This document shows, one piece after another, positions 1-64,000 of a stretch of DNA of 64,000 nucleotides. How positions within the stretch are numbered: position 1 is the first letter of the stretch; each line of letters begins with the position of its first letter. The position numbers were made by a program, and so were the translations under genes. The stretch is from a virus. The notes under the pieces were generated by a model. It had not been told where the DNA came from. It made no database searches and worked only from the letters and a program-made list of their open reading frames with translations. The stretch lies in the IMG/VR virus record IMGVR_UViG_3300045988_088152, positions 23,432-87,431 of that record. One strand, written 5' to 3'.

Positions 1-3000
1 CCATGTATCCTGTTTGCTAACATCTGTTCCGAAATATTTTGAGGCGGCTTCATCACCATATGCCTCTCTATATTCCTTAATCATCTGTTGCTTAGTATCT
101 CTGAGCTGAGTCCAGTATGCTACCTCGGATTGGGACTGAGCGTTCTTTATCTTTTCGCCAAAGTCGGTATCAACACCATAATATTTTACATTTTCTTCAC
201 GAATTTGCTTTTTTAGTTCAGCTTTGCGTTCTGCTTTTTCATCAAGAGCAGCTTGCCTTGCGGCATATGCTTTTTGGATTTGGTTAAATGCCGCGCCCGG
301 AGACATCGCACTACCAAATAATTTAGAAAGCTCACTATCACTTAACGACTCAAAGACAGACCCACTAATTTCGTCTTTTAAAGCATCCATCAGATACTTC
401 CGCAACTCTGACGGATACCTTTTTATTTTTCCGCCGGTTACATCGCCATCGCCAAAATATTGACTAAAGAATGCAGAAGATTTATCGCCAAGACTACTTA
501 AAATATCCTGCATTTGGCGTTGTTCAACATCTCGATATGTTTCTTGGTAGTCTTTCTGTGCGCTAGATATAGCATCAGCATCTTGCATATATTGGAAACG
601 TCCTTCACTATATACTAGCATACGGCGTTGCTTAGCTTTTTCTATAGCCTCTAGCTTTTCTTCAAGAGCTATCTTATCCTCAAGTAGCTGATTCTGACGG
701 TCGTATTCATCTGCTACTTCTTGAGCTACTTTACCCTCAGCACTTGCATTACTAATTGCAGATTTGACTGCTGCATCATATTGATCGTTAATAGAATCAC
801 TCATTGCGTTTATCATATCGCGCGTGCGTTCTATTGAGCTAATAATACTGTTTGCATCACCACTTGCAAATGCTTGATTAAGAGAACCGCTAATCGACGC
901 TACCGTAGATGATACCTTGCTCTTGACAGTATCTAACATGCCACTAAGCATATCAGATAAATTGCCACAATTCTTTTCTACATAGTCCATTATTTCATCG
1001 ATGCTATATTTACCATCCGACAATAATGACATTAGTAGATTTTTTATAGTCTCGACGAAATTAGCAAATTCAGCCTCAGCTTGTTGATACTGTTCACTTG
1101 TTTCATCAAATCCTTGTTGTTTGAGCTGAGATAGATAATCCTGATAGGATTGATATATAGTGGCTACTTCTGATAGAGTTGACTCTAGGTCAGATTTGCT
1201 AATATCTGGATCAATTAGCTTAAGACGGGTTGATTCATCAGTTAGATATTCACGCAGTTCTTCAACGGTATTGATGGTTTTAGCTTTAACCTCTTCTTGG
1301 TCTTTTTTTGTTGAGGATGAGCCTCCGCCGCCACCTCCTCCACCTGATGGGACAAAAGAGGATATTTGTGCAAGTTGCTCTTGATATTTCTTTTGCTCTA
1401 TTTGATATTTCTCTTGACCTGCTTTATAAGCATAATCCTGTAACCATTTTTTATATGCAGCTGGGTCACTTGCTACGCTCTTTCTATACTTCTCTTGATA
1501 AGTACGTTGTAGGTTTTTAGATAACTCGGTATCACTAAGTCCAATTCCGACTCCAGCAGCAGACATCATACTTGATATTTGATCGGTCGTTATCAACGCT
1601 GCTTGACCAACCGCATATATCTGATCAATAAGGTTTTTGAAGTTTGTCTGAGACTGTGCTTGTTGCGTTTGAATAAACAATTGCGCCATGTTAGCCATAG
1701 AACCGTTGGTAGACAACGCATAACTAGCAGTGTTTGTAAGCTGTCCATTAGTGTCAAATAGTGATTTGACAAAATCCTCAGTTGCCCCGGATGCTCCTGC
1801 CGTTGCCGCCTTATAATTTGTAATTATCTCATTGTATTGGTCAAACTCCGATATTAATTCTTCTGTGGTTATACCAAGTTCTTGTACATCACTAGCTACT
1901 CCACTTAAATCAGTATTTTGTACTACACTATTAAGCGTTTCCCAATTAGTGATAAAATCAAGTTGCCACTGGTCAAGATTTTCACCATTATCTGCAAGAA
2001 TTTTTAGAGCATCGTAATAATCCTTTGTTGATGCAACAAGCTCACCTACTTGCTGAGTAGCAGAATCACTAGATGTGATAACATCTTGAGTATATTTTGA
2101 CCAATTAGCCAATGACTGTCCTTGAGATTTTGCCCAATCAATCGTCTTTTGCTTTTTTTCAGTGATTGTTACACCCAATTCATTAAGAGCATTTTGAGCA
2201 ATTTCAGCAGCCTCGCTCCAATTTCCAAAAGAGGATGCCTCTAAATATGCCTCATATGTTGTAGAATCTACATACTCATGTAGAGCTTCAAACGCTGCAT
2301 TGGTTGCATCTTCAACAGACTCAAATGTTCCCCTCAACGCATTTGCTTGTTCATCTGTTATAGTTAGAGTTTGTTGCCAAGTTGTAAGTGTTTTGTTACC
2401 AAATTCATCTGTGCTTAATCCACTTACGGTTGCGCCAGTTACTTGCTTACCACCAGTTGTAACTTTACGAGCCGCCTCAACTGTATCTGTCTGACGTAAT
2501 TCAATCAGCTTTTCATAAGCTTCAATCTGCTTTTCTAACTGCTCACGTTCTGCTTGTAATTCTGCTTCGTTACCATCATATGGTATATTATTAAGCTCAT
2601 CTAGCTTTTTCTTAATTTCTTCATACCCTGTCTTGGTATTTTCTAGCTCTTGGTTAGCATCGTCCATAGAAGCAACAAGATTTTCAAACTTATTGTTTTC
2701 TACGGCTTGATTTACAGCTTTAATAACTTCAACTAAAGCCGTAATAGCTGCAACTGTGCCACCAACTATTAGAGCAATTTTGCCACTAGCAAGCATACCA
2801 AGAAATGAGTCGCCACCAACGCCTAGATTTTTAAGCTGCAACCCAACCTCAGCAATTTTACCAACCGTCTGTCCAACTATGCCAACTAGACCAGTAACAC
2901 CAGTGCTTAATACACCAATTCTAGTAATAGCCGCACCAACATCATTGTTGGCAAAATTGAGCATAGCTGTACCGGCATTGATAAAGCCACTAACTAGGTC

Positions 3001-3741
3001 TTTAGATAATACGCGATTTGCAAAATCTTCAAATTCTGCTTTAAGAGCCTGTTGCTTTGCTTCTAGGCTCTCCATATATTTACTGTTTTCTTGTGCCGCA
3101 GAACCAACCGACTCTAAGGCTGTTTTAGTTGCGTCAGCCGCATGATCAAAGTTCTGCATCACACTGGCAAGGACTTTATATTGATTCTGCCCCGCGATAG
3201 TATCACCAAGAGCCGTTCTTTGTGCATCTGTCATAGAATCCCATTTGGGCTTCAATTCAGATAACACATCAAATGTACTCTTTAAGCTACCATCTACATT
3301 TTCTACTGTAATACCATATTCTGCAAGAGCATCTTTATTCTTTACAATACGAGCTGCAATCGTCGATAAACCTCTGGCAACCTGACTACTGCGCCCTTGC
3401 ATGATTTCTGTACCGCTAGTTACGAGACCTATGACTTGTTCAAATGAATTACCATAAGTAGCCATACCGCTAGCAGCAATTTCCATTGCTTGTGATAGGT
3501 CATTAGTACCCACACTGAAATTGTTTGCTACTTCGTTGTATGCATCAATAACATGAGTGGCAAAACTAGCGTCCTCACCAAATGCACGAATCTGTGAAAC
3601 AATAGAGGCGGCTGCATCTTCTGCTGAAACAGCCGTATCAGCTACGTTCTGATAAGAAGCAGCAACTTTTGCAAGCATAGCGGCATCTGAATCATTAAAT
3701 CCACTTTTTCGGAACATAGATGCTGCCGATACCATCTCTGA
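1..3741 (-). CDS. tail tape measure protein, main body (proposed 3' exon); partial, runs off left edge
   Basis: My own minus-strand translation is open from 3741 to position 1. It is absent from the ORF track because it has no stop in the window. It reads SEMVSAASMFRKSGFNDSDAAMLAKVAASYQNVAD...GTEIMQGRSSQVARGLSTIAARI, which resembles the TP901-type tape-measure core. A hydrophobic Gly-rich segment, long Q/E/K-rich stretches and a Gly8 run (1321-1344) follow. The + strand ORFs at 224-3145 are antisense shadows. Confidence 0.85.
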
Positions 3742-3761
3742 CGGTTATAAATTATCTAATA

Positions 3762-3965
3762 TTACAATTTCCCCCAACGCCAATCATCGTCTAATCCCCA
3801 TTCATTGATTCGCCGCTCTTCCTCTTTGGTACGGCTATCAATATGATAAGACGATTGATTATTTTGTTGATTATCATGCTTTCCAAATAAACCAACTATT
3901 ACACAGTATAATGTCCAGATACCAATAGCTGGAAAAATCAACATAATAAGCATTAAAGCAAACAT
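3762..3965 (-). CDS. 67-aa single-pass membrane protein carried inside the intron-like element
   Basis: GGAGG lies 8 nt upstream of the ATG at 3965. The product is MFALMLIMLIFPAIGIWTLYCVIVGLFG followed by a polar tail. It has its own promoter at 3992-4020. Confidence 0.5.
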   Translation of the reverse strand: MFALMLIMLIFPAIGIWTLYCVIVGLFGKHDNQQNNQSSYHIDSRTKEEERRINEWGLDDDWRWGKL

Positions 3966-3991
3966 GATAGATACCTCCTTTAAGTATCTAT

Positions 3992-4020
3992 AACATAGCA
4001 CATATTAGATAATTTGTCAA
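3992..4020 (-). promoter_or_regulatory. sigma-A type promoter (TTGACA-N17-TGcTATGTT) inside the intron-like element
   Basis: It shares the TTGACAAAT core with the early promoters. It is the only such motif inside the 20 kb late module apart from a weak one at about 20415. Confidence 0.5.
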
Positions 4021-4359
4021 GGGGTTTTCAATCCCTTCCTGAATATTTCTTCACCCTATATGTTTGGAAGGTCGCCCTGTATATTCGATTGACACACCGC
4101 TCATCACGGCTTCGCGCCCAATCTGCCCTTTTATGATACATTATTTATCATTGATTCTTTAGGTTTTTCAACCATTGAATCATCCTTATCGTCTTTCTGC
4201 TTTCGCACTAATTCATTGTTAATAATGAATGATTTTCACACTCAGGCATATCTCATCCTCATGTTGTAGTGATAAGGCTCTTGAGGCTTTCAAGGGTTTA
4301 GGGGCTGTTCTCTATGCTGCTTTACCATCGCAACATACCGGCTCAGACCGATTTGGTTT

Positions 4360-4758
4360 ACCGGTTCTTGCTACTTCTCTACCAGATTGACTTAGCTTTG
4401 CAACGTATTTATCAAGTGCTGTACCCTGTAAATCACTGACCTTCTTGAAGTCGGTCATAGCATCATCAAGATTCTTGACTTGTTCATACATACTGCTCAA
4501 AGCACCCGTTGCTAAATCAAGAACTTGTCTAAATTGCTGATAGGTAACAGCAATATTTTCTGTTTCTGTATTAAGATTCTCAGTAGATTGAGTTACACCA
4601 TCTAGCTCTTTTTTGGTTCTCTCTGCACCATCTGCTGTAACGCTAATCTTTAACTTAGTATCCTTATTATTTTGTATTTCTTTGAGTTGTTTCTTTATAC
4701 TCTCTTCCTGTAGTTGAACATCAACCAGAATCGAGTAGTTAGAGTTACTTCCAGCCAT
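4360..4758 (-). CDS. tail tape measure protein, N-terminal part (proposed 5' exon; unspliced ORF runs to TAG at 4312)
   Basis: ORF track 4312..4758. The sequence ...DAMTDFKKVSDLQGTALDKYVAKLSQSGREVARTG is a typical tape-measure N-terminus and leads directly into the SEMVSAAS core found at 3741. Confidence 0.8.
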
Positions 4759-4761
4759 TCA

Positions 4762-5262
4762 TCACACTCCCTTTTTTATTTGTGAGTAGGCTATGAGGAT
4801 TCCTTCTGCGCAATCATCCTCATTCTTTTTGCTACTTGGGGCAACCCATGCCAAATCGAGGCTAAATTCTTCATTCGCCATCTCTATGGCTTTTTTCTTC
4901 AGAACATCTCTTTGCAATCCAGCTCTAGTGCCGTCAAAGAGATTAAGGTCGCCACGCCATTTACTTGGCATCAAGAAGCATGGCTTTATCTTGAAGCCAG
5001 CACATAATGCTAATATCACGCCTTGTACTGCACCTAATTTCTCTATAGTAGACGCACCTTTTTTTAATGGCACTTCCTCTGCATAGAGAATTGTCGGCTT
5101 ATACTGTCTAAATATGCTCGATAATTCCATAGTAAGCCCCATTACTCTATCATGCCAATCATCGCCCTTTGGTTTAATTGTGCCATATGCAATAAGTCGC
5201 CCATTATCAAATATAGACCATCCAGTAGATGACGTACTAGCATCTAATCCTGCTATAATCAT
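4762..5262 (-). CDS. ruvC: RuvC-like Holliday junction resolvase
   Basis: MIIAGLDASTSSTGWSIF...LYAEEVP...GAVQGVILA...DDCAEGILIAYS follows the RuvC-fold acidic motif pattern. Confidence 0.75.
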   Translation of the reverse strand: MIIAGLDASTSSTGWSIFDNGRLIAYGTIKPKGDDWHDRVMGLTMELSSIFRQYKPTILYAEEVPLKKGASTIEKLGAVQGVILALCAGFKIKPCFLMPSKWRGDLNLFDGTRAGLQRDVLKKKAIEMANEEFSLDLAWVAPSSKKNEDDCAEGILIAYSQIKKGV

Positions 5263-5264
5263 AT

Positions 5265-5819
5265 CTAGTCCACCTTAGTGGTTGTGACCTCTATGGCTTT
5301 ATTGTGCATCTGCACCTTAAGCCCAGCTGCCTCCAACCCCTCTTTCATCCATTGTTTCATCTTGCGTCTACCTATACGCTTATTCAATTCAGTCCATGCG
5401 TCACGTTGATTCCTAAATGCGCCATCGCCGAATAATGAGCCGGTTGCGCCATTATATATCAATTCAGCTAAGTACGGTCTAGCATCTTGTCCGTAAAAAT
5501 CACCAGCTAGACCAATATGTTGTCCATAACTAGAGCTATTTGGGTCTGTATTACCAATGCTCATTTTATCGGGTTTATATTTGAACTCGCCCTCAACTGT
5601 TCTTTTATTTACTACTTTTGTAGTGCCAGCTCCCCATGCTCTATAGAAATCACCAGTCCGCTCATATTCCTCTGGATTATATGCCATATACACTATATCA
5701 TGTATCGTACCGATATTTTCATCATATATCTTGTCTATGACATAGTTTATAGCTTTAGCTATAGGACTATGTAACATAACTAAGACTTCTTTATCATTTC
5801 TTGCTTGGGATAGAGGCAT
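5265..5819 (-). CDS. hypothetical protein (tail module)
   Basis: ORF track. It is packed within the operon. Its stop is TAG, followed in frame by the ATG of the RuvC-like gene. Confidence 0.55.
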   Translation of the reverse strand: MPLSQARNDKEVLVMLHSPIAKAINYVIDKIYDENIGTIHDIVYMAYNPEEYERTGDFYRAWGAGTTKVVNKRTVEGEFKYKPDKMSIGNTDPNSSSYGQHIGLAGDFYGQDARPYLAELIYNGATGSLFGDGAFRNQRDAWTELNKRIGRRKMKQWMKEGLEAAGLKVQMHNKAIEVTTTKVD

Positions 5820-6195
5820 TCTTCATCACCTCATCTACCTTATTACTAAATCTTGGTAATTCTCTTGCAATCTGCGTAATAGACTTCTGTAGAGATTCCT
5901 CATACTTGATAGCATCATAGAGTTGGAAAATATTCTCAATTCTATCATGTACTTCTTCAATAACACCCGTCTTGAGCCAATAATCATGGTCATGCGCCTC
6001 AATCTCTTCTTTTTTAAGGTCAGTTGCAAAATAGAGGATACACATATCAATGCTCTGTTGCCGCTCTGCCCATGAATTTAGCTTCTTTAGTCCATCAACA
6101 ATAGACTGAATCTGGCTATATGTTAGATACTGATTGACCTTAATACCATATTCTTTAATCTCTACTGGCTCTTTGCTCATAATATTTTCCTTCAT
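5794..6195 (-). CDS. hypothetical protein (tail assembly chaperone position)
   Basis: ORF track. It lies between the major tail protein and the tape measure. The call rests on position only. Confidence 0.5.
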   Translation of the reverse strand: MKENIMSKEPVEIKEYGIKVNQYLTYSQIQSIVDGLKKLNSWAERQQSIDMCILYFATDLKKEEIEAHDHDYWLKTGVIEEVHDRIENIFQLYDAIKYEESLQKSITQIARELPRFSNKVDEVMKNASIPSKK

Positions 6196-6509
6196 TATTC
6201 CTTATTCTCCTTTACTACCTTATATTTTCCTTTATATTTCCTTAATTCTACATTGTCTGGGATATAGTTATATGGGTTTTCTACCTTGATGACCTCATCG
6301 CCTACTTGTACATATAGATAGCCATGTCGCTCAAACTGCACATTACCAGTTGGCGCAGATTTGATTGGGCAATTAGCCATATATGCTAGCGGCTTCCAGA
6401 TGTGATGCTCAATACACCGCCGCACATAAGGACAGATAGGATGTTCCTCTTGCTTGTTGCAAGTTGGGATTTCATCATAATTTACTACATTACAATATGG
6501 ACAATCCAT
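6195..6509 (-). CDS. hypothetical Cys/His-rich protein
   Basis: ORF track. It contains a CPYC...C...CPYVRRCIEHH pattern and overlaps the next gene by a start/stop overlap. Confidence 0.5.
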   Translation of the reverse strand: MDCPYCNVVNYDEIPTCNKQEEHPICPYVRRCIEHHIWKPLAYMANCPIKSAPTGNVQFERHGYLYVQVGDEVIKVENPYNYIPDNVELRKYKGKYKVVKENKE

Positions 6510-6529
6510 TATTTTTCACCTACTTTATT

Positions 6530-6573
6530 TGAATGTAATAAAATGGGGAAAGATACGAATATCTCTCCCCATT
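6530..6573 (-). terminator. intrinsic terminator after the major tail gene
   Basis: On the minus strand, AATGGGGAGAGATATTCGTATCTTTCCCCATT forms a hairpin followed by TTTATTA. Confidence 0.6.
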
Positions 6574-6586
6574 AAAATTAAACGAA

Positions 6587-7657
6587 TTAGCCGGTTACAG
6601 TAACCTCAAAATAACCAACAACAGATGGACCATTACCGGGGTCTGCACCCTTTAGAGTTGCGGAAATATGAGCCTTACCAGCCGCCTTAGCGGTGACAAC
6701 ACCCTTAGCATCAACAGATGCAAACGTATCACCATCTTCAACAGCAAACGTAAAGTTGGCATTGTCAACCATCTTAGGTGCTTTATTGCCGTTAAACAGA
6801 ACATAACAAACAGCAGTCTGAGTCCCCTGAGCAGCTAGAGACATGTCAGCATCCTCAAATGCAATAGCTCTGACTTCGTTCTGCCACTTTGCACCAAAGA
6901 TTTCTTCAGTCATAGTGCCATAATAAGATTCGCCTTCGCAAGAATCAGTGTTATCAACTGCTAGAGCAGAGCCAGACAGAGAAACAGTAGCCGCAGAAGT
7001 TGCAGTAAGGTTAAGGTCTTGTGCGCCATCAAGCTGTAGTCTAGGAATATCAGTAATTAGACGACCAACCTTAGTTGCATTGTTCGTAGTAGAAATATCC
7101 GCATTGAACAGGTCGTTAAGAATGATGACATGAAGCTCATCTGGCACATAGTCAACTGGGATAATGATGCTATCAGCATTGGCATTCTGATAGAAATACG
7201 TCACACAATACTTCTCACCAACCGCAGCGTTAGGAATAGCCATTGTATATGCGCCAGCCGCCTCAGTAATTGTGCCAACAGTATAATCTTTCTCACTAGG
7301 AGTACGATACCAACCAATCATAGAGCCAGCAACAGCGGTTGGAGCCTGTGGTAGAGTGACCTTACCAGCAGTCTGAACAGTGAGTTCATTCTGATAAACA
7401 CCAAGACCGCCCTTCTGTAGATCGACACCAAGGTTGGCAGCAATATACTCTAGCTTAAAGCAAGAGTCAGTAATCTGAACAGTTAGACCAGAGTCATGGT
7501 AATACTTACCAATTAGTGCATTGCCCTTGCCCCCACGAATTTCTTCTGAAGAAATAGTAAAGCCAAAGGTTGACTCGGTTAGAGTCTTAGCGAAGCCGAT
7601 GATAGTCTGCCCCTTGAGTAGAATAGCATCACCAACGCCAGCTAGGAATTTTCTCAT
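6587..7657 (-). CDS. major tail protein with C-terminal Ig-like (Big_2-type) domain
   Basis: It lies upstream of the chaperone-position ORFs and tape measure and has its own terminator. The C-terminus ASVDAKGVVTAKAAGKAHISATL...FEVTVTG matches the Big_2 pattern. Confidence 0.65.
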   Translation of the reverse strand: MRKFLAGVGDAILLKGQTIIGFAKTLTESTFGFTISSEEIRGGKGNALIGKYYHDSGLTVQITDSCFKLEYIAANLGVDLQKGGLGVYQNELTVQTAGKVTLPQAPTAVAGSMIGWYRTPSEKDYTVGTITEAAGAYTMAIPNAAVGEKYCVTYFYQNANADSIIIPVDYVPDELHVIILNDLFNADISTTNNATKVGRLITDIPRLQLDGAQDLNLTATSAATVSLSGSALAVDNTDSCEGESYYGTMTEEIFGAKWQNEVRAIAFEDADMSLAAQGTQTAVCYVLFNGNKAPKMVDNANFTFAVEDGDTFASVDAKGVVTAKAAGKAHISATLKGADPGNGPSVVGYFEVTVTG

Positions 7658-7671
7658 ATAAGATTTCCTCC

Positions 7672-8496
7672 TTATTGATTTACAATATTATTTATTTGTT
7701 TTATCATATCGGAGTTGGCTTGTTTAACTATGCCATCTCCACCCATAGATTTATTGTAAGACTCAACAGATGTAACATACCCATCGAACCTGTCTTTCTT
7801 TTTCTTGTATATCCAATGCTCAAGCTCTTTAGCCTTTCCAGCATATAGCATAATAGGACGCAAGGTTGTAAATTCAACCTCTCCTGCGCATTCTTCAAAT
7901 AGTAACTGTAACGACCGCATTGTATAATGCATCAATGTTTGTTTATCAATGCCGCAGTGAGCCGTAATGATAGCCATGCGCCGCTCTAGGTTCGGCACAT
8001 TGATACCCTGACTTTTAAGCCTATCCACTTCACCCATCATCTTTTTTAAATCTGGGTCAATGTATGTGTCGTCATAATGCAGCACATTCTGATACAGTAT
8101 GATACGCTTAATATCATCAAATTGCTTGCCTGTGATTTCAAATGAATCATCAGGCGCAAGTATGCTGATTTTTTCCTTTTCATTCAGCTTGATTTTCCAA
8201 TCTGGCATACCAAGACACAATTTCAGAATATTACAGAATTTATCTAGCATCAATCCTGATTGGTCTGTAGGTAACATGACTTTAAGCAAAAAATCAAGAT
8301 AGCTCATCTGTATTATCTCAACAGAATTGAGCGCATTTTTATCTATTTGAAGAATATCACAGCTTGACAAAAAGACCTCGCTGTCATATACTGATATAGG
8401 CGTTATATCAATATGGGTCGTGTCTGATAATTTGTATGGTACTGGCTTATCGAAATAAAAATATCCCTTTTCAAGGACAGCAATGTCAATCGACAC
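7672..8496 (-). CDS. hypothetical structural-module protein
   Basis: ORF track; packed in the operon. Confidence 0.55.
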   Translation of the reverse strand: MSIDIAVLEKGYFYFDKPVPYKLSDTTHIDITPISVYDSEVFLSSCDILQIDKNALNSVEIIQMSYLDFLLKVMLPTDQSGLMLDKFCNILKLCLGMPDWKIKLNEKEKISILAPDDSFEITGKQFDDIKRIILYQNVLHYDDTYIDPDLKKMMGEVDRLKSQGINVPNLERRMAIITAHCGIDKQTLMHYTMRSLQLLFEECAGEVEFTTLRPIMLYAGKAKELEHWIYKKKKDRFDGYVTSVESYNKSMGGDGIVKQANSDMIKQINNIVNQ

Positions 8497-9064
8497 AATC
8501 TACCACCTTGCCAGAATCTCCAACATTGACCGCCATATATAGCTGAACACCTGTAAATGTCTTATTGTTACCAATAGCTGACTTAGCAGCACTATATCGG
8601 CTCATATCATCTAAAAACATGAGCTTGCCTACGCCGCCTACTTCTGCGCCATTAAGCAAATATAGCATACAGTGAATGAACAAATCGCCGCGATTGACAG
8701 GAATACCGTTATATTCAACTAGACTCATCTGACCACCATATAGACAATCAAACGCATAGACTACTGTGCTAGTATATAGCTCAGAAGCATGGATATAATA
8801 TTGATATATCTTAACAATCTGCTTAGATTCAGCCATAGCATCCTCAATTAGATTAGTTAAAAATACACTATATGTATCCTGTTTTCCTTGTGCCCATACT
8901 AACTTCATCTTCTGTTGAAATGTAAGCGGTTCGTGACTCAATGCCTTATAGTCCTTATATGCCAGCATCTTCCAAAATATCTCAGCAATAGGGTCGGTCG
9001 ATTTTGCTAGGTATACCATAATATTATATGGTATTGTCGGTAAACGACTTAATGAGTTATACAT
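8486..9064 (-). CDS. hypothetical structural-module protein
   Basis: ORF track; overlaps its neighbours. Confidence 0.55.
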   Translation of the reverse strand: MYNSLSRLPTIPYNIMVYLAKSTDPIAEIFWKMLAYKDYKALSHEPLTFQQKMKLVWAQGKQDTYSVFLTNLIEDAMAESKQIVKIYQYYIHASELYTSTVVYAFDCLYGGQMSLVEYNGIPVNRGDLFIHCMLYLLNGAEVGGVGKLMFLDDMSRYSAAKSAIGNNKTFTGVQLYMAVNVGDSGKVVDCVD

Positions 9065-9078
9065 CTAACCGCCCTCCT

Positions 9079-9852
9079 TTAACCCATTGGAAATGGCGCG
9101 TTTTCGTCCATTGGATAATCAATAGAGCTATTATCCGCAAGCTGATTCGCAATATCATCACCGGCATGAGCCTCATCAAGATATAGCTCAAGAGTGAGCA
9201 ATGTCGGCTTATCAATACCATATGCATTGATTGCATTCTGATAAGATAACAGCTTGAATGGTCTGCCACCTAGAATGTATCTGGTATTCAACTTGAATAG
9301 TCTATATACATCCTCATTACCCTGAACCATAACAACAGCATGGTTGTTTGGCGTAATGACGGGCGTACTTACCTGTGCTGACGGTGATTGCATATCATAA
9401 TCAACAACGCATGGTGCGCTAAAGATTACGGCATTGACCTCATCTTTAATCCGCATGACATTGTTGCAACGACGCACACCAACAGCACGAGGTAAACCAT
9501 CAAATTTGCCAGAATCATGGACAATCCACACATTGCTATCAAACTTGTAATACAGTCCACGCACAACAAAATGGTCAATATCTCTAAATATTAGCTGTAA
9601 AAAATCAATAGTATCCTTTTGTCCGGTCGATGTAGTTGCAACAGTAGGTGCAACCCATGCTTGAACACAACTATATTCATTAGACCCTATTTTATTTTGT
9701 TCTAGCAATTCGCCGCCATTCTCAGGTGTTTTAGCAGATGTGTTGTCCCATTGTGCACAAATGTATTCTTGCGTCAAATCGCGGTAATAATCATTGGGGC
9801 TTGGTTGATATTGAAACATCTCATATGCCATATCAATCACCCATCCTTTCAA
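9079..9852 (-). CDS. hypothetical structural-module protein
   Basis: ORF track. The true start is possibly the internal MAYEMF at about 9831. Confidence 0.55.
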   Translation of the reverse strand: MKGWVIDMAYEMFQYQPSPNDYYRDLTQEYICAQWDNTSAKTPENGGELLEQNKIGSNEYSCVQAWVAPTVATTSTGQKDTIDFLQLIFRDIDHFVVRGLYYKFDSNVWIVHDSGKFDGLPRAVGVRRCNNVMRIKDEVNAVIFSAPCVVDYDMQSPSAQVSTPVITPNNHAVVMVQGNEDVYRLFKLNTRYILGGRPFKLLSYQNAINAYGIDKPTLLTLELYLDEAHAGDDIANQLADNSSIDYPMDENAPFPMG

Positions 9853-10099
9853 TCCTGTTCGTCATCCGCAATACACATGAACGAATAATAGGATGAGTAA
9901 GCTCAAGCCCCATTTTGCTTAATCCTGCTAGTGTATCGGCAATCTCGCCATCAACCGCCCTAAATCGCACAGATAGCCGCTCACAATATGTTGTATAGTC
10001 GGCTTCTTCGATTGTCGGCTCAAGACTGGTTAAATCTTCAAACAGCAACAGGACTTTATATAAAGCATGAATTTTATCTTGCTTATCTGTTCTACTCAT
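9833..10099 (-). CDS. hypothetical structural-module protein
   Basis: ORF track. Confidence 0.5.
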   Translation of the reverse strand: MSRTDKQDKIHALYKVLLLFEDLTSLEPTIEEADYTTYCERLSVRFRAVDGEIADTLAGLSKMGLELTHPIIRSCVLRMTNRIERMGD

Positions 10100-10113
10100 A
10101 TATCCACCCCTCT

Positions 10114-10554
10114 TTAATAATTATAGGAGGATAGATATAAGAGCTGGTATTTGTCGTGAATGAGCCTATCTACATCTTCTTCTAGCTTATCAATGACGTT
10201 CTGTTTTTCTTTGAAATTCTGCGAGGATACGCCATCCATCTGGAAAGATGATGGAACTTTAAGTTTTTGTGCAATCTGTGTTGCTACGTCCGTCTCGCCG
10301 CGCCACCAGTATATAACCCAATATTCGGCAAGAATCTGAATCTCTAAATCTGTTAAATCTGCGTCAAATTGTCTAAGCTCTGAATCATATGTTAGGGGTT
10401 GCTCACATTCTATAAACTTTGCTGCTGAACTAATTATCCATCCATCAATCTTGTCGTGAAACAGCTCAATGTTTGCATCATATAGCTTGCGCAGTTTATA
10501 ATCATCAATTACACTTAATGCTCTTTGTCCAATAACATCAAATGATGTTGCCAT
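10114..10554 (-). CDS. hypothetical protein (head-tail connector position)
   Basis: ORF track; position only. Confidence 0.5.
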   Translation of the reverse strand: MATSFDVIGQRALSVIDDYKLRKLYDANIELFHDKIDGWIISSAAKFIECEQPLTYDSELRQFDADLTDLEIQILAEYWVIYWWRGETDVATQIAQKLKVPSSFQMDGVSSQNFKEKQNVIDKLEEDVDRLIHDKYQLLYLSSYNY

Positions 10555-10560
10555 AATTTA

Positions 10561-11217
10561 TCACTCCTTGTCATCAAGGGGTTCAATATCAATTAGATTT
10601 TTACCACTAAGTTCACCAATCTTAACAAGCACGTTAGCATCAACAGGATGACCGTCAAGCACCATGTTGGAAATAGTATCTACAATGATTTGCTTCTGCT
10701 GGTCAGTTGCGCCCTTATATACTTCACAAATATCAACCACATTCTGCTTAAGTAGCTCCTTGAGCTTTGTCGCACTAAGAATATGACGATAAATTTCATC
10801 TAGGTCGCACTTATGAACAAATTCTGGGTCATCAATATATACCATGCCACTAGATACAGTTTCGGGCATATTATTTACAACAGAAAACGCCTCTGACTCT
10901 GGAATCATCTTATACTTATACTGTCCTTCAATTCTGTGCATACGAGTGCCACGTAGATTGATATTGCCCGGACACATATTGATAAACTTGATATTTCTAA
11001 GCGCCTTAGATTTATCCTCAGCAGATGCCACATCTGTCTTGACCTGAGACTGTGCCTGCATAAGTACCTGCATCTGCGCCATCATTTCTTCCATACGCTT
11101 CTGCTGTTCTGCAAGCTGCGCCTTTAGTTGCTTCTTTTCCATGTCAACAGCCGATGTTTCAGTCTGCTTGGTTGTCTTAGTAGTCGTAGTGGATTTAGTG
11201 TTCGTAGTATTTGCCAT
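10561..11217 (-). CDS. hypothetical protein with Thr-rich and coiled-coil N-terminus
   Basis: ORF track. Confidence 0.5.
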   Translation of the reverse strand: MANTTNTKSTTTTKTTKQTETSAVDMEKKQLKAQLAEQQKRMEEMMAQMQVLMQAQSQVKTDVASAEDKSKALRNIKFINMCPGNINLRGTRMHRIEGQYKYKMIPESEAFSVVNNMPETVSSGMVYIDDPEFVHKCDLDEIYRHILSATKLKELLKQNVVDICEVYKGATDQQKQIIVDTISNMVLDGHPVDANVLVKIGELSGKNLIDIEPLDDKE

Positions 11218-11239
11218 TCCTTTTATTTTCCTTTCTTAT

Positions 11240-11275
11240 TTCCGTTATAAATAGAGAGGGGTTAATAGCCCCTCT
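11240..11275 (-). terminator. intrinsic terminator after the putative capsid gene
   Basis: GAGAGGGG/CCCCTCTC stem followed by TATTTAT on the minus strand. Confidence 0.55.
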
Positions 11276-11285
11276 CAGATAATTA

Positions 11286-12377
11286 TTACTCAGTGATGGT
11301 GTATAGACCAGCGAAGGATGCGCCAACGAACTCGAAACCATAGTTCTTGCGCATGGTAAAGTTCTGTGTAAGATCAGCATTCTCGTAGAACTGGTTACTA
11401 TTGGTGAGAGTAGTAGACATAGCACCAACAACGAGCTTAGAGCCAACAGGAGAAACAACATATAGCTTGTTGTCGTCAAGAGCTAGACCATAGTTAGAGC
11501 CAGTAGGCATCTGGGGTAGCTCATAAAGAGCAAAACCATAGAAGTCACGGAGAACATGGACAGAGCCGCCATTAGCGTCATAAGTGCCACGATAACCCAT
11601 AGTGCTATCAGGTAGAACATTAGCTAGAGCAGAAGCAGTACCCATGATAATTGGCTTGATGCCATTGTTATAAGCCTGAACGCGCTGTGCTAGAGCAATT
11701 AGCTTCTTGGCATCAAATGCAGCATTCTCGAGGAACTGAGAAGGATAGGAAGCGCCAGCTAGACCAGCATTAAGAGCGGCAACAGCCATCTTCTGCATAT
11801 CAATCTCAATGGAAAGAACGATAGCACGGACGAAATCAGCAATATCTTCCTTGCCAGCCATTACACGATACATATCAACGTAAGTGGTGATAATGCGCTC
11901 CTGCATGGAAATTACAACATCCCCAGCATACTTCTTCTGACGGAAAGTAGTGCGCTCCCCAGTGCCACCAGCAGAGACGGTGTAAAGGGTACGAGGCATA
12001 ACCTTGACCTTAACAATGTCGCCAATACCAGCCATACGGAAGTCAACGAATGGAGCAAGGGACTCAGTGACATATGCAGGAAGAACTGCATTGACTAGGG
12101 CGTTAATGACAGCAAAGTTTGCCCAACGAACCATAGGATTCGCTGCCCATGCGTCAGCATTCTCAGCATTACGAGTGCAGTTGGAAAGACGCTCAACTTC
12201 TGCAAAATATGCAGCGTTGACAACATCATGCTTTTCAGCAAGAGGCTTAGTTGCATCATAAGCACCTAGCTTACGGCCCTGTTCAGCCTCGGACTTGTGG
12301 AAATGATAGTCCATGAACTGCTCATAGAACTTAGTGTTGCCATTGGAGAAAGCAACAATTTCTTTGCTTAGATTCAT
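11286..12377 (-). CDS. putative major capsid protein
   Basis: 363 aa. It follows the scaffold-like gene, has a strong RBS and a dedicated downstream terminator. No motif was recognised; the call is positional. Confidence 0.55.
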   Translation of the reverse strand: MNLSKEIVAFSNGNTKFYEQFMDYHFHKSEAEQGRKLGAYDATKPLAEKHDVVNAAYFAEVERLSNCTRNAENADAWAANPMVRWANFAVINALVNAVLPAYVTESLAPFVDFRMAGIGDIVKVKVMPRTLYTVSAGGTGERTTFRQKKYAGDVVISMQERIITTYVDMYRVMAGKEDIADFVRAIVLSIEIDMQKMAVAALNAGLAGASYPSQFLENAAFDAKKLIALAQRVQAYNNGIKPIIMGTASALANVLPDSTMGYRGTYDANGGSVHVLRDFYGFALYELPQMPTGSNYGLALDDNKLYVVSPVGSKLVVGAMSTTLTNSNQFYENADLTQNFTMRKNYGFEFVGASFAGLYTITE

Positions 12378-12412
12378 AATATATATCTCCTTTGCTTATT
12401 TATTAAATTTAA

Positions 12413-12928
12413 TTAGTTAGCTGCGCACTTGAGAATCCAAGTAGGAACGGCTTCGATACCGATATCGACAGTATGGGTTGCCTCAATGGTAAAATAAGTA
12501 CCGGCAGTTGGCTTGGTGTTAGTAGCAACCAGTCTACCATTGGTATCAACAGATGCATATGTGTTCTTACCATCAGCGGGTGCGGTAGTAAATGCAGAAG
12601 CAGGAACTTCAAGGAAAGTACGACCAGCAGTTAGACCCTTGATGGAGAATGCACTGCCCTTGGGGTTATAGAAATAACGAGGGTCGCTCATTTCCTGCTG
12701 TTCAACAGTGGTGCCAACAGCAGGCTTTTCAACAAGCCATAGATCAGTAACGTTGGCAGCAGGTAGTGCGCAAGCAAATTCATAACCGCCATCAGTTGCT
12801 AGACCAAGAGCGCCACGAGTAACGAACTGACCATTATCTAGGTCATTGTCCTTGCAAATACCAGCACAGTTGATGGCATCATTCTGCCAATCGTCAAGAG
12901 TGCGGATAACAAAAGAGTGATTATTCAT
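12413..12928 (-). CDS. hypothetical head-module protein
   Basis: ORF track. Confidence 0.5.
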   Translation of the reverse strand: MNNHSFVIRTLDDWQNDAINCAGICKDNDLDNGQFVTRGALGLATDGGYEFACALPAANVTDLWLVEKPAVGTTVEQQEMSDPRYFYNPKGSAFSIKGLTAGRTFLEVPASAFTTAPADGKNTYASVDTNGRLVATNTKPTAGTYFTIEATHTVDIGIEAVPTWILKCAAN

Positions 12929-12962
12929 AATATATTTGTCTCCTTTTTAATCAATTTTAGTT

Positions 12963-14651
12963 TTAGTCCCATAGACCTTTATGCTCCTTCTTTTCAACAG
13001 GAGCAGCGAAAGTAAATACATCGGTTTTTTCTTTCTTTGGTGTTTTCTTTACAGCAGAGAAACAATATGCCTTAACCTTATTTGCCCAAGCATCAACATC
13101 CGCAAATTCACAAGACATGCCTTCTTCGCGCATCTGCTTATAGCAATCCTCAGACATATATTCCTTGCATTCAGCCATAATAGCCTCGACAGAAATAGCC
13201 TTTTCCTTGTCCTCTACATCTTTCTTAAACTGACGTAGCGTCTCAAGCTCAGAATTCTGCCCCATAATGATATTGTCCCTATCTTCAATATCTTTTTCAA
13301 GCTGTGCAATACGGGCTTTCATATCATCTGCGGACATTTCTTCCTCATGCTCATCATTATCGTCATGCTCATCGCATTCGCCACAATCAGCTAGACGATA
13401 GTCATCAACATTTTCAGGTTCAGCAAATCTCTTGATATTATCAGTCTCAGTAAATTCTTGCTTGACCTCAACAACCTCATCTGCAAGAGTAAGACCGTCC
13501 TCAGTCAGACTAAAATCGAGCCGATACATGGTCTTTGCACGATCTGTAACAATGGCAAACTTCTGATTATCTTCTTCATAGATACCCTGAATACCATATT
13601 CCCAATTCTGGCGCTCTTCAATAGCGGTCCAAAGCATACCCCAAAGATCGCCAATATTAACCGCGCTAAAATCAATTTCAGCCATTTTCTTGTCCTCCTT
13701 TCTTTCAGAATCGTCATCAAGGTCTAACTTCTTATAGATAGCCTCAATTTTATTTACAACCTCAGTCTCGTCATTCTGCTTTGCATATGCTAGTGCAGAT
13801 GATAGAGCATTTCGGTTATAGATGAATTTGTCACCATCAAGCATCATAATCGGGTACTTGAGGTGTTCAGATGGCGCATCTTTCCAACCATCTTCTACGA
13901 GTAGATATACAGATTTAACAAGCGTGTCACGATTCTTAGCCTCCATGATTTTATCTCTCATAGCCGCCTTGTCGTAATCGCCCCAATCAGCCGTAGACAT
14001 GGCTTCTTTAGACTTGTCAATCTTATATGTTTTCTTTTCAGCCATTGATTGTTTCCTTTCTTCGACAAATTGCTTTAGATTAGATAGAGAATCAGATTTA
14101 GCAAAATAAGCATCTGCATCCTCAGTAGAAAATCGCACCATTTTAATATCTGCATCGGGACAGCTACCGTTTATGGCTTTTCCAAGTACAGTCAATCCAA
14201 AAATGTCTAGCGCTACTACCTTGCCTTCATCCTCATCATTATCCGTTGTTACTGTCATTTCAACAGAGCTATTGCGAAGATTATCAAACTCAAAGATGTT
14301 GTTTAGTTCCTTGCTATAGTGTTTGCTAACAACCGCATAAGCATATGCTTTAGTAACGCCATCTTCCTCAACAAACTCAATCTCTTGTTCACGCGGAAAA
14401 TAGCCATACTGAATTTCTGAAGGCAAGTGTGTAGTCGCATCGCCATTCTGAATTTTCGCAACAAGCATATTGCCAAGAATAGATTGAGCGTCGCGCCGTA
14501 GTACGTCATTACTAATATCTAGTTTGTGTGCATTTGGCTTAGTGCTTAAAAAGCAGCACTTAAACACAGTAAATTTATGCTCTGGGTAATTATCACACCA
14601 TTCAGGATATTCAACAGCATCTTCAAGCTGAAATTTTACATCTTTCTGCAA
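12963..14651 (-). CDS. putative head scaffold / maturation protein
   Basis: 562 aa between portal and capsid. It has long acidic and coiled-coil stretches. Positional inference. Confidence 0.4.
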   Translation of the reverse strand: MQKDVKFQLEDAVEYPEWCDNYPEHKFTVFKCCFLSTKPNAHKLDISNDVLRRDAQSILGNMLVAKIQNGDATTHLPSEIQYGYFPREQEIEFVEEDGVTKAYAYAVVSKHYSKELNNIFEFDNLRNSSVEMTVTTDNDEDEGKVVALDIFGLTVLGKAINGSCPDADIKMVRFSTEDADAYFAKSDSLSNLKQFVEERKQSMAEKKTYKIDKSKEAMSTADWGDYDKAAMRDKIMEAKNRDTLVKSVYLLVEDGWKDAPSEHLKYPIMMLDGDKFIYNRNALSSALAYAKQNDETEVVNKIEAIYKKLDLDDDSERKEDKKMAEIDFSAVNIGDLWGMLWTAIEERQNWEYGIQGIYEEDNQKFAIVTDRAKTMYRLDFSLTEDGLTLADEVVEVKQEFTETDNIKRFAEPENVDDYRLADCGECDEHDDNDEHEEEMSADDMKARIAQLEKDIEDRDNIIMGQNSELETLRQFKKDVEDKEKAISVEAIMAECKEYMSEDCYKQMREEGMSCEFADVDAWANKVKAYCFSAVKKTPKKEKTDVFTFAAPVEKKEHKGLWD

Positions 14652-14688
14652 TTATCTTCCTCCTTTCTTCAAGGATGGTAATATATGG

Positions 14689-15108
14689 TTAATTGACATT
14701 TTGTGAATCAACACCAGTATAGTCAACAGACCACATTTTCATTTCCTCAATAAGCCCCTTAGTATAGTGGTTCTTTTGCAGCTTATTGACATAAATATCC
14801 TCAATCTGCAACATGTGCATTTTTTCATAATATGGCAATGTCTTATTGTCTATATATTTATAGAACATGTTTTTGATTTCACCACGACACGCCTCAGTTG
14901 TATATGCTACAGTTGCATCTAGCTTGCTCTCAATTCTCTTGAGCGTCGCTTTAATGGTATTTTGCTTAATCTTGTCATCTTGTTCACTCTGATATTTTTT
15001 TAGAGCCTTCGCAATACATAGTTTAATAGGTTTGCAACATAAGGTAATAACCGCTGCTAAAGAAAGGATTGCTCCTAAAATTGCGGCAATATTCTTGACT
15101 GTTTCCAA
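14689..15108 (-). CDS. hypothetical N-terminally membrane-anchored protein
   Basis: ORF track; hydrophobic N-terminus IAAILGAILSLAAVITLCC. Confidence 0.5.
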   Translation of the reverse strand: METVKNIAAILGAILSLAAVITLCCKPIKLCIAKALKKYQSEQDDKIKQNTIKATLKRIESKLDATVAYTTEACRGEIKNMFYKYIDNKTLPYYEKMHMLQIEDIYVNKLQKNHYTKGLIEEMKMWSVDYTGVDSQNVN

Positions 15109-15133
15109 TCATAGATTCCTCCTTTCTAGCGTA

Positions 15134-15340
15134 TTATCCTTCTATTCCATTCTTTTCAAGCCATTTTAGCAATTTTGCGTTTCGCTTATAGTAATGCGCG
15201 TCATCATCTAAGTATTTAGCTGAAAAGCCAGCCTTATCAAGTTCCCATGCTAAAGCGCTATCAGCAATGAAATAATCTTCTGGATTTCTTGGGATTCCAA
15301 GGATAATCATTGGTAATCCTCCAACCCAACAATGCCCCAA
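15134..15340 (-). CDS. hypothetical protein
   Basis: ORF track. Confidence 0.4.
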   Translation of the reverse strand: MGHCWVGGLPMIILGIPRNPEDYFIADSALAWELDKAGFSAKYLDDDAHYYKRNAKLLKWLEKNGIEG

Positions 15341-15819
15341 CTGTCAATATGACGGTCATATTCGTCATATTCTGTTGACATTTGTTTAGCTTTATCATCC
15401 AATAGAATAATCTGCGCTACAACTTTATTCATATCTTCCATCAAATCTTGTAGCATAGCATTTGCATTAAAATCTTTTTCTTCTTTAGCAATATAATACG
15501 TCTGCTTAATAACTTGATATAAGTCAAGCGTTTCTCTAAGCATAGTATTCATCATTTGCTCAAGATTATCATATGTTCGCTTATCGCCGCGCGTCTCAGG
15601 ATAATATGTGGTAATATTCCACTGATGCTTAAAATCACTTACAGTATCAGCCATAAGCGGCCAGAGATGCGCCAGTTTATGATGGATAATATTTGCGGCA
15701 TTAGGCATAGCAAATTTTACTTCCATCCACGACACGCAACGGTCGAATGTGCGGTTCAACTGGAAATACTGCCCAACTAGAATATCTAGGGCTTCACTTG
15801 TTCTTTCTGATAACATCAT
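15307..15819 (-). CDS. hypothetical protein
   Basis: ORF track. Confidence 0.5.
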   Translation of the reverse strand: MMLSERTSEALDILVGQYFQLNRTFDRCVSWMEVKFAMPNAANIIHHKLAHLWPLMADTVSDFKHQWNITTYYPETRGDKRTYDNLEQMMNTMLRETLDLYQVIKQTYYIAKEEKDFNANAMLQDLMEDMNKVVAQIILLDDKAKQMSTEYDEYDRHIDSWGIVGLEDYQ

Positions 15820-15830
15820 AATATTTCACC

Positions 15831-17408
15831 TTATTCTAATGAATCTCGGCTTGCTTCCCCAGATTCGGTCAGTGCGGTCGAATTTTCTCTTGGTCTACCA
15901 CCTTCGTTATCTGAGCCGCCCTTGGTTGTATTGGTATTTTTCAAGAGCTGTGTATATTTATCGATCCAACCTGTATATTTACTCTCAGCCATCATTGCTT
16001 CAAATACCTGCGGCTGATAACCAGATACGGATGCCCATGTCTGCATAGGTAGAACAATACCAGAATCAGCCATTTTCTTCACTTTGTCAAATCGAGCTTC
16101 ACGCTCAAATGGGTAATTAGACCCGTCAAAGATAAATTTCCACTTATATTTCTTTGTTAGCTGATTAACATAAAATTCTAGGAAATTGCTAAACTGTGGA
16201 TATAGCGGCTTCATAGTCTGGTACATATCATTAAGCCCAGCCTCAATCTCAGCATTGGACTGTCTATCAGAGCTATAAATAACACGGCTCACACCAGACC
16301 CAACACCGGCAGATGTAGCAAGTTGAGTGGAATACATATCTGTATTCTTATCCTCAAACTGATAGAACTTAATATTTTCAAGCGGCATTGCGGCAAGTTT
16401 GGACAATGATCCAAGACCAGCCTTTGCCTTCTGCATGAATCCCCCCAGTGTCTTTGGGTCAATTGCAAACTGATTCGCTTTTGTGCCAGATTTAGCCGAA
16501 TCAAATAGACGAATTTCACCAGCTAAAATAGCATAAGCTGACGCAATGTCCTTATTATACTGCAACTGAGCAATATCATCATTAGCAATGGCATTCTTCA
16601 GAAATGGCGCTAAGAAGGGCGTATTATTAAATGTACTAGGATTCCACTTAAATGCCCATGCGCCATCACTAGGTGATGTTTGCGTCCACATAGCATATGC
16701 GCCATTTCGTCTATTTAATGGATTTGTAGGGCGATAATTTTTGAACGCTTCTTCCTCAGAGCCAAATACACGCTGATAATATTTCTTAAATGCTGGGTCA
16801 AATCCATTGATGTCTACACCAGCTTGTAGGAAATAGCTCATGTCAAAATCAAATAACATACCCTTTTCCCAATATCCGGTAAGTAGGCATCTATCTTGTG
16901 GCAAAATCTGTAGGGCGAATTTCATTCCTTTATTGCCCCACTTCGTCTTTCTGAACCAAGTGAAATATGTCTCATGCGTCACAATTTGTGCTACAACTTT
17001 ACCAAATTCAGCCTTGTAGTCAAATTTGTTCAAAAAATCATACACACGCCGCTTATCCTCTTGGTATGTGCTTGATTCATAGTCACTCTGAGTAAAAGCA
17101 TTGATGCAAACAGGCTGTAAGTCAAATGCTAGAGCATTGCAATATGCTTGTAGAGTTCTGGCAAATATCATATCCCAGAATTTCATATATTCCATATAAC
17201 CCTGAATTTGCTCTGAATTTTCCTTATATTCAGCAAGAGCCTTGCGAATTTTATCAGAACTAGGTGTTTCTGGGTTGTTGTTCAAACTCTGTAATAGTTG
17301 ATTGCTCAACATTGGAGACCAAAAGCCAAACTGGTCATATGCATATAATGCTTGTGCAAATTCCGTTACGGCTTGAGCCTGTTCAAATGTTACTAGCGGT
17401 TCTGCCAA
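15831..17408 (-). CDS. putative portal protein
   Basis: 525 aa immediately downstream of the terminase. It has a TTG start preceded by AAAGGAGGG. Size and position are typical of a portal. Confidence 0.6.
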   Translation of the reverse strand: MAEPLVTFEQAQAVTEFAQALYAYDQFGFWSPMLSNQLLQSLNNNPETPSSDKIRKALAEYKENSEQIQGYMEYMKFWDMIFARTLQAYCNALAFDLQPVCINAFTQSDYESSTYQEDKRRVYDFLNKFDYKAEFGKVVAQIVTHETYFTWFRKTKWGNKGMKFALQILPQDRCLLTGYWEKGMLFDFDMSYFLQAGVDINGFDPAFKKYYQRVFGSEEEAFKNYRPTNPLNRRNGAYAMWTQTSPSDGAWAFKWNPSTFNNTPFLAPFLKNAIANDDIAQLQYNKDIASAYAILAGEIRLFDSAKSGTKANQFAIDPKTLGGFMQKAKAGLGSLSKLAAMPLENIKFYQFEDKNTDMYSTQLATSAGVGSGVSRVIYSSDRQSNAEIEAGLNDMYQTMKPLYPQFSNFLEFYVNQLTKKYKWKFIFDGSNYPFEREARFDKVKKMADSGIVLPMQTWASVSGYQPQVFEAMMAESKYTGWIDKYTQLLKNTNTTKGGSDNEGGRPRENSTALTESGEASRDSLE

Positions 17409-17646
17409 ATTTCGCCCTCCTTTCTTTGTTTTATTGTTTATATATTAGAGCAGTTAGATTATGGACTTCATTAACGTATGCCAAAGTTCATTGAGCTACT
17501 TATCCTCCCTATCCGCTCGTTTTATATTTTTGAGTGTTTTTATTTTCGGCTTTTGACTAAGCCTAAGTTGGAACTTGGATTCCACACAACCCTAATAGTA
17601 CCTCCACGACAACACACCAACATAGTAGCCGCTTCATAGGCAAATA

Positions 17647-19491
17647 TCAATAGACTAATTGAATGGAGTCTATATCAAACTCATCTTCTTGCAACTGTTG
17701 TTGCCATGCGTTCTCAATCAAATCAATAATATAGTTACCATACATGATAGTCACAATTCTATCCTTTGTTCCTGTGCGCGGTTCTTCCAATTTGATTTTA
17801 TCCTGCTTGATAACCGTCTTTAGATTAACTGCCTCTATAACCATCATATCAGTTTGACCATACGGCTCAAGCTGATTAGCTAATTCTTCAGCAGTGTATT
17901 GATAATATTCTCCACTATCTGTTAGCTCGTTCTGATAGTCTTGCATAGAAATAAGAAATTTCATATTGTTAGTTTCAAGCTGTTTGCGTAATGACAACCA
18001 ACCACTACTGTTTAATTCAGGTGTCGCAATAACAGGTATTAAGCAAGGTACTGCGTTCTTATCAACCGTTCTACTATGATAATCGTCAACTTTAGCTTGA
18101 GATACTACTTGGTATTTATCAGCAAGCCCAAATCCACGAGAATCCCATCTTGAGCCTAAATCTGGACGTAGTAATGGTTCTGTCAAATGATTAAATATGA
18201 CTTCTCCACCACTTCTTCCATCGAATGCGGCATAATCAGCGTCATAGACCCACCATAAATATCTAAATCTATCAGACGCGCCTATTGTATCAGAAGCATC
18301 ATGCCCCTCTATATAGTCAACGTGTCGTTCAAATCTATTCTTTTTGCTATTCCAATGCGCCGACATTAACGTTATAATGGTATTGTCGTTTTTTGTGCAA
18401 CCAGTGGTGTTCGCAAAAGCAATATCCATGACTACTAACCGTATCTCGTCCTCTTTCTTTTCTGGAAAGTCAGGTTGTTCACCAGCAAAAAATTGTAATG
18501 CAGTGGGCGGACGGAAACAATGCTCAATGATTTGATTCTCTTTGAAAGATTTTAGATTAAAGAACGCATCATCGCCCTCTGAAATCATCTCGTTCAAATC
18601 TTCCATTCTAAAGTCCATTTCGCCGCCAGCCTTACCATTCCAATAATCAGCCCACGTCTTAAAACCATTATCAATAGCCATAAATATATCACCGGCAAAA
18701 ATATTACATCTTACTTTGGTGTCGGTAAATATACGAGTAAATGTCTTTTTGAATAATAGCCAAAACCACTCAAACTTATATCTAGCAGATGTGATATATA
18801 TATGTTGACATTCCTCTTTCCAACGTGGATTATTACCATATACAGGATTACTAAGATATTTGGCTTGCCTTGGATGCGCCATCTTCTCAAAGACGGAATC
18901 AACCATGCCTTTTTTCAACAAGCGGGCTTCTTCATATGTAAGAATTGTTGCTCTTGGGCCACGAGAGCTATCTTGACACGGTAATACACGCAAAGTAGAA
19001 CCGTTAAGCTTGTTCTCTATTCTATAACCATCTTCTGGTTTAGTAATAACCAAATATTCATGCTCATACATATATAAGAGATATGGCGATAATTTTTTAA
19101 TCAATTCATCCCTTATTTTATCTTCAACCATCTTGTTTGCCTGTGCAACAGTTGATGATGTAATTACCGCCTCTGTGTAAGGATAAAGATTCATCTTTAC
19201 AATATTGCCTAGACCCACAATGAAGGTTTTGGATAAGCCACGACAACATATTGCAAAAAATACATCGGATATGCCCATCAGATATATCATTATCATCTGA
19301 AATGGGCGCAACTTAATACCAAGAACTAAATCAACATATATATGCCAATTCCGGCGTAACTAGAATAAAGTCAGCCACTCTATAGCATTTTCCTCTTTCT
19401 TTGCATCTTTCATTGCGTTTTCTTTTGCTTTTGCCGTAATTAGGTGGTTTCCAAGGAACTTGCGTCTCAAGCCCCCCATCTGACTTTTCAT
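17647..19491 (-). CDS. terL: terminase large subunit, with one in-frame TAG at 19362-19360
   Basis: ORF track 17647..19311 has a Walker-A-like CRGLSKTF and a nuclease-type MDIAFANTTG. The same frame is open upstream to an ATG at 19491 with an SD (GGTGGTGA). Only one TAG interrupts it. The conserved LGIKLRPFQ helix spans the ORF-track start. Confidence 0.7.
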
Positions 19492-19507
19492 TCTATATCA
19501 CCACCCA

Positions 19508-20335
19508 TCATCTCTTTTGGTCTGAGGGCAAATCTGGATATTCGCGCCCGCCCCCAACCAAATTGCGACAACATCTCAAAATATCTTTCCATGTCGGCTC
19601 AAATCCGCTGAAATCCTTATATTTATTCAAATCCTCACATTCGCATGGTTTTGTATTCTCAATATTCCATGCCATGCGCTCTATGAATTTTTCAGTATCG
19701 CTCTGCTTATTTTCCTTAAATTGGTCTAGTTTTAGTACCTTCATCCATTTAAGAATTTCATCACCAGCATCTTTGTCTGTAGGGTCTTTGAATTTACGCA
19801 AATGAGCGCGACATAGATTTAGATAAGCCATCTCTTTAGCCGTGTCCATATCAAGGATTTCTGCTGTATATCGTTCAAAAATATCATCGAGCCACTGATA
19901 TTCCTGTTCTTCATAATCAGTGCCCCACTGACGATTCCATCTCGCTTTAAGCGCTACCTCATCCGTTTCGCCTTTAGCAACATCACCCAAATCCTTGAAA
20001 TTAGACAACTCCATATCACTATCCCATACGCCTGTTAATTTATCAGGCGATGTAGATAGATATGTATGATACAACATAAATAGACTAGGCTTTTTGCCTT
20101 TAGCTGCCTTTTCTAGGGTGTCAAGACAAGCAGTATATTCAGCGCGTCTCATAGGAATGCCAGTCTGCATACAGGTTGACCATAATGCCGCGCCTTGGTC
20201 TTTAGTGGATTCAAGAGCTTGCTTATATAGCTCAGTCACACATGACTTGCATGGCTTAATATATTCGCCCGTTTTGATTGGGCTTTTATAGAATTGGCTA
20301 TCTTGCTTTTCTTTGCCACAATATGGGCAAAACAT
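19508..20335 (-). CDS. hypothetical Zn-ribbon protein (small terminase position)
   Basis: ORF track. It has an N-terminal CPYC...CKSC and lies directly upstream of terL. Confidence 0.35.
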   Translation of the reverse strand: MFCPYCGKEKQDSQFYKSPIKTGEYIKPCKSCVTELYKQALESTKDQGAALWSTCMQTGIPMRRAEYTACLDTLEKAAKGKKPSLFMLYHTYLSTSPDKLTGVWDSDMELSNFKDLGDVAKGETDEVALKARWNRQWGTDYEEQEYQWLDDIFERYTAEILDMDTAKEMAYLNLCRAHLRKFKDPTDKDAGDEILKWMKVLKLDQFKENKQSDTEKFIERMAWNIENTKPCECEDLNKYKDFSGFEPTWKDILRCCRNLVGGGREYPDLPSDQKR

Positions 20336-20379
20336 ATTCTCATTCCTTTCCGTTCCGTTTATTTTCCTATAAATATGAC

Positions 20380-21143
20380 GAAGCAGCCAAGATTGCTCTT
20401 AGCTGCTTCGTATTTGTCAAAGTACAATATTCAGTTAAACAACAGTTCCCATTGAGTTGGGCTTATTGTAGATATGAGCCGATTGGCTCTGACCACCATC
20501 CTTTCTTTAATTATGCTTCGGATAAACCAGTGGATAATTCAAGAGAATAGTGACCTCCTTTCGGATATTCATAGCCGCCAATGAGTAGTAGCGACAGGCA
20601 GTTACAGTATATACCTAGATACAAATATTTCGTTAAAGCTCCATTTATCAAGCGCCATCGGGCATCTAGCGCCACTCACTGTTATGTTTTATTATTTTAC
20701 AAGTGCGGCATATTCTTACCGTGTCGTCCGGTGTTATGGTGCAATGGGTCTTAGATGCCATCACATCTCGCCTTTGCATCGTTCTAATGGCGATGCGGTT
20801 TTCATTGTTGTCATATGGTATACCGCAAACCTTCGATTAACGTCCACATATTGCCGAAAGACAACCCGGTTCTATGCTTCATACGCTCGTATAACACACC
20901 TGTTGCTATACGCCTATCGTCAAGGATAGGATTTTGCAAGAGCCGCTATACACGGCTCTGAAATCTCCTTGTACACATGGCACATGAGATAAATTGTCAT
21001 ATCTCGCCACAGCATATGACACGCTCGTATTAGGCTCTGCATTGGTGCAGATTCACGGCGAAGATATTCAACTCTACTAGGTGGGTCAATCGCCCCACAA
21101 GCATGATTAACGCAGCCGTAGCTATCACCTAACAGAGAATGAA
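20380..21143 (-). ncRNA. candidate large structured noncoding RNA (strand uncertain)
   Basis: About 760 nt with no credible ORF. GC is about 50 percent in 20701-20760, against roughly 35-38 percent in the flanks. Many perfect 5-8 bp hairpins and a long-range GGCATCTA/TAGATGCC pairing are present. Confidence 0.4.
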
Positions 21144-22343
21144 TCAATTCAAAATATATTTCTTAGTCCACGTCTTTTGTCCATCTTCAAACAACATAAG
21201 CAATGCACCAGCTCTTGACAACTTGCGACATCTCTTGCTATAATCATCAATGCCAACAATGGACGGACATTTAATTACTTCTTTCTCAGTATTCAAGCCA
21301 ATACCAACTGACTGTTGCTCAAGATGATGAAAATGCCCAAGTAGTAGGATATCAATATCAATCTGATGATAGTCCTCAAAGAACGCGATTTCTCTAGTCA
21401 CATCCTTTGTGTCATCGCCATGATATGCTAGGATATTCACGCCTTGAATCGTCTTGAACCCACATTCTGCATAAGGCGCAACCTCAATGTTGGGATTGTC
21501 TTTGAGCCGCAACCGTACAATCTGCGTGATAATCTTGGCAATATTATCTTCTGGCAGGTCGCCCTTCTTCATGTTCAATGAACGAATTTGACTATGATTA
21601 CCACCAACGGCAATATATTCAATCGGCACTTGTAGTCGCTCACTTAGCTCAACTAGCCACTGACTGATATATTCGGCATATTCCATGGAACAATCTACAA
21701 TTCCAGCCTTGAGCTTCATAAGGTCAGACATATGTAGTATTCCCTGAATGGAATCCCCCATATCGAACACAACTAGGCGGCTAAATGACGATACTGAATA
21801 TGCGTCATCTTCAATGCTGTTCATTAACTTTTCCATTCGCGTCTTGAATACATCAGGATTGTACACATTGACCTTCTCGCCAAACAATGAATCCATATCA
21901 ATCATTGTTCCATAATGCTCATCGCCAATGCACAACACACCAACTTGTTCTTTGATTGGGTCTGGCTCAAATTTGCGGCTAAACTTGATTGGCTCAAGCC
22001 GATTGATAGCAGAAACAATTTCTTCATTGAGCATATCATGTCGCGCCACTTCGCGCTTATTCGCTACATACTCAAGATTTTCTGTGCGAAGTTTAAGACG
22101 TGATTTCTCTAGTTCCTGTTTAGCCTCTCTGAGCTGTGATAGAATATCAACGTCTTTTTCATCTGATTCACAATCGTCTGCACCATTTAGCATATTGCGA
22201 ACAAATACAGCACAACGCCGTAGATATTCCTCGCTCCAGACGCCCCTATAATCTTCACCAAGACAACGTGCCGTCCATTCCTGCAAGTCAATTAGCTTAC
22301 TATCTAGCAGCTCAGTCGCTTGTTGTATCTTTTGTAGATTCAT
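21144..22343 (-). CDS. calcineurin-like metallophosphoesterase
   Basis: Motifs GDSIQG, GGNHSQ, YHGDD and LLGHFHH occur in the canonical order. Confidence 0.8.
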   Translation of the reverse strand: MNLQKIQQATELLDSKLIDLQEWTARCLGEDYRGVWSEEYLRRCAVFVRNMLNGADDCESDEKDVDILSQLREAKQELEKSRLKLRTENLEYVANKREVARHDMLNEEIVSAINRLEPIKFSRKFEPDPIKEQVGVLCIGDEHYGTMIDMDSLFGEKVNVYNPDVFKTRMEKLMNSIEDDAYSVSSFSRLVVFDMGDSIQGILHMSDLMKLKAGIVDCSMEYAEYISQWLVELSERLQVPIEYIAVGGNHSQIRSLNMKKGDLPEDNIAKIITQIVRLRLKDNPNIEVAPYAECGFKTIQGVNILAYHGDDTKDVTREIAFFEDYHQIDIDILLLGHFHHLEQQSVGIGLNTEKEVIKCPSIVGIDDYSKRCRKLSRAGALLMLFEDGQKTWTKKYILN

Positions 22344-22875
22344 TCAATTTCTGTTCCTTTTCCTTCTTTTTCCGTTCATAATCTTCTTTTTTCTTGTTGA
22401 TGACGTTAATAAAGTCATCATAGCTCTGTTGTTTTGCTTTCTCAATGCGGTCATCTTGCATCTGCTCCAATGTACGTTTTGCCGTTCGTTCTGCCTCTGC
22501 TTGAGTAATTAACTTTAAGTCATTAGGTGTTAATTTACGATTTCTTACCCTTTGACGATACAATTTAGTTACACCTTTACCATTTACATTGTTTATAAAT
22601 GCATCATTTGCGTCATAGGTTATGTTAAACCAAGCTGGGTTAATTTGCTCAACAAGTTCACCCTGTTCATTCTTAGCCATCACTCTGCGCTCAGGATACT
22701 TTTTTAATCTAAACGTTCCAACACCTGGCATTTGGCATCTTCCATCAAAATGCAACATATGAACAATGGTGTCAACGCATGCTTGCCAATACTTTTTTAC
22801 TGTCTCTGGCTTAGATTCAAGTAAACTAGCCGCATATTCATAAAATTGCTGATTCAGCTTATTATGTTCAGCCAT
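22312..22875 (-). CDS. HU/IHF-like DNA-binding protein with basic C-terminal extension
   Basis: The N-terminal half resembles the HU fold (GVGTFRLKKYPER...). The tail is K/E-rich. Confidence 0.5.
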   Translation of the reverse strand: MAEHNKLNQQFYEYAASLLESKPETVKKYWQACVDTIVHMLHFDGRCQMPGVGTFRLKKYPERRVMAKNEQGELVEQINPAWFNITYDANDAFINNVNGKGVTKLYRQRVRNRKLTPNDLKLITQAEAERTAKRTLEQMQDDRIEKAKQQSYDDFINVINKKKEDYERKKKEKEQKLNESTKDTTSD

Positions 22876-23287
22876 CTTCTTCTTCCTTCATAAACTTGGG
22901 GTTATCAGGATAATTCTCTAATACCCAAGCATCCCATTCTTCTTTGGAGCATTTTTCACCAAATGCCGTATTCATCTTAACATAACTAGCCATGTGATAT
23001 TCTGGCTTAAAGAACAATTTTAGAAATCCTTGTCTATTTGGATAATACATACGACGCTTTTGGAAACCGTTCCAATATTCACCAGCAGGACGAGGCGCAA
23101 ACGGCTTAAATGTCAATACACCAATATCAGGTAGTGAATACTCTACGCCATGCTGTAGTGTCTCACGAATGACGTCATGATAATTCGTTAATACAATTTC
23201 AATAATCTTGGGGTCAACGCCTGTACGCCGTATCAACTCTTTTTTCATATCGGCTTTACCAAGCCGAGGATATTTATTTTTATGCAA
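22868..23287 (-). CDS. HU/IHF-like DNA-binding protein
   Basis: KKELIRRTGVDPKIIEIVLTNYHDVIRETLQHGVEYSLPDIGVLTFKPFAPRPAG follows the HU/IHF pattern. Confidence 0.55.
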   Translation of the reverse strand: MHKNKYPRLGKADMKKELIRRTGVDPKIIEIVLTNYHDVIRETLQHGVEYSLPDIGVLTFKPFAPRPAGEYWNGFQKRRMYYPNRQGFLKLFFKPEYHMASYVKMNTAFGEKCSKEEWDAWVLENYPDNPKFMKEEEDG

Positions 23288-23356
23288 TTATATCGTTCCT
23301 TTCCCTATTAGTCTACCACAATATATTGTGGTAAGTTCATTTTGTCCATATATTTC

Positions 23357-25930
23357 CTACTGTTTTAACATGTCTCCCGTGCGGACAGGTGGAGCTTCAC
23401 GCGATTCAGTACGCCGCTGATTATCCGCCTTCTTATAGCATTCCTCTGAGCAATAATGCTGACATACATCGCGCGGCTTGAATCGCTTGCCGCAAATGGG
23501 ACAAATTGGATTGAGTTGCGCCGTATTGATTCTCAAATTTTCTACAATCGTCCAACCAAAACAAGCCCACAGCATTTTCTTATTACTTGATTTTTTGACC
23601 GTATATAAATAAGCAACTAAGCTATTAACCACAACATCTAGCGGCTCATTGCTATACTCCACTATATCTTGTGTTATGCGGCGATATTTATACAAATCGT
23701 CTTCATTGATATGTGGGTCATCGCCATAATCGAATCGGCGCTGATTCCATATCCACCAATTATACCTCTCTATGATTGGTGAATTTTCTCTAGTGGTATA
23801 ATCAACTGATTTATTTATCAGCATCGTCCAGTCAAATTTTCCAATCTTGTTATTATAGCGGATTCTGGAAGCAGGGATTTTTGTCGATATACGATTCATT
23901 GTGGAATTGTTAGGAGGTTCTACTTGGGTATCTGGGTCTTTGTCTTTGGCATATTGAAAGAAATTTGGAACACGAGCTTTTGTATATTGCTTGATAGTGT
24001 TATTGATTTGTTTCGGTCGTTCTGGCAGCCATTGCGTCTTAGCGCAATCTATAACAGCGTTGTTCTCGAAACAAAGCCATTTTACTACATCTAGCTCTTC
24101 TTGTGTGATTTCGCCACTGTTCCATATTTTTGTAATATTGTTACTAACCGGTCCTATATTGCCTTTAGTATAAGCATTGACCATTCCATTATACATGCTG
24201 TCTGGATTTAATAAGCCGCCCTTAGCTTTTTTGAGGTCATATGCTAGAGGAACTATATCTTGCATATTGTGTTTGGCGCAACTTGTCAACGTTCTATCTT
24301 TTACTACTAGAGCCTTATCCCCATCTACGTCAAACATAAGGTAACGTGAAATAAGGTCGTGGCAACTAGTATATATACACTTAGTTCCACCAAACCAATA
24401 ATCAAGCTCTAAGTTGCGCCGATTCGTCCTAATTGCCCATTCTCGATATAGGTGCGGCGAACGTAAGCAAGCCAATGTTTCTTCGTCTCGATATTGATTT
24501 GTATATACATCGCCATCTGCAAGCAGTCCTTGTGGGTTTTGTTGTCCTAAAAATAACCATTCGCAAAACGCATATAGATCGGGCGCTAAGAATAGATATT
24601 TTCCATTTACTCTAAGCCGCCCACCTTTGGCTTGTTTAACTAGGCTTTTTTTAGTCTGTTTCAAAATTTCTCGGTTATATGAATCTTTGAACAGCTCAGG
24701 ATATATCAGCAACGCCTCTTGCATAGCTGATTTATACCGGTTATTCTCTGTTGCGCCAAGTAGCCTCATAGTAACTTGATAATCATTACCAACATCATCA
24801 ATCTCTTGCGCCGTCTTAGAGATGATGCGGTCAATCTCATTATCTGTCATATCGCTCAATGTCTGCAACATCTGATAGTTGATGCGGCTCTTTGGAATAT
24901 AAGGCTCCTCTATATTGCAATAACAAGCATTGCATCCAAAATTTTTGAATCGCGCCTTATAGCAATCCCACGAATCATAAAATTTCCATAGCTTGAATTG
25001 GCTCTTTGTGAATATATACCGTATATCTTCCTCTATAATTTTATGCTCATTTCCATAAATATCTGTTACAGTTGTCTCCCCACCACATTTCTCTTTGATA
25101 AACTTGTCAAATGGAAATGTAACAAGCAATCCCTTTACCCATGGCATACGTACCATTCTTGTTGTTTCATCAAGCATAATACCGCATCCGTCCATATGAG
25201 GAATAACCGTATTTGTCATCTCGCGTTTAATTTCATACGTAACACCATCAATATGGTCAACCAATCCCGGAACAGCCGTTTCCCAATCATCTACCACAAT
25301 TGATTTGTCAATGTCAAAATCTTGCCAAACATCTGTAGCAGAGTTCATAAGCGCCAAATAAGCAAGGAACTTGTTTTGATTCATGCCTCCCCGCTCATTG
25401 ATTTCATCTATGGTCAAGCCGCACATCAATTTTTGCTCAATGCGCTTAAACGACGATTCTTTGACAAATACAGCTCTTTTCGTTCTTATCTGTCCTGCTG
25501 ATGCAGTAAGGAACACATATTTTTCACCATTGTAAATAAATCCTTGACGAACTAGATTATTAAATACTTGAAAGAAAAATACGTTGATAATGAACAGCTC
25601 ATCTGTCAATTTGAATGGCTCAAGACCTAAGCTGCGTGTTAAATCGGATTCAAATAGATTAACAACCGTCTTATCTGTCACAGCATCTTGTCGCAATTCT
25701 CTAGTTACGTTTCGATTTACTGCATCATCAAGCAATTCAGATAACCGTGCCTTTTCTTTTTTGAGTAAACGATTTACCGACTTGATGCGCCAATCTGGCT
25801 TTCCGTCATCCTTCCATCGCTTACGCAACGAATATAACCGAACGAGCCGAGTATGTAATATCATTTCGTTATCGTCATAAAATGCGCTAGTATCTATTGA
25901 ATGCAAATAAATTTGCGTCTGTAGGCTCAA
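23357..25930 (-). CDS. YonO/RDR-like single-subunit (two-barrel) RNA polymerase
   Basis: 857 aa. It has LMFDVDGDKALV (a DxDGD metal-binding motif), an upstream ASAGQIRTKRAVFV resembling the RDR-family SxSQxR block, and a C-terminal CPICG...C..C zinc ribbon. The TTG start is coupled to the upstream small ORF. Confidence 0.6.
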   Translation of the reverse strand: MSLQTQIYLHSIDTSAFYDDNEMILHTRLVRLYSLRKRWKDDGKPDWRIKSVNRLLKKEKARLSELLDDAVNRNVTRELRQDAVTDKTVVNLFESDLTRSLGLEPFKLTDELFIINVFFFQVFNNLVRQGFIYNGEKYVFLTASAGQIRTKRAVFVKESSFKRIEQKLMCGLTIDEINERGGMNQNKFLAYLALMNSATDVWQDFDIDKSIVVDDWETAVPGLVDHIDGVTYEIKREMTNTVIPHMDGCGIMLDETTRMVRMPWVKGLLVTFPFDKFIKEKCGGETTVTDIYGNEHKIIEEDIRYIFTKSQFKLWKFYDSWDCYKARFKNFGCNACYCNIEEPYIPKSRINYQMLQTLSDMTDNEIDRIISKTAQEIDDVGNDYQVTMRLLGATENNRYKSAMQEALLIYPELFKDSYNREILKQTKKSLVKQAKGGRLRVNGKYLFLAPDLYAFCEWLFLGQQNPQGLLADGDVYTNQYRDEETLACLRSPHLYREWAIRTNRRNLELDYWFGGTKCIYTSCHDLISRYLMFDVDGDKALVVKDRTLTSCAKHNMQDIVPLAYDLKKAKGGLLNPDSMYNGMVNAYTKGNIGPVSNNITKIWNSGEITQEELDVVKWLCFENNAVIDCAKTQWLPERPKQINNTIKQYTKARVPNFFQYAKDKDPDTQVEPPNNSTMNRISTKIPASRIRYNNKIGKFDWTMLINKSVDYTTRENSPIIERYNWWIWNQRRFDYGDDPHINEDDLYKYRRITQDIVEYSNEPLDVVVNSLVAYLYTVKKSSNKKMLWACFGWTIVENLRINTAQLNPICPICGKRFKPRDVCQHYCSEECYKKADNQRRTESREAPPVRTGDMLKQ

Positions 25931-26070
25931 AAAATCACCTCTAATTCATTCTCTGAACTACCATATATCCAAAACGCCCAATCACGCTCAGTTGGCTCAT
26001 ATTCATCATCCCATACTTCTGGTTCTGTATTTTCCGATACATACCAGTTATAGCTCATTTCGCTCCACAA
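25927..26070 (-). CDS. 47-aa acidic Trp-rich ORF translationally coupled to the RNAP gene
   Basis: AAGGAGG lies 10 nt upstream of the TTG. Its stop TGA overlaps the RNAP TTG start. Confidence 0.4.
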   Translation of the reverse strand: MWSEMSYNWYVSENTEPEVWDDEYEPTERDWAFWIYGSSENELEVIF

Positions 26071-26099
26071 TTTATTACTACCTCCTTGAGCTTAATGCT

Positions 26100-26128
26100 A
26101 TTATATCATATATTTGATTATTTGTCAA
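26100..26128 (-). promoter_or_regulatory. sigma-A type promoter for the RNAP operon
   Basis: Minus strand TTGACA-N17-TGaTATAAT. The -35 overlaps the stop codon of the GIY-YIG gene. Confidence 0.7.
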
Positions 26129-26703
26129 CCCAATATATCTCTTTCCATCCGCTCATTCACACAGGCAAGAATTTCATCTTCTGTGGCATATCTAAGTCCC
26201 ATATCTTCATAAATTTTAGACATTTTTCTTGTGCAAGCAGGACTTAACATCTGAGCAAGAACACCAGCATCTTCATTGATTTCTTCGGATAGTTCAGCAA
26301 TAGTCAAATACGTCTTTCCATTGCAAACAACCGGCGTACCCGCACGTCCAGTTCTTGGTCTTTGTGCTTTCACAACATCATCTCTAATATCATCAGGTGT
26401 TACTTCTCGATAATTCATATGTTCCCCAAGATTTTGATTGTATCCATTCTCAGGAAGATACGAGCCTGTTTCTTGAATTAACATACCTTCGTAAAATCTT
26501 GCCTCGTCACGGGTTAAATTTTCTACAAGTATCTCATGTTTGAAATTTTTCCATCCATATTTCACTATATCTTTCCAAAATCTCTGATTTGTTTGGTATC
26601 CAAAGCCATCGTTCCATCTTGTCACATAATTTTCAGCAATCCCATAATAGACCAAGCCGTTCTCTAAGTTTGTATGCTTATATACAACGTTATTATTTTC
26701 CAT
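26125..26703 (-). CDS. GIY-YIG homing endonuclease (free-standing)
   Basis: The N-terminus VVYKHTNLENGLVYYGIA...R...E...N follows the GIY-YIG pattern. The C-terminal part resembles a DNA-binding extension. Confidence 0.7.
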   Translation of the reverse strand: MENNNVVYKHTNLENGLVYYGIAENYVTRWNDGFGYQTNQRFWKDIVKYGWKNFKHEILVENLTRDEARFYEGMLIQETGSYLPENGYNQNLGEHMNYREVTPDDIRDDVVKAQRPRTGRAGTPVVCNGKTYLTIAELSEEINEDAGVLAQMLSPACTRKMSKIYEDMGLRYATEDEILACVNERMERDILG

Positions 26704-26760
26704 ATTTATCTCCTATCTATCAATTCTAAGAAAGAAAGTACCAAAGAAAGAAACAATGTA

Positions 26761-26785
26761 TAAGTAAATACTAACGTATTTACTT
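26761..26785 (-). promoter_or_regulatory. 10-bp perfect hairpin in the 5' leader of the GIY-YIG gene
   Basis: AAGTAAATAC-GTTA-GTATTTACTT between the promoter and the RBS. Confidence 0.4.
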
Positions 26786-26794
26786 ATTTACTAT

Positions 26795-26823
26795 ATTATA
26801 CCATATTTTCATCACTTTATCAA
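26795..26823 (-). promoter_or_regulatory. sigma-A type promoter for the GIY-YIG gene
   Basis: Minus strand TTGATA-N17-TGgTATAAT. Confidence 0.6.
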
Positions 26824-26847
26824 GTGGTAAAATAAAAAATTTTTCTA

Positions 26848-26876
26848 TTGACATTACATACTTTCTATGCTATAAT
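26848..26876 (+). promoter_or_regulatory. sigma-A type promoter
   Basis: TTGACA-N17-TGcTATAAT, divergent from the GIY-YIG promoter. Confidence 0.65.
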
Positions 26877-26907
26877 ATCCATTAGTATATATAATAATAT
26901 ATAATTA

Positions 26908-26955
26908 CAATTTAACTATTATCTACTCATAAATTCGTAGATAATAGTTAAATTG
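26908..26955. repeat. perfect 19-bp inverted repeat with a 10-nt spacer
   Basis: CAATTTAACTATTATCTAC / GTAGATAATAGTTAAATTG, between two tandem + strand promoters. Confidence 0.9.
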
Positions 26956-26986
26956 ATGCGAAAAATCAATTTGTCAAAAATTATGC

Positions 26987-27015
26987 TTGACAAGTGCAAA
27001 TTGATGTGATATAAT
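26987..27015 (+). promoter_or_regulatory. sigma-A type promoter
   Basis: TTGACA-N17-TGaTATAAT upstream of 27036. Confidence 0.7.
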
Positions 27016-27035
27016 CATGGCGTGAGGTGAGATAA

Positions 27036-27266
27036 ATGCCAAGAACAAAGAAAGTTAACGCCGTAGTCCAATATAGCGATACTGGCTGGATTATTAATGA
27101 TTGCGGCAATGGACAATTTGAGCTATACAACACCAGCACTAAGCAGATTTTAGCAAAGAGCAATAATCCATTGGATTTTGATAAGCATATAGACACAATT
27201 TTTGGCAAGGAGGCGGCTAAGCATGTTCGAGATTTTCAAGCTGAGCAAGAAGAAGAAAGAGCTTGA
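27036..27266 (+). CDS. hypothetical protein
   Basis: ORF track; RBS GAGGTGAG upstream. Confidence 0.55.
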   Translation: MPRTKKVNAVVQYSDTGWIINDCGNGQFELYNTSTKQILAKSNNPLDFDKHIDTIFGKEAAKHVRDFQAEQEEERA

Positions 27267-28392
27267 AGAACAAATTGCTCAACTCAAAGCAGATATTTCT
27301 AGTATGCAAACAGAAATTGATAACTATGACGAACATCAGCAAATTGCGGCGCATCAATACGAAAACACCATGCGCTCTGCAAAGGCGGCTCAATCCGTCC
27401 TTGATGCACTAAATGGTAAAATCCATGCTATTGAAGAAATGCAGGATTATAATATCCCGTATTATCAGGATTCGCTAGATGAACTTGAGCATAAGCGCTA
27501 TGAGCTACAAAGCAAAATTGAATCTGCTGTAGATACTGGTCTATATCGCATTGAGCAAGGATATACACTCAATGATTCTGCTAGACGTGGTAAAGAAATG
27601 CAGGATGTATATGGGCGTGGATTGTGTTATGCTATGTCAGGATATATTGATAGCAAAGAAAAATCTGTCACAACAGGCAATATTGCTAAAAGCAAAGAAT
27701 TGATTAAGAATAAATTTAATTCTTATCAGTCTAAAGCAAATAAAGTTGGATTAGCGCTTAATGCTGAATATGTCAAAGCGCGGCTTGATATACTAGATAT
27801 TAACTTAGCTATCAAAGTCAAACAGAAAGAAGAAAAAGCTCGAATTCGTGAAGAAAAGCGTAGATTGAGAGAACAAGAGCAGTTGCTTGCTGATATTGCT
27901 AGAGAGCGCGCAAAGTTGCTAGAAGAAAAGAAAGCAATGAATATTGCGTTTGATAAGGCACTGACAAATGATGAGCGTAATAAGATCAAATCTCAATTAG
28001 CTAGTATCGACAAGCGTCTCGATTCTATTGCTTATCGTGAGTCGCATAGCAAGGCTGGTTGGCTATATGTCATTAGTTCACCTAGCCTGCCCGGATTAGT
28101 GAAGTTAGGTTGCACCAGAAGATTGAATCCTGCATTGAGAGTGCGCGAACTCAGCTCAAGCAGTTTGCCAGAACCATATCATGCTCATTGTTTCGTATTT
28201 AGCGACGACTGCTTTGAGCTAGAAAATAATATCCATAAATATTTTGACAAAGAGCGGGTCAACCCTGATAGAGAATTTTTTCGTATCGAGCCAAAAGAGG
28301 CTATTGATGTGTTAAAAGAAATTTTCAACGTAGATGTCCATTTTGTAGATGAAGATTGCAATGAAAACGAGGAGGATGAATATGCGAGTTAA
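27223..28392 (+). CDS. coiled-coil (DUF4041-like) plus T5orf172/MUG113 (GIY-YIG-related) domain protein
   Basis: The C-terminus GWLYVISSPSLPGLVKLGCTRRLNPALRVRELSSSSLPEPY...EFFRI follows the T5orf172 pattern. The start is taken at the ATG after AAGGAGG. Confidence 0.7.
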   Translation: MFEIFKLSKKKKELEEQIAQLKADISSMQTEIDNYDEHQQIAAHQYENTMRSAKAAQSVLDALNGKIHAIEEMQDYNIPYYQDSLDELEHKRYELQSKIESAVDTGLYRIEQGYTLNDSARRGKEMQDVYGRGLCYAMSGYIDSKEKSVTTGNIAKSKELIKNKFNSYQSKANKVGLALNAEYVKARLDILDINLAIKVKQKEEKARIREEKRRLREQEQLLADIARERAKLLEEKKAMNIAFDKALTNDERNKIKSQLASIDKRLDSIAYRESHSKAGWLYVISSPSLPGLVKLGCTRRLNPALRVRELSSSSLPEPYHAHCFVFSDDCFELENNIHKYFDKERVNPDREFFRIEPKEAIDVLKEIFNVDVHFVDEDCNENEEDEYAS

Positions 28393-28540
28393 ATTCAAAG
28401 ACCCTATGTTTACCAATGTATATACAGTTTACAATGTTAGAGATAATAAAAGTGGATATCCTCATTTCTTGCTTTATATCGGTAGACAATGGAGATATAT
28501 TAGTGCAAAATATTTTATTCCGATCGAGGAGGATGAATAA
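28382..28540 (+). CDS. hypothetical protein
   Basis: ORF track frame; ATG after GAGGAGGATGAAT. Confidence 0.5.
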   Translation: MRVKFKDPMFTNVYTVYNVRDNKSGYPHFLLYIGRQWRYISAKYFIPIEEDE

Positions 28541-28840
28541 ATGAGCGTATATGTATATGAAAGCCATCTTGGTGGACTTTATACGTCAGATGATTATATT
28601 CCGTCTGATGAATTATATTGTGAGCAATGTGATGACAGCGATTATGAAATTGGCTCATTTGATACATTTGAAGAATTTCTTAGATATTATGCAGACAATA
28701 TCTATGTCGACCCGTTGGATGGAGGATATAGCCTTGATTTAGTTATCTCAGATGTGGGTTATGCTTTTGATGATGATTTGGCAAAAGAAGAAGCCGCAAA
28801 TATTGTCAGAACAGCGAAGAAAGAAATGGAGGATGAATAA
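28541..28840 (+). CDS. hypothetical acidic protein
   Basis: ORF track. Confidence 0.55.
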   Translation: MSVYVYESHLGGLYTSDDYIPSDELYCEQCDDSDYEIGSFDTFEEFLRYYADNIYVDPLDGGYSLDLVISDVGYAFDDDLAKEEAANIVRTAKKEMEDE

Positions 28841-29047
28841 ATGATTATCTATACTTGTCCTAAATGTGGTGGTGATGTTTATCATAATTATATTTCGCTT
28901 ATTGATATATGGGCTTGCCTAGATTGTGACTGGCGGTATGAAGTGCCAGATAAACTTGAATATCGCCCATTCGAGCAAATTAAAATTAAATCAGATGAAG
29001 ATTGGACACTATATGAAGCGCTTGATAATGTAATGACGAATGGATAA
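28841..29047 (+). CDS. hypothetical zinc-ribbon protein
   Basis: CPKCGG...CLDC. Confidence 0.55.
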   Translation: MIIYTCPKCGGDVYHNYISLIDIWACLDCDWRYEVPDKLEYRPFEQIKIKSDEDWTLYEALDNVMTNG

Positions 29048-29062
29048 GGAGGATGAACAAAT

Positions 29063-29599
29063 ATGACAAGAGAAATGATGATTGACGCACTTATGTTGTA
29101 TTGTGACAGATATGAAAAATGTGATAATTGTGAATTAAAAAATTTGTACGATGAAGAAGTAAATCTTTTTACAAATGATCGTGGATGCGCATTTGATGGA
29201 ATGAGCGATGATATGCTCAATAAATGCTATAACTGGTATAAAGAACTAGACCCAGCAGCTTGTGAAAATGCTGAAGGTGAATGTTGTAATGTTGAGCCTG
29301 ATGACCTCAAATTACATATTGAACCAAAGGTGGCACGGCATTATGCAATCTGCCAGAAGCTTAATCAGGTATATAAAGCAAAGAACCATGATTATGGTGA
29401 TTCATTTGGTGACACATACAAAAAACTCGGCATTATCAGTGCTGTGACTCGTCTTAGTGATAAGATGAACCGGCTCATGTCGCTTGCTGTATCGCATGAT
29501 GCACAGGTCAAAGATGAAAAGATTGAGGACACGTTGCTTGATATGACTAATTATGCTATTATGACGTTAATTGAATTGGGATATGAACCAGAGAATTAA
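29063..29599 (+). CDS. DUF1599/MazG-like nucleotide pyrophosphohydrolase family protein
   Basis: YKAKNHDYGDSFGDTYKKLGIISAVTRLSDKMNRL matches the DUF1599 pattern as I recall it. Confidence 0.5.
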   Translation: MTREMMIDALMLYCDRYEKCDNCELKNLYDEEVNLFTNDRGCAFDGMSDDMLNKCYNWYKELDPAACENAEGECCNVEPDDLKLHIEPKVARHYAICQKLNQVYKAKNHDYGDSFGDTYKKLGIISAVTRLSDKMNRLMSLAVSHDAQVKDEKIEDTLLDMTNYAIMTLIELGYEPEN

Positions 29600-29999
29600 G
29601 CGCGGCATTGAATCGGCTTGTAGAGCAAGCAAAGAATCTGAATTTCCCAGATACCATCTCGGCGCAGCTCTGTACTATAAGGGCGTATTGCTTGCTACAG
29701 GATGCAACAGCACCAAAACAAGCCCGTTACAAAAAAGATTAAATAAAGAACGTGGATTTGATCCTAATGGAACCGGGGTTAATAATTCACTACATGCAGA
29801 GATCCATGCACTTAATAAGGTAAAATATTTAGATATTGACTTTAGTAAAGCAGTGCTTTATATATATCGTGAATGCGCAAATGGCAACAAAGCAATGGCC
29901 CGTCCATGCCCTGCTTGTATGAAATATATAAAAGAATTGGGAATTAAGCATATTTGCTATAGTACGGCTGATGGGATTGCCAAAGAAAGGATTGATTAA
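29583..29999 (+). CDS. dCMP/CMP deaminase
   Basis: HAEIHAL and PCPACMKYI zinc-binding motifs. Confidence 0.85.
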   Translation: MNQRIKRGIESACRASKESEFPRYHLGAALYYKGVLLATGCNSTKTSPLQKRLNKERGFDPNGTGVNNSLHAEIHALNKVKYLDIDFSKAVLYIYRECANGNKAMARPCPACMKYIKELGIKHICYSTADGIAKERID

Positions 30000-30182
30000 A
30001 TGAAATATATTAATCAAGATTATATAGAAATCAAGCCAATCGAATGTGCTGGATGTGACTATTACCAAATTGGCACAGATGCGTGGAATATCGTTGTTGG
30101 ACTTGGTGGATTGGTTAATATGGCAAATCAAGCTAATAAAATTATTGAAAATTACATAAATAAACTTGAGACGGAGGATTAA
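30000..30182 (+). CDS. hypothetical protein
   Basis: ORF track. Confidence 0.45.
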   Translation: MKYINQDYIEIKPIECAGCDYYQIGTDAWNIVVGLGGLVNMANQANKIIENYINKLETED

Positions 30183-30183
30183 A

Positions 30184-30411
30184 ATGGAGAAAAATAGGAT
30201 GGCTGAACTGAAACCATGTCCGTTTTGCGGGGGTATGGCTCTAATAAACGACGACCCTTATGCGGTTGAGGATACAGAAGACCGGTATTGGGCATTTAAT
30301 ATTGTATGTAGTAAATGCTGTGCAACATCTGGACTTGCATACTCGATTGAAATGGCTATCGAAGCATGGAATAGGAGAGTTGATAATGATTTGGCATTAT
30401 CCAACGCTTAA
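30184..30411 (+). CDS. lar: Lar-family restriction alleviation protein
   Basis: LKPCPFCGG...NIVCSKCCA...EAIEAWNRR follows the Lar family pattern. Confidence 0.6.
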   Translation: MEKNRMAELKPCPFCGGMALINDDPYAVEDTEDRYWAFNIVCSKCCATSGLAYSIEMAIEAWNRRVDNDLALSNA

Positions 30412-30664
30412 AGATGATGGGTGGTATCCATCTAAAGACCACGTTTGTCCTGTTGGTGGAGCATATCATATCTTACAAATGAAAGAAACTCCCAATAACC
30501 TGTATTCGTATAACGATGATGATTTTATTGTCGCTTATTACAACAATCTACTAGAATGTTGGGAAACAGAGAGTTACATGGATTATATTCAATGGGAAGA
30601 TGTAAAACGCTGGTGTGTTCTCACAGATAGAGAAGGTGATCCGGTAAAAGATATGGAGGGCTGA
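30386..30664 (+). CDS. hypothetical protein
   Basis: ORF track frame; start chosen after AGGAGAG. Confidence 0.5.
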   Translation: MIWHYPTLKDDGWYPSKDHVCPVGGAYHILQMKETPNNLYSYNDDDFIVAYYNNLLECWETESYMDYIQWEDVKRWCVLTDREGDPVKDMEG

Positions 30665-30667
30665 TAA

Positions 30668-30925
30668 ATGCGACTAATTGACGCTGATAAATTAGTGGAT
30701 ATGCTATACGATAATGAGTACACTATACTTTGCCCATTGGACGAGGTGAGTGGCGTTGTTGATGCTTGTCAAACCGTTGATGCTGTACCAGTTGTAAGAT
30801 GTAAAAATTGTACCTATTTTAGAACGAATGATGAAAATGTGCCATATTGTCTTAATCCATTTGGATTAGATGACCCTGAACCAAATGGATTTTGTAGTTA
30901 TGGGAGAAAGAAAAATGTGGATTAA
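30668..30925 (+). CDS. hypothetical protein
   Basis: ORF track. Confidence 0.5.
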   Translation: MRLIDADKLVDMLYDNEYTILCPLDEVSGVVDACQTVDAVPVVRCKNCTYFRTNDENVPYCLNPFGLDDPEPNGFCSYGRKKNVD

Positions 30926-31211
30926 ATTCAAACGTTGGTTGATTAGGAAATTGGGCGGTTATGTCGCGCCATGTATCAAATGTAATGAATATAAAAATAC
31001 TCTTATTGACATAACTCGTCCAGTTGAGACAATTATGGCTATGTATCGAATTGATGACCTGACATGGACTAATCGCGATGATGCTCATGATGTTATTGAA
31101 AACGCAATTAGGTACGATATTGGAAGTCGTATAATGCACGGTGAATATATTAAATTAACCGAGCATGATGGTTGTATATATGGAAGTTTGAAGGTGGTGA
31201 GACAAGTATGA
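30915..31211 (+). CDS. hypothetical protein
   Basis: ORF track frame; internal ATG after GGGAGAAAG. Confidence 0.5.
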   Translation: MWIKFKRWLIRKLGGYVAPCIKCNEYKNTLIDITRPVETIMAMYRIDDLTWTNRDDAHDVIENAIRYDIGSRIMHGEYIKLTEHDGCIYGSLKVVRQV

Positions 31212-31516
31212 AAATTACAATAAATACAAACGAAGTATCAGTATGTGATGGATGCTCGAATTGGCGTATCTGCAAATTTAGTGAAGATGTGAAACGAGCT
31301 GAAACAGAATATAAACAACTAAGAGAAAATGCAAATTGGCCTGAATGTGTAGAAACGACGCTAGGGTGTAAATATAAACAATTTGTGACAAATTGGTGTA
31401 GTACCGAGATTTGTGCTGGTCAAAAATACAAGCTCGATAGAGTAACATATGTGATCTCAGGCAACCCGTCAGCCATTTATAATAATGAAGATTCAGCTTG
31501 GAATGCAATAGAATAA
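31208..31516 (+). CDS. hypothetical protein
   Basis: ORF track frame; ATG after GGTGGTGAG. Confidence 0.5.
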   Translation: MKITINTNEVSVCDGCSNWRICKFSEDVKRAETEYKQLRENANWPECVETTLGCKYKQFVTNWCSTEICAGQKYKLDRVTYVISGNPSAIYNNEDSAWNAIE

Positions 31517-31518
31517 AA

Positions 31519-31580
31519 TGAAATCTGCCCCAAGACCCTATGTATGTGTTATAGGGAAATAAATTGGGGCAGATTTTTTA
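31519..31580. terminator. bidirectional terminator between convergent genes
   Basis: AAATCTGCCCCAA ... TTGGGGCAGATTT forms a 13-bp stem flanked by A-run and T-run. An inner CCCTAT/ATAGGG hairpin is present. Confidence 0.65.
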
Positions 31581-32627
31581 TTGATTGCACTTTTCACTTG
31601 CAACCAAATCCTTGAGCTTGTCGCTCTGCTTATTGTTCATATTGATGTCGACAAATTCGCGCCGCTGTTTGCCCGTGATACAACTAAGCTGGCTGGTCTG
31701 AATAATCTTAGCACAAGCCTCTTTATTGATTTTCTCAAAGCTGGGATAATGCTCATAGACATCTAATAGTCGGTTAGCTATCCATTCCTTTGTAGCTGGC
31801 TTGATGATATAAACCTCTTTAACTTTGACATATTCGCCGCCAAATGCCTCTAGGGTTAATTGAGCAAGTCGCGCCTCAAATGCTTTATATTGCTCTGTGG
31901 ACACATATGGTTTATAGACCCTATTATCTATGACCTTGCCCCAATTTGGCGGCATTATCTCATTGACGGCTTTAGAATATATTGATAGGCAGATTTGATG
32001 GTCTTGGCTATCTTCTGGAACATCGTATGTTTCGAGCCATGTTTCTTTTCCCTCTGGGTTGCTTCTTTGCTTATAGAGCCGATAGCCTCTATTCAAGTCT
32101 ATAACATAACGGTTCTTCATGGTTAGCAATTTGCGCCTAGTCCATTGAGCAAGGATATTATATATAACGCCATTAACCAAACTCATATAGCCATAATGCT
32201 CTGAATTTTCTACGGCTTGGCTATATGTATAGCTGAAATTATCATTAACCTCTTGGAACATTCTGAGTAGATTGCTGGTTGACGCATATATGGTGGCGCA
32301 GTTTGTCTTTAGAAATATTTGATAAAGGGCGGCTTCAAATGCGGCTTGGTATGAATCTTTATCTAGTTCATTGATAAGTGCGTCTGCTTCAGGATAGACC
32401 TCTTGGACAATATAGCGGGTTGGATAAACATTGTCTACTGTATCTAGCTGGCAGTAGTTGCGGATTTTATCTAGCTGAGAAGCACGAGAGCCGCCATCTC
32501 TTGGAGGCATATCAATGGCTTTACATAATTCACGATATTTCAATTCGCGCCCTTCTATTTTGATTAGAGCATTGACCAGCTTGCCATCTTCATTGGATGG
32601 CAGGTATTTTATTTTGTTTGGCATATT
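31578..32627 (-). CDS. hypothetical protein (349 aa from the ATG after the RBS)
   Basis: ORF track 31578..32696. The ATG at 32627 follows AGAAAGGAAA. No family was recognised. Confidence 0.55.
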   Translation of the reverse strand, partial: NMPNKIKYLPSNEDGKLVNALIKIEGRELKYRELCKAIDMPPRDGGSRASQLDKIRNYCQLDTVDNVYPTRYIVQEVYPEADALINELDKDSYQAAFEAALYQIFLKTNCATIYASTSNLLRMFQEVNDNFSYTYSQAVENSEHYGYMSLVNGVIYNILAQWTRRKLLTMKNRYVIDLNRGYRLYKQRSNPEGKETWLETYDVPEDSQDHQICLSIYSKAVNEIMPPNWGKVIDNRVYKPYVSTEQYKAFEARLAQLTLEAFGGEYVKVKEVYIIKPATKEWIANRLLDVYEHYPSFEKINKEACAKIIQTSQLSCITGKQRREFVDINMNNKQSDKLKDLVASEKCNQ

Positions 32628-32654
32628 ATTTCCTTTCTGTAACAATTTTGTAAT

Positions 32655-32744
32655 ACTCGGACTTTCAGGGGTCGTCACTCGGACTTTGCGTGACACTATG
32701 ATAATACTAGCGTATTATATTACATTCACGGAAAATCCGAGTCC
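32655..32744. promoter_or_regulatory. three copies of ACTCGGA(CTTT) half-site (two direct, one inverted)
   Basis: ACTCGGACTTT at 32655 and 32677, 22 bp apart, plus the inverted AAATCCGAGTCC at 32733. All lie in the leader/promoter region of the 31578 gene. Confidence 0.6.
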
Positions 32745-33171
32745 ATTTCGCCCATATAAAATATAGCAATTTTTAACATCATCATATTATCATTATCTAA
32801 TTATACCATATTCTAAGCATTTATTTGTTAATAAATTGTAAATTATTATAACTTAGATTCTGCTATTTAATTTTAGCAGACTTTGAGTTAAGTTGAGCTG
32901 GTTGTGTGATAATTGCTAAAATGTATGTGGCATTACAGGTTATGTGATTTGTTGTGCTAAATGCCAATTTCTTCCATTTCTACCATTCTCATCCATAACC
33001 ATGCCCCGGTACTGGAAAATGCTGTCAGTACAAAAAAACGCCGGTAAATATAGCTTTGTGGGCGTATCGCCTTATTTTACTTGCATATGATACCATACGG
33101 TATCATTTTCGGCATTATCGAATAAAAAATCGAAAATGGCGGATCGGAATTGATAGTTCAAAATTGAATAT

Positions 33172-33460
33172 GTAGCATGCTACGTGTTACACGTATCGCA
33201 TTTTTTGGTAAACACCATTTACCCCACCATAGTAAACCTCATTTACTATCATTTACCTTATTATCCATATTATACTAACCATTATATCATATTACTATAT
33301 CTGATATACCACACAAGATACAATGATATTCAATACAATTATATCGATATCTAAATACTGTTACCATTATGTAACACTTTTGTAACTATTATAATCAGTA
33401 CAATATATAGATACAATCTATCGATAAAAACATACAATAGTCAATATCGATATAATTATA
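33172..33460. repeat. palindromes and short iterons in an AT-rich noncoding region
   Basis: GTAGCATGCTAC (33172) and ACGTGTTACACGT (33182). CATTTAC occurs three times, with inverted GTAAAC (33207-33260). ATACAAT ... ATCGATA units recur across 33317-33460. Confidence 0.7.
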
Positions 33461-33835
33461 TCTATATAACTATTAAGATATTGTACTAATAAGCAATGAA
33501 TGGATAATCATGCAGTATATACATATCATAACTATACAAGAATTAATACAATTCTAGCATATTCTAATTTTCTAGTCGCATATTATAGCTATTTACCTAT
33601 AAAACAATGAATATTGAAACTATATAAAATATGAATAACGGAATACTTTTCTTTGCCGTATGATTTCACGGCTCGACCCAAAAACGGCGCTATGAAGCTT
33701 GTATGACCTCTCAGCGGTATTATAGACTTTTTGCCGTTGTCAAGTTATTATATACTATAATATATATAATATCTGTTTCGTCAATTTGCATAAAATCAGC
33801 CGCATTTTTTGTGTAATATTTTTATAATGGATGGG

Positions 33836-33864
33836 TTGACTTTTTTAGTGTTTTGCTATATTAT
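33836..33864 (+). promoter_or_regulatory. weaker sigma-A type promoter (TTGACT-N17-TATTAT)
   Basis: Upstream of the first ORF of the GC-rich island. Confidence 0.4.
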
Positions 33865-33895
33865 ATAGACAGACGGAAACGAAAGGAGTGATAAA

Positions 33896-33973
33896 ATGAT
33901 AGCGGTACTTGAACGCATTGCCTACGCTCTTGAACGAATCGCAGAGCTTCTGGAAGAGCTTGTCAAGAAGTAA
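33896..33973 (+). CDS. 25-aa helical peptide ORF
   Basis: AAAGGAG RBS. The product is MIAVLERIAYALERIAELLEELVKK. It is below the ORF-track cutoff. Confidence 0.35.
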   Translation: MIAVLERIAYALERIAELLEELVKK

Positions 33974-34100
33974 AGCAATGCAAGGGAAGGCGGTTGAAAT
34001 ACACCGCCGACCCTATACCGCTAAAATAAACAAAAACAATCAATCAATTTTGTACAATATGACGATTGACATTATAAAAAATATCGGTTATACTTAAGGC

Positions 34101-34123
34101 ACAAACAAACAAACAAACAAACA
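34101..34123 (+). repeat. (CAAA)5 tetranucleotide repeat abutting the SD of 34138
   Basis: ACAAACAAACAAACAAACAAACAGGAGG. Confidence 0.9.
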
Positions 34124-34137
34124 GGAGGAATAAAACA

Positions 34138-34350
34138 ATGAGAATTTATGAACTTGAAACCCAATTCGACGCACGCAAGAGCTTTTACGGCAAAGCACAT
34201 GTTATCGACTACGAAAACGGAACTTTGGAACTCCAGAGTTACAACACGATTGTTTCCAATTGTGTCAATGGCAAAGTAGAAGAGCTCGGAAAATGGAGTA
34301 ATACCACAACGCGCCACCAGAAAGAATTCCGTAAACAGTTTGAAAACTAA
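34138..34350 (+). CDS. hypothetical protein
   Basis: ORF track; strong RBS. I have seen the SFYGKA...LQSYNTIV...TTTRH pattern in phage/plasmid small proteins but cannot name the family. Confidence 0.6.
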   Translation: MRIYELETQFDARKSFYGKAHVIDYENGTLELQSYNTIVSNCVNGKVEELGKWSNTTTRHQKEFRKQFEN

Positions 34351-34369
34351 TATTTGAGGAGGAACAAAA

Positions 34370-34708
34370 ATGAAAAAAGAATGTAGAGAATACGCGCAGG
34401 GCGTCGCGGAAGAGATCGAAGCCATTTACAACGGCACGACGGAAGAGGAAAACGACGACGGCGAAAAGAAGAGTCTATATGACTATGTGGCAGACGCGCT
34501 CGATTTTGAAGCCATTTTGACCAGTACAAAAACGGTTAAAGCCGTTCGCTTGTATGTTACACTGGGCGGCCCGACTTGCTACGTTGATACGGAGTTGCAC
34601 GCGGTTGTTTGCGCATGGGGCGGAGACCGGGAAGAATACCCGCTCGACTGGGACGCTTGCGACGAACTCGAAAGTATCATTGCTGAATATATGGAAATGG
34701 AACGTTAA
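34370..34708 (+). CDS. hypothetical strongly acidic protein
   Basis: ORF track; GGAGGA RBS; GC-rich codon usage unlike most of the window. Confidence 0.6.
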   Translation: MKKECREYAQGVAEEIEAIYNGTTEEENDDGEKKSLYDYVADALDFEAILTSTKTVKAVRLYVTLGGPTCYVDTELHAVVCAWGGDREEYPLDWDACDELESIIAEYMEMER

Positions 34709-34792
34709 ACATTTCCGTGCGGTTTTCTATGCCGTTTTCCGTAAAAAAGCGGCACTCCATGAACAAAAAAACATGAAAAGAGGTTTACAATT

Positions 34793-34972
34793 ATGAAAGT
34801 TACTTATTTGTTGACGTGGGTAAACGAAAAAGAAACGGGGCGCGGGGATATGGGCGAACAGTGGCTAGATTGCGACTATGAAACGGCTTGTCAGCTTGCT
34901 AAAATGTTCGCAAATGCAAGCGCCGGAAAAGCGTATGTTCGTATCATTCCCGCAAATGAAATTGCATATTGA
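34793..34972 (+). CDS. hypothetical 59-aa protein
   Basis: My own reading. The ATG at 34793 follows AAAGAGG. It is just under the ORF-track cutoff. Confidence 0.45.
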   Translation: MKVTYLLTWVNEKETGRGDMGEQWLDCDYETACQLAKMFANASAGKAYVRIIPANEIAY

Positions 34973-35112
34973 AAAAGGAGCGTAAAAATGAAAAAGAAAA
35001 ACGCCGCTTAAATCCCGTTTACTGGGCATTTCAATTTTTAGGTTGTATGGTAGCAATTTCCAGCTTGTTCTGGATTCCATATCTTGTCAATATGATTTTA
35101 GGGGGTTGAATT

Positions 35113-35319
35113 ATGCACACTGTAAAATTTTGGGATAGTAAATTATACCGGCTTCAAAAATTAGCAGATTCTATCAACTACCATATTGACAGCGATAAAG
35201 ACTATTTACAAATTTGTAAATTATTGCCAGCGTCAAGAAGCAAACCCGCACCGGTCGAGATTCTACCACTTTTTTACAATGTGGTCGAACGGGTGCAAAG
35301 TGTAAAAAATTGTAAATAA
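35113..35319 (+). CDS. hypothetical protein
   Basis: ORF track. Confidence 0.5.
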   Translation: MHTVKFWDSKLYRLQKLADSINYHIDSDKDYLQICKLLPASRSKPAPVEILPLFYNVVERVQSVKNCK

Positions 35320-35335
35320 TAGGGAGGATTTTACC

Positions 35336-35521
35336 ATGGAAAAAACTAGAAAAATTCGTTGTTATGTCAATGGGGAATATTGCTTTACTACTACAAAATT
35401 TTCTAGTCAAAAAGCATTAAAAAATTATTTAAGAAGCGTAAAGCATGTTGAAATTGCGTCAATTCCTATGAAATATGTTACAATTTACGACTATGACAAA
35501 TTGACTTTTGAATACGTCTAA
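35336..35521 (+). CDS. hypothetical protein
   Basis: ORF track; GGGAGGATTTTACC ATG junction. Confidence 0.5.
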   Translation: MEKTRKIRCYVNGEYCFTTTKFSSQKALKNYLRSVKHVEIASIPMKYVTIYDYDKLTFEYV

Positions 35522-35540
35522 ACAGGGGGAGGATTTTACA

Positions 35541-35861
35541 ATGTTATTTTATGGAAAATATGAGAATGGCAAGCGTTATATCTGCGCGTATGACGAAGAA
35601 AAGCACGGATCCCCGCGCGTCGTGTCGGACAGCTGGACATTTTTATATCACAACTCTGTTATTGTAAACCGCGTATATAAAACAGAACGGGAAGCAATGG
35701 CGGGAACTTGGGGAAAATATAGTAATAAATCTGTTATCATGCCAGACGGAACAGAGACGACGCCCGCGCGTTATTTTGGGACGGAAGATATAAACGACGT
35801 GTTTATTCCATGGTATGACGGGTTATTTCCATTTTTTACAAATCCGGTTAGACGGCTCTAA
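35541..35861 (+). CDS. hypothetical protein
   Basis: ORF track frame; GGGGGAGGATTTTACA ATG junction. Confidence 0.55.
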   Translation: MLFYGKYENGKRYICAYDEEKHGSPRVVSDSWTFLYHNSVIVNRVYKTEREAMAGTWGKYSNKSVIMPDGTETTPARYFGTEDINDVFIPWYDGLFPFFTNPVRRL

Positions 35862-35956
35862 CTACCATATTTTTCCACCATTCTTTGATCAAACGAAGTG
35901 AAAAATCGACGGGTCGAGCGGGCATAGACACGAATGCACCTTACAATTTTTTACAT

Positions 35957-36093
35957 TTTTCCCAGTAATATATAGTATGTATAATGGCTCGGCGGCGAAA
36001 AATCGAGCTGGATTTTCTCATGTGCGCGTGTGCGGATTAGGTTAAGCGAATTTTCCCCAGTAATATATGCCTATATACAATCGCGGCGGCGGC
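35957..36093. repeat. two ~41-nt direct repeats
   Basis: TTTTCCCAGTAATATAT..TAT..ATA....GGCGGCG at 35957-35997 and 36051-36093. Confidence 0.8.
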
Positions 36094-36282
36094 AATGCGG
36101 CTCAGGACAGGCGTGGCGGCTCGAATCAGCTGCGAGTATATCTTGCCTAGGGTAAATGTAAACGTGACTGAGATTGGCACAGACTGCGCGACACGGATAT
36201 GATACAATCTGTGCTTACAGCTTGCGTATCTTATATCATATAGACAAATTGATAACTGACAACCGCACATTATTTTACTACA

Positions 36283-36690
36283 GAAAAATGTGTGAATGTA
36301 CAAAAATCTCCCACAGAAAATGTGATGATGTAAGTGAATATTCATATGAAAAAATGTGAATGATGTTGACTTTGATGCTAATATGTCTATTGATATGTGT
36401 ATGAAAGTAATGTTTCTATTTATAGACACAAATCTGCGTATTGTTTATAAATATATCTATCTACATCATGCGTATTGTTATTTATATCATTTATGTGCAT
36501 GATGATGTAGATGTATCTGCATATGAATATGTAAATGTATATGCAGATGATAATGGATGTGTATATAGATATCTATATATGCACAAGCTGGAAAATGAAG
36601 AATGACTTTCGAGATTGTAGATATGTGCGGAAAATGAAATTCTAAAATCAGGATTGATATTTACAATCGTGGAATGAAAATTGAAATTCG
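36283..36690. repeat. several families of short direct repeats in an AT-rich noncoding block
   Basis: AAAATGTGnnATGnTGT occurs three times (36283-36366). TGCGTATTGTT occurs twice (36435, 36469). GGAA(A)ATGAA(A)ATT occurs three or more times (36590-36690). Confidence 0.75.
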
Positions 36691-36693
36691 TAC

Positions 36694-36722
36694 TTGACAA
36701 ATAGAATCAAATGTGGTATATA
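36694..36722 (+). promoter_or_regulatory. sigma-A type promoter (TTGACA-N17-TGgTATATA)
   Basis: Upstream of 36768. Confidence 0.6.
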
Positions 36723-36767
36723 CATATACAGAGGCGTGAATTGAAAATTGAAAAAGGAGAATCGATA

Positions 36768-37505
36768 ATGAAAAATGAAATTCGATATATGATTGCAGGA
36801 ATTGGATTGGCATTAGTTGGGCTTGCTGCTTGTGGCGGATTTGTCTATACGCAAATTCAAGAATACAATTCAATGATGGAGCAACGAGCCGTAGAGTCTA
36901 AGCCGGTTGTCAAATGGATTAAATGTGAGCCGATTGAGACAACCAAAATTGAATATCAGAAAGATGATGATGTAGTCATTATAGAGACTATAAAAACCGA
37001 TATCGAACCAGAGCCTCAGACTGAAGAACAGGAATCAGAATCTACTATTGCATATGAGCCGCCATTTCATCTTACTGAATATGAAACATGGTTTGTTAAC
37101 TGTGTGGTGGCCGGTGAAGCCGCTGGTGAACCATATGAAGGCAAAGTAGCTGTTGCTCAGTGCTATTTTGATGCTATGCTCAAGGACGGCTTGTCTGCTA
37201 TAGAAGTAAAATCGGCATATGGATATAGCGGTTGGAATGAAAATCTGGATAAGCAAGACCCCAAAGCATATGATGAAGTTAAAAATGCTGTGATGGACGT
37301 GTTCTATGGCGGCAAATTTGTAACCGATAAGCCGATTCTATATTTCTACAATCCTGCATATGGTCGTAGTGATTGGCATGAAGCTCAGGAATATTGGGAA
37401 AGCATCGCTAATCATAAGTTCTTTTATCTTGCTGAAGATGAAAATGCAGAATGGACAAATATCCTCTTGACAAAGGTAAACGAATATGGTATAATTGAAC
37501 CGTAG
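36768..37505 (+). CDS. SleB-type (Hydrolase_2) cell wall hydrolase with N-terminal signal anchor or lipobox
   Basis: FVNCVVAGEAAGEPYEGKVAVAQCYFDAM follows the SleB pattern. The N-terminus is IAGIGLALVGLAACGG. Confidence 0.6.
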   Translation: MKNEIRYMIAGIGLALVGLAACGGFVYTQIQEYNSMMEQRAVESKPVVKWIKCEPIETTKIEYQKDDDVVIIETIKTDIEPEPQTEEQESESTIAYEPPFHLTEYETWFVNCVVAGEAAGEPYEGKVAVAQCYFDAMLKDGLSAIEVKSAYGYSGWNENLDKQDPKAYDEVKNAVMDVFYGGKFVTDKPILYFYNPAYGRSDWHEAQEYWESIANHKFFYLAEDENAEWTNILLTKVNEYGIIEP

Positions 37506-37515
37506 GTGATAATAT

Positions 37516-38091
37516 ATGTATGTACTTTATAACCAAAAATACTATCTCATGCAGAATGCAATTAAGCAATTTGTTCCAACGCCCGAATTAAACGAGTCGT
37601 TTCAATTCATCGATAAAACCAAAGCCGAAAATGCGCTTGCTAATCTACCAAAGCAAATGCGCAATCTGGGTTATTTTGTGCAACAAATTGATGCACCATC
37701 TAAATCCGTCGATTTCGACCAGTTTACAAATGTAGAGCTAGTTGATTATGATTCAGCATTAGAGCAAATTGGCTCATTCTGCGATCTACACGACCATCTT
37801 GTAGCAAGAGCGCCATGGATAGATAATAAATTGACCGAGGTAGAGAATAAAATTCAAGACGTGCTTCATGCCATTGAATTTAATTCATATAATGCTAGAG
37901 ATGGATATAAGATATATAAGTTGCTACATGATTTACGGCTCGAACGGCGCAAATATAAAGATGAGCAAATTATAGCGGATGTGATGAAAAGTGGTTTTGC
38001 TGGTTCAAATTGGGAATTGGCTAGGACTAGAGTAGACGATTTGAAAGATAGACAATATCATGTTAGAGAAATGGAGGAGCTGTTTGAATGA
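37516..38091 (+). CDS. hypothetical protein
   Basis: ORF track. Confidence 0.55.
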   Translation: MYVLYNQKYYLMQNAIKQFVPTPELNESFQFIDKTKAENALANLPKQMRNLGYFVQQIDAPSKSVDFDQFTNVELVDYDSALEQIGSFCDLHDHLVARAPWIDNKLTEVENKIQDVLHAIEFNSYNARDGYKIYKLLHDLRLERRKYKDEQIIADVMKSGFAGSNWELARTRVDDLKDRQYHVREMEELFE

Positions 38092-38309
38092 GTAAGTATA
38101 GACCGGGAACTTTAGAGTATATTCGTTGGGAATGTAATTGGATGGTTGAGCATCTTACTTATAGGTCAAGTCATGCAATCGATGAGCTTGAAAGAGTTAG
38201 AGCGAAAATGGCACTTGAAGAATACAAAAAGATTGTATCGGCTTGTGATAAGCTAATTGGATTGAGAACAAACGATGGATTTATGGGATGCTATAGAGAT
38301 AACGAATAA
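38088..38309 (+). CDS. hypothetical protein
   Basis: ORF track. Confidence 0.5.
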   Translation: MSKYRPGTLEYIRWECNWMVEHLTYRSSHAIDELERVRAKMALEEYKKIVSACDKLIGLRTNDGFMGCYRDNE

Positions 38310-38322
38310 AGGAGCTACTTAA

Positions 38323-38745
38323 ATGATTGAAACAAGAATTTATAAATGTGAATATTGCGGCGCAGAATTTGATGATGAGTATGAGGCGCATTGCCATGAG
38401 TATGTGTGTCAGTATGAAGATGTAAAGAAGTATAAAGGAAGTTGTCTTGCCTTTTACAATGATGACGGTGAAAGAATCAAATTTAATGCACAGACTGTAT
38501 ATGATGAACTAGGTAATGTAGCTGCATTTACAGTTGGTAATGATGACGATGTAAAATTTATTATTGGATTGCTTGGTTGGGCTGGATATGATAATCCATT
38601 TAGACTTATTGAAGATGAGGCGAATCCAAACTACTATGGTCTGTGGTGGTTTGATGCTGATTTGCATTGTGGTGAATGGGTGCGAGTTGATGACCAGATT
38701 AAAAAGTGGACGGATATTAAAAATAAATTTGAAAAAGATACTTGA
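38323..38745 (+). CDS. hypothetical protein
   Basis: ORF track. Its stop TGA lies inside the next -35 hexamer. Confidence 0.55.
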   Translation: MIETRIYKCEYCGAEFDDEYEAHCHEYVCQYEDVKKYKGSCLAFYNDDGERIKFNAQTVYDELGNVAAFTVGNDDDVKFIIGLLGWAGYDNPFRLIEDEANPNYYGLWWFDADLHCGEWVRVDDQIKKWTDIKNKFEKDT

Positions 38746-38770
38746 CAAATTAAATTCTATATGGTATAAT
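38742..38770 (+). promoter_or_regulatory. sigma-A type promoter
   Basis: TTGACAAAT-N14-TGgTATAAT. Confidence 0.7.
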
Positions 38771-38801
38771 CCAATTATCAAATGAATGGAGGCAATAAGA
38801 T

Positions 38802-39143
38802 ATGGGGTTAGATATTAGAATTTATCAAATGAGGCCAGTTTGTTGTCCTCATTGTGGTGAATTGGTTACATATAAGGTGGTTGATGCCGTTGACGGCTCT
38901 GGTAGCGTATGGTACGAATTTCTTGCATCGGTTGGCTACTATAAGCCATATATAAAAGGGCAACAATATAATCAAGATATGTATGGTATGGACATGACGT
39001 TGACCAATGAACAGGTGAACGAGTTGTCTAAATTTGTGGATAAGACAGAGTTAAAGGACTGGTATTATATTACAGAGGTTAAAGACTTGATACAATCGGT
39101 TCGTATTGATGGCGATAAAATTGTAATCAATGCAGATTGGTGA
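38802..39143 (+). CDS. hypothetical protein
   Basis: ORF track. Confidence 0.55.
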   Translation: MGLDIRIYQMRPVCCPHCGELVTYKVVDAVDGSGSVWYEFLASVGYYKPYIKGQQYNQDMYGMDMTLTNEQVNELSKFVDKTELKDWYYITEVKDLIQSVRIDGDKIVINADW

Positions 39144-39159
39144 GGATGAGGATTAGCAT

Positions 39160-39315
39160 ATGCTTAACACCTATTTTAAAATTGGCGATTTCATTTGCCA
39201 TGTTGACTGCTATGATAGAGAAACTGGACTATGGGGATATAGATGTGATGAAATCCCAATTCTCAATGGTTGGGCTTGTGAAAAATTTATTGAAATGAAT
39301 AAAATTTGTTCTTGA
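39160..39315 (+). CDS. hypothetical 51-aa protein
   Basis: My own reading. Its stop TGA lies inside the next -35 hexamer. Confidence 0.4.
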   Translation: MLNTYFKIGDFICHVDCYDRETGLWGYRCDEIPILNGWACEKFIEMNKICS

Positions 39316-39340
39316 CAAATAGCTAATTGTGTGATATAAT
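39312..39340 (+). promoter_or_regulatory. sigma-A type promoter
   Basis: TTGACAAAT-N14-TGaTATAAT. Confidence 0.7.
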
Positions 39341-39371
39341 ATAATTACCAAATGAAAGGATAGTAAATATT

Positions 39372-39575
39372 ATGGACAAGAAATTGGTTAAGTTCATAGA
39401 AAGTGCATACGAGACGGCATTATTGTGTAACGACAAAACTGACGCAAAGTTTTATATGCATCAAAGTCTTGGAGCTTGCTGTTACGAATATGAGCGATCT
39501 GGGGATATGGATGCAATCAATATCTGGCGTGATGAATGGCGAGAAAAATTTGAAAAAATAATTCTTGACAAATAG
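39372..39575 (+). CDS. hypothetical protein
   Basis: ORF track. It ends ...ILDK-TAG, with its last codons forming the next -35. Confidence 0.55.
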   Translation: MDKKLVKFIESAYETALLCNDKTDAKFYMHQSLGACCYEYERSGDMDAINIWRDEWREKFEKIILDK

Positions 39576-39593
39576 TACCTCTTATGGTATAAT
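39565..39593 (+). promoter_or_regulatory. sigma-A type promoter driving the first tRNA-containing unit
   Basis: TTGACAAAT-N14-TGgTATAAT. Confidence 0.7.
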
Positions 39594-39694
39594 ACAGATG
39601 TGGTTGAGAGATTGGGCAACCTCAATTACAGTTCTTCATTGTGAACCTCCTAGAATATAGTCCTGAGCATGACGATAAAAGGCTCAGCAAAAAT

Positions 39695-39787
39695 GGCGGT
39701 GTCGGTTAATGGTAAGCCAGCTGGCCTATACCCAGTTTAGTCCTAGATTGGGGCAAAATCAGAGTTCGACCCTCTGCGCCGCTACCA
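39695..39787 (+). tRNA. class II (long variable arm) tRNA with atypical anticodon loop CCUAUAC (UAU if read canonically)
   Basis: Hand fold. Acceptor GGCGGTG/CGCCGCT. D arm GGTT-AATGGTA-AGCC. Anticodon arm GCTGG-CCTATAC-CCAGT. 23-nt variable arm with a GTCC/GGGC stem. T arm CAGAG-TTCGACC-CTCTG. ACCA is encoded. Confidence 0.65.
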
Positions 39788-40005
39788 AGGTGATCGCAGT
39801 TAAAGCAATTTCAGTTAACACCTAAACAAACAGTTGAAATTGCGGGTTATGATTGTATGAGCCAAAAATCAATTCGTTCAGAAATCAATCGTTAACTGAC
39901 CACAATTCACCTATGAGTGTATAAAGTAGGGACCAAATTTTAAGGAAACCGTTTATAAGGCACTAGATAGTAATAAACGGAACCAATTATCAATGAGGTG
40001 ATAAT

Positions 40006-40344
40006 ATGCGACTGTATTTTGATATTGATGACAACTGGTACGAAGGATATGATTCCTATGATTTTAAGCAAGACGTTAGAAATGGCATAGTGAAATCAAT
40101 AACAAAAAATCTATTAACAGAAGGCAAATATAGCTTAACAGAAGAAGAAGCGCGTCAGATTGTTGAAGAAAACAAAGCTGAGATTATCGATAAGGTTGTA
40201 CAGAAGGTGAGCGACGTAATTCTCAAGAAGCAAGAAATCAAATCGCTTGCGCCATCTTTTTCAGAGTTGAAAAATGCAGATGCTCAAGTGGTAAAGTATT
40301 TTGAAGAAATGGTCGATAAGGCGATTGCCAAGAGGTTTAAGTAA
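40006..40344 (+). CDS. hypothetical protein
   Basis: ORF track. Confidence 0.55.
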   Translation: MRLYFDIDDNWYEGYDSYDFKQDVRNGIVKSITKNLLTEGKYSLTEEEARQIVEENKAEIIDKVVQKVSDVILKKQEIKSLAPSFSELKNADAQVVKYFEEMVDKAIAKRFK

Positions 40345-40345
40345 T

Positions 40346-40588
40346 ATGGAAAAATCTCCACTAAGAGCCATAAGACAACACTGCTTGGAATGTAGCTGCG
40401 GTTCAGCTTATGAAGTAAAGAATTGTGTTATCCATGATTGTAATCTATATCCGTTTCGCCTAGGCAACAATCCGTTTCGTACCCGCTCAATGACCGATGA
40501 ACAGAAACAAGCTGCGACAGAACGGCTCAAATCAGCTCGTTTGGCAAAGAAATCATTGATTAATAATGAAAAAATTCAGATTAGTTGA
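40346..40588 (+). CDS. hypothetical Cys-rich small protein
   Basis: ORF track frame; the product starts MEKSPLRAIRQHCLECSCGS...C..HDC. Confidence 0.55.
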   Translation: MEKSPLRAIRQHCLECSCGSAYEVKNCVIHDCNLYPFRLGNNPFRTRSMTDEQKQAATERLKSARLAKKSLINNEKIQIS

Positions 40589-40662
40589 TTAGGGATAGTA
40601 AGTTGTAGGGTTAAATGTTTAGGAAAATTTATTGATTATTAGTGTATGAATAAGGAGAATAT

Positions 40663-40992
40663 ATGAAAGTAGTAGTAGGAAATCGTGGTTCAGGTGTAAC
40701 GACTAATATGTTACTAGATGCGGCAATTCATGATGGCACAATTATTACATCAACGTTGGGACAGCGATTCAATATTGAGGCTAACGCTAAGAGACTTTGG
40801 ATTGATTGCCCAGAGGTTATTGATATACATAGTGTACTCAACGACATTAAGACTGGAAATATTGAAAAATACGATAATGCTCAGTTGTATATCGACAATG
40901 CAGGTCTGGTGCTAAATAGATTATTGAGCGAAATTGGCATCAAAGGTAAGGTTGTTGAAATCGGCTTGAGTATGGATGGAATTGATAATTGA
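40663..40992 (+). CDS. hypothetical protein
   Basis: ORF track. Confidence 0.5.
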   Translation: MKVVVGNRGSGVTTNMLLDAAIHDGTIITSTLGQRFNIEANAKRLWIDCPEVIDIHSVLNDIKTGNIEKYDNAQLYIDNAGLVLNRLLSEIGIKGKVVEIGLSMDGIDN

Positions 40993-41120
40993 TGATTATT
41001 CTATTATCTTGTCTAGGCTCATTTGCGGCTGGCATTGCAGTCGGGATGCTGATTGTGTATTTATACTGGCGTAGAGTAGAAAGAGAACTCAACGAAGCTA
41101 TTGAAAAAAACATTAAATAA
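40992..41120 (+). CDS. 42-aa single-pass membrane peptide
   Basis: My own reading: MMIILLSCLGSFAAGIAVGMLIVYLYWRR... Confidence 0.35.
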   Translation: MIILLSCLGSFAAGIAVGMLIVYLYWRRVERELNEAIEKNIK

Positions 41121-41134
41121 ATGCAATTTAACGC

Positions 41135-41163
41135 TTGACAAATAAAATCAAGTATGGTATAAT
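41135..41163 (+). promoter_or_regulatory. sigma-A type promoter driving the long noncoding unit
   Basis: TTGACAAAT-N14-TGgTATAAT. Confidence 0.7.
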
Positions 41164-41677
41164 TGAGAATGTAAAGATGATGGTGCTGTATGAACGGATG
41201 TTCCATACTACAGTGATTGCATATGAGTAGGTTACAGCTAAGTGGAGTTTGAGGAACAGCCATCATTATATAGGGAACGTGCGTAAGATAAATGAGATAA
41301 GCATGAATGGCATTCTTAAAGGAGCGACTGTGAGCGCCGAATGCTGAGTAATGCCAAGTAGGGCACACTGGTCAATCTGTTCGGCATAATAAAAGGGATT
41401 GGGATTGACAAATATAAAATGACACATCGGAAAGACGATGATAATATCCGACAAGATTTGAAGATAACCGTCAAATCTATATCACATCTCACTGGCATAG
41501 AGACAGGGTAGAGTTTGAGACATCACCTGATAACGAGTAGACATTTGCCGTAGCTGGCAATAGTGTTCCATTGGCACAAAGACACAATGGTAAATGTGAT
41601 ATAAGGGCAAAATGACAGCATTCACAAGCTGATGCTAGAAATAGCTATGAGGTAGGAAGTCGGCTTGAGATAAATAT

Positions 41678-41754
41678 GGCTCAGTACCCCAATCGGCAGA
41701 GGGAGCGGATTCAAAATCCGTAAAGTGTGGATTCGAATTCCACCTGAGCTACCA
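41678..41754 (+). tRNA. class I tRNA, anticodon CAA by canonical reading
   Basis: Hand fold. Acceptor GGCTCAG/CTGAGCT. Anticodon arm GCGGA-TTCAAAA-TCCGT. 5-nt variable loop. T arm GTGGA-TTCGAAT-TCCAC. ACCA is encoded. Confidence 0.65.
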
Positions 41755-41953
41755 AAGTCCACTGCTTGTTGGATGCATACGACTTGTTAAACTGAATAGG
41801 AATCCAATGCTTCTAATGGGTTGATGCTTAAAGCCCATTACCAGTAGTTATGGTTTGTTGACCATTGTTTGGATTACTAGCCAATCGATGCCTAGGGTCG
41901 ATAAAAACAAATCAATGGCGGTTCCGGTAGGTTGAGCCTAAAGCCTACTATCT

Positions 41954-42023
41954 GGAAGCGTAGCTCAGGTGATAGAGTGGCGGCAATGCCGTTGTGTCGT
42001 TGGTTTGAATCCAACCGCTTCCA
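41954..42023 (+). ncRNA. tRNA-like element with a truncated anticodon loop
   Basis: Perfect acceptor GGAAGCG/CGCTTCC. D arm GCTC-AGGTGATA-GAGT. T arm GTTGG-TTTGAAT-CCAAC. The anticodon arm is GCGGC-AAT-GCCGT, a 3-nt loop. No CCA is encoded. Confidence 0.5.
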
Positions 42024-42395
42024 TTTGGGTTTAGAATTACACGCAGCTATGCTCAGCATTGTAACTGTCCCAGATGTAAACCTAAGAAAATCTTAAAATC
42101 CTTAGATTTGTAAGGTTGAGATAATGATTTGGTCACATGAATCTCAATCTAGTTTATAGGTTGTAATGCTAGTTGCTGAATAGCTGATGGTTGACCACCT
42201 GATGCTATGAGGCAACGCCTTAATTCCTTGATGATACTAGTTAAATCAAGGTTGACTGGATTCAAATAAGTAATCACAAAGAGTGAGCGGCGGCAGACTC
42301 ATAGCGCGGTGAATGCCTATTCCGCGCAAAACAATATAGGGCTTGGGTAAGAGGACCCTGTAAGTAGTTGATAGTGGAACAATAACCCTATATAT

Positions 42396-42432
42396 CAAGT
42401 CAATATGCGCATGAACATTGCGACTTGTTTTA
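42396..42432 (+). terminator. intrinsic terminator ending the noncoding unit
   Basis: CAAGTC...GACTTG stem with an inner CGCA/TGCG stem, followed by TTTTAAT. Confidence 0.55.
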
Positions 42433-42474
42433 ATAAAATTTTATTAGAAATTGAAAGGAAATTAAAAGGAATTT

Positions 42475-42750
42475 ATGACCAAGAAGGAACTAATCAAGTT
42501 TGTAGCAGACAGCACAGAGAATACGGTCAAGGATACTACTGAGATTGTAGACACATTCATTGACTATATCAGACATAGCCTAGTCCAGCATGAAGATGTA
42601 GTGATTCATGGTTTTGGCAAGTTTGCGACCAAGATGCGTGACTCTCGTACTGCTCGCAATCCACAGACTGGTGAAACCATTGAAGTTCCTGCCAAATATG
42701 CTTTGGTGTTCAAGACAGCAAGCACACTAAAGGCAGAAATCAATGAGTAA
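42475..42750 (+). CDS. hup: HU-family DNA-binding protein
   Basis: HGFGKFATKMRDSRTARNPQTGETIEVPA is the canonical HU arm. Confidence 0.9.
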   Translation: MTKKELIKFVADSTENTVKDTTEIVDTFIDYIRHSLVQHEDVVIHGFGKFATKMRDSRTARNPQTGETIEVPAKYALVFKTASTLKAEINE

Positions 42751-42764
42751 ATAATCCTCCTATT

Positions 42765-42798
42765 AATCCCTATGGTCGAAAGATTATAGGGATTTTTC
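42765..42798 (+). terminator. intrinsic terminator after the HU gene
   Basis: AATCCCTAT ... ATAGGGATT stem followed by TTTT. Confidence 0.7.
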
Positions 42799-42809
42799 TA
42801 AAAGAACCC

Positions 42810-42838
42810 TTGACAAATCGCCGCTATGGTGCTATACT
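42810..42838 (+). promoter_or_regulatory. sigma-A type promoter (TTGACA-N17-TGcTATACT)
   Basis: Upstream of the recombinase gene. Confidence 0.65.
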
Positions 42839-42867
42839 TAAATCATCAAATAAAGGAGCGGAACATT

Positions 42868-43704
42868 ATGAATGAACTGTTTGTTATGAGTCTCAAGGCA
42901 AAGCATCGTAGCGAAGGTACTATTCGTGAATATACCAAGGCGATTGAGAATTGCTTGGATTATGTCAACAAACCAGAAGCCGAAATCAAGCCGATTGACC
43001 TTGAATTATGGCAGTCCAGCATGAGCAATCTTAGCTCTGCATCTGTTGCTCAGAGAACATCTGCGGTTCGTGAATATTTCAAGTTCCTTTATAGGAATGA
43101 GTTCATTAACCGCAATCCAGCTGAGATGCTTGAAGCACCACAGATTAAGAATCGTGAGCAGTCGGCTCTTAATGGCGAACAGGTCAGAGCAATGGTCAAT
43201 GCTGCAACCAATGAGCGTAATAAGGCGATTATCATGATGCTTGCTCAAACCGGCTTGCGTATCCATGAACTTGCCAATATCACGCTCGAACAGTATGAAT
43301 CCCGTAGCAATAATGTACTGGTCATCCGTGGTAAGGGAGACAAGGATAGACTCGTTGGCTTGGCTGACGAGACGATTGAGTTGATTGATAGCTATATTGC
43401 CAATGAGCGCAAAGATGGTTGTGAATATCTGTTTGTTGGCAACAGAGGAAATAAAATGGACGGTAAGAATACCAGTGCAATGCTCAAGGTATGTGCTAGA
43501 AAATCTGGTATTGAGAATTGGGAGGAATTGCATATCAGCAATCATACGATGCGCCGCACATTTGCTACTATGATGTCTGAGGCTGATGTACCTATTGAGG
43601 TAATTAGCAAGGCAATGGGGCATAGCGGAATCCAGATTACATCTAGGTATGTTAAACGCACTGAGCAGAGAGCTGTCAACGCAATGAGCGTTGTTAATTT
43701 TTAA
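42868..43704 (+). CDS. tyrosine recombinase (XerC/D / phage integrase family)
   Basis: TGLRIHEL...GKGDKDR...HTMRRTFAT...GHSGIQITSRY contains the R, HxxR and Y catalytic pattern. Confidence 0.85.
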   Translation: MNELFVMSLKAKHRSEGTIREYTKAIENCLDYVNKPEAEIKPIDLELWQSSMSNLSSASVAQRTSAVREYFKFLYRNEFINRNPAEMLEAPQIKNREQSALNGEQVRAMVNAATNERNKAIIMMLAQTGLRIHELANITLEQYESRSNNVLVIRGKGDKDRLVGLADETIELIDSYIANERKDGCEYLFVGNRGNKMDGKNTSAMLKVCARKSGIENWEELHISNHTMRRTFATMMSEADVPIEVISKAMGHSGIQITSRYVKRTEQRAVNAMSVVNF

Positions 43705-43724
43705 TTGAGGAGGATAAAATAATA

Positions 43725-44279
43725 ATGTGGGACGATGTATTCAATAGTCTATACGAAGAAATTATGAAGGAAAGGAAAAAGAAAGATATGAAGCTAGAAT
43801 ACAAATTCTATGAAAAGAATCTAGCTCCTAAGTGGCTAGAGGGTGATTATGATTTGCATATTGAGGGCAATCGCATGACGATGACGAGTAAGGATAGTAA
43901 GAAGGTCGAGACTCGTTGTCATCCTGACGATGATTGGCGGCTACAGGTTGGAATTGATGAGCTGAAGGAAAGAATGTCTGAAGTAAAGAAGCCAAGAGCA
44001 ATTAAGGTTGGAGATATTGTAACAACAAAAACTCAAGAAAAATATAGTTCTATGGAGGCTAAGAGCTTCTTTGAAGAAAATAGTATTCCAGTAGAATATA
44101 TTATCCGTGTTGTTCAGGCAAATACTTCTATGACATTTCCAACACCAGATGATAAATACAGAGTATTATATATCGGTTATTTATCTGGTAAGAATAGTAA
44201 GAAATGTGCGCTAATTGAAAGCAACCTGACCAGTTATCTATATGTCGTAAATTATACAAATTTGGAGCTAGTAGAATGA
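43725..44279 (+). CDS. hypothetical protein
   Basis: ORF track. Confidence 0.55.
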   Translation: MWDDVFNSLYEEIMKERKKKDMKLEYKFYEKNLAPKWLEGDYDLHIEGNRMTMTSKDSKKVETRCHPDDDWRLQVGIDELKERMSEVKKPRAIKVGDIVTTKTQEKYSSMEAKSFFEENSIPVEYIIRVVQANTSMTFPTPDDKYRVLYIGYLSGKNSKKCALIESNLTSYLYVVNYTNLELVE

Positions 44280-44575
44280 CCGATATGCACAATGAAGTCG
44301 TAGATGCTGTTGTAGAGCATTATAAAGGCGCTGACGAGGACATTGCGGCTGATTGTCTAGTATATCTATCTAGCTTAAAATGTCTACCGCTTGCTGTTTA
44401 TGCTCAAGTTCAGCTAGACGCTATGGGGAGATGCGACGTTTGTGGTTGTAAGCTAGAGAGATATATACATAGAGAGTTGCATACTGAGCTAGATGAGCCA
44501 TGTTATGAAACGCTAACAAATGTCTATTGTCCAAATTGTGATATTCCATATAGGGAGGGAACATATGTCGGATAA
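44276..44575 (+). CDS. hypothetical Cys-rich protein
   Basis: ORF track; CDVCGC...CPNC. Confidence 0.55.
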   Translation: MTDMHNEVVDAVVEHYKGADEDIAADCLVYLSSLKCLPLAVYAQVQLDAMGRCDVCGCKLERYIHRELHTELDEPCYETLTNVYCPNCDIPYREGTYVG

Positions 44576-44774
44576 TGAATTGCATGATGTACTGAAAGCC
44601 GAACTTGAGCCTAAATTCCAGAGCTATTTTAATCAAGGTTTAATGACAGGTTGGGATGCTTGCATCTATGAGATTGATAAGCTGACAAGCGGCTTAACAT
44701 CTGCTAAAACAATTAGAGAGGTTATTAAGAGCAAGGTAACAGAAGCCAATACAAGAGGTAAAAAGAATGGATGA
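44565..44774 (+). CDS. hypothetical protein
   Basis: ORF track frame; ATG after GGGAGGGAA. Confidence 0.5.
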   Translation: MSDNELHDVLKAELEPKFQSYFNQGLMTGWDACIYEIDKLTSGLTSAKTIREVIKSKVTEANTRGKKNG

Positions 44775-44846
44775 TGTGTGGCGGTTGGTTGTATGTATGT
44801 TGCTATGGTTCTGTTTAATGCTATATGAAATCAAGAAAGGCAATGT

Positions 44847-45116
44847 ATGAAAGACAAGAATAATCTATTGCCATTATGGATTGCTGGCGGCTCGATATTG
44901 TTTGTATCAGCCGCTATGCCGCTTATTGATTCTGTGGTCGCATGGATTTCATCTGCTATCAATGCGCATATCAATCGTATGCAGATTGATTTAGAGCTTG
45001 ACCAGAGAGAGGCGCAAGCTGCTGCTGAGACGATTAAACCAAGTCCACAGATGACGCAAGCTATTGGATTTGATGTAAGCTCAGAGCCTGAATATGAGGA
45101 TGATGATTATGAGTAA
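44847..45116 (+). CDS. hypothetical membrane-anchored protein
   Basis: ORF track; hydrophobic N-terminus. Confidence 0.5.
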   Translation: MKDKNNLLPLWIAGGSILFVSAAMPLIDSVVAWISSAINAHINRMQIDLELDQREAQAAAETIKPSPQMTQAIGFDVSSEPEYEDDDYE

Positions 45117-45309
45117 GCGCCCGTCCCACATTTACGAAATCCCCTGTAACCGTTGTGATTATCAATCTGATTGTGACCGATATGTGAAAATCGACCCACG
45201 CATGACAGCACAGCGTGATAAAATGTGGAATGATGCTGATTTGAATTGTATGGATTGTGTGCTGAGAAATGTGCTAAAGATGAGGAAGGATGGTGCTAAT
45301 GCCAGCTAA
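45109..45309 (+). CDS. hypothetical Cys-rich protein
   Basis: ORF track frame. Confidence 0.5.
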   Translation: MSKRPSHIYEIPCNRCDYQSDCDRYVKIDPRMTAQRDKMWNDADLNCMDCVLRNVLKMRKDGANAS

Positions 45310-46699
45310 ATCATCTGGCACATCCAAGCCATATCTACATTTTATTGGTGGTAATGCCGCATCTGTAACAGGTTCATGCACGATTGTTCGATTCGACAAT
45401 ATTAAATTAGCTGTTGATATGGGTCTAATTCAGACAAATAATCTAGTAGCTGATTATCGCGCTAATCGTGATCAGATGAAGAAAATTAAGCCAAAGACAG
45501 TACATGGTGTTATTATATCACATTGCCATTACGATCATTGTATGGGTGTTCTTGCCGCTGTTGCCATGGGTATGCAAGCATATATCTATATCCCTCAAGG
45601 ATCAATCCCTATCCTCAAGATAATGATGGATGATTGTATTAAAATCATGGCACAGGATAGCTTAAAGATGCAGAACAAGCATGGTATCAAAGCACCGCCA
45701 TTGGCTACTGAGGCGGATATTGATAAGGTAATGCAATGGCTTGTCGAAGTGCCGTTTGACGTTCCTACAACCATTGTAGGCGGTGCAAAGCTAACATATT
45801 ATCATGCTGGTCATATTGTTCATTCGGCTCAAGCCGTGTTGGAAATCAAACAAGGGTATAGCATCAAGCGAATTGGCTTTACAGGCGATTTCAATACAGA
45901 GGCTAAGAGCGTATCTGTGCCACCAATCGAGACATTGCCAAGATGTAATGTAGTGGTTGGTGAATGCACATATAGTGACCCTACTAGATGCTATAGCACG
46001 AAGAAAGACCGATGGTATGATGAGCAGATTATCAATGCGGCTATATGCCAATATAACCGTATTTTGATGCCAGCTTTTAGCTTGCAGCGCGTAGAGGATA
46101 TTCTTGATGTTCTATGGCGCACACGAGCCACAGAGCGCAAGATTGATGAACAGATGATTCCTGTTTATCTTGATTCGCCGCTTGCTTGTCGTATTTATAG
46201 AGCATGGTCAGAGCAACTAGATTATGAAGATAAGCTCAACTTGCGGCTAATTGAATCATGGGAAGAAAGCCAAGTAATTCAGCAATCAAACGAACGAGCT
46301 ATTATAGTAGCTAGTAGTGGTATGCTCAATGCTGGACGGGCTTTGGCGCATCTCAAATATATCCTGCCTAATAGCCGTAATGCCGTGCTATTCTCTGGCT
46401 ATGCTAGTCCTAATACGCTTGCATATGAAATCAAGCATGGTGCAAAAGAAATCATGCTTGATGGTGAGATGATTCAAAACAATGCTCAGATATATTGCTT
46501 AAATACATTTTCGTCTCATGCTAATTATAACCAGCTAATGCAATATTACCAGAATATAGATTATGATAAATTGTGCTTAGTACATAGTGAATTTTCAAGC
46601 AAAGTGGAATTTGTTAATACTCTACAAGATGAGCTAATCAAACAAGGTAAATCAAGTAGAGTTGTATGTACTCAGCAAGATCAGAAGGTATTCATATGA
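45290..46699 (+). CDS. metallo-beta-lactamase fold hydrolase/nuclease
   Basis: SHCHYDHCMG is the HxHxDH motif. The 469-aa size is compatible with a beta-CASP type nuclease, but that is not verified. Confidence 0.75.
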   Translation: MVLMPAKSSGTSKPYLHFIGGNAASVTGSCTIVRFDNIKLAVDMGLIQTNNLVADYRANRDQMKKIKPKTVHGVIISHCHYDHCMGVLAAVAMGMQAYIYIPQGSIPILKIMMDDCIKIMAQDSLKMQNKHGIKAPPLATEADIDKVMQWLVEVPFDVPTTIVGGAKLTYYHAGHIVHSAQAVLEIKQGYSIKRIGFTGDFNTEAKSVSVPPIETLPRCNVVVGECTYSDPTRCYSTKKDRWYDEQIINAAICQYNRILMPAFSLQRVEDILDVLWRTRATERKIDEQMIPVYLDSPLACRIYRAWSEQLDYEDKLNLRLIESWEESQVIQQSNERAIIVASSGMLNAGRALAHLKYILPNSRNAVLFSGYASPNTLAYEIKHGAKEIMLDGEMIQNNAQIYCLNTFSSHANYNQLMQYYQNIDYDKLCLVHSEFSSKVEFVNTLQDELIKQGKSSRVVCTQQDQKVFI

Positions 46700-46899
46700 A
46701 TGATGAAGAAATTAGAACCGTCAAATCTCTACAAGATGGTGGCACATATATTGTTAGCTTCAAAGACGGTATAAAGAGTAAAGATGCCGAAGCGTGGATG
46801 AAGGTTTTGCGTCTTACTCTACTTGGACGAAATATTATATTGCTTCCTGAGTTCCCGCATTTATTTGAAATTGTTGGTGAATCAATAGAAAAAAATTAA
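46696..46899 (+). CDS. hypothetical protein
   Basis: ORF track frame; ATGA overlap with the upstream stop. Confidence 0.5.
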   Translation: MNDEEIRTVKSLQDGGTYIVSFKDGIKSKDAEAWMKVLRLTLLGRNIILLPEFPHLFEIVGESIEKN

Positions 46900-46909
46900 A
46901 TAAACCATC

Positions 46910-46938
46910 TTGACAACCGCTCCAATCTATGATATAAT
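46910..46938 (+). promoter_or_regulatory. sigma-A type promoter
   Basis: TTGACA-N17-TGaTATAAT. Confidence 0.7.
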
Positions 46939-46971
46939 CCAAGTATCAAATGAAAGGGGCGGTTGTTATTA

Positions 46972-47153
46972 TGGACGATAAATTCAAGTTACCAGCTCTT
47001 ACAGAAGAACAATGTAAGAATTTGTGGGACAGATTGCATAGCTATAAATGGTTTAATGATATGATAGATAGCATCATGCCTAAGCCGTCTACAGATTTCG
47101 ACCCTAACAATAGATTGGTAGATTTTAGAACTGACAAAAAAAGTAAGGAGTAA
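46972..47153 (+). CDS. hypothetical protein
   Basis: ORF track frame. Confidence 0.5.
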
Positions 47154-47260
47154 GTAATTATGGACACTGCGGCAAATAGAATCAGCCCAATTTATTTCAA
47201 GGCTGAAAATGGTGATGGGTGTGTATGTCCGGTGTATCATAAATAAGGAGGAATAAAAAG

Positions 47261-47584
47261 ATGGAATACAAAGTTGGCGACATCATCAAGCTCAAGAATG
47301 AAGCTGGTGTATTTCAGGTTGAACTAAAGCGGAAGATGGAAGCTATTGATGTTATTCGTGGAACAAATGATAAAGACCTGTTCTTTGAGGGATTCATGCG
47401 GCTTGAGGTTCATCAAAAAGATCGCTATCATTATGTAATCACAATGACAAGCCGTGAAGCGTCCGAGGAAGATGGCACAATTATTGTTTGTTTACTTAGC
47501 ACCATTGATGAAATAGTGGAATATTATCTCGGACAGATTGTTCAGTATGAAGAAAAAGAAGATGTATTCGAGTTGATGAAGTGA
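47261..47584 (+). CDS. hypothetical protein
   Basis: ORF track. Confidence 0.55.
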   Translation: MEYKVGDIIKLKNEAGVFQVELKRKMEAIDVIRGTNDKDLFFEGFMRLEVHQKDRYHYVITMTSREASEEDGTIIVCLLSTIDEIVEYYLGQIVQYEEKEDVFELMK

Positions 47585-50500
47585 TGAATGAGCCAATTTG
47601 GGTAAATTACCATAAGCATACATCTCTAAGCAATAAATGGTTAAAAGATAGTCCGCTCTTGCCAATAGATTATTGGAATGAGCTAAAATCACGCTATGGC
47701 GATAAGCCATGTATCTATACCACAGTAGAGCATGGATGGGCCGGTAATTATTTCAAGCAATATGATGACCTAGAAAAATTTAATAAGAAGAACGGTACGA
47801 ATATCAGATGGATATATGGTGCTGAAGCATACTGGGTAAAAGACAGACATGAGCCTGATAGAAGCAACTGCCATATTGTGCTATTGGCGCGAACTGATAA
47901 AGGGCGCAAAGCAATCAATAAAATTCTATCTATTGCAAACAAGGATGGATATTATGCGCGTCCTCGTATAGACCTTGAGCTGATTGTCCAGTTGCCAATA
48001 GATGATGTGATGATTACAACTGCTTGTATTGCGTTCTGGAATAAATATGATGACATTGGCGATATAGTTAGATGTTTGGTGCAGAAATTTCCTCATTTCT
48101 ATCTCGAGGTTCAAGCCCATAATACACCAGAACAGAAAGAACTAAATCGGCGCATCATCCAAATTAGTGAAGAATTGCTTGTGCCAATTATCGCTGGTTG
48201 TGATAGCCATGTTATCACTGAATCACAAATGCTTGATAGAGATGAATTGCTCAAATCAGGCAATATCCATTATGAAGATGAAGATGGATGGTATATGGAC
48301 TATCCAACATATGATGTGCTATTTGAGCGATTTAAGCAACAAGGCGTATTGACAGACGGTCAGATTAAAGCCGCTATCAATAATACTAATGTGTTGTTTG
48401 AATTTGAGGACATAAAGCTCGACCGCTCATTGAAAGTCCCTGTTATCAAAGAGCTGCGTAATAAGACACAAGAAGAACGCAACCATATCTTTGAGCAGAT
48501 TCTTAAAGATGAATGGTTCTTGCAAAAAGCCGATATTAACAAAGATAAGCTGCAACAGTATTATCAAGAGATCAAGCATGATATAGGTGAAATAGAGGCT
48601 TGTAATATGGCTGATTATTTCATCTTGTCCTATATGGTAATGAAGCGCGGACAAGAGAAATATGGCGGTATCTTGACTCCATCAGGGCGCGGCTCTGCTG
48701 TATCTATGTATCTCAATAAGCTCTTGAGGCTTACTAAGGTTGATAAGGTCAATAGTCCTGTCCTTATGTATTCAGAGCGATTCTTGACTAAAGAGCGCGT
48801 TTTAGATAGCCATACTCCGCCTGATATTGATAACAACGTCAGTGACCGTCAGCCATTCATTCAAGCACAGCGCGACCTAGTAGGCGAACTTGGCACATAT
48901 GACCTATTGGCTCTTGGTACGCTTAAATTCAAAGCCGCATGGAAAATGTATGCAAGAGCATATAATGTCGAGCCTGATACAGCTAATGAAGTAAGTAAGC
49001 AGATTGACCGATATGAAACAGCTAAGAAACACGCTGAAGATGGTGAAACAGTTGATATTCATAAATATATCGAGCCGAAATATCAAGAGCTTGTAGATGG
49101 ATGTAAGAAATATCTAGGTATTTATGATACTGCAAAGGGGCATCCCTGTGGTTGCTTGTGTTATGAGGGTGACATTGAATCTGATATTGGTATCAGTTTG
49201 TGTAAATCAGAAGCAACCGGCAAAGAGGTGCTTGTAGCCAATATTGAATCAGGTACGATTGATGCTTTTGGCTATCTAAAACAAGACTATCTTATTGTTG
49301 ATTCAATCGGTTTGACATATGATATTTATAAAGAGGCTGGAATCGAGCCGTTTACTGTCAACCAGCTTCTTGAAAAAATTGCACATGATGATGCAACATG
49401 GCAGATTTATGCTGATGGTTATACACAATGCGTCAATCAGTGCGAACAGCCAAAGTCAACCCAAAAAGTAATGCGATATAAACCAAAGAATATTGCTGAG
49501 TTGACCCAGTTCATAGCTGCAATCAGGCCGTCTTTTCAATCTATGTATCAGACGTTTGAACAACGGCAGCATTTTGATTATGGCATCAAGGCGCTTGACG
49601 ATTTGCTTCAAGATGAATACTGCTCATCATCATTCATTCTATATCAAGAATCTCTAATGAAAGTCCTTGGATTTGCTGGCTTCCCTATGTCTGAGACATA
49701 TACTATTATCAAGGCAATCAGTAAGAAAAAGGATTATATTATCAAGGACACAAAGCCTAAATTTATCAAGAATTTTGCTCAAGCCATTCTTGATACTGGC
49801 GAAACGGATGATGATAACAAGGCACATGAGCTTGCTGATAAAGTATGGACAATCATTGAGAATAGCGCCGCATATGGCTTCAATTCAGCCCATGCTTATT
49901 GTATGGCTATTGATAGCGTAACGATTGCTTATCTCAAAGCACATTACCCACTTGAATTTTATAAGTGCGTTCTTCAACGATTTACTGATAAGGGCGAAAA
50001 AGACAAGGTTGCACTCATTAAACAAGAGATGTTAAAGCGCGGCTACAAGCTAAAAGATATTCAATTTGGTGACGATAATCGAGCGTTCAATATAGATCGT
50101 GCTAACAACTGTATAGTACAGACTATGGCATCTATTAAAGATATGCCTAAGAGTACACCAGAGGCACTATATGAGCTTGGAAAGTCTAATATAAAGAATC
50201 GTGCCGCTCTATATCAAGCCCTTATGGATGACCCCAGAATCAATAAGAAAGCCATTGAAATCCTATTCCGTCTTGGATATTTTAATAAATTTGCTCAACC
50301 AAATCGGCTCATTGCTGAATATGAGATTTATCAAAAATATATTTCAGCAAAGGTATTGACAAAATCATCATTTGATGATATAATGATAGATGCGATTAGA
50401 CCGTGTTGTGGCAAAGAAACCGAGAAGCAATTTAGAGAGATTGACAATAAAGCATTGATAACGGCTTTAATCAAGCAAGCCAATATCAAACCAACGACTA

Positions 50501-50829
50501 TTGTTGACCGTATTAAATGGCAACTTGAGTATCTAGGATATTGCACAATAAATGACCCCAATTCAGACCCTAATGATTGGCTAGTGCTAGATGTCAAAAC
50601 AACAGGATATGGTACGGCTTATATCACCGGTTACAATCTGTGCTATGGAGCAGAACGCACATATAGAGCTAATAAAAAATTCTGGACGAATCATCAATTA
50701 TCAAAAGGTGATGTAGCAAGGGTGGTATTGCAAGAGAAAAATAAAATGAAAAAGGATGAAAATGGTGAATGGGTGACGCTGAACGAAAAAATTGTGGAGA
50801 TGAAATGTTGGAAGAAATTGGAGGCGTAA
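47581..50829 (+). CDS. dnaE: DNA polymerase III alpha (DnaE-type) replicative polymerase
   Basis: 1082 aa with an N-terminal PHP-like YHKHTSLSN. YGFNSAHAYCMAIDSVTIAYLKAHYPLEFY matches the conserved FNKSHxxAY...LKxxYPxEF block. Confidence 0.9.
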   Translation: MMNEPIWVNYHKHTSLSNKWLKDSPLLPIDYWNELKSRYGDKPCIYTTVEHGWAGNYFKQYDDLEKFNKKNGTNIRWIYGAEAYWVKDRHEPDRSNCHIVLLARTDKGRKAINKILSIANKDGYYARPRIDLELIVQLPIDDVMITTACIAFWNKYDDIGDIVRCLVQKFPHFYLEVQAHNTPEQKELNRRIIQISEELLVPIIAGCDSHVITESQMLDRDELLKSGNIHYEDEDGWYMDYPTYDVLFERFKQQGVLTDGQIKAAINNTNVLFEFEDIKLDRSLKVPVIKELRNKTQEERNHIFEQILKDEWFLQKADINKDKLQQYYQEIKHDIGEIEACNMADYFILSYMVMKRGQEKYGGILTPSGRGSAVSMYLNKLLRLTKVDKVNSPVLMYSERFLTKERVLDSHTPPDIDNNVSDRQPFIQAQRDLVGELGTYDLLALGTLKFKAAWKMYARAYNVEPDTANEVSKQIDRYETAKKHAEDGETVDIHKYIEPKYQELVDGCKKYLGIYDTAKGHPCGCLCYEGDIESDIGISLCKSEATGKEVLVANIESGTIDAFGYLKQDYLIVDSIGLTYDIYKEAGIEPFTVNQLLEKIAHDDATWQIYADGYTQCVNQCEQPKSTQKVMRYKPKNIAELTQFIAAIRPSFQSMYQTFEQRQHFDYGIKALDDLLQDEYCSSSFILYQESLMKVLGFAGFPMSETYTIIKAISKKKDYIIKDTKPKFIKNFAQAILDTGETDDDNKAHELADKVWTIIENSAAYGFNSAHAYCMAIDSVTIAYLKAHYPLEFYKCVLQRFTDKGEKDKVALIKQEMLKRGYKLKDIQFGDDNRAFNIDRANNCIVQTMASIKDMPKSTPEALYELGKSNIKNRAALYQALMDDPRINKKAIEILFRLGYFNKFAQPNRLIAEYEIYQKYISAKVLTKSSFDDIMIDAIRPCCGKETEKQFREIDNKALITALIKQANIKPTTIVDRIKWQLEYLGYCTINDPNSDPNDWLVLDVKTTGYGTAYITGYNLCYGAERTYRANKKFWTNHQLSKGDVARVVLQEKNKMKKDENGEWVTLNEKIVEMKCWKKLEA

Positions 50830-50832
50830 ATA

Positions 50833-51075
50833 ATGGATACTATTGAATTTTTGAGAGCAAGAAGGAAATTGTGTGATGATAATGTTTGCGGAGAGAGTTG
50901 CCCTCTATTTTGGTGCTGTGATGATGATATCGAAGATAACCGCATCAGACAAGTATTGGCTGTAGAACAATGGGCAAAAGAACATCCTGTCAAAACAAGA
51001 CAGAGTGAATTTTTGAAGCAATATCTTGATGCTGAGATTAGTGATGATGGATTGCCAACTCTTGCGCCATGTTAG
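50833..51075 (+). CDS. hypothetical Cys-rich protein
   Basis: ORF track. Confidence 0.5.
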   Translation: MDTIEFLRARRKLCDDNVCGESCPLFWCCDDDIEDNRIRQVLAVEQWAKEHPVKTRQSEFLKQYLDAEISDDGLPTLAPC

Positions 51076-51197
51076 CTGTATGTTGGATTGATTCATGGTG
51101 AATCTCAGATAGATTGCGAAGATAGAGGAGTGTGTGATAAGTGCCGCCATGATTTTTGGCTAAAAGAAATTGAATGAGAATAAGGAGGATTAAGTAA

Positions 51198-51398
51198 ATG
51201 TTTGGATTGATTTCAAAGAAGAAATTTATTAACGCTATTGAAACTCTGTTGAGAGATAGTGCAGATAATAATAAAGCAACTGACAAGAATGATATGTATT
51301 GGCGGTTTGGTAATGCTAATGCTGTGAATTATATCTGCCACAAAGTTGGTATTGATTCCACAGCACTTGAAAAGAAGATTAAAAAGGAGGCAATTTAA
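51198..51398 (+). CDS. hypothetical protein
   Basis: ORF track. Confidence 0.5.
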   Translation: MFGLISKKKFINAIETLLRDSADNNKATDKNDMYWRFGNANAVNYICHKVGIDSTALEKKIKKEAI

Positions 51399-52066
51399 TT
51401 GGGGTAGCAGTTCTTATTTTAGGTGAAAGTGGCTCTGGTAAATCAGCGTCACTTAGAAATTTCAAGCAAGAGGATGTTGGTATCCTGAATGTAGCATCTA
51501 AGCCGTTGCCGTTCAGAAATGTAAATAAGCTACAGAGTATGAATAAGGCAACATATGCCAGTATCAAAGGCGCGGTATGTAGCGGAAAGAAACTAAGTTG
51601 GGTCGTAGATGATGCTCAGTATCTTATGGCATTTGAGAGCTTTGATAAGGTAAATGAAGTCGGGTATGGAAAGTTCACTACGATGGCTAAGAACTATGAA
51701 GATATGTTACGTGTCGTTCAGGAAGATACCAGTCCTGACACGATTGTATATATTATGCAGCATATTGATACTGATGAAAATGGTAAGGTAAAGGCTAAGA
51801 CGCTTGGTAAGATGCTAGACCAGCAGCTTACAGTAGAAGGGCTGTTTAGTATTGTCCTGCTATGTAAAGCAGACGAGCGCAAGCATTATTTTATCACACA
51901 GTCTGATGGATCGAATCCATGCAAGTCTCCAATGGGTATGTTTGATTCTCTTGAGATTGATAATGACCTCAAGATGGTTGATGATACAATCAGAGAATAT
52001 TATGGGCTAAGAAAGACAAGTGCGCCCAAGACTAAATCTACTACTCCAGCTAAAAAAGCTGAGTAA
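51398..52066 (+). CDS. Sak4-like (AAA_24) P-loop ATPase, probable ATT start
   Basis: The frame is open from 51383. GVAVLILGESGSGKS (Walker A) lies upstream of the ORF-track start at 51506. No ATG, GTG or TTG is available. An ATT at 51398 sits 7 nt after AAGGAGG. Confidence 0.6.
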   Translation: MGVAVLILGESGSGKSASLRNFKQEDVGILNVASKPLPFRNVNKLQSMNKATYASIKGAVCSGKKLSWVVDDAQYLMAFESFDKVNEVGYGKFTTMAKNYEDMLRVVQEDTSPDTIVYIMQHIDTDENGKVKAKTLGKMLDQQLTVEGLFSIVLLCKADERKHYFITQSDGSNPCKSPMGMFDSLEIDNDLKMVDDTIREYYGLRKTSAPKTKSTTPAKKAE

Positions 52067-52104
52067 AATATAAAATTCATTAAATTTCAGAAAGGTAAAT
52101 AATT

Positions 52105-52734
52105 ATGAAGAAAGTTGATCTAAGCAAGGTTAAGGAAGCAGGAAGCGGCAGTTATAAGAGACTGCCAGTCGGAGGCTACGTCCTTCGAATTTTGAAGGTT
52201 GTCGATGTACCTGAATATAACCGGCTCGATTTCTACTATGACATCGCAGAAGGTGAATACAAGGATTATTATAATGAGCGTTATAAGGCAAACACAAACG
52301 AGAATAAGAAGTGGGGCGGCAGATTCTCTAAGTCTTATGATACAAATAATGAACGCGCCCTTCCGTTCTTTAAGCAGTTTGTGACCGCTGTTCAGAATAG
52401 CAACAAGGGATTTGTTTGGGACGAGGAGCATGAACAGCAGTTTGTGAAGAAGCTGGTTGGCGCAACATTCCGCGAGGAGGAATTTGTAGGACAGAATGGC
52501 AAGGTCGCTGTTAGCTGTAAACCAGATATGTTCCATAGTGTAGACAAGATTCGTAGTGGCGATTTCACAATCAGAGAGATTAAGAGACTAACCACCACTA
52601 AGACAACAACCGCTCCTGCTAATGACCCTATCCCTGATTTTGGCGATGTGTTCAATACTACACCTACTGATACGCCTACTCCTGCTGAATCAGAAAATCC
52701 TTGGGATGATTCCGACGAGAATCCATTTGGCTAA
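52105..52734 (+). CDS. DUF669-like putative ssDNA-binding protein with acidic C-terminal tail
   Basis: It lies directly downstream of the Sak4-like ATPase, a common phage pairing. The C-terminus PWDDSDENPFG resembles SSB acidic tips. Confidence 0.45.
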   Translation: MKKVDLSKVKEAGSGSYKRLPVGGYVLRILKVVDVPEYNRLDFYYDIAEGEYKDYYNERYKANTNENKKWGGRFSKSYDTNNERALPFFKQFVTAVQNSNKGFVWDEEHEQQFVKKLVGATFREEEFVGQNGKVAVSCKPDMFHSVDKIRSGDFTIREIKRLTTTKTTTAPANDPIPDFGDVFNTTPTDTPTPAESENPWDDSDENPFG

Positions 52735-52749
52735 TCTATAAAAAATATT

Positions 52750-52779
52750 AAAGGCGGGGCTTGACAATCCCGCCTTTTT
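52750..52779 (+). terminator. intrinsic terminator whose loop contains the next -35
   Basis: AAAGGCGGG-GCTTGACAAT-CCCGCCTTTTT. Confidence 0.7.
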
Positions 52780-52789
52780 ATTATATAAT
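52761..52789 (+). promoter_or_regulatory. sigma-A type promoter
   Basis: TTGACA-N17-TATAAT. Confidence 0.6.
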
Positions 52790-52809
52790 ATCTGTGAGGT
52801 GATAAAAAT

Positions 52810-53241
52810 ATGAATACAGATGTAATGTTCTCAAGCGCAACAGATAATTGGTCAACGCCGCAAGATTTTTTCGATAAACTAAATGATGAATTTCATTTCA
52901 CATTAGATGTATGTGCTGATGAAAACAATCATAAGTGTGAACACTATTACACTAAAGAGATTGATGGATTGATCCGCCCTTGGATTGGAACTGTATGGTG
53001 CAATCCTCCGTATGGGCGTAGAATTGGTGAGTGGGTGCGACGCGCTTATATTTCAGCGCAAATTGGTTCTGCTACTGTAGTGATGTTGTTACCGGCTAGA
53101 ACTGATACACGCTGGTTCCATGATTATATTTATAATAAGCTAAATACAGAGATTCGTTTTATTAAAGGAAGGCTCAAATTTGGTGGATGTAAAAATTCAG
53201 CCCCATTTCCATCCATGGTTGTAATTTTTAGATCGAAGTGA
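52810..53241 (+). CDS. dam: DNA N6-adenine methyltransferase (phage Dam, PF05869-like)
   Basis: WSTPQDFFDKLNDEFHFTLDVCA...WCNPPYGRRIGEWV...LLPARTDTRWFH...RFIKGRLKF follows the family pattern. Confidence 0.85.
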   Translation: MNTDVMFSSATDNWSTPQDFFDKLNDEFHFTLDVCADENNHKCEHYYTKEIDGLIRPWIGTVWCNPPYGRRIGEWVRRAYISAQIGSATVVMLLPARTDTRWFHDYIYNKLNTEIRFIKGRLKFGGCKNSAPFPSMVVIFRSK

Positions 53242-53262
53242 TGGCAAAGTAGGTGATGATGC

Positions 53263-53892
53263 TTGAATAGATTTCTATGTGTAGCTCAACTACAAGAGCT
53301 GCGAATCGACTTATATCAGACCCATATGAAAGCTAAATTCAGCGTCATCACCAATAATCAATGCCTCACCATGAGCCAAACATTAAGCCGCAAATGGAAT
53401 GAGGCGCAAATCAAATCATGGCTCAATATGGCGCAATATATCCATCCACGAATAGACAGCTATATATATGTCAAAAATAAACATTATTATACAATGAAAA
53501 AATCTGATATACCTACTAGGCTATTGGTATCAGGCAATATCAATGAATGGAAAAAATCATTGTATTATAATGTACAATATTGCCGTATAGTTGAAGATAA
53601 TGCGGCTGATAGTATGAACACAGAAATGGATGGGCAATGGCTGGATTCGAGCCGGTTCTTGAACATATGCGGCGATTCGCCTAGGGTGTTTACTATCAAG
53701 CGTCCTAACGGCTGTGAAGGCTGTATATGCCGATTGCGGCTTAAATACGATGCTGGATATAGCATAGAGCAAAATCGGGTTATAACGCATCCTAACGGTC
53801 TTAGAGTGGTTGATTGTAAAAGAACAGATGCGTCTATGAACCAAGAAGAAATTGATAAGTGGATGTTAGAATATGAGATAATTTCCTCTTGA
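53263..53892 (+). CDS. hypothetical protein
   Basis: ORF track. Its stop TGA lies inside the next -35. Confidence 0.5.
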   Translation: MNRFLCVAQLQELRIDLYQTHMKAKFSVITNNQCLTMSQTLSRKWNEAQIKSWLNMAQYIHPRIDSYIYVKNKHYYTMKKSDIPTRLLVSGNINEWKKSLYYNVQYCRIVEDNAADSMNTEMDGQWLDSSRFLNICGDSPRVFTIKRPNGCEGCICRLRLKYDAGYSIEQNRVITHPNGLRVVDCKRTDASMNQEEIDKWMLEYEIISS

Positions 53893-53917
53893 CAAATCAA
53901 TCAATATATGCTATACT
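53889..53917 (+). promoter_or_regulatory. sigma-A type promoter (TATACT -10)
   Basis: TTGACAAAT-N14-TGcTATACT. Confidence 0.65.
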
Positions 53918-53941
53918 TGGATTATCAAAGAGATGGAGGTA

Positions 53942-54094
53942 ATGACAATGAAATGGGAAGCGTGGTATTATGACTATATCAATGGCAATAAGAAAACGTA
54001 CATTTACGTTGAAGCCGATTCTTTTGATGAAGCGATTGCTAAAGCTCGTCGTATTGACCTTAGAGTAAACGCGGCAAGAGTGGTCAGCGAATGA
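53942..54094 (+). CDS. hypothetical 50-aa protein
   Basis: My own reading; GATGGAGG RBS; ATGA overlap with the next gene. Confidence 0.45.
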   Translation: MTMKWEAWYYDYINGNKKTYIYVEADSFDEAIAKARRIDLRVNAARVVSE

Positions 54095-54573
54095 GCAAGC
54101 CACCTACAATTAAATGCCGCCAATGCGGTAAATCAACGCCAAAACAAGATGCAATCGAATATAAACCTAAATTCTATTTCTGCTGCGAGCAATGTAAGCA
54201 GGATTATATCAATGCTCGTATCGTTAAGCCAAAGCCAGAATCAAAAGATGATAGGCGCAAATTACTAGATTATATACGCCAAGTAGCGCCTAATGCCAAT
54301 ATGCGACTTGTAGGCATCCAGCTTACTCAGTTGATGAAAGATAATCCTGATATGACATATGGCGGCATTGCTTATACTATCAGATATATCCATAAAGAGC
54401 AAGGATTGGATATATCTCAATCACCACTTGGACTGGTCAAGTATAAATATGATGAATGCAAAAAATATTATGCTTGGCTAAATCAGGTAAAGCAGAATAT
54501 ACAGCAATGGCAAGCTGAAGATGGGGTTAATGTGATTATTAAAAAGAATGATGAGGAGGATGTGTTTGGATGA
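54091..54573 (+). CDS. hypothetical Zn-ribbon protein
   Basis: ORF track; CRQCGK...CCEQC. Confidence 0.55.
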   Translation: MSKPPTIKCRQCGKSTPKQDAIEYKPKFYFCCEQCKQDYINARIVKPKPESKDDRRKLLDYIRQVAPNANMRLVGIQLTQLMKDNPDMTYGGIAYTIRYIHKEQGLDISQSPLGLVKYKYDECKKYYAWLNQVKQNIQQWQAEDGVNVIIKKNDEEDVFG

Positions 54574-54788
54574 TTTTAATTGAATACTATCCGGGATATG
54601 ATATTGGCTATGACGCTACTAAGATGTATGTCGATATTTCAAGTATTCGATATATTACTCATGAAACTGTCGGAGGACATAAGTATCTCGTTATTGGAAT
54701 TAACGGAGAATCTTTTACTCTAACAGATGAGAGTGGTAAGGATTTATTGGGTATAATGGGCTTATCTAAAGAGGATTTAATTAGATGA
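54570..54788 (+). CDS. hypothetical protein
   Basis: ORF track. Confidence 0.5.
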   Translation: MILIEYYPGYDIGYDATKMYVDISSIRYITHETVGGHKYLVIGINGESFTLTDESGKDLLGIMGLSKEDLIR

Positions 54789-55045
54789 AACATAAAATGA
54801 TTGGATGTTCTGAAGAATGCCTGAGATTGGCTTGTTGTGATTTCTGCATTTATGTCGCTCGTGAGCCGGTGTATGATGAAGCTGGTCTTATTGTTGATAC
54901 CGAACCATCTGGATGTAGATTACATGACGATGAGCGTCATCAAGACATCGCTGAAAGTTGTGGTCATTGCCCTGATTTCCATTGTTTTAGAGCACATGAA
55001 GATAATATGATTGTCAAGGTGATTGATGATGATGAAATGGTATAA
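54785..55045 (+). CDS. hypothetical Cys-rich protein
   Basis: ORF track. Confidence 0.5.
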   Translation: MKHKMIGCSEECLRLACCDFCIYVAREPVYDEAGLIVDTEPSGCRLHDDERHQDIAESCGHCPDFHCFRAHEDNMIVKVIDDDEMV

Positions 55046-55244
55046 AGTAAGTGAAGAATTGCCCCCAATTAACAAACCTGTGTTTGTTGCGATGCCGAAT
55101 TATTATGACCAATACAACGAGAATTTTGTTTATATTATGGAATATAGCGAAAATGGATGTTGGAAATATTATGACGGTGAAATAGAATATGTTGGTGCAT
55201 CAGATCTTGACCGTTGGGCATATATTGAATTGCCGGAGGATTGA
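55023..55244 (+). CDS. hypothetical protein
   Basis: ORF track. Confidence 0.5.
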   Translation: MMMMKWYKVSEELPPINKPVFVAMPNYYDQYNENFVYIMEYSENGCWKYYDGEIEYVGASDLDRWAYIELPED

Positions 55245-55246
55245 CG

Positions 55247-55498
55247 ATGAAGAAGTTTGTCAATGAATACGATGAGGCTCTTGATGCTCTAACTAGCGGT
55301 ATGCTTGATACAAACGATATTGAGCCATATATGGGAGCTATTGTTGGAGCATTGCAGAAACAAATCCCCATATATGCCGCTGGTGTGCGCTCGGTTGGAT
55401 GGTGTAAAGATTTTGGTATTTGCCAGTTGTGTGGTCATGATGTAAACTCATATATGCAATATTGTGAATGTTGTGGGCAAGCGTTGAAATGGAAATGA
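55247..55498 (+). CDS. hypothetical protein
   Basis: ORF track frame. Confidence 0.5.
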   Translation: MKKFVNEYDEALDALTSGMLDTNDIEPYMGAIVGALQKQIPIYAAGVRSVGWCKDFGICQLCGHDVNSYMQYCECCGQALKWK

Positions 55499-55500
55499 TT

Positions 55501-55605
55501 ATGTGTCCGTATAAAGATAGTGCTAAATGCACTGCTCCTGATACAAATTGTCCGTATTGGCAAGGCACATTTTGTGAATTAGATGAATTGAGCAAGGAGG
55601 AATAA
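55501..55605 (+). CDS. 34-aa Cys-rich peptide ORF
   Basis: My own reading. Confidence 0.3.
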   Translation: MCPYKDSAKCTAPDTNCPYWQGTFCELDELSKEE

Positions 55606-55608
55606 TCA

Positions 55609-55671
55609 TTGCTCTATGACCAAAATTCCGTTAGATTGTTATTAGGTTGTTTGCTCATCAAAATTTTTTAA
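55609..55671 (+). pseudogene. vestigial duplicate of the helicase N-terminus (20 codons)
   Basis: AAGGAGGAA, 6 nt, then a TTG start. The product (M)LYDQNSVRLLLGCLLIKIF compares with MLYDSTSARLLLGALMIK at 56647. The protein is similar but the DNA is diverged. Confidence 0.65.
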
Positions 55672-55680
55672 AAATAATAC

Positions 55681-55709
55681 TTGACAAATACAACTAAATA
55701 TGGTATAAT
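55681..55709 (+). promoter_or_regulatory. sigma-A type promoter of the HNH cassette
   Basis: TTGACAAAT-N14-TGgTATAAT. Confidence 0.7.
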
Positions 55710-55715
55710 TAAAGA

Positions 55716-55790
55716 AACAGAATAGGACAGCGGTCTTGCAAGACGTTTTGATTGATGAACTCCCAATCAATTACTATTCTGTTTTAATTT
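55716..55790 (+). promoter_or_regulatory. structured leader / possible attenuator before the HNH gene
   Basis: A closing stem AACAGAATAG/CTATTCTGTT encloses GTCTTGCAAGAC and TTGATTG/CAATCAA hairpins. TTTTAATTTT follows. Confidence 0.5.
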
Positions 55791-55809
55791 TATATAAGGA
55801 GTTTGTAAA

Positions 55810-56640
55810 ATGGGAAAAATTATCGACATGACAGGATGGAAAATGTGGGAGCACGGAGTACCAAACAGCAAGTTAACAGTAGTAACTATAAATGAAGAAT
55901 TGTCTCGTATAAAAAAGAAGGCAATGTGGGAATGTAAATGTTCTTGTGGGTCTAAAAAGATTATCGTTGGTGCTGGTGGAGATATTAGGAATGGTAAATT
56001 AAGGAGCTGCGGATGTTTAAAAGCCAAAACGAATATAAATCATTGCGGAACACATGGAGAAAGTGGAACAAGATTATATAGAATATGGTGCGGAATGCGT
56101 CAGAGATGCAACAATCCTAATCATAAAAATTATAATATATATGGTGGAAGAGGAATTAGTGTTTGTGATGACTGGAACGACTACGAAATTTTTCGTAATT
56201 GGGCTATGTCAAATGGATATGCTGATAAGTTGACAATAGACCGTATTGATGTTAATGGTAATTATGAGCCAAGTAATTGTAGATGGGTTGATTTTGTTGT
56301 ACAAAGTAATAATAGAAGTAACAATCATATTGTAAAATATGGAGATGAGTTTGTTACTGTTGCAGAATTAGCAAAAATGACAAATAACAAATATAACACT
56401 ATGTCAACTAGAATAAATCATTTAAATTATAGCGTAGAGGATTGTGTAAATATAGAAGTTGGAAAATCTGAAAAGGGTAAAAGATATATTGAATTTAATG
56501 GCAAAAGACAAACTGTTACAGATTGGGCACGTGAATTAAATATGAGTCCAGAAACGCTCTTTAGTAGATTAAATGATAGCAAATGGAGTATTGAAAAGGC
56601 ACTGACAGAGCCAATAGATAAAAGCAAGAAAAGGAATTAA
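55810..56640 (+). CDS. HNH-type homing endonuclease
   Basis: LYRIWCGMRQRCNNPNHKNYNIYGGRGISVCDDW...TIDRIDVNGNYEPSNCRW is typical of phage free-standing HNH/AP2-like endonucleases. Confidence 0.6.
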   Translation: MGKIIDMTGWKMWEHGVPNSKLTVVTINEELSRIKKKAMWECKCSCGSKKIIVGAGGDIRNGKLRSCGCLKAKTNINHCGTHGESGTRLYRIWCGMRQRCNNPNHKNYNIYGGRGISVCDDWNDYEIFRNWAMSNGYADKLTIDRIDVNGNYEPSNCRWVDFVVQSNNRSNNHIVKYGDEFVTVAELAKMTNNKYNTMSTRINHLNYSVEDCVNIEVGKSEKGKRYIEFNGKRQTVTDWARELNMSPETLFSRLNDSKWSIEKALTEPIDKSKKRN

Positions 56641-56646
56641 CAAAAG

Positions 56647-58122
56647 ATGTTGTATGATAGCACAAGTGCCAGATTATTACTTGGTGCATTGATGATTAAA
56701 CCAAGTCTTGCACTTTCAGAAAAATACCCATTATCCGTTCATGATTTTCAATCAAATACATTTCATATTAGGTTGTATCAGGCTATTTCTGCGCTTGCTA
56801 AACGCGGCGCAGAAACTATTGCAGATTTAGACATATACAATTTGTGTAAAAACAACAAGGCAGTTGAAACGATATTTAAGGAAAATGATTTAACCGGCTT
56901 TATTGATACAGTCAAGCAACTTGCTAATGTAGGCAATTTTGAAGTATATTACAACAATGTACGTCGCGCCACATTACTTCGTTCATATAAAAATGCTGGC
57001 TATAACGTAGACAAATTTGAGCAAGATGACAAAGCAACCATAGAGGATATAGTACAATATTTTGACGCACAGCAGATAGCTATAAAGAAGCAATTCTATA
57101 AAGATAAAGACATAGATGAGCTAAAAGCTGGTGATGGATTTGAGGCGGTTAAAGAGGGCTTCAAGGAAGAGCCGCTATTTGGCGCAACCACCTTTAGTGA
57201 ATATCTAAACACAGCGGCTAGAGGTTGGATTCCGGGGCAGCTATCTATCTATTCAGTCGGCTCAGGCGTAGGCAAGTCAACTATTGGCTTGGCTAATCTT
57301 GTGCAAGTATGCTGTCCAAGAATCTATGATATAGACAAAGGGCAATATGTAGATAATCCATGCTATCAGCATAAGGCTGGTCTATATCTCCAATTTGAGA
57401 TGGCTGGCGATACTGAAATCACGCCTAAGATTGTGGCTACAATTAGCGGTGTACCATGCTTTAGCATCTTGAATGGGCGGTATGAAGAAGGCGAAGAAGA
57501 ACGTGTGGATGAGGCCATTAAAATTCTGCATGAATCTAAGCTATATATCGTCACAATGCCTAATTATACTGTTGATTTGATTGAATCATATGTAAAGGAT
57601 TATGTAGTAAACAAGCAAGTAGGCTTCCTATGTTATGATTATATCGTTGAATCCTCATCTGTATCAAGTGATTTAGCTAAAAAGAATGGCGTATCTACTC
57701 GTTCAGATCAGGTACTATCTGGTATAGCAAGTAAGCTCAAGGATTTAGCTGTTGAATATAATATAGCTGTCTTGACATTTACTCAGGTCAACGCCAATGC
57801 TATGACACAAGAAATTATGGATAGCGGTGTTGCAGCTGGTTCAAGAGCGATTCAAAACAAGGCTGATGTGGCTGGTGTAATCATGCCATTGCGCCGTAAA
57901 GAGCAAGAGATAGCTGATATGATAATGGAGAAATATCCAAATAATCCTAAGCCATCTCGTGTACTGCACCTCTACAAGATGCGCTTTTCACAAGTTGAAC
58001 AGGGCATTAAGATATATTTTAATCTTGATTTGAATACAGGTCGAACAAAGGATTGTTTTGTGACCACAAAATTTGATAAGCCTTATCAATTAACTAAGAC
58101 AAGGTTGGTGTATGCTAAATGA
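56647..58122 (+). CDS. dnaB: DnaB-like replicative DNA helicase
   Basis: N-terminal ARLLLGALMIKP, Walker A SVGSGVGKST, and later RecA-like motifs (LTFTQVN). Confidence 0.85.
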   Translation: MLYDSTSARLLLGALMIKPSLALSEKYPLSVHDFQSNTFHIRLYQAISALAKRGAETIADLDIYNLCKNNKAVETIFKENDLTGFIDTVKQLANVGNFEVYYNNVRRATLLRSYKNAGYNVDKFEQDDKATIEDIVQYFDAQQIAIKKQFYKDKDIDELKAGDGFEAVKEGFKEEPLFGATTFSEYLNTAARGWIPGQLSIYSVGSGVGKSTIGLANLVQVCCPRIYDIDKGQYVDNPCYQHKAGLYLQFEMAGDTEITPKIVATISGVPCFSILNGRYEEGEEERVDEAIKILHESKLYIVTMPNYTVDLIESYVKDYVVNKQVGFLCYDYIVESSSVSSDLAKKNGVSTRSDQVLSGIASKLKDLAVEYNIAVLTFTQVNANAMTQEIMDSGVAAGSRAIQNKADVAGVIMPLRRKEQEIADMIMEKYPNNPKPSRVLHLYKMRFSQVEQGIKIYFNLDLNTGRTKDCFVTTKFDKPYQLTKTRLVYAK

Positions 58123-58319
58123 AAGATAGAGTAAAAATGCTGCAACTATGTGCCAAAGATATTGCCGCAAATGCAGATAAGCTATTAGTTGATGTACCAT
58201 ATTCTCAAGACTGCGACATTGTGATTGGGTTATATCATGATGATGTGCCATTTGTCAAAGTGGTGCAGAGATATATACCAGAGGAAATTGTTAGGTGGTA
58301 TAATAAGGAGAATAACTGA
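58119..58319 (+). CDS. hypothetical protein
   Basis: ORF track. Confidence 0.5.
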   Translation: MKDRVKMLQLCAKDIAANADKLLVDVPYSQDCDIVIGLYHDDVPFVKVVQRYIPEEIVRWYNKENN

Positions 58320-58492
58320 TGTTATGGTTTGTGGTTATTAAATGCTTAATTGGTGCGATCTTAGGCATTGTTGTTGGTGGTATCTACTATAAGAAAGACC
58401 AGCAGCTCAGTTCGCTGATGTTGTGTTGTCTAGGTTGTGGGCTACTTGCATTCACTTGTATGGTTGCAACTATTGCAGTATTTTTAACGTAA
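58319..58492 (+). CDS. 57-aa two-TM membrane protein
   Basis: My own reading: MLWFVVIKCLIGAILGIVVGGIYYKK...LLAFTCMVATIAVFLT. Confidence 0.4.
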   Translation: MLWFVVIKCLIGAILGIVVGGIYYKKDQQLSSLMLCCLGCGLLAFTCMVATIAVFLT

Positions 58493-58500
58493 TAAGAAGA

Positions 58501-59553
58501 ATGATTGACATTACATCTCTCAAATCTCAGCTAACCGATGACCGCATTATAGAGTTAATGGATGCTCTAGGTGCGCCATTGATGAAGGTTGATAGTAATA
58601 ATCTGATATTTGGCTCAATTTGCCATTGGGGTGCTGATTGGGATAAGCATAAGCCAAAATTATGGTATTATATAGAATCTGGCTCATTCCACTGTTGGAG
58701 TTGCGGCTTTTCAGGTGATGCTATATCTCTAGTTCAGCACATTAAGCATCTTGACTTCAATCGAGCTGTATCATATATCTGCTCTGTCCTGCATCTGCAA
58801 GTAGGGCAAATAGAGCAAAATGAGCAGCTTGATAATTGGGCTGAATTGCGCCGATTTCTACCCAATGCCGAGCCAGAGCCAGATAAGCTCTTGACATATG
58901 ACAAGTCTATATTATCCCTGTTTGACCATTTATATCCGCAAGAATGGCTGGATTATGGAATTTCAGCGGATATACTTGATAAATTTGGTATAGGCTGGTA
59001 TGCGCGTCAGGCGTGTATTTCCATACCTGTCCTATTTAATGGACAGCTGGTAGGTGTAAGGGGGCGATATACAAGAGAGCAAGATGTGGTTAAGGGCAAA
59101 TATAGACCAATATGTACATTAGATGGAACAGTTCTTAAATTCCCATCATCTGCTTGTCTATATGGCTATGACCAAAATAAAGCCGCTATTGAAAAGTCGC
59201 GCCAAGTAGTGCTATTTGAGAGTGAAAAATCGGTGCTAAAAGCACCATCGTTCGGCATAGATAATGCTCTATCCGTCTTTGGCTCTAATATAAGCAAACA
59301 ACATATACAGCTATTGTTAGAGCTAGGTGTGAATGATGTGGTGCTATGTATGGATAGCGATTATAAGCAAGTAGGCGATGATGAATTTAAGTTCTTTGTT
59401 GTCAAGATGAAGAAGTTGGTGGCTAAGTTAAAGCCATATTTTTCGGTCAGTATAGTATATAATAATCAAAGTTATGATATGTATAAATGCAATATGATGG
59501 ATATACCATATGGGCAAGCAATGAAATTATGGGAAAGTAGGGTAAGAGTATGA
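58501..59553 (+). CDS. dnaG: DnaG-like DNA primase (zinc finger plus Toprim)
   Basis: CHWGADWDKHKPKLWYYIESGSFHCWSCGFSGDAISLV zinc-binding motif. Toprim residues VLFESEKSVL and MDSD. Confidence 0.8.
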   Translation: MIDITSLKSQLTDDRIIELMDALGAPLMKVDSNNLIFGSICHWGADWDKHKPKLWYYIESGSFHCWSCGFSGDAISLVQHIKHLDFNRAVSYICSVLHLQVGQIEQNEQLDNWAELRRFLPNAEPEPDKLLTYDKSILSLFDHLYPQEWLDYGISADILDKFGIGWYARQACISIPVLFNGQLVGVRGRYTREQDVVKGKYRPICTLDGTVLKFPSSACLYGYDQNKAAIEKSRQVVLFESEKSVLKAPSFGIDNALSVFGSNISKQHIQLLLELGVNDVVLCMDSDYKQVGDDEFKFFVVKMKKLVAKLKPYFSVSIVYNNQSYDMYKCNMMDIPYGQAMKLWESRVRV

Positions 59554-59897
59554 GAGGCGAATGCAAGTATGCGCATGATGGCATCCGCTATAAGTGTATA
59601 TGTGGTGAATGGAAAGATGTAAAAGTGACAGAATGTTGGGGTGAGAAAGAGCCAAGCATATGTGATGCTAGACGTAAAGAATATTGTGACAGATATAAAT
59701 CAGTTGACGAAGATGGCAACAAACCAAAAGATGTTATTAACGACAAATTGTCTTGGATTCCAACAGATGAATTTGATGATTGTTTCGGTTATGTATTTAA
59801 GTGCGCTAGATGCGGCAAAGAAATTATTGGTACGTCCAATTATTGCCCTCATTGCGGTTATGAATATAACCCTTGGGATGGCACGACATTCAAATAA
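59550..59897 (+). CDS. hypothetical Cys-rich protein
   Basis: ORF track. Confidence 0.55.
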   Translation: MRGECKYAHDGIRYKCICGEWKDVKVTECWGEKEPSICDARRKEYCDRYKSVDEDGNKPKDVINDKLSWIPTDEFDDCFGYVFKCARCGKEIIGTSNYCPHCGYEYNPWDGTTFK

Positions 59898-59906
59898 ATT
59901 TAATAC

Positions 59907-59935
59907 TTGACAAATCAACCTCTTTATGATATAAT
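59907..59935 (+). promoter_or_regulatory. sigma-A type promoter
   Basis: TTGACAAAT-N14-TGaTATAAT. Confidence 0.7.
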
Positions 59936-59973
59936 CACTATATCAACAATAAGGAGGTTGATTTTTATTATTT

Positions 59974-60588
59974 ATGAAATATAATGTAGAGCTGATAAGA
60001 TGTAAACGTAGCAATCCAGAATATCAAGAAATTAGAGATAGGCATTATATACCGAATCATGGTACATTTGGTCAGCAAATTCATTATCTTATAAAATTAG
60101 ATGGTGAGACAGTTGGGATTATTTCTGGCGCATCTGCTGTATATGCTGTAAAAGCCAGAGATGATTATTTCGGCTTGACAAAAGAAAATAAGAGGGTCGC
60201 GCTTAACTCAATTATTAACAATACTGTGTTTCGGTTGGAAAATAACTTGCCTAATCTTGGTACGCAGATTTTAGCTATGTGGCGCAAACAAATCGCCGCA
60301 GATTGGGAAACGCAGTATCATGTGCGTGTTCATGGATTTGAAACATTTGTTATTGAGAACGAAACAAGAAAAGGATGTATGTATAAAGCTGATAATTGGG
60401 AGTATATAGGACAAACAAAGGGCAGTACAAAGACGCATAATGGTATGCAAAATAAATCAAAGAGGCTAGATACAGAGATTAAGCTAATATATGTTAAGAA
60501 AATTAAGGGAACGCATCTTTGTACCGAGTATACACCAACATGGCGATTAAGCGCAAAAGAAAAGTCAATGCTGAAGCAAGGAGGTTAA
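59974..60588 (+). CDS. DUF4338 (DruA-like) domain protein
   Basis: RHYIPNHGTFGQQIHYLI...ARDDYFGL...INNTVFRL...LPNLGTQILAMWRKQIAADWETQY...GFETFV...GCMYKADNWEYIGQTKG tracks the DUF4338 consensus as I recall it (RYHYLG...RD.fIGW...VNN.RFLIL..VPNLAS..L....DW...YG...LETFVD...G.CYRAANW..vG.T.G). Confidence 0.6.
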   Translation: MKYNVELIRCKRSNPEYQEIRDRHYIPNHGTFGQQIHYLIKLDGETVGIISGASAVYAVKARDDYFGLTKENKRVALNSIINNTVFRLENNLPNLGTQILAMWRKQIAADWETQYHVRVHGFETFVIENETRKGCMYKADNWEYIGQTKGSTKTHNGMQNKSKRLDTEIKLIYVKKIKGTHLCTEYTPTWRLSAKEKSMLKQGG

Positions 60589-60595
60589 TTATATT

Positions 60596-60997
60596 ATGAG
60601 TAAATTCAAAGTGGGAGATCAGGTAGCACTTAACAATTCACCAAATGTTCTGCTTGGACAAGTTATGTGTGAAGCATTCGGTGGATATTATATTAAAACG
60701 GAAAAAAATTATTATACTATTATGTCAGAAGATGACCTTGTGTTATATGAGGGAACTGCTTTGTCTGACGATGAAATCTATATCATGCTTAAGCCGAAAC
60801 TTGAAAACATGTGTATGAGGACAGAATATCACAAATTATTGCCAACCGTATTTGAGCTACAATATGAACCACAAAATGATTATGCCCCATATGTTCCAGA
60901 AAGTGATGCAATTAAGGCTATTGCTCTAGCATATCGTTCTGGTTATCTTAGAGCTAAGAAAGGCAGACCATTTAAGATTGGAGGAGAGAAAGAATGA
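60596..60997 (+). CDS. hypothetical protein
   Basis: ORF track. Confidence 0.55.
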   Translation: MSKFKVGDQVALNNSPNVLLGQVMCEAFGGYYIKTEKNYYTIMSEDDLVLYEGTALSDDEIYIMLKPKLENMCMRTEYHKLLPTVFELQYEPQNDYAPYVPESDAIKAIALAYRSGYLRAKKGRPFKIGGEKE

Positions 60998-61257
60998 TTG
61001 AATGGCATAATATGAGAGACAAAATGCCAGAACGTCATGTTGATGTGTTGGTTTGTTGTGCTTATAGCGATTATACAGAAGTACGTGTAGCTAATATTGA
61101 TGAGCAAGATGTTGGAGTATATGACCCAGTTACAGATAGAGAAGGAGTTGTCTCAGAACTGCAATGGTGGGATACAGATGGCGCTGTGTGGGAAGTCTCA
61201 TTCGATGATTATTGGGCATATATCAACTTACCAGAAAAGGATGGTGATCCAGATTAA
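60994..61257 (+). CDS. hypothetical protein
   Basis: ORF track. Confidence 0.5.
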   Translation: MIEWHNMRDKMPERHVDVLVCCAYSDYTEVRVANIDEQDVGVYDPVTDREGVVSELQWWDTDGAVWEVSFDDYWAYINLPEKDGDPD

Positions 61258-62866
61258 GATTCATCCACTACTAGATTCCCTTAATGAAGCCACATTTTTA
61301 AGGGAATACTTATCCGCTTGTGGTATAGTCGATGTTGACGCATATCTCAATCCAGATAGTATTGAATATCAATCGCCTGATATGTATAAGAATATGGATA
61401 AAGCGATTAGCTTATTCAATTATCATATACCAAATGGAAAGATTGTGATTATTCAAGACAGCGATAATGATGGCAGTTGTTCAGCGGCAATTACATATAT
61501 GCTATGCCGTGAATTTGGCGCAACTGATATTAAAGTGCTATATCATACAAATAAGCAGCATGGACCATCTGACCTCATGCCGCAAATTATCGCTGAATCA
61601 CCCAGCTTAGTTATTGTTCCTGATGCTGGAAGTAATAACATCTCAGAATGTCAAGAGTTGTTTCAGCGCAATATTGCCGTATTGATTTTAGATCATCATA
61701 ACATTGAGTCACATAATTATTGTGCTATTGTGGTAAACCCATTTAATGATGAACAGGATGAACATATCAATAAATCAATCTCTGGTACGGGCGTTGTAGA
61801 AAAATTTGCTTGTGCGCTTGGTTCGACCCAATCTTTTAAAGACCTAGTAGCTGTTAGCTTGATATCTGATATTTGCAGCTTGCGTTCACCTGAGAATCGT
61901 AAATATATATATGACGGCTTGACCAATCCAACTAATCCATTCATCAAATATTGCTTAGAAAATTGTTGTAATCGTGGTGTTAATCCAGAGGGTGTGGCAT
62001 TTGGTATTGCGCCTCTTGCTAATGCGCTGGCTCGTAGTAATGACCAGTCTACTAAGCGGCTATTTTTTGATGCGCTGATTGGTAAGATTGAACCAGAAGC
62101 CGCTGTGAAGGCTATGAAAGCCGTAAAATCTAAGCAAGATTATCAGGTTAAGAAGGTCTTAGATAAGCTGTCAGATGGGCTTGATACGTCTCACAAGGTC
62201 ATTATAGGCTTTGGCGAACCTGAGAATAAATCCTATTTAGGGCTTGTAGCCAATAAATTCTGTGGAAAATATAATAAGCCCACATTCCTGCTGAGAGAGC
62301 TAAACAGCACAACATGGTCTGGCTCGATGCGTAGTCCTATTGATTTGCTTGAGATTATAAACGAATCAGGATTGGCTAAATGTCAAGGCCATGATGCCGC
62401 AGCTGGTATCACAGTCAAGAAAAGCAATCTAAAGCGATTTGCACGATTCTTAGATGGGCTTGATTTGGACGTAGAGCCAGATATTGAAGTAGCGGCTCAG
62501 ATCGAGACTAATAATATCACACGCAATCTTGCAAATGTGTGTGTAGAAAATAATATCCTATGGGGCAAGGATGTAAACAAGCCGTTATTTCATTGTATTT
62601 TAACAACTCCGCAGATGTATGTATATCGTAATCGCTCAACTACTGTCAAGCTAATTCAGGATGGCATTGAGTTCATAAAATTCTTTGTTAATAATGAAGA
62701 AGCAAGTCAATTTGAATCAGCTCAAGGTAAATCCATAGAGGTGGTAGTATCGCTTGGATTGAATGAATATAATGGACAGATTAAGCCACAAGCTATTATT
62801 GAGCGATATGAGATTGTTGATAAACCAAAAGAAAATGAAATTGATTGGAGTGAGTATTTTAATTGA
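61241..62866 (+). CDS. recJ: RecJ-like DHH-family ssDNA exonuclease
   Basis: DSDNDGSCSAAI, VPDAGSN and LILDHHN motifs occur in DHH order. The start is taken at the ATG at 61241. Confidence 0.75.
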   Translation: MVIQIKIHPLLDSLNEATFLREYLSACGIVDVDAYLNPDSIEYQSPDMYKNMDKAISLFNYHIPNGKIVIIQDSDNDGSCSAAITYMLCREFGATDIKVLYHTNKQHGPSDLMPQIIAESPSLVIVPDAGSNNISECQELFQRNIAVLILDHHNIESHNYCAIVVNPFNDEQDEHINKSISGTGVVEKFACALGSTQSFKDLVAVSLISDICSLRSPENRKYIYDGLTNPTNPFIKYCLENCCNRGVNPEGVAFGIAPLANALARSNDQSTKRLFFDALIGKIEPEAAVKAMKAVKSKQDYQVKKVLDKLSDGLDTSHKVIIGFGEPENKSYLGLVANKFCGKYNKPTFLLRELNSTTWSGSMRSPIDLLEIINESGLAKCQGHDAAAGITVKKSNLKRFARFLDGLDLDVEPDIEVAAQIETNNITRNLANVCVENNILWGKDVNKPLFHCILTTPQMYVYRNRSTTVKLIQDGIEFIKFFVNNEEASQFESAQGKSIEVVVSLGLNEYNGQIKPQAIIERYEIVDKPKENEIDWSEYFN

Positions 62867-63042
62867 GCAGAGCAGAAAGAAATCGTCGCAAACGGACTGA
62901 GCGCCCTCTAAAATATGCGCCTATCAAATGCCCAAATTGCGGCTTAATGGTTGACGAAAAATATGTAGTTGACATCAATTCTACTTGTCCTGTTTGTGAC
63001 AATGAGCTATTTGCGGAATTAAAGAAAATGATTGAAAAATAA
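62863..63042 (+). CDS. 59-aa zinc-ribbon protein
   Basis: My own reading. The TTG start overlaps the recJ-like stop. CPNCG...CPVC. Confidence 0.4.
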   Translation: MSRAERNRRKRTERPLKYAPIKCPNCGLMVDEKYVVDINSTCPVCDNELFAELKKMIEK

Positions 63043-63055
63043 TTAAAATAGGGTA

Positions 63056-63084
63056 TTGACAACCTCCTGATTCTATGGTATACT
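63056..63084 (+). promoter_or_regulatory. sigma-A type promoter (TATACT -10)
   Basis: TTGACA-N17-TGgTATACT. Confidence 0.65.
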
Positions 63085-63117
63085 TGATTTATCAAAGAAC
63101 AGGAGGTTGTTTTAATT

Positions 63118-63366
63118 ATGAAAATCTGGATTCATCAAACTAACTATTATCCCACGCTTAACGATCTTAGAAAGAATTATCCTGTACTTAATGAATATGA
63201 ATTGGATGAAAAGCAGGATAAGTGCAAAAATATCAGACCGTATATTCATATCAATTCTTTGAAGCAACTTGTTAATTTGAGTCTCGACCTTCATCAGCCG
63301 CTTATCATAGACACTGAAGGTTATGAACCGGTCATTGAAATCTATGACGCTTGGAGGGAATCATAA
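63118..63366 (+). CDS. hypothetical protein
   Basis: ORF track. Confidence 0.55.
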   Translation: MKIWIHQTNYYPTLNDLRKNYPVLNEYELDEKQDKCKNIRPYIHINSLKQLVNLSLDLHQPLIIDTEGYEPVIEIYDAWRES

Positions 63367-63630
63367 ATGCAAGACGTATTGACCTATGAGGCATGGCTTG
63401 ATACTGTATGCCATATCTGTAATAGCTTACTAAAAGCAAATGTAAGCGTAACAGGCAATAACGAATTTAAGGTGACGGCTACAAAATATCATTGGATTAC
63501 ATTTGTTGATTGTGTCGGATTTGAAGCAATGTATAATGAAGGCTGGGAGCCAGCATTTGGAGCAACTAAGCTGATGGAGATTATTATTGATAGATGGGAA
63601 CAATTATTAGTTGAGGAGGATACCAAATGA
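63367..63630 (+). CDS. hypothetical protein
   Basis: ORF track. Confidence 0.55.
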   Translation: MQDVLTYEAWLDTVCHICNSLLKANVSVTGNNEFKVTATKYHWITFVDCVGFEAMYNEGWEPAFGATKLMEIIIDRWEQLLVEEDTK

Positions 63631-64000
63631 AATACGTTGGAAGTAAGAGCCGCCTAAGTAAGCAAATTGCGCCTATTATCCAGTCATATATTGATAATAT
63701 GCCTGATTGTCGTGGTTATTGGGAGCCATTTGTTGGTGGTGCTAATATGATTGATAAAATCAAATGCTCATACAAGCGCGGTTCTGATTCTCATAAATAC
63801 TTAATTGCTCTATTGCGCCATATTCAAAAAGATACATCGGATTTACCATATACAATTAGTAAAGATGAATATAATGTTGTGAGAATTAACACAAATGACT
63901 ATCCCGATTGGTATGTTGGGCTTGTTGGGTTTTGTGCAAGTTATAACGGCAAATGGTTTGGCGGTTATGCAAATGGCGTAAAAACTAAACTTGGGACTAT
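63627..64000 (+). CDS. dam: D12-class N6-adenine DNA methyltransferase (Dam-like); partial, runs off right edge
   Basis: My own reading: MKYVGSKSRLSKQIAPII...WEPFVGGANM, giving the YxGxK and FxGxG motifs. Confidence 0.75.
   Translation, partial: MKYVGSKSRLSKQIAPIIQSYIDNMPDCRGYWEPFVGGANMIDKIKCSYKRGSDSHKYLIALLRHIQKDTSDLPYTISKDEYNVVRINTNDYPDWYVGLVGFCASYNGKWFGGYANGVKTKLGT

What the first reader, a model, noticed from the sequence alone, without database searches (positions are those of the whole stretch)
33650..35861. Patchily GC-rich island of seven or eight small unknown ORFs between two repeat arrays
Segments such as 34540-34690 are clearly GC-rich (about 55 percent by eye) and use GC3-rich codons (GCG CGC GTC GTG TCG GAC). 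The rest of the window is AT-rich, which implies recent acquisition from a different gene pool. The ORFs are short (25-112 aa) and none matches a family I can name. One (34370..34708) is strongly acidic, the hallmark of DNA-mimic anti-restriction proteins. The island lies next to the putative origin/terminus, where first-entering anti-defence genes are often found. A 9-bp inverted match (GCTCGACCC at about 33670, GGGTCGAGC at about 35905) flanks it, but that could be chance.
Basis: partly seen in the sequence, partly recalled or inferred. Interest (0 to 1): 0.65.

Follow-up and report, generated by a model that had tools for sequence, protein, structure and literature searches.

The report
Swappable early-gene cassette in gut phage
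This stretch is the variable early-gene slot of a roughly 90-100 kb gut phage related to Bacillus phage SPbeta, where related phages carry different small genes of unknown function, several of them very acidic, so it is a good place to look for new counter-defence proteins but not an unusual kind of region.

Summary
Bases 34540-34690 are 55.6% G+C, the highest 150-base value in a 38.5% G+C window. The acidic ORF 34370-34708 (o112) has pI 4.1, net charge -18 and GC3 0.55 (z = 4.6). The region as a whole is not deviant (39.6% G+C).

The window is an SPbeta-like phage with a YonO-type RNA polymerase. The region lies in its early part, which carries host-type promoters. It has two sigma-A-like promoters and eight small genes, between two conserved AT-rich non-coding blocks.

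In relatives fetched through a neighbouring gene, only a 40-aa membrane-peptide gene is constant, and in this window it is frameshifted. The slot behind promoter P2 holds one of five or more unrelated genes. Three of them are strongly acidic (pI 4.1). o112 is one of these and occurs in 2 of 18 sampled relatives.

o112 belongs to a large family that is acidic throughout and found mostly in viral contigs. Its model is confident, has no solved-structure neighbour, and matches no Pfam family. Its composition fits the 46-52% G+C phages that carry its nearest outside homologues.

A counter-defence or host-takeover role is plausible but untested. The origin/terminus claim and the 9-bp inverted match are not supported.

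The parts
32697..33835 (.). Left non-coding block. It includes the AT-rich repeat array 33200-33650 and lies between the lone reverse gene 31578-32696 and promoter P1.
   Evidence: G+C is 21-26%. Short direct and inverted repeats are present. The block is 70-80% identical in relatives. Several related contigs break here at different points, two of them in a (TA)n run.
33836..33864 (+). Promoter P1, sigma-A-like: TTGACT, 17 bases, TATTAT.
   Evidence: 10 of 12 consensus matches. Its position is conserved in relatives.
33896..33973 (+). o25, a 25-aa amphipathic-helix ORF in variable slot 1.
   Evidence: Shine-Dalgarno GAAAGGAG. Found in a minority of relatives; others carry a different 45-65 aa ORF here. 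Weak match to phrog_35332, E = 1e-3.
33989..34008 (+). G+C-rich hairpin between the P1 unit and P2 (GGCGGT, loop, ACCGCC).
   Evidence: A hairpin at this position is conserved in relatives with a different stem sequence. It has no T-run, so it is not a canonical terminator (sequence).
34066..34094 (+). Promoter P2: TTGACA, 17 bases, TATACT. It sits inside an inverted repeat (CGAT...ATCG) and is followed by an (ACAA)n leader at 34101-34123.
   Evidence: 11 of 12 matches, the best in the region. It is unique in the window. It is conserved upstream of different cargo genes in relatives.
34138..34350 (+). o70, a DUF8033 / phrog_4264 small protein, inserted between the P2 leader and the next gene.
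   Evidence: phrog_4264, E = 2e-21. Tagged PF26096. Absent from most relatives, where P2 runs straight into the cargo gene. Homologues occur in 173 cultured Firmicutes phage records. In Bacillus phage P59 the homologue lies in the 13.3-kb terminal repeat.
34370..34708 (+). o112, the acidic G+C-rich cargo gene (type A occupant of the main slot).
   Evidence: pI 4.12, net charge -18. GC3 0.549, z = 4.6. The family has 515 representative clusters. All 76 aligned members have pI 4.05-4.58. AF2 pLDDT is 96.9. No PDB neighbour. No Pfam match. Synonymous changes far outnumber non-synonymous ones.
34793..34972 (+). o59, a variable small ORF.
   Evidence: Present in few relatives. No family match.
34988..35109 (+). 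TM40, a 40-aa membrane-peptide gene and the only constant gene of the module. In this window it is frameshifted.
   Evidence: Relatives read ATG AAA AAG AAA AAA CGC..., giving MKKKKRRLNPxYW... plus a hydrophobic stretch. The window has A5 instead of A6 at 34997-35001, so the ATG frame stops after 7 codons. Only a TTG at 34969, which lacks a Shine-Dalgarno sequence, keeps the frame. The gene is present in every relative that covers the position.
35113..35319 (+). o68, a variable small ORF.
   Evidence: Present in about half of relatives. No family match.
35336..35521 (+). o61, a variable small ORF that is unusually AT-rich.
   Evidence: 27% G+C, GC3 0.226. Present in a minority of relatives.
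35541..35861 (+). o106, a family restricted to this clade. Its last 13 residues differ from relatives.
   Evidence: 146 clusters at 57-92% identity, all covering about 88% of the query. The AF2 model is poor (pLDDT 67). No fold match.
35862..36692 (.). Right non-coding block. It has a G+C-rich conserved part (35862-36200) with two 19-nt direct repeats ATTTTYCCCAGTAATATAT at 35955 and 36050, followed by an AT-rich repeat array (36200-36700).
   Evidence: 74-82% identical in relatives. No covariation support for an RNA structure. No meaningful Rfam match.
36694..36722 (+). First promoter of the next transcription unit: TTGACA, 17 bases, TATATA, with TG. It belongs to a repeated promoter class, CTTGACAAATA...TGGTATAAT.
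   Evidence: It marks the right boundary of the module. The gene caller's start for the hydrolase gene (L001 12399) converts to window 36768.

Best explanation
The region is the hypervariable early accessory module of a clade of roughly 85-100 kb gut phages related to SPbeta.

Shown:
- It lies in the half of the genome that carries host-type (sigma-A consensus) promoters.
- It has two such promoters of its own.
- It is bounded by two conserved non-coding blocks.
- Its gene content differs from relative to relative around one constant gene, a 40-aa membrane peptide.
- The conserved P2 promoter and leader precede different, unrelated first genes in different relatives.
- The G+C-rich acidic gene o112 is one of at least five alternative occupants of that slot.

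Inferred:
- Cargo is swapped by recombination between the conserved left flank (promoter and leader) and the conserved membrane-peptide gene.
- o112 came from a phage gene pool of about 50% G+C.
- The module is read by host RNA polymerase immediately after DNA entry.
- Its cargo proteins act on the host rather than on phage replication.
- For o112 and the two other pI-4.1 occupants, the most likely action is binding and blocking a host nucleic-acid-binding defence or housekeeping protein through a conserved negatively charged surface. This is counter-defence or host takeover in the manner of a nucleic-acid mimic.
For: Phage identity and early/late layout:
- The 857-aa protein at 23357-25930 is 45% identical over 99% of its length to YonO of SPbeta and phi3T.
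- A DNA polymerase, a DnaB-like helicase and a RecJ-like nuclease lie downstream.
- 12/12 or 11/12 sigma-A promoters are nearly all on the + strand between 26.8 and 63 kb. One more precedes the YonO gene. The late - strand genes themselves have none.

Module anatomy.

Conserved flanks.

The P2 promoter and leader are conserved in front of types A and D, and in front of o70 followed by A, B or D.

Census anchored on a neighbouring gene (24 loci, 18 reaching the slot):
- Type A (o112): 2 loci.
- Type B (82 aa, pI 4.1): 6 loci.
- Type C (122 aa, pI 4.1): 2 loci.
- Type D (130 aa, neutral): 6 loci.
- Type E (182 aa): 1 locus.
- Other: 1 locus.
- The types are mutually exclusive and show no pairwise similarity. 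TM40 is present in all 18.

o112 as a functional, selected gene:
- 30-32 synonymous against 7-15 non-synonymous codon differences between orthologues.
- 515 representative clusters.
- A confident fold.
- Family-wide acidity, with acidic positions conserved on the helices.

Distribution of the o112 family:
- 22 viral-contig loci.
- Only 2 loci in one genome per 185,579 species.
- None found on plasmids with one family member as query.

Foreign composition of o112. Its nearest outside homologues sit in contigs of 46-52% G+C.

The DUF8033 neighbour lies in the terminal-repeat block of small genes of a Herelleviridae phage.
Against: - No cargo gene matches any characterised anti-defence, DNA-mimic or host-takeover protein by sequence or fold.
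- Early timing is inferred from promoter sequence only. No expression data could be obtained.
- The module is one of many host-promoter units, so nothing marks it as the first to be expressed.
- The most common occupants include a neutral protein (type D), so acidity is not a rule of the slot.
- The invariant GGP, DT and WG motifs of o112 fit a ligand- or protein-binding pocket at least as well as a pure charge mimic.
- A conserved membrane peptide and a promoter inside an inverted repeat would also suit prophage-expressed exclusion genes.
Confidence: 0.45

Rival explanations
1. This is a recently acquired island next to the origin or terminus, and its acidic protein is a DNA-mimic inhibitor of restriction-modification enzymes delivered with the first DNA to enter the cell.
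For: - o112 has pI 4.1 and net charge -18.
- Acidity is family-wide.
- Its codon usage is foreign.
- It is patchy among relatives.
- Two other pI-4.1 proteins share the slot.
- A Lar-type restriction-alleviation domain is tagged on a gene 4 kb upstream, so the phage does appear to invest in anti-restriction.
Against: - No profile match to Ocr or ArdA.
- No solved DNA mimic appears among the fold neighbours; the best Foldseek E-value is 0.23.
- The region is a fixed slot between conserved flanks, not an insertion with its own ends.
- The 9-bp inverted match is at chance level.
- No evidence places an origin or terminus here.
- Orthologues within the clade are already 6-18% diverged.
Confidence: 0.2
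2. These are lysogenic-conversion or superinfection-exclusion genes (morons). The module would be expressed from the prophage, with the membrane peptide and its variable partners protecting the lysogen against other phages.
For: - The promoters are independent host-type promoters, and P2 sits inside an inverted repeat that could be an operator.
- The constant gene is a small membrane peptide.
- The phage has an MrpR-type repressor homologue, which indicates a temperate lifestyle.
- Cargo turnover at a fixed locus is also typical of morons.
Against: - No prophage copy of o112 was found in one genome for each of 185,579 species. Relatives appear as free 77-101 kb contigs, one of which closes on itself.
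- The module sits among early lytic and replication units and has the same orientation as them.
- The membrane-peptide gene is broken in this otherwise intact genome, so it is dispensable at least here.
Confidence: 0.2
3. These are regulators of the phage's own programme, for example anti-repressors or modulators of the lysis-lysogeny switch. This would follow the small early genes under MrpR/SPBRE control in SPbeta.
For: - The module is divergent from a lone, conserved reverse-strand gene (31578-32696) across a long regulatory-looking non-coding block.
- In SPbeta, MrpR represses a set of early promoters that front small genes, most of unknown function (PMC10516654).
Against: - Core regulators are not normally replaced by unrelated genes from relative to relative.
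- No repeated operator shared with other promoters of the window was found around P1 or P2.
- The o112 family occurs in unrelated 30-46 kb phages in quite different contexts.
Confidence: 0.1
4. This is functionless filler: a recombination-prone spacer that accumulates neutral ORFs.
For: - Content is highly variable.
- One gene is frameshifted.
- No family has a known function.
Against: - o112 is under strong purifying selection.
- o112 has a confident compact fold.
- The families are large and widely distributed: o112, DUF8033 and type B.
- Every ORF has a good Shine-Dalgarno sequence.
Confidence: 0.05

Closest known systems
Early host-takeover or accessory gene blocks of Firmicutes phages, such as the blocks of small genes in the terminal repeats of SPO1-like Herelleviridae (comparison from general knowledge; the P59 record was inspected)
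   Same: - A run of many small, mostly unknown genes.
- Each has a strong ribosome-binding site and lies behind host-type promoters.
- Content varies between relatives.
- The DUF8033 gene of this module has a homologue inside the annotated 13.3-kb terminal repeat of Bacillus phage P59.
   Different: - No evidence shows that this module lies in a terminal repeat or enters the cell first.
- The genome backbone is SPbeta-like, not SPO1-like.
- Apart from DUF8033, the genes have no homologues in cultured Bacillus phages.
Acidic DNA-mimic anti-restriction proteins (Ocr of T7, ArdA of conjugative elements) and small acidic enzyme inhibitors of Bacillus phages (Ugi, p56) (from general knowledge)
   Same: - Small size.
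- pI near 4 and a large net negative charge.
- Placement behind an early, host-read promoter.
- Carriage by mobile elements.
   Different: - No profile match to the Ocr or ArdA families.
- No fold similarity to any solved structure.
- o112 has strictly conserved GGP, DT and WG motifs in a beta-sheet core, which the known mimics do not share.
- Activity is untested.
Early operons of SPbeta repressed by MrpR through the SPBRE element (PMC10516654)
   Same: - Related phage backbone with a YonO polymerase and an MrpR-like protein.
- Multiple early promoters in front of small genes, most of unknown function.
   Different: - No repeated operator linking P1 or P2 to the other early promoters was found.
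- The other early promoters of this window form their own repeated class, CTTGACAAATA...TGGTATAAT, and P1 and P2 do not belong to it.
Anti-defence hotspots at fixed loci of phages, and leading regions of plasmids, where unrelated inhibitors replace one another (from general knowledge)
   Same: - One slot with conserved flanks.
- Mutually exclusive unrelated cargo.
- A bias towards small acidic proteins.
- Cargo with deviant composition.
   Different: None of the cargo seen here is a known anti-defence gene, so the analogy rests on architecture alone.

Membership tests
Known DNA-mimic anti-restriction families (Ocr PF08684, ArdA PF07275) | Profile match to the family model | tested here: not met
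   The Pfam scan of o112 returned no family at E <= 0.1. None of the 76 aligned relatives hits these models.
Known DNA-mimic anti-restriction families (Ocr PF08684, ArdA PF07275) | Fold resembling a solved DNA mimic | tested here: not met
   The model has pLDDT 96.9. The best PDB Foldseek hit has E = 0.23 and TM 0.23, and no mimic appears in the list.
Known DNA-mimic anti-restriction families (Ocr PF08684, ArdA PF07275) | Strong, conserved negative surface charge | tested here: met
   pI 4.12, net charge -18. All 76 relatives have pI 4.05-4.58. Acidic positions are conserved on helices 2 and 3.
Known DNA-mimic anti-restriction families (Ocr PF08684, ArdA PF07275) | Binds and inhibits a restriction enzyme or another DNA-binding protein | not testable with these tools
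   This needs biochemistry or plating assays.
DUF8033 (PF26096) / phrog_4264, for ORF 34138-34350 | Profile match over most of the protein | tested here: met
   phrog_4264 at E = 2.3e-21 over residues 3-68. PF26096 is tagged without a weak mark in precomputed tables. The local Pfam copy returned nothing, probably because it lacks this model.
SPbeta-like phages (the genome that holds the region) | Single-subunit YonO-type RNA polymerase, with late genes lacking host promoters | tested here: met
   45% identity over 99% of YonO. Strong sigma-A promoters are confined to the early + strand region and the polymerase gene itself.
SPbeta-like phages (the genome that holds the region) | MrpR-type repressor and an SPBRE-like repeated operator at early promoters | tested here: inconclusive
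   The 278-aa recombinase-like proteins of relatives carry a weak PF22823 MrpR_C_cat tag. A repeated extended promoter motif exists. Whether it is an operator is unknown, and P1 and P2 lack it.
Horizontally acquired genomic island | Composition deviating from the host genome over the whole element | tested here: not met
   The region is 39.6% G+C against 38.5% for the window. Only o112 (high) and o61 (low) deviate.
Horizontally acquired genomic island | Defined ends (flanking repeats, integrase) | tested here: not met
   The 9-bp inverted match is at chance level and not conserved. No recombinase lies in or beside the region.
Variable-cargo hotspot (accessory or anti-defence type) | Unrelated, mutually exclusive genes at one position between conserved flanks | tested here: met
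   Five or more occupant types in 18 loci sampled through a neighbouring gene. A shared promoter and leader on the left and TM40 on the right.
Variable-cargo hotspot (accessory or anti-defence type) | At least some cargo with demonstrated anti-defence activity | tested here: not met
   No cargo gene matches a characterised protein.

The most novel reading that the evidence does not exclude
The o112 family has 515 or more clusters. It is uniformly acidic and is found almost only in viral contigs. Its fold has no solved relative. On this reading it would be a new class of phage inhibitor of a host nucleic-acid-binding defence. The P2 slot would then be a natural 'allelic series' in which three unrelated acidic proteins (types A, B and C) and a neutral one (type D) are alternative counter-defences matched to different host immune repertoires.
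Probability: 0.25. Interest if true: 0.7.

Novelty: new member of a known kind. Interest (0 to 1): 0.42.

Why it matters
Variable early regions are where many phage counter-defence proteins have been found. Very little is known for phages of gut Firmicutes. This locus gives a compact, well-bounded test set:
- one conserved promoter;
- one constant membrane peptide;
- at least five interchangeable cargo genes, three of them about as acidic as known DNA mimics (an approximate comparison from general knowledge).

The o112 family is large, is predicted with confidence, and resembles no solved structure. A function for it would therefore annotate hundreds of phage genes at once. If the cargo proves inert, the locus still documents how cassettes are exchanged exactly at a promoter leader in an abundant gut phage clade.

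Tried and rejected
- DNA similarity to cultured phages found nothing.
- Pfam, PHROGs, NCBIfam and PADLOC scans of all eight ORFs and of the reverse gene found only phrog_4264 for o70.
- PDB sequence searches with o112's profile, o70, o106, the 372-aa reverse gene and slot types B, C and D gave nothing meaningful.
- The fold search of o112 against the PDB gave no neighbour. Against viral models it gave only uncharacterised family members.
- The o106 model was too poor (pLDDT 67) and its fold search was empty.
- Domain fusions of long o112 relatives showed only zinc-ribbon inserts and DUF3849, whose function is unknown. Literature searches for DUF8033 and DUF3849 returned nothing.
- Neighbours of distant o112 homologues have no Pfam match, and there is no conserved neighbourhood.
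- My first presence/absence table (o112 in 16 of 16 loci) was circular, because those loci had been fetched with o112 itself. I replaced it with a census anchored on a neighbouring gene.
- I considered the idea that contig ends near the region mark a physical terminus, and rejected it as unsupported. The ends are scattered. One contig closes on itself with a 75-bp overlap. Strain-level variation in the slot is a sufficient cause of assembly breaks.
- The search for an SPBRE-like operator shared by P1 and P2 found none.
- An RNA structure in the G+C-rich non-coding part has no covariation support, and Rfam gave only a spurious weak hit.
- The 'immediate-early protein RSP40' label on a type B homologue comes from a herpesvirus protein name and carries no information.
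Full report
**What the window is.** The 64-kb window is 38.5% G+C. Genes run on the - strand up to about 26.7 kb and on the + strand afterwards, and the cumulative GC skew turns at that point. The 857-aa protein at 23357-25930 (-) is 45% identical over 99% of its length to YonO, the single-subunit RNA polymerase of Bacillus phages SPbeta and phi3T. It has weaker relatives in Enterocloster, Clostridium and Thomasclavelia phages. A portal protein lies in the - strand part. A DNA polymerase, a DnaB-like helicase and a RecJ-like exonuclease lie in the + strand part. Near-perfect sigma-A promoters (TTGACA, 17 bases, TATAAT, mostly with an upstream TG) are almost all on the + strand between 26.8 and 63 kb. 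One more sits in front of the polymerase gene, and the late genes have none. This matches the SPbeta logic from general knowledge: host polymerase reads the early genes and the phage polymerase gene, and YonO reads the late genes. The window comes from an 87-kb metagenome scaffold. Close relatives are 77-101 kb contigs.

**Checking the observation.** The G+C-rich patch is real and is the most extreme in the window. Bases 34540-34690 are 55.6% G+C, and the three highest 150-base windows all lie at 34501-34561. The high-G+C signal belongs to one gene:
- ORF 34370-34708 (o112) is 49.9% G+C with GC3 0.549. The mean GC3 of 45 long ORFs is 0.345 (sd 0.045, maximum 0.447), so z = 4.6.
- Its codon choice is distinct. 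GAC is used 8 times out of 10 (background 27%), GCG and GCC 7 of 11 (20%), ACG 4 of 8 (13%), GGC 6 of 7 (36%) and TAC 4 of 8 (11%).
- ORF 35336-35521 deviates the other way (27% G+C, GC3 0.23).
- The region as a whole is 39.6% G+C, which is ordinary.

There are eight small + strand ORFs, seven of them with clear Shine-Dalgarno sequences. o112 has pI 4.12 and net charge -18. Both AT-rich flanks exist. The 9-bp inverted match is at 33671-33679 and 35911-35919. It has no weight: 35% of shuffled flanks give at least one such match, and the left arm is not conserved in relatives.

**Anatomy.** From left to right the region contains:
- a 1.1-kb non-coding block with the AT-rich array;
- promoter P1 (33836-33864; TTGACT, 17 bases, TATTAT);
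- o25;
- a G+C-rich hairpin;
- promoter P2 (34066-34094; TTGACA, 17 bases, TATACT; 11 of 12 matches, the best in the region), which sits inside a short inverted repeat and is followed by an (ACAA)n leader;
- o70, o112 and o59;
- a 40-aa membrane-peptide gene (TM40);
- o68, o61 and o106;
- an 0.85-kb non-coding block, G+C-rich at first and then AT-rich;
- the first promoter of the next unit (36694-36722).

That last promoter belongs to a repeated class, CTTGACAAATA...TGGTATAAT. The class recurs at 38741, 39311, 39564, 41134 and 55680, and P1 and P2 do not belong to it. Both non-coding blocks are 70-82% identical in relatives.

**Comparison with relatives.** I first fetched relatives through o112 itself and found it in all of them. 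That result is circular. I then fetched 24 IMG/VR loci through the neighbouring 191-aa gene at 37516-38091. Of these, 18 reach the slot.
- The only gene present in all 18 is the 40-aa membrane peptide.
- Type A, o112: 2 loci.
- Type B, an 82-aa protein with pI 4.1 and net charge -15 to -19 (phrog_5149): 6 loci.
- Type C, a 122-aa protein with pI 4.1 and net charge -19: 2 loci.
- Type D, a 130-aa neutral, glycine-rich protein of 47-49% G+C (phrog_7028): 6 loci.
- Type E, a 182-aa protein: 1 locus.
- Another gene: 1 locus.

The types never co-occur and show no pairwise similarity; all BLASTP E-values exceed 1. The same P2 promoter and leader precede type A, type D, or o70 followed by A, B or D. 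In two loci P2 is missing and type B follows the hairpin directly. In this window o70 is inserted exactly between the leader and the ribosome-binding site of o112. The other small ORFs (o25, o59, o68, o61, o106) are each present in only some relatives. The region is therefore a fixed slot with exchangeable cargo, not an inserted island.

**The membrane-peptide gene is broken here.** In all relatives it reads ATG AAA AAG AAA AAA CGC..., giving MKKKKRRLNPxYW followed by a hydrophobic stretch, behind an AAAGGAG ribosome-binding site. The window has five A instead of six at 34997-35001. The ATG frame therefore stops after seven codons, and only a TTG at 34969 without a ribosome-binding site keeps the frame. 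I could not tell whether this is an assembly error at a homopolymer, a real mutation or slippage.

**What o112 is.**
- It has 257 close clusters (at least 82% identity among the 120 listed) in the 90%-identity collection.
- It has 515 clusters at E <= 0.001 among the 50%-identity representatives. Many of these carry it as a C-terminal domain, some with a zinc ribbon inserted after the first helix, and two with an N-terminal DUF3849.
- The consensus has an N-terminal helix, an acidic linker, LxDYxxDxLDxEY, VTLGGPxxWIDT and WG. P68 is invariant, and L44, D45, G66, G67, D73, T74 and W83 are nearly so.
- All 76 aligned members are acidic (pI 4.05-4.58, net charge -8 to -24). Acidic residues are conserved at defined positions on helices 2 and 3.
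- AlphaFold gives a very confident compact alpha/beta model, with pLDDT 96.9, three helices and a five-stranded sheet.
- The model has no neighbour among solved structures; the best E-value is 0.23. Among viral models it matches only uncharacterised relatives.
- No Pfam, NCBIfam or PADLOC model matches it, the only PHROG hit is insignificant (E = 0.07), and the only PDB sequence hits are marginal and implausible.
- Orthologues inside the clade differ at 30-32 synonymous but only 7-15 non-synonymous codons, so the gene is under purifying selection.
- The family appears in 22 viral-contig loci. It appears in only 2 loci in one genome per 185,579 species, with a pattern-limited search. One family member used as query found nothing on plasmids.

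**Origin of the G+C-rich composition.** Orthologues in relatives of 37-38% G+C are 45-50% G+C with GC3 0.42-0.55. The nearest homologues outside the clade (50-55% identity) lie in 31-45 kb viral contigs of 46-52% G+C, where the gene matches or only modestly exceeds its background. In two other low-G+C contigs the homologue again stands out. This fits entry from a phage gene pool of about 50% G+C. The divergence among clade copies shows that the gene has circulated in the clade for some time.

**The other genes.**
- o70 matches phrog_4264 (E = 2e-21) and carries the PF26096 DUF8033 tag. Homologues occur in 173 cultured phage records from Listeria, Staphylococcus, Enterococcus, Bacillus and Lactobacillus. 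In Bacillus phage P59 the homologue lies within the annotated 13.3-kb terminal repeat, among small hypothetical genes.
- o106 is restricted to the clade and could not be modelled well.
- Type B has homologues in Listeria, Polaribacter, Enterococcus and Bacteroides phages, all uncharacterised.
- Type D has none in cultured phages.

**Mechanism.**
- Shown: the module's position in the host-promoter half of the genome; its own sigma-A-like promoters; the conserved flanks; the exchangeable cargo; and the selection on o112.
- Inferred: the module is transcribed by host polymerase soon after entry. Cargo is exchanged by recombination between the conserved leader and the conserved membrane-peptide gene. 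The cargo acts on the host.
- Three unrelated proteins of pI 4.1 share one slot. I therefore think the most likely action of o112 is to bind and block a host nucleic-acid-binding defence or housekeeping protein through its conserved acidic surface. I give this about one chance in four as stated, and about 0.45 for the broader 'early counter-defence or host-takeover cassette' reading.
- The invariant GGP, DT and WG motifs leave room for a pocket that binds a ligand or a specific protein instead.
- The rivals are prophage-expressed exclusion genes, regulators of the phage's own switch (compare MrpR and SPBRE in SPbeta, PMC10516654), and neutral filler.

**Origin/terminus claim.** Nothing supports it.
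- The skew turn lies 6.6 kb upstream and coincides with the flip in gene orientation.
- Many related contigs do end in or beside the module, but at different positions, two of them in a (TA)n run.
- The two ends of one 101-kb contig overlap by 75 identical bases, as expected for a circular assembly.
- Co-existing variants of a hypervariable slot would break assemblies here without any physical end. Read data could not be consulted.

**Verdict.** The thing itself is a new example of a known kind, a variable early accessory slot. Its cargo is entirely uncharacterised, and one member has a confident fold with no solved relative. That makes it a useful lead rather than a surprise.

Noticed in passing
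window 34988-35109: The 40-aa membrane-peptide gene, conserved in every relative, is frameshifted here. An A5 run stands where relatives have A6 (34997-35001). This could be an assembly error, a real mutation or slippage.
   Followed up: partly
window 36693, 38741, 39311, 39564, 41134, 55680 (+ strand): A repeated, extended early-promoter class, CTTGACAAATA, spacer, TGGTATAAT, often behind an A/T-rich upstream stretch. It could carry an operator analogous to SPBRE of SPbeta. P1 and P2 of the module lack it.
   Followed up: partly
window 35862-36200: A conserved G+C-rich non-coding segment with two 19-nt direct repeats, ATTTTYCCCAGTAATATAT, at 35955 and 36050. Each is followed by a TATA-rich box and a GCGGCGG run. 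Its spacing is not that of a sigma-A promoter, covariation does not support an RNA fold, and there is no Rfam match.
   Followed up: partly
window 31578-32696 (-): A lone reverse-strand 372-aa gene, divergent from the module across the left non-coding block. It is 74-92% identical in most relatives sampled (26% in one) and has no Pfam, PHROG, NCBIfam, PADLOC or PDB sequence match. Its position suggests a regulator or replication protein.
   Followed up: partly
window about 30184-30411 (+), = L001 5815-6042: A 75-aa product tagged PF14354 Lar_restr_allev (restriction alleviation) in the precomputed tables. It lies in the upstream early operon, which also holds a T5orf172/SNIPE nuclease (27202-28392), a DUF1599 protein and a dCMP deaminase.
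   Followed up: no
window 17529-17642 (-) and 41678-41751 (+): Rfam matches above the gathering score: drum RNA (RF02958, 55.9 bits) between late genes, and a tRNA in the early region.
   Followed up: no
window 45290-46699 (+); relatives L007 9026-10399 and L008 9717-11089: A metallo-beta-lactamase / beta-CASP protein of about 460 aa. In some relatives it carries a weak PF23023 Anti-Pycsar_Apyc1 tag. This may only reflect the shared fold.
   Followed up: no
L010 (end) and L042 (start), both from IMGVR_UViG_3300045988_084534: The two ends of this 101,275-base contig overlap by 75 identical bases, so the assembly closes into a circle. The cut lies in the right non-coding block of the module.
   Followed up: yes
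window 26128 (-): A perfect 12/12 sigma-A promoter with TG sits upstream of the YonO-like polymerase gene, whereas the late genes downstream have none. This is consistent with host polymerase switching on the phage polymerase.
   Followed up: partly
L025 1579-2105; L016 6572-7096 and L025 2764-3204: In a distant 38.6-kb contig the o112 homologue is again followed by a small membrane-peptide ORF. Two distant contigs share a 'PGYYEG' protein of unknown family a few genes downstream of the homologue.
   Followed up: no

What the first reader, a model, noticed from the sequence alone, without database searches (positions are those of the whole stretch)
41135..42432. ~1.26 kb structured noncoding transcription unit with an embedded tRNA and a tRNA-like module
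A perfect promoter (41135-41163) and a terminator (42396-42432) delimit about 1260 nt. The only ORF-track entries here are minus-strand, Cys/His-rich and lack an RBS. The RNA is dense in perfect helices: ATGATGG...CCATCAT closing 41176-41268, AGATTTGA/TCAAATCT, CCATTG/CAATGG, TAATGGG/CCCATTA, TTGGAT/ATCCAA, GCGCGG/CCGCGC and TATAGGG/CCCTATA. It carries a repeated GGAGTTTGAGGA / TAGAGTTTGAGA motif (41244, 41509). It contains (i) a 77-nt class I tRNA whose canonical anticodon is CAA (UUG), although bacterial Leu tRNAs are class II. It also contains (ii) a 70-nt tRNA-like element with perfect acceptor and T arms but only a 3-nt anticodon loop, so it cannot decode. Large ornate phage-borne RNAs that sit next to or around tRNAs (GOLLD, ROOL) are the obvious comparison, but I cannot test membership by eye. 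The tRNA-like parts could be RNase P/Z processing punctuation that releases the flanking RNAs.
Basis: partly seen in the sequence, partly recalled or inferred. Interest (0 to 1): 0.8.

Follow-up and report, generated by a model that had tools for sequence, protein, structure and literature searches.

The report
Mosaic phage tRNA-linked small-RNA array
This 1.3-kb protein-free stretch of an uncultured phage is not one giant RNA but a string of small, independently folding RNA modules around one tRNA and one tRNA look-alike, and two of the modules belong to widespread RNA families, absent from the Rfam catalogue, that live inside the tRNA gene arrays of many unrelated phages.

Summary
The consensus promoter, the lack of coding capacity, the 77-nt tRNA-Leu(CAA), the 70-nt tRNA-like element with a 3-nt anticodon loop and the listed helices are all present. 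The "terminator" is only a weak hairpin plus U-tract, though it is invariant in relatives.

The "large ornate RNA" reading is not supported. There is no GOLLD or ROOL match even at E≤10. In 22 related phage contigs the unit is a colinear mosaic of cassettes that come and go independently, giving units of 484–2173 nt.

Covariation supports several modules as structured RNAs:
- C1/C2: 15 compensated pairs, 0/500 shuffles.
- E1 and E3: weaker support.

Two modules belong to widespread families that match no Rfam 15 model:
- Module A (41176–41267): more than 120 IMG/VR hits, with strong P1/P2 covariation.
- Module E3b (42334–42393): 48 hits.

Both families sit in phage tRNA arrays, always co-oriented with the tRNAs. 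E3b is often wedged 1–9 nt between two tRNAs, and some arrays also carry ROOL.

Best reading: this is a compact tRNA-array-type RNA operon, whose transcript is cut at the tRNA and tRNA-like elements to release stable small RNAs. Their function is unknown; a role in translation or counter-defence is inferred, not shown.

The parts
41135..41163 (+). Sigma-70-type promoter, TTGACA-17-TATAAT with an extended -10 TG. Conserved at the head of 22 related units.
41176..41267 (+). Module A, a member of a widespread unnamed RNA family. Layout: P1 (GAUGAUGG/CCAUCAU), GGUGC, P2 (GCUG/CAGC), a hypervariable interior, and a conserved 3' internal-loop strand UAAGUGGAGUUUGAGGAACAGCC.
41279..41409 (+). Module B: a conserved scaffold (closing helix GUGCGU/GCGCAC plus the 3' hairpin GUCAAUC...GAUUGAC) carrying a variable-length inserted hairpin. 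Found only in this phage clade. No compensatory pairs.
41441..41613 (+). Module C1: a multi-helix domain closed by a long-range helix. It contains the hairpins AGAUUUGA/UCAAAUCU and CCAUUG/CAAUGG and a hairpin loop AGAGUUUGAGA. In the window the closing helix is partly broken (3 of 9 pairs), which looks like a recombinant junction.
41622..41670 (+). Module C2: a hairpin with an inner GCUA-GAAA-UAGC stem-loop and a 14-nt purine-rich 3' bulge. It lies immediately 5' of the tRNA slot in 21 of 22 units. In some relatives a 290-nt cassette separates it from C1.
41678..41754 (+). tRNA-Leu(CAA), 77 nt, with a short variable region, A73 and an encoded CCA. The same slot holds 84-85-nt class II Leu tRNAs in relatives.
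41755..41843 (+). Module D1: three predicted hairpins, the last (UAAUGGG...CCCAUUA) followed by CCA. In relatives a tRNA-Met follows directly. Too conserved to test by covariation.
41844..41953 (+). Module D2: it ends in a hairpin (GUAGGUUGAGCCUAAAGCCUAC) paralogous to the last hairpin of D1. Present in 6 related units. Structure untested.
41954..42023 (+). tRNA-like element (tX): perfect 7-bp acceptor stem, D arm, T arm with loop UUUGAAU, a 5-bp anticodon stem closed by a 3-nt loop, and no encoded CCA. The slot holds other aberrant tRNA-like alleles in relatives.
42024..42089 (+). Module E0: a predicted hairpin, present in about half of the units. Structure untested.
42090..42219 (+). Module E1: two hairpin domains. 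The first has a variable, compensated stem. The second is an irregular hairpin with tandem G-A internal loops. Found only in this clade.
42220..42297 (+). Module E2: a poorly conserved linker cassette, replaced by other cassettes in most relatives.
42304..42327 (+). Module E3a: the hairpin GCGCGG/CCGCGC with compensatory changes. A similar hairpin occurs in a second phage clade.
42334..42393 (+). Module E3b, a member of a second widespread unnamed RNA family. It has a covarying closing helix (AUAUAGGG/CCCUAUAU) around the almost invariant core CUUGGGUAAGAGGACCCUGUAAGUAGUUGAUAGUGGAACAAUAA.
42396..42432 (+). Conserved weak hairpin (CAAGUC...GACUUG) plus a U-tract: a putative terminator or attenuator just upstream of the HU gene (42475-42750). 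It is retained even in relatives that lack the rest of the unit.

Best explanation
The region is a compact, tRNA-array-type RNA operon of a temperate-looking, Firmicutes-type phage known only from metagenomes.

Proposed sequence of events:
1. One strong early-type promoter drives a ~1.27-kb noncoding transcript. It is a chain of about a dozen self-closing RNA modules, one decoding tRNA (Leu, CAA) and one non-decoding tRNA-like element.
2. The modules are independent, exchangeable cassettes rather than domains of one large RNA.
3. Host RNase P cuts at the 5' sides of the tRNA and the tRNA-like element. RNase Z or exonucleases act at the 3' sides: RNase Z at the CCA-less tRNA-like element, exonucleolytic trimming at the CCA-encoding tRNA.
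4. These cuts should split the transcript into about five species:
   - ~514 nt (A+B+C1+C2)
   - the 77-nt tRNA
   - ~199 nt (D1+D2)
   - the 70-nt tRNA-like RNA
   - ~409 nt (E0-E3 plus the terminal hairpin)
   Other RNases may cut further between modules.
5. Modules A and E3b belong to two widespread RNA families that live in the tRNA arrays of many unrelated phages and are released there in the same way.

Shown: noncoding status, the promoter, cassette modularity, conserved and covarying structure for A, C1/C2, E1, E3a and E3b, family membership of A and E3b, and their strict co-orientation and adjacency with tRNAs.

Inferred: co-transcription as one unit, the processing sites, stability of the products, and any trans-acting role. 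The likeliest role is acting on the host translation or tRNA machinery, or on tRNA-directed defences.
For: Promoter and noncoding status.

Cassette behaviour: 22 related units of 484-2173 nt share a fixed module order with presence/absence and allelic replacement of single modules. For example L018 keeps A, B and E0-E3 but lacks C, the tRNA, D and tX. L025 lacks A and B. L010 has only B, C2 and a tRNA. Each module closes on itself.

Structure:
- C1/C2: 61 pairs, 98.2% of cells paired, 15 pairs compensated against 3.9 +/- 1.6 in shuffles (0/500) and 1-3 in slid controls.
- E1: 4 compensated pairs. E3: 2 compensated pairs.

A family:
- There are 73 distinct full-length elements.
- P1/P2 show 115 compensated cells against 34.7 in shuffles, 0/500, with an invariant U-G pair that fixes the strand.
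- The covariance model scores the window at 54.2 bits and gives 120 hits in 100 other loci.
- 56 of 72 elements have a same-strand tRNA within 1 kb and none has an opposite-strand tRNA.
- ROOL lies in the same arrays in L063, L086 and L097.

E3b family:
- 48 stretches and 36 distinct sequences. 6 of 13 pairs are compensated.
- 14 of 33 elements lie within 100 nt of a same-strand tRNA.
- In L180, L185, L190, L203 and L205 the element is sandwiched between two tRNAs with gaps of 1-9 nt.

tRNA slots: the Leu slot carries three unrelated tRNA bodies with the same CAA/UAA anticodon. The tX slot keeps its acceptor and T arms while the anticodon arm is aberrant.
Against: - No expression or end-mapping data exist. 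Co-transcription, processing and stability are all inferred.
- Only two tRNA-type elements lie in the window's unit. tRNA processing alone therefore cannot separate A, B, C1 and C2 from each other.
- Single-sequence folding energies are ordinary (z +0.01 to -2.6).
- B, D1, D2, E0 and E2 have no covariation support.
- B, C1, C2 and E1 were found only in this clade by exact-pattern scans. B, C, D1/D2 and E1 gave no nhmmer hits in other loci. D and E0 were not pattern-scanned.
- The window's C1 closing helix is partly broken.
- The terminal hairpin is a weak terminator, so the transcript may read through into the HU and integrase genes and also serve as their leader.
- No function can be derived. 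No conserved protein partner was found, and DUF2828, Aminotran_5 and MazF-like neighbours of other A elements are absent from the window.
Confidence: 0.6

Rival explanations
1. One large ornate RNA, or two halves around the tRNA, of the GOLLD/ROOL kind. It would fold as a whole, with the tRNA nested inside it, as in some GOLLD RNAs.
For: - The genomic setting resembles that of GOLLD and ROOL: phage-borne, next to tRNAs, with a strong promoter (PMC5737381 and PMC12286853, read).
- A-family elements co-reside with genuine ROOL RNAs in other phages.
- C1 has a long-range closing helix.
Against: - No match to GOLLD, ROOL or any other large RNA at E<=10 in the window, or at E<=1 in five relatives.
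- Modules are gained, lost and swapped independently, and no helix links modules.
- A and E3b occur alone, in other contexts, in many phages.
Confidence: 0.06
2. A decaying tRNA array. The non-tRNA sequence would be spacer or remnants of dead tRNA genes, with no function of its own. The tRNA-like element would be a pseudogene.
For: - The tX slot holds aberrant alleles: a 3-nt loop in the window, and alleles below the Rfam tRNA threshold in L001-L007.
- Several relatives lack the whole unit (L012, L016, L017).
- Several modules (B, D, E0, E2) show no covariation.
Against: - The tRNA model finds nothing else in the unit at E<=10.
- A and E3b are conserved far beyond this clade, with near-invariant loop sequences and compensated helices.
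- C1/C2 keep 98% of cells paired across lineages that differ at about a quarter of their positions.
- The acceptor and T arms of tX are perfect.
Confidence: 0.1
3. A long structured 5' leader that regulates the downstream HU and integrase genes in cis, by read-through or attenuation at the conserved terminal hairpin. The tRNA would be a passenger.
For: - The terminal hairpin is weak as a terminator yet invariant. It sits 40 nt upstream of the HU start, with no strong promoter in between.
- It is kept even where the rest of the unit is missing.
Against: - The cassettes upstream vary freely without change to HU or the integrase.
- A and E3b occur in tRNA arrays with no HU gene nearby.
- Units from 484 to 2173 nt precede the same gene.
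Confidence: 0.12
4. Protein-coding sequence read under an alternative genetic code, or a set of very small ORFs.
For: A frame without TGA runs 304 codons on the + strand.
Against: - Across the unit, that reading frame holds 10 TAA and 13 TAG codons.
- Recoding any single stop gives at most 94-156 codons.
- Neighbouring genes use the standard code.
- Relatives differ by indels of arbitrary length and by compensatory pair changes.
Confidence: 0.01

Closest known systems
ROOL and GOLLD RNAs (Rfam RF03087, RF01998)
   Same: They are phage- or prophage-borne noncoding RNAs of unknown function that sit next to or inside tRNA islands and are probably co-transcribed with tRNAs (PMC5737381, PMC12286853). 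Genuine ROOL RNAs lie in the same arrays as A-family elements (L063, L086, L097).
   Different: There is no sequence or structure match. ROOL and GOLLD are single RNAs of ~580 to more than 800 nt with multistem junctions and pseudoknots. Here the units are about 25-170 nt, self-closing, and shuffled as cassettes.
Phage T4 tRNA gene cluster with the stable RNAs RNAC and RNAD (species 1 and 2)
   Same: Small stable RNAs of still unknown function are encoded with phage tRNAs (PMC9697503). That they are cut out of tRNA precursor transcripts is from my own knowledge of the T4 literature.
   Different: No sequence relationship was tested or is expected. T4 has eight tRNAs and two extra RNAs. Here the ratio is reversed: one tRNA, one tRNA-like element and about a dozen other modules.
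tRNA punctuation of polycistronic transcripts (mitochondrial transcripts, MALAT1 mascRNA, MHV68 tRNA-miRNA units; from my own knowledge)
   Same: tRNA or tRNA-like folds serve as RNase P/Z cut sites that release flanking RNAs. The tX element keeps exactly the parts those enzymes recognise, the acceptor and T arms, and lacks a usable anticodon loop.
   Different: Processing is not demonstrated here. This is a bacterial phage setting.
RAGATH-33 RNA (Rfam RF03102)
   Same: A described small-RNA motif of unknown function occupies a cassette slot between modules A and B in the sister phage L006 (139.9 bits). The same cassette, N7, is also present in L013. This shows that the locus collects small structured RNAs.
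   Different: It is absent from the window, with no hit at E<=10.
Catalogue of ~10,000 candidate structured RNAs in IMG/VR viruses (PMC10690425)
   Same: It draws on the same data source and reports many unnamed tRNA-like and other motifs. The A and E3b families may be among its anonymous entries.
   Different: I could not check this. No entry is named or characterised in the text I read.
Phage tRNAs as counter-defence (for example the T5 tRNA that neutralises PARIS, PMC11464382)
   Same: Phage-encoded tRNA-type RNAs can act against host tRNA-directed immunity. The variable tX slot and the swapped tRNA bodies in the Leu slot fit an arms-race locus.
   Different: This is purely an analogy. No defence system or nuclease target is identified here.

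Membership tests
ROOL RNA (RF03087) | Match to the Rfam covariance model (gathering score 99.1 bits): ~580 nt, six multistem junctions, three pseudoknots. | tested here: not met
   No hit at E<=10 in window 39000-43500. None at E<=1 in five relatives. The same search method finds ROOL at 297-323 bits in L063, L086 and L097.
GOLLD RNA (RF01998) | Match to the Rfam covariance model: a conserved 3' half, more than 800 nt. | tested here: not met
   No hit at gathering threshold or at E<=10.
tRNA (RF00005), element 41678-41754 | Cloverleaf with a 7-nt anticodon loop, U33, and T and D arms. | tested here: met
   56.6 bits against a threshold of 29. ARAGORN calls tRNA-Leu(CAA), 77 nt.
Bacterial tRNA-Leu (class II), element 41678-41754 | A long variable arm. 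The discriminator A73 is also typical (from my own knowledge). | tested here: not met
   The variable region is 5 nt and A73 is present (alignment). Relatives carry 84-85-nt class II Leu tRNAs in the same slot. Short Leu tRNAs are annotated in phages Peregrin and P-RSM6. Charging identity is not testable here.
tRNA (RF00005), element 41954-42023 | A 7-nt anticodon loop able to present an anticodon. | tested here: not met
   The model aligns at 44.4 bits, but with 3 nt where the 7-nt loop should be. ARAGORN gives no call. It is tRNA-like, not a decoding tRNA.
A family (unnamed; model R1 built here) | P1 ending in GG/CC with a U-G pair. | tested here: met
   Window 41176-41183 pairs with 41260-41267. 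P1 covaries with four Watson-Crick pair types across 45 sequences.
A family (unnamed; model R1 built here) | The 5' GGUGC followed by P2 (CYAC/GURG or equivalent). | tested here: met
   The window has GGUGCUG...CAGC, a compensated variant. P2 shows 86.5% of cells paired, and all 4 pairs have changes on both sides.
A family (unnamed; model R1 built here) | The conserved 3' strand UAARUGGARUNNGANRAACAGCC. | tested here: met
   The window has TAAGTGGAGTTTGAGGAACAGCC, an exact match to the pattern. R1 gives 54.2 bits, E about 1e-9. The window was in the seed, but clade members outside the seed score 52-77 bits.
A family (unnamed; model R1 built here) | Residence in a phage tRNA array, co-oriented with the tRNAs. 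| tested here: met
   The window element lies 411 nt upstream of a same-strand tRNA. Across the family, 56 of 72 elements have a same-strand tRNA within 1 kb and none has an opposite-strand one.
E3b family (unnamed) | A covarying closing helix around the core GGCUUGGGUAAGAGGACCCUGUAAGUAGUUGAUAGUGGAACAAUAACC, with an inner hairpin GGGU/ACCC. | tested here: met
   The core in window 42339-42388 matches the family consensus in alignment A10. 6 of 13 pairs are compensated in 25 sequences.
E3b family (unnamed) | Direct adjacency to tRNAs in arrays. | tested here: not met
   In the window it is followed by the terminal hairpin, and the nearest tRNA-type element ends 310 nt upstream. In other phages 14 of 33 elements lie within 100 nt of a tRNA, often 1-9 nt away. 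This is a contextual trait, not a structural one.
RAGATH-33 (RF03102) | Match to the Rfam model (gathering score 120.4 bits). | tested here: not met
   Absent from the window. Present in relative L006 at 139.9 bits.
Self-cleaving ribozymes (hammerhead, twister, twister-sister, pistol, hatchet, HDV-like) | Match to the respective Rfam models. | tested here: not met
   None at E<=10 in the window, or at E<=1 in five relatives. A new ribozyme class cannot be excluded by computation.

The most novel reading that the evidence does not exclude
Phage tRNA arrays may be general launch pads for whole families of small structured RNAs, released by the host's tRNA-processing enzymes. Modules A and E3b would then be two new, widespread, trans-acting RNA classes. 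Their near-invariant unpaired sequences would bind a conserved host target: a ribosome, a tRNA, a tRNA-processing or tRNA-modifying enzyme, or a tRNA-directed defence nuclease. The window's locus would be a rapidly shuffled 'RNA arsenal' in which tRNA-like elements survive only as cut sites.
Probability: 0.3. Interest if true: 0.85.

Novelty: new variant of a known kind. Interest (0 to 1): 0.65.

Why it matters
GOLLD and ROOL have so far been the prominent noncoding RNAs known to reside in phage tRNA islands, and their function is still unknown.

This locus suggests that the same niche holds many more, much smaller RNA families. Two of them are widespread in IMG/VR (more than 120 and 48 exact-pattern hits). 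They have compensated helices and 20-45 nt of almost invariant unpaired sequence, and neither matches any Rfam 15 model.

They sit where tRNAs sit, sometimes occupying a slot between two tRNAs. That offers a simple and testable biogenesis route through RNase P and RNase Z.

The sister phages form a natural cassette-swap series (484-2173 nt), which shows which modules are independent.

If the RNAs are stable and trans-acting, they are new handles on how phages manipulate translation or evade tRNA-targeting immunity. They are also small enough for structure determination.

Tried and rejected
- **GOLLD, ROOL or any Rfam family.** Rejected for the non-tRNA parts. Gathering and E<=10 scans of the window, E<=1 scans of five relatives, and scans of canonical A and E3b members were all negative.
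- **Alternative genetic code or small ORFs.** Rejected.
- **Homologues in cultured phages.** None. blastn of the whole unit gave only tRNA hits. The conserved 37-mer of A gave no match. The phage's DnaE is at most 38% identical to any GenBank phage.
- **Prophage copies in 185,579 reference genomes, searched via the integrase.** None, so the host remains unknown.
- **Wider distribution of B, C1, C2 and E1.** Exact-pattern scans and nhmmer found only the same clade. These tests are insensitive to distant relatives.
- **The GAGUUUGA motif of A and C1 as a mimic of the 16S rRNA 5' end (AGAGUUUGAUC).** Rejected, because the UU positions are free to vary across the A family.
- **A second, T-arm-like UUUGA hairpin in the A interior (double T-loop idea).** Present in only 9 of 73 members, so it is not a family trait.
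- **A as a promoter-proximal leader.** True in this clade, but only 3 of 73 elsewhere against 1.6 expected.
- **A is not a fragment of ROOL**.
- **Protein partners.** Aminotran_5, DUF2828/DUF7788 and MazF-like genes recur near A elements but are absent from the window.
- **Folding energy as evidence of structure.** Uninformative.
- **Literature searches** for RAGATH-33 and for RNAs of phage tRNA islands gave nothing specific.
Full report
**1. What is in the sequence**

Window 41135-41163 is a perfect TTGACA-17-TATAAT promoter with an extended -10 TG. It is one of three 12/12 promoters within 4.5 kb.

From there to the HU gene (42475-42750; Pfam Bac_DNA_binding) there is no credible ORF.
- The longest stop-free run is 63-71 codons.
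- Recoding any single stop codon gives at most 156 codons.
- A coding control of the same length gives 423 codons.

ARAGORN and Rfam find a 77-nt tRNA with anticodon CAA at 41678-41754.

At a permissive threshold the Rfam tRNA model also aligns 41954-42023 (44.4 bits). Acceptor, D and T arms are intact, but only 3 nt stand where the 7-nt anticodon loop should be. ARAGORN does not call it.

The repeated GAGTTTGAG motif and all the listed helices are present.

The 'terminator' is a weak hairpin (-7.1 kcal/mol) followed by TTTT, and the terminator scan did not call it.

Single-sequence folding energies of the pieces are ordinary, with z from +0.01 to -2.6. Helix density by itself is therefore not evidence of structure.

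**2. Relatives show a cassette mosaic, not one RNA**

The window is an uncultured phage with no close GenBank relative and no prophage copy in 185,579 reference genomes.

The integrase gene just downstream recovered 26 closely related IMG/VR contigs at 89-98% protein identity.
- In 22 of them the same promoter and the same terminal hairpin bracket a noncoding unit of 484 to 2173 nt.
- Three contigs lack everything but the hairpin.

A bin-by-bin comparison and a cassette map show one fixed order:

P - A - (N7/N2/N12) - B - C1 - (N14) - C2 - [Leu-tRNA slot] - (N8) - D1 - (N9) - D2 - [tRNA-like slot] - E0 - E1 - (E2/N10/N5) - E3 - T

Each element is independently present, absent or replaced by an unrelated allele.
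- L018 keeps A, B and E0-E3 at 96-100% identity to the window, but has no C, tRNA, D or tX.
- L025 lacks A and B.
- L010 has only B, C2 and a tRNA.
- L003, L004, L009 and L015 carry a 290-nt cassette inserted exactly between C1 and C2.

Every module closes on itself, and no helix joins modules. This argues against a single ornate RNA.

**3. Evidence of structure, module by module**

- **C1 plus C2 (41441-41670).** The consensus fold has 61 pairs in ten helices and 98.2% of cells paired. Fifteen pairs carry compensatory double changes, against 3.9 +/- 1.6 in column shuffles (0/500) and 1-3 when partners are slid. Most of the double changes separate the window/L008 lineage from the rest, so they represent few independent events. 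They do fall in five different helices, however. The window's own long-range closing helix has 3 of 9 pairs broken, as if its 5' and 3' strands came from different alleles.
- **E1.** Four compensated pairs.
- **E3.** Two compensated pairs.
- **B.** No compensated pairs. It does show the classic pattern of a conserved scaffold with a hairpin of three different lengths inserted at one point.
- **D1, D2, E0 and E2.** These are too conserved, or too rarely present, to test.

**4. Module A belongs to a large unannotated RNA family**

Within the clade, A has an invariant closing helix (GAUGAUGG/CCAUCAU), a compensated second helix (GCUG/CAGC against CUAC/GUAG), at least six unrelated interiors, and a conserved 3' strand.

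The contigs range from about 6 to 412 kb and come from many samples.

I extracted 73 distinct full-length elements of 69-181 nt. All share this layout:

P1 (any sequence, ending GG/CC plus a U-G pair) - GGUGC - P2 (CYAC/GURG) - GAAG - variable hairpins - AGCWGURG - UAAAUGGAGUUUGAUGAACAGCC

In a 45-sequence alignment:
- P1 positions use all four Watson-Crick pairs.
- P1, P2 and two further pairs give 115 compensated cells against 34.7 in shuffles (0/500).
- 91% of cells are paired, against 22-56% when partners are slid.

The invariant U-G pair and the strict co-orientation with tRNAs fix the functional strand. They also argue for an RNA rather than a DNA site.

A covariance model (R1) gives:
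- 54.2 bits for the window, which was in the seed.
- 52-77 bits for clade members that were not in the seed.
- 120 hits in 100 other loci, with up to three copies per locus.

These loci are tRNA arrays.
- 112 loci (0.98 Mb) hold 673 predicted tRNAs.
- 56 of 72 elements have a same-strand tRNA within 1 kb.
- 25 have one within 100 nt.
- None has an opposite-strand tRNA within 1 kb.

Rfam 15 has no model that matches these elements.
- A gathering-threshold scan of twelve member loci returned about a hundred tRNAs, three full-length ROOL RNAs (297-323 bits) and one OLE-fragment hit, but nothing at the A positions.
- An E<=10 scan of the best member also returned nothing.

**5. Module E3b is a second such family**

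A profile of E3 hit unrelated arrays. The core pattern found 48 stretches, about 30 of them outside the clade, and 36 distinct sequences.

The element is 46-69 nt long. A closing helix of free sequence and a small inner hairpin both show compensatory changes (6 of 13 pairs). They surround about 36 invariant nucleotides.

Its context is again tRNA arrays.
- 33 loci hold 212 tRNAs.
- 24 of 33 elements have a same-strand tRNA within 1 kb, 14 within 100 nt, and none on the opposite strand.
- In L180, L185, L190, L203 and L205 the element is wedged between two tRNAs with gaps of 1-9 nt. It thus occupies what would otherwise be a tRNA slot.
- In L097 the order is E3b - A - A - tRNA - tRNA - ... - ROOL, all within 1.5 kb.

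**6. The tRNA and the tRNA-like element**

The Leu slot holds three unrelated tRNA bodies in different sister phages:
- the 77-nt short-variable-arm form, identical in five phages;
- two different 84-85-nt class II forms.

All have anticodon CAA, except one with UAA. The slot is therefore selected for reading UUG/UUA. The short form is a cassette allele, not a damaged gene.

Short Leu tRNAs are not rare in phages.
- Peregrin has a 75-nt and P-RSM6 a 74-nt annotated Leu tRNA. Both are about 82-84% identical to the window tRNA over 61-75 nt.
- Forms of 77-81 nt occur in several arrays fetched here.

In other phages the slot carries:
- a 74-nt allele that ARAGORN calls but the Rfam model rejects, whose 'anticodon' reads TAT, TGT or TAC in otherwise almost identical copies;

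What is kept in every allele is the acceptor stem and the T arm. From established knowledge, these are the parts recognised by RNase P, RNase Z and the CCA-adding enzyme. That fits a role as a processing signal. Simple decay is the alternative.

**7. How it most likely works**

*Shown:*
- a strong promoter;
- a noncoding chain of self-contained, in part demonstrably structured modules;
- one decoding tRNA and one tRNA-like fold;
- membership of two modules in families that live inside tRNA arrays in the same orientation as the tRNAs.

*Inferred:*
- The unit is transcribed as one precursor.
- RNase P cuts at 41678 and 41954.
- 3' processing occurs at 41754 (exonucleolytic, because CCA is encoded) and at 42023 (RNase Z, because there is no CCA and U-rich sequence follows).
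- This yields pieces of about 514, 77, 199, 70 and 409 nt.
- Other RNases may separate the modules further.

What the released RNAs do is unknown. Three features suggest trans-acting RNAs aimed at a conserved host component of translation or at tRNA-directed immunity: the near-invariant unpaired sequences of A and E3b across unrelated phages, their tRNA company, and the rapid cassette turnover of the locus. Phage tRNAs themselves are known to counter such immunity (PMC11464382).

I put about 0.6 on the architecture-and-processing model and much less on any specific function.

**8. Rivals**

- One large ornate RNA: about 0.06. It is contradicted by cassette independence and by negative model searches.
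- A decaying tRNA array or spacer: about 0.1. It is contradicted by conservation and covariation of A, C and E3b.
- A cis-acting leader of HU and integrase: about 0.12. The invariant weak hairpin leaves room for read-through control, but the upstream cassettes vary freely.
- Coding sequence under another genetic code: about 0.01.

**9. Comparison with known systems, and novelty**

By context this locus works like the ROOL and GOLLD neighbourhoods and like the T4 tRNA cluster with its RNAC and RNAD, which are still of unknown function (PMC9697503). By membership tests it is none of them.

RAGATH-33, a described motif, occupies a cassette slot in a sister phage. This shows that the locus collects small RNAs.

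The A and E3b families may appear anonymously in the IMG/VR catalogue of candidate structured RNAs (PMC10690425), which I could not check.

I rate the finding as a new variant of a known kind: noncoding RNAs resident in phage tRNA islands. Two apparently undescribed, widespread families are its most valuable content.

**10. Limits**

- No expression data were available.
- Pattern scans need exact matches, so the 'clade-only' status of B, C1, C2 and E1 is weak negative evidence.
- The host is unknown.
- Compensatory changes in C1 reflect few lineages.

Noticed in passing
window 39565-39787: A second perfect promoter (39565-39593) drives a 93-nt tRNA(UAU, 'Ile') that carries a roughly 17-20-nt insertion in the variable region. 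Four sister phages (L006, L012, L021, L026) have an ordinary 76-nt version, while most others keep the 90-95-nt form. A class-II-like arm on an Ile-anticodon tRNA is unusual.
   Followed up: partly
window 17529-17642 (-): A full-length drum RNA (RF02958; 55.9 bits against a gathering score of 43) lies in a run of minus-strand ORFs, immediately downstream of the 554-aa ORF at 17647-19311.
   Followed up: no
window 23357-25930 (-): An 857-aa ORF matches the Pfam RdRP family PF05183 (E 1.6e-9). This is the eukaryotic-type RNA-dependent RNA polymerase fold, also known in phage YonO-type and crAss-type RNA polymerases (the latter from my own knowledge).
   Followed up: no
window 45290-46699 (+): A 469-aa metallo-beta-lactamase / beta-CASP / RMMBL protein (RNase J/CPSF-like fold) is encoded 2.9 kb downstream of the RNA unit. 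It is a candidate phage RNase that could act on these transcripts.
   Followed up: no
window 59974-60588 (+): A phage-encoded protein carries a Druantia DruA domain (PF14236, E 3e-21).
   Followed up: no
L006 3770-3882 (cassette N7, also present in L013): RAGATH-33 RNA (RF03102, 139.9 bits in L006) sits in a 376-nt cassette inserted between modules A and B of a sister phage.
   Followed up: partly
L001 5031-5104, L002 5057-5130, L003 5058-5131, L004 5085-5158, L005 5033-5106, L007 5031-5104: These are almost identical 74-nt tRNA-like genes whose anticodon triplet alone differs (TAT, TGT, TAC). The Rfam tRNA model does not accept them at its threshold. This could be anticodon switching or drift in a non-decoding loop.
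   Followed up: partly
L177, L181 and L187 (78 nt, CAA); L204 (77 nt, TAG); L097 (81 nt, CAA); L051 (Peregrin, 75 nt); L052 (P-RSM6, 74 nt): Short, class-I-sized 'Leu' tRNAs recur in unrelated phages. In L177, L181 and L187 they lie directly downstream of an E3b element.
   Followed up: partly
L063 5852-6477 (-), L086 6380-7012 (+), L097 5403-5987 (+); L063 187-276 (-): Full-length ROOL RNAs lie in the same tRNA arrays as A-family elements. There is also a 52.9-bit partial match to OLE RNA (model positions 436-595) in L063.
   Followed up: no
window 41741-41752 and 41960-41971: The 3' acceptor strand of the tRNA-Leu (CACCTGAGCTAC) is 12/12 complementary to the D-arm region of the tRNA-like element (GTAGCTCAGGTG). 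This may be chance, arising from common tRNA motifs.
   Followed up: no
L185 (tRNA gene ending 1 nt upstream of E3b at 2559-2612) and L201 (tRNA gene starting 17 nt downstream of E3b at 3151-3213): ARAGORN reports a 90-nt tRNA with anticodon CTA (an amber-reading, 'Pyl'-type call) in L185, and a tRNA with a 4-base anticodon (ttaa) in L201. These may be suppressor or frameshift tRNAs in those phages.
   Followed up: no
window 41814-41843 and 41924-41950: D1 and D2 each end in a paralogous hairpin (GGGUUGAUGCUUAAAGCCC and AGGUUGAGCCUAAAGCCU). The D1 copy is followed by CCA. In sister phages a tRNA-Met starts right after it.
   Followed up: no
L065, L078, L080, L085, L090, L104, L106, L109, L111, L115, L130, L136, L148, L152: A second phage clade (57-135-kb contigs) shares the same P1 sequence of module A and the cassette that follows it in L003. 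Some members also share an E3a-like hairpin, and a MazF-like toxin gene recurs in 14 loci of this group.
   Followed up: partly
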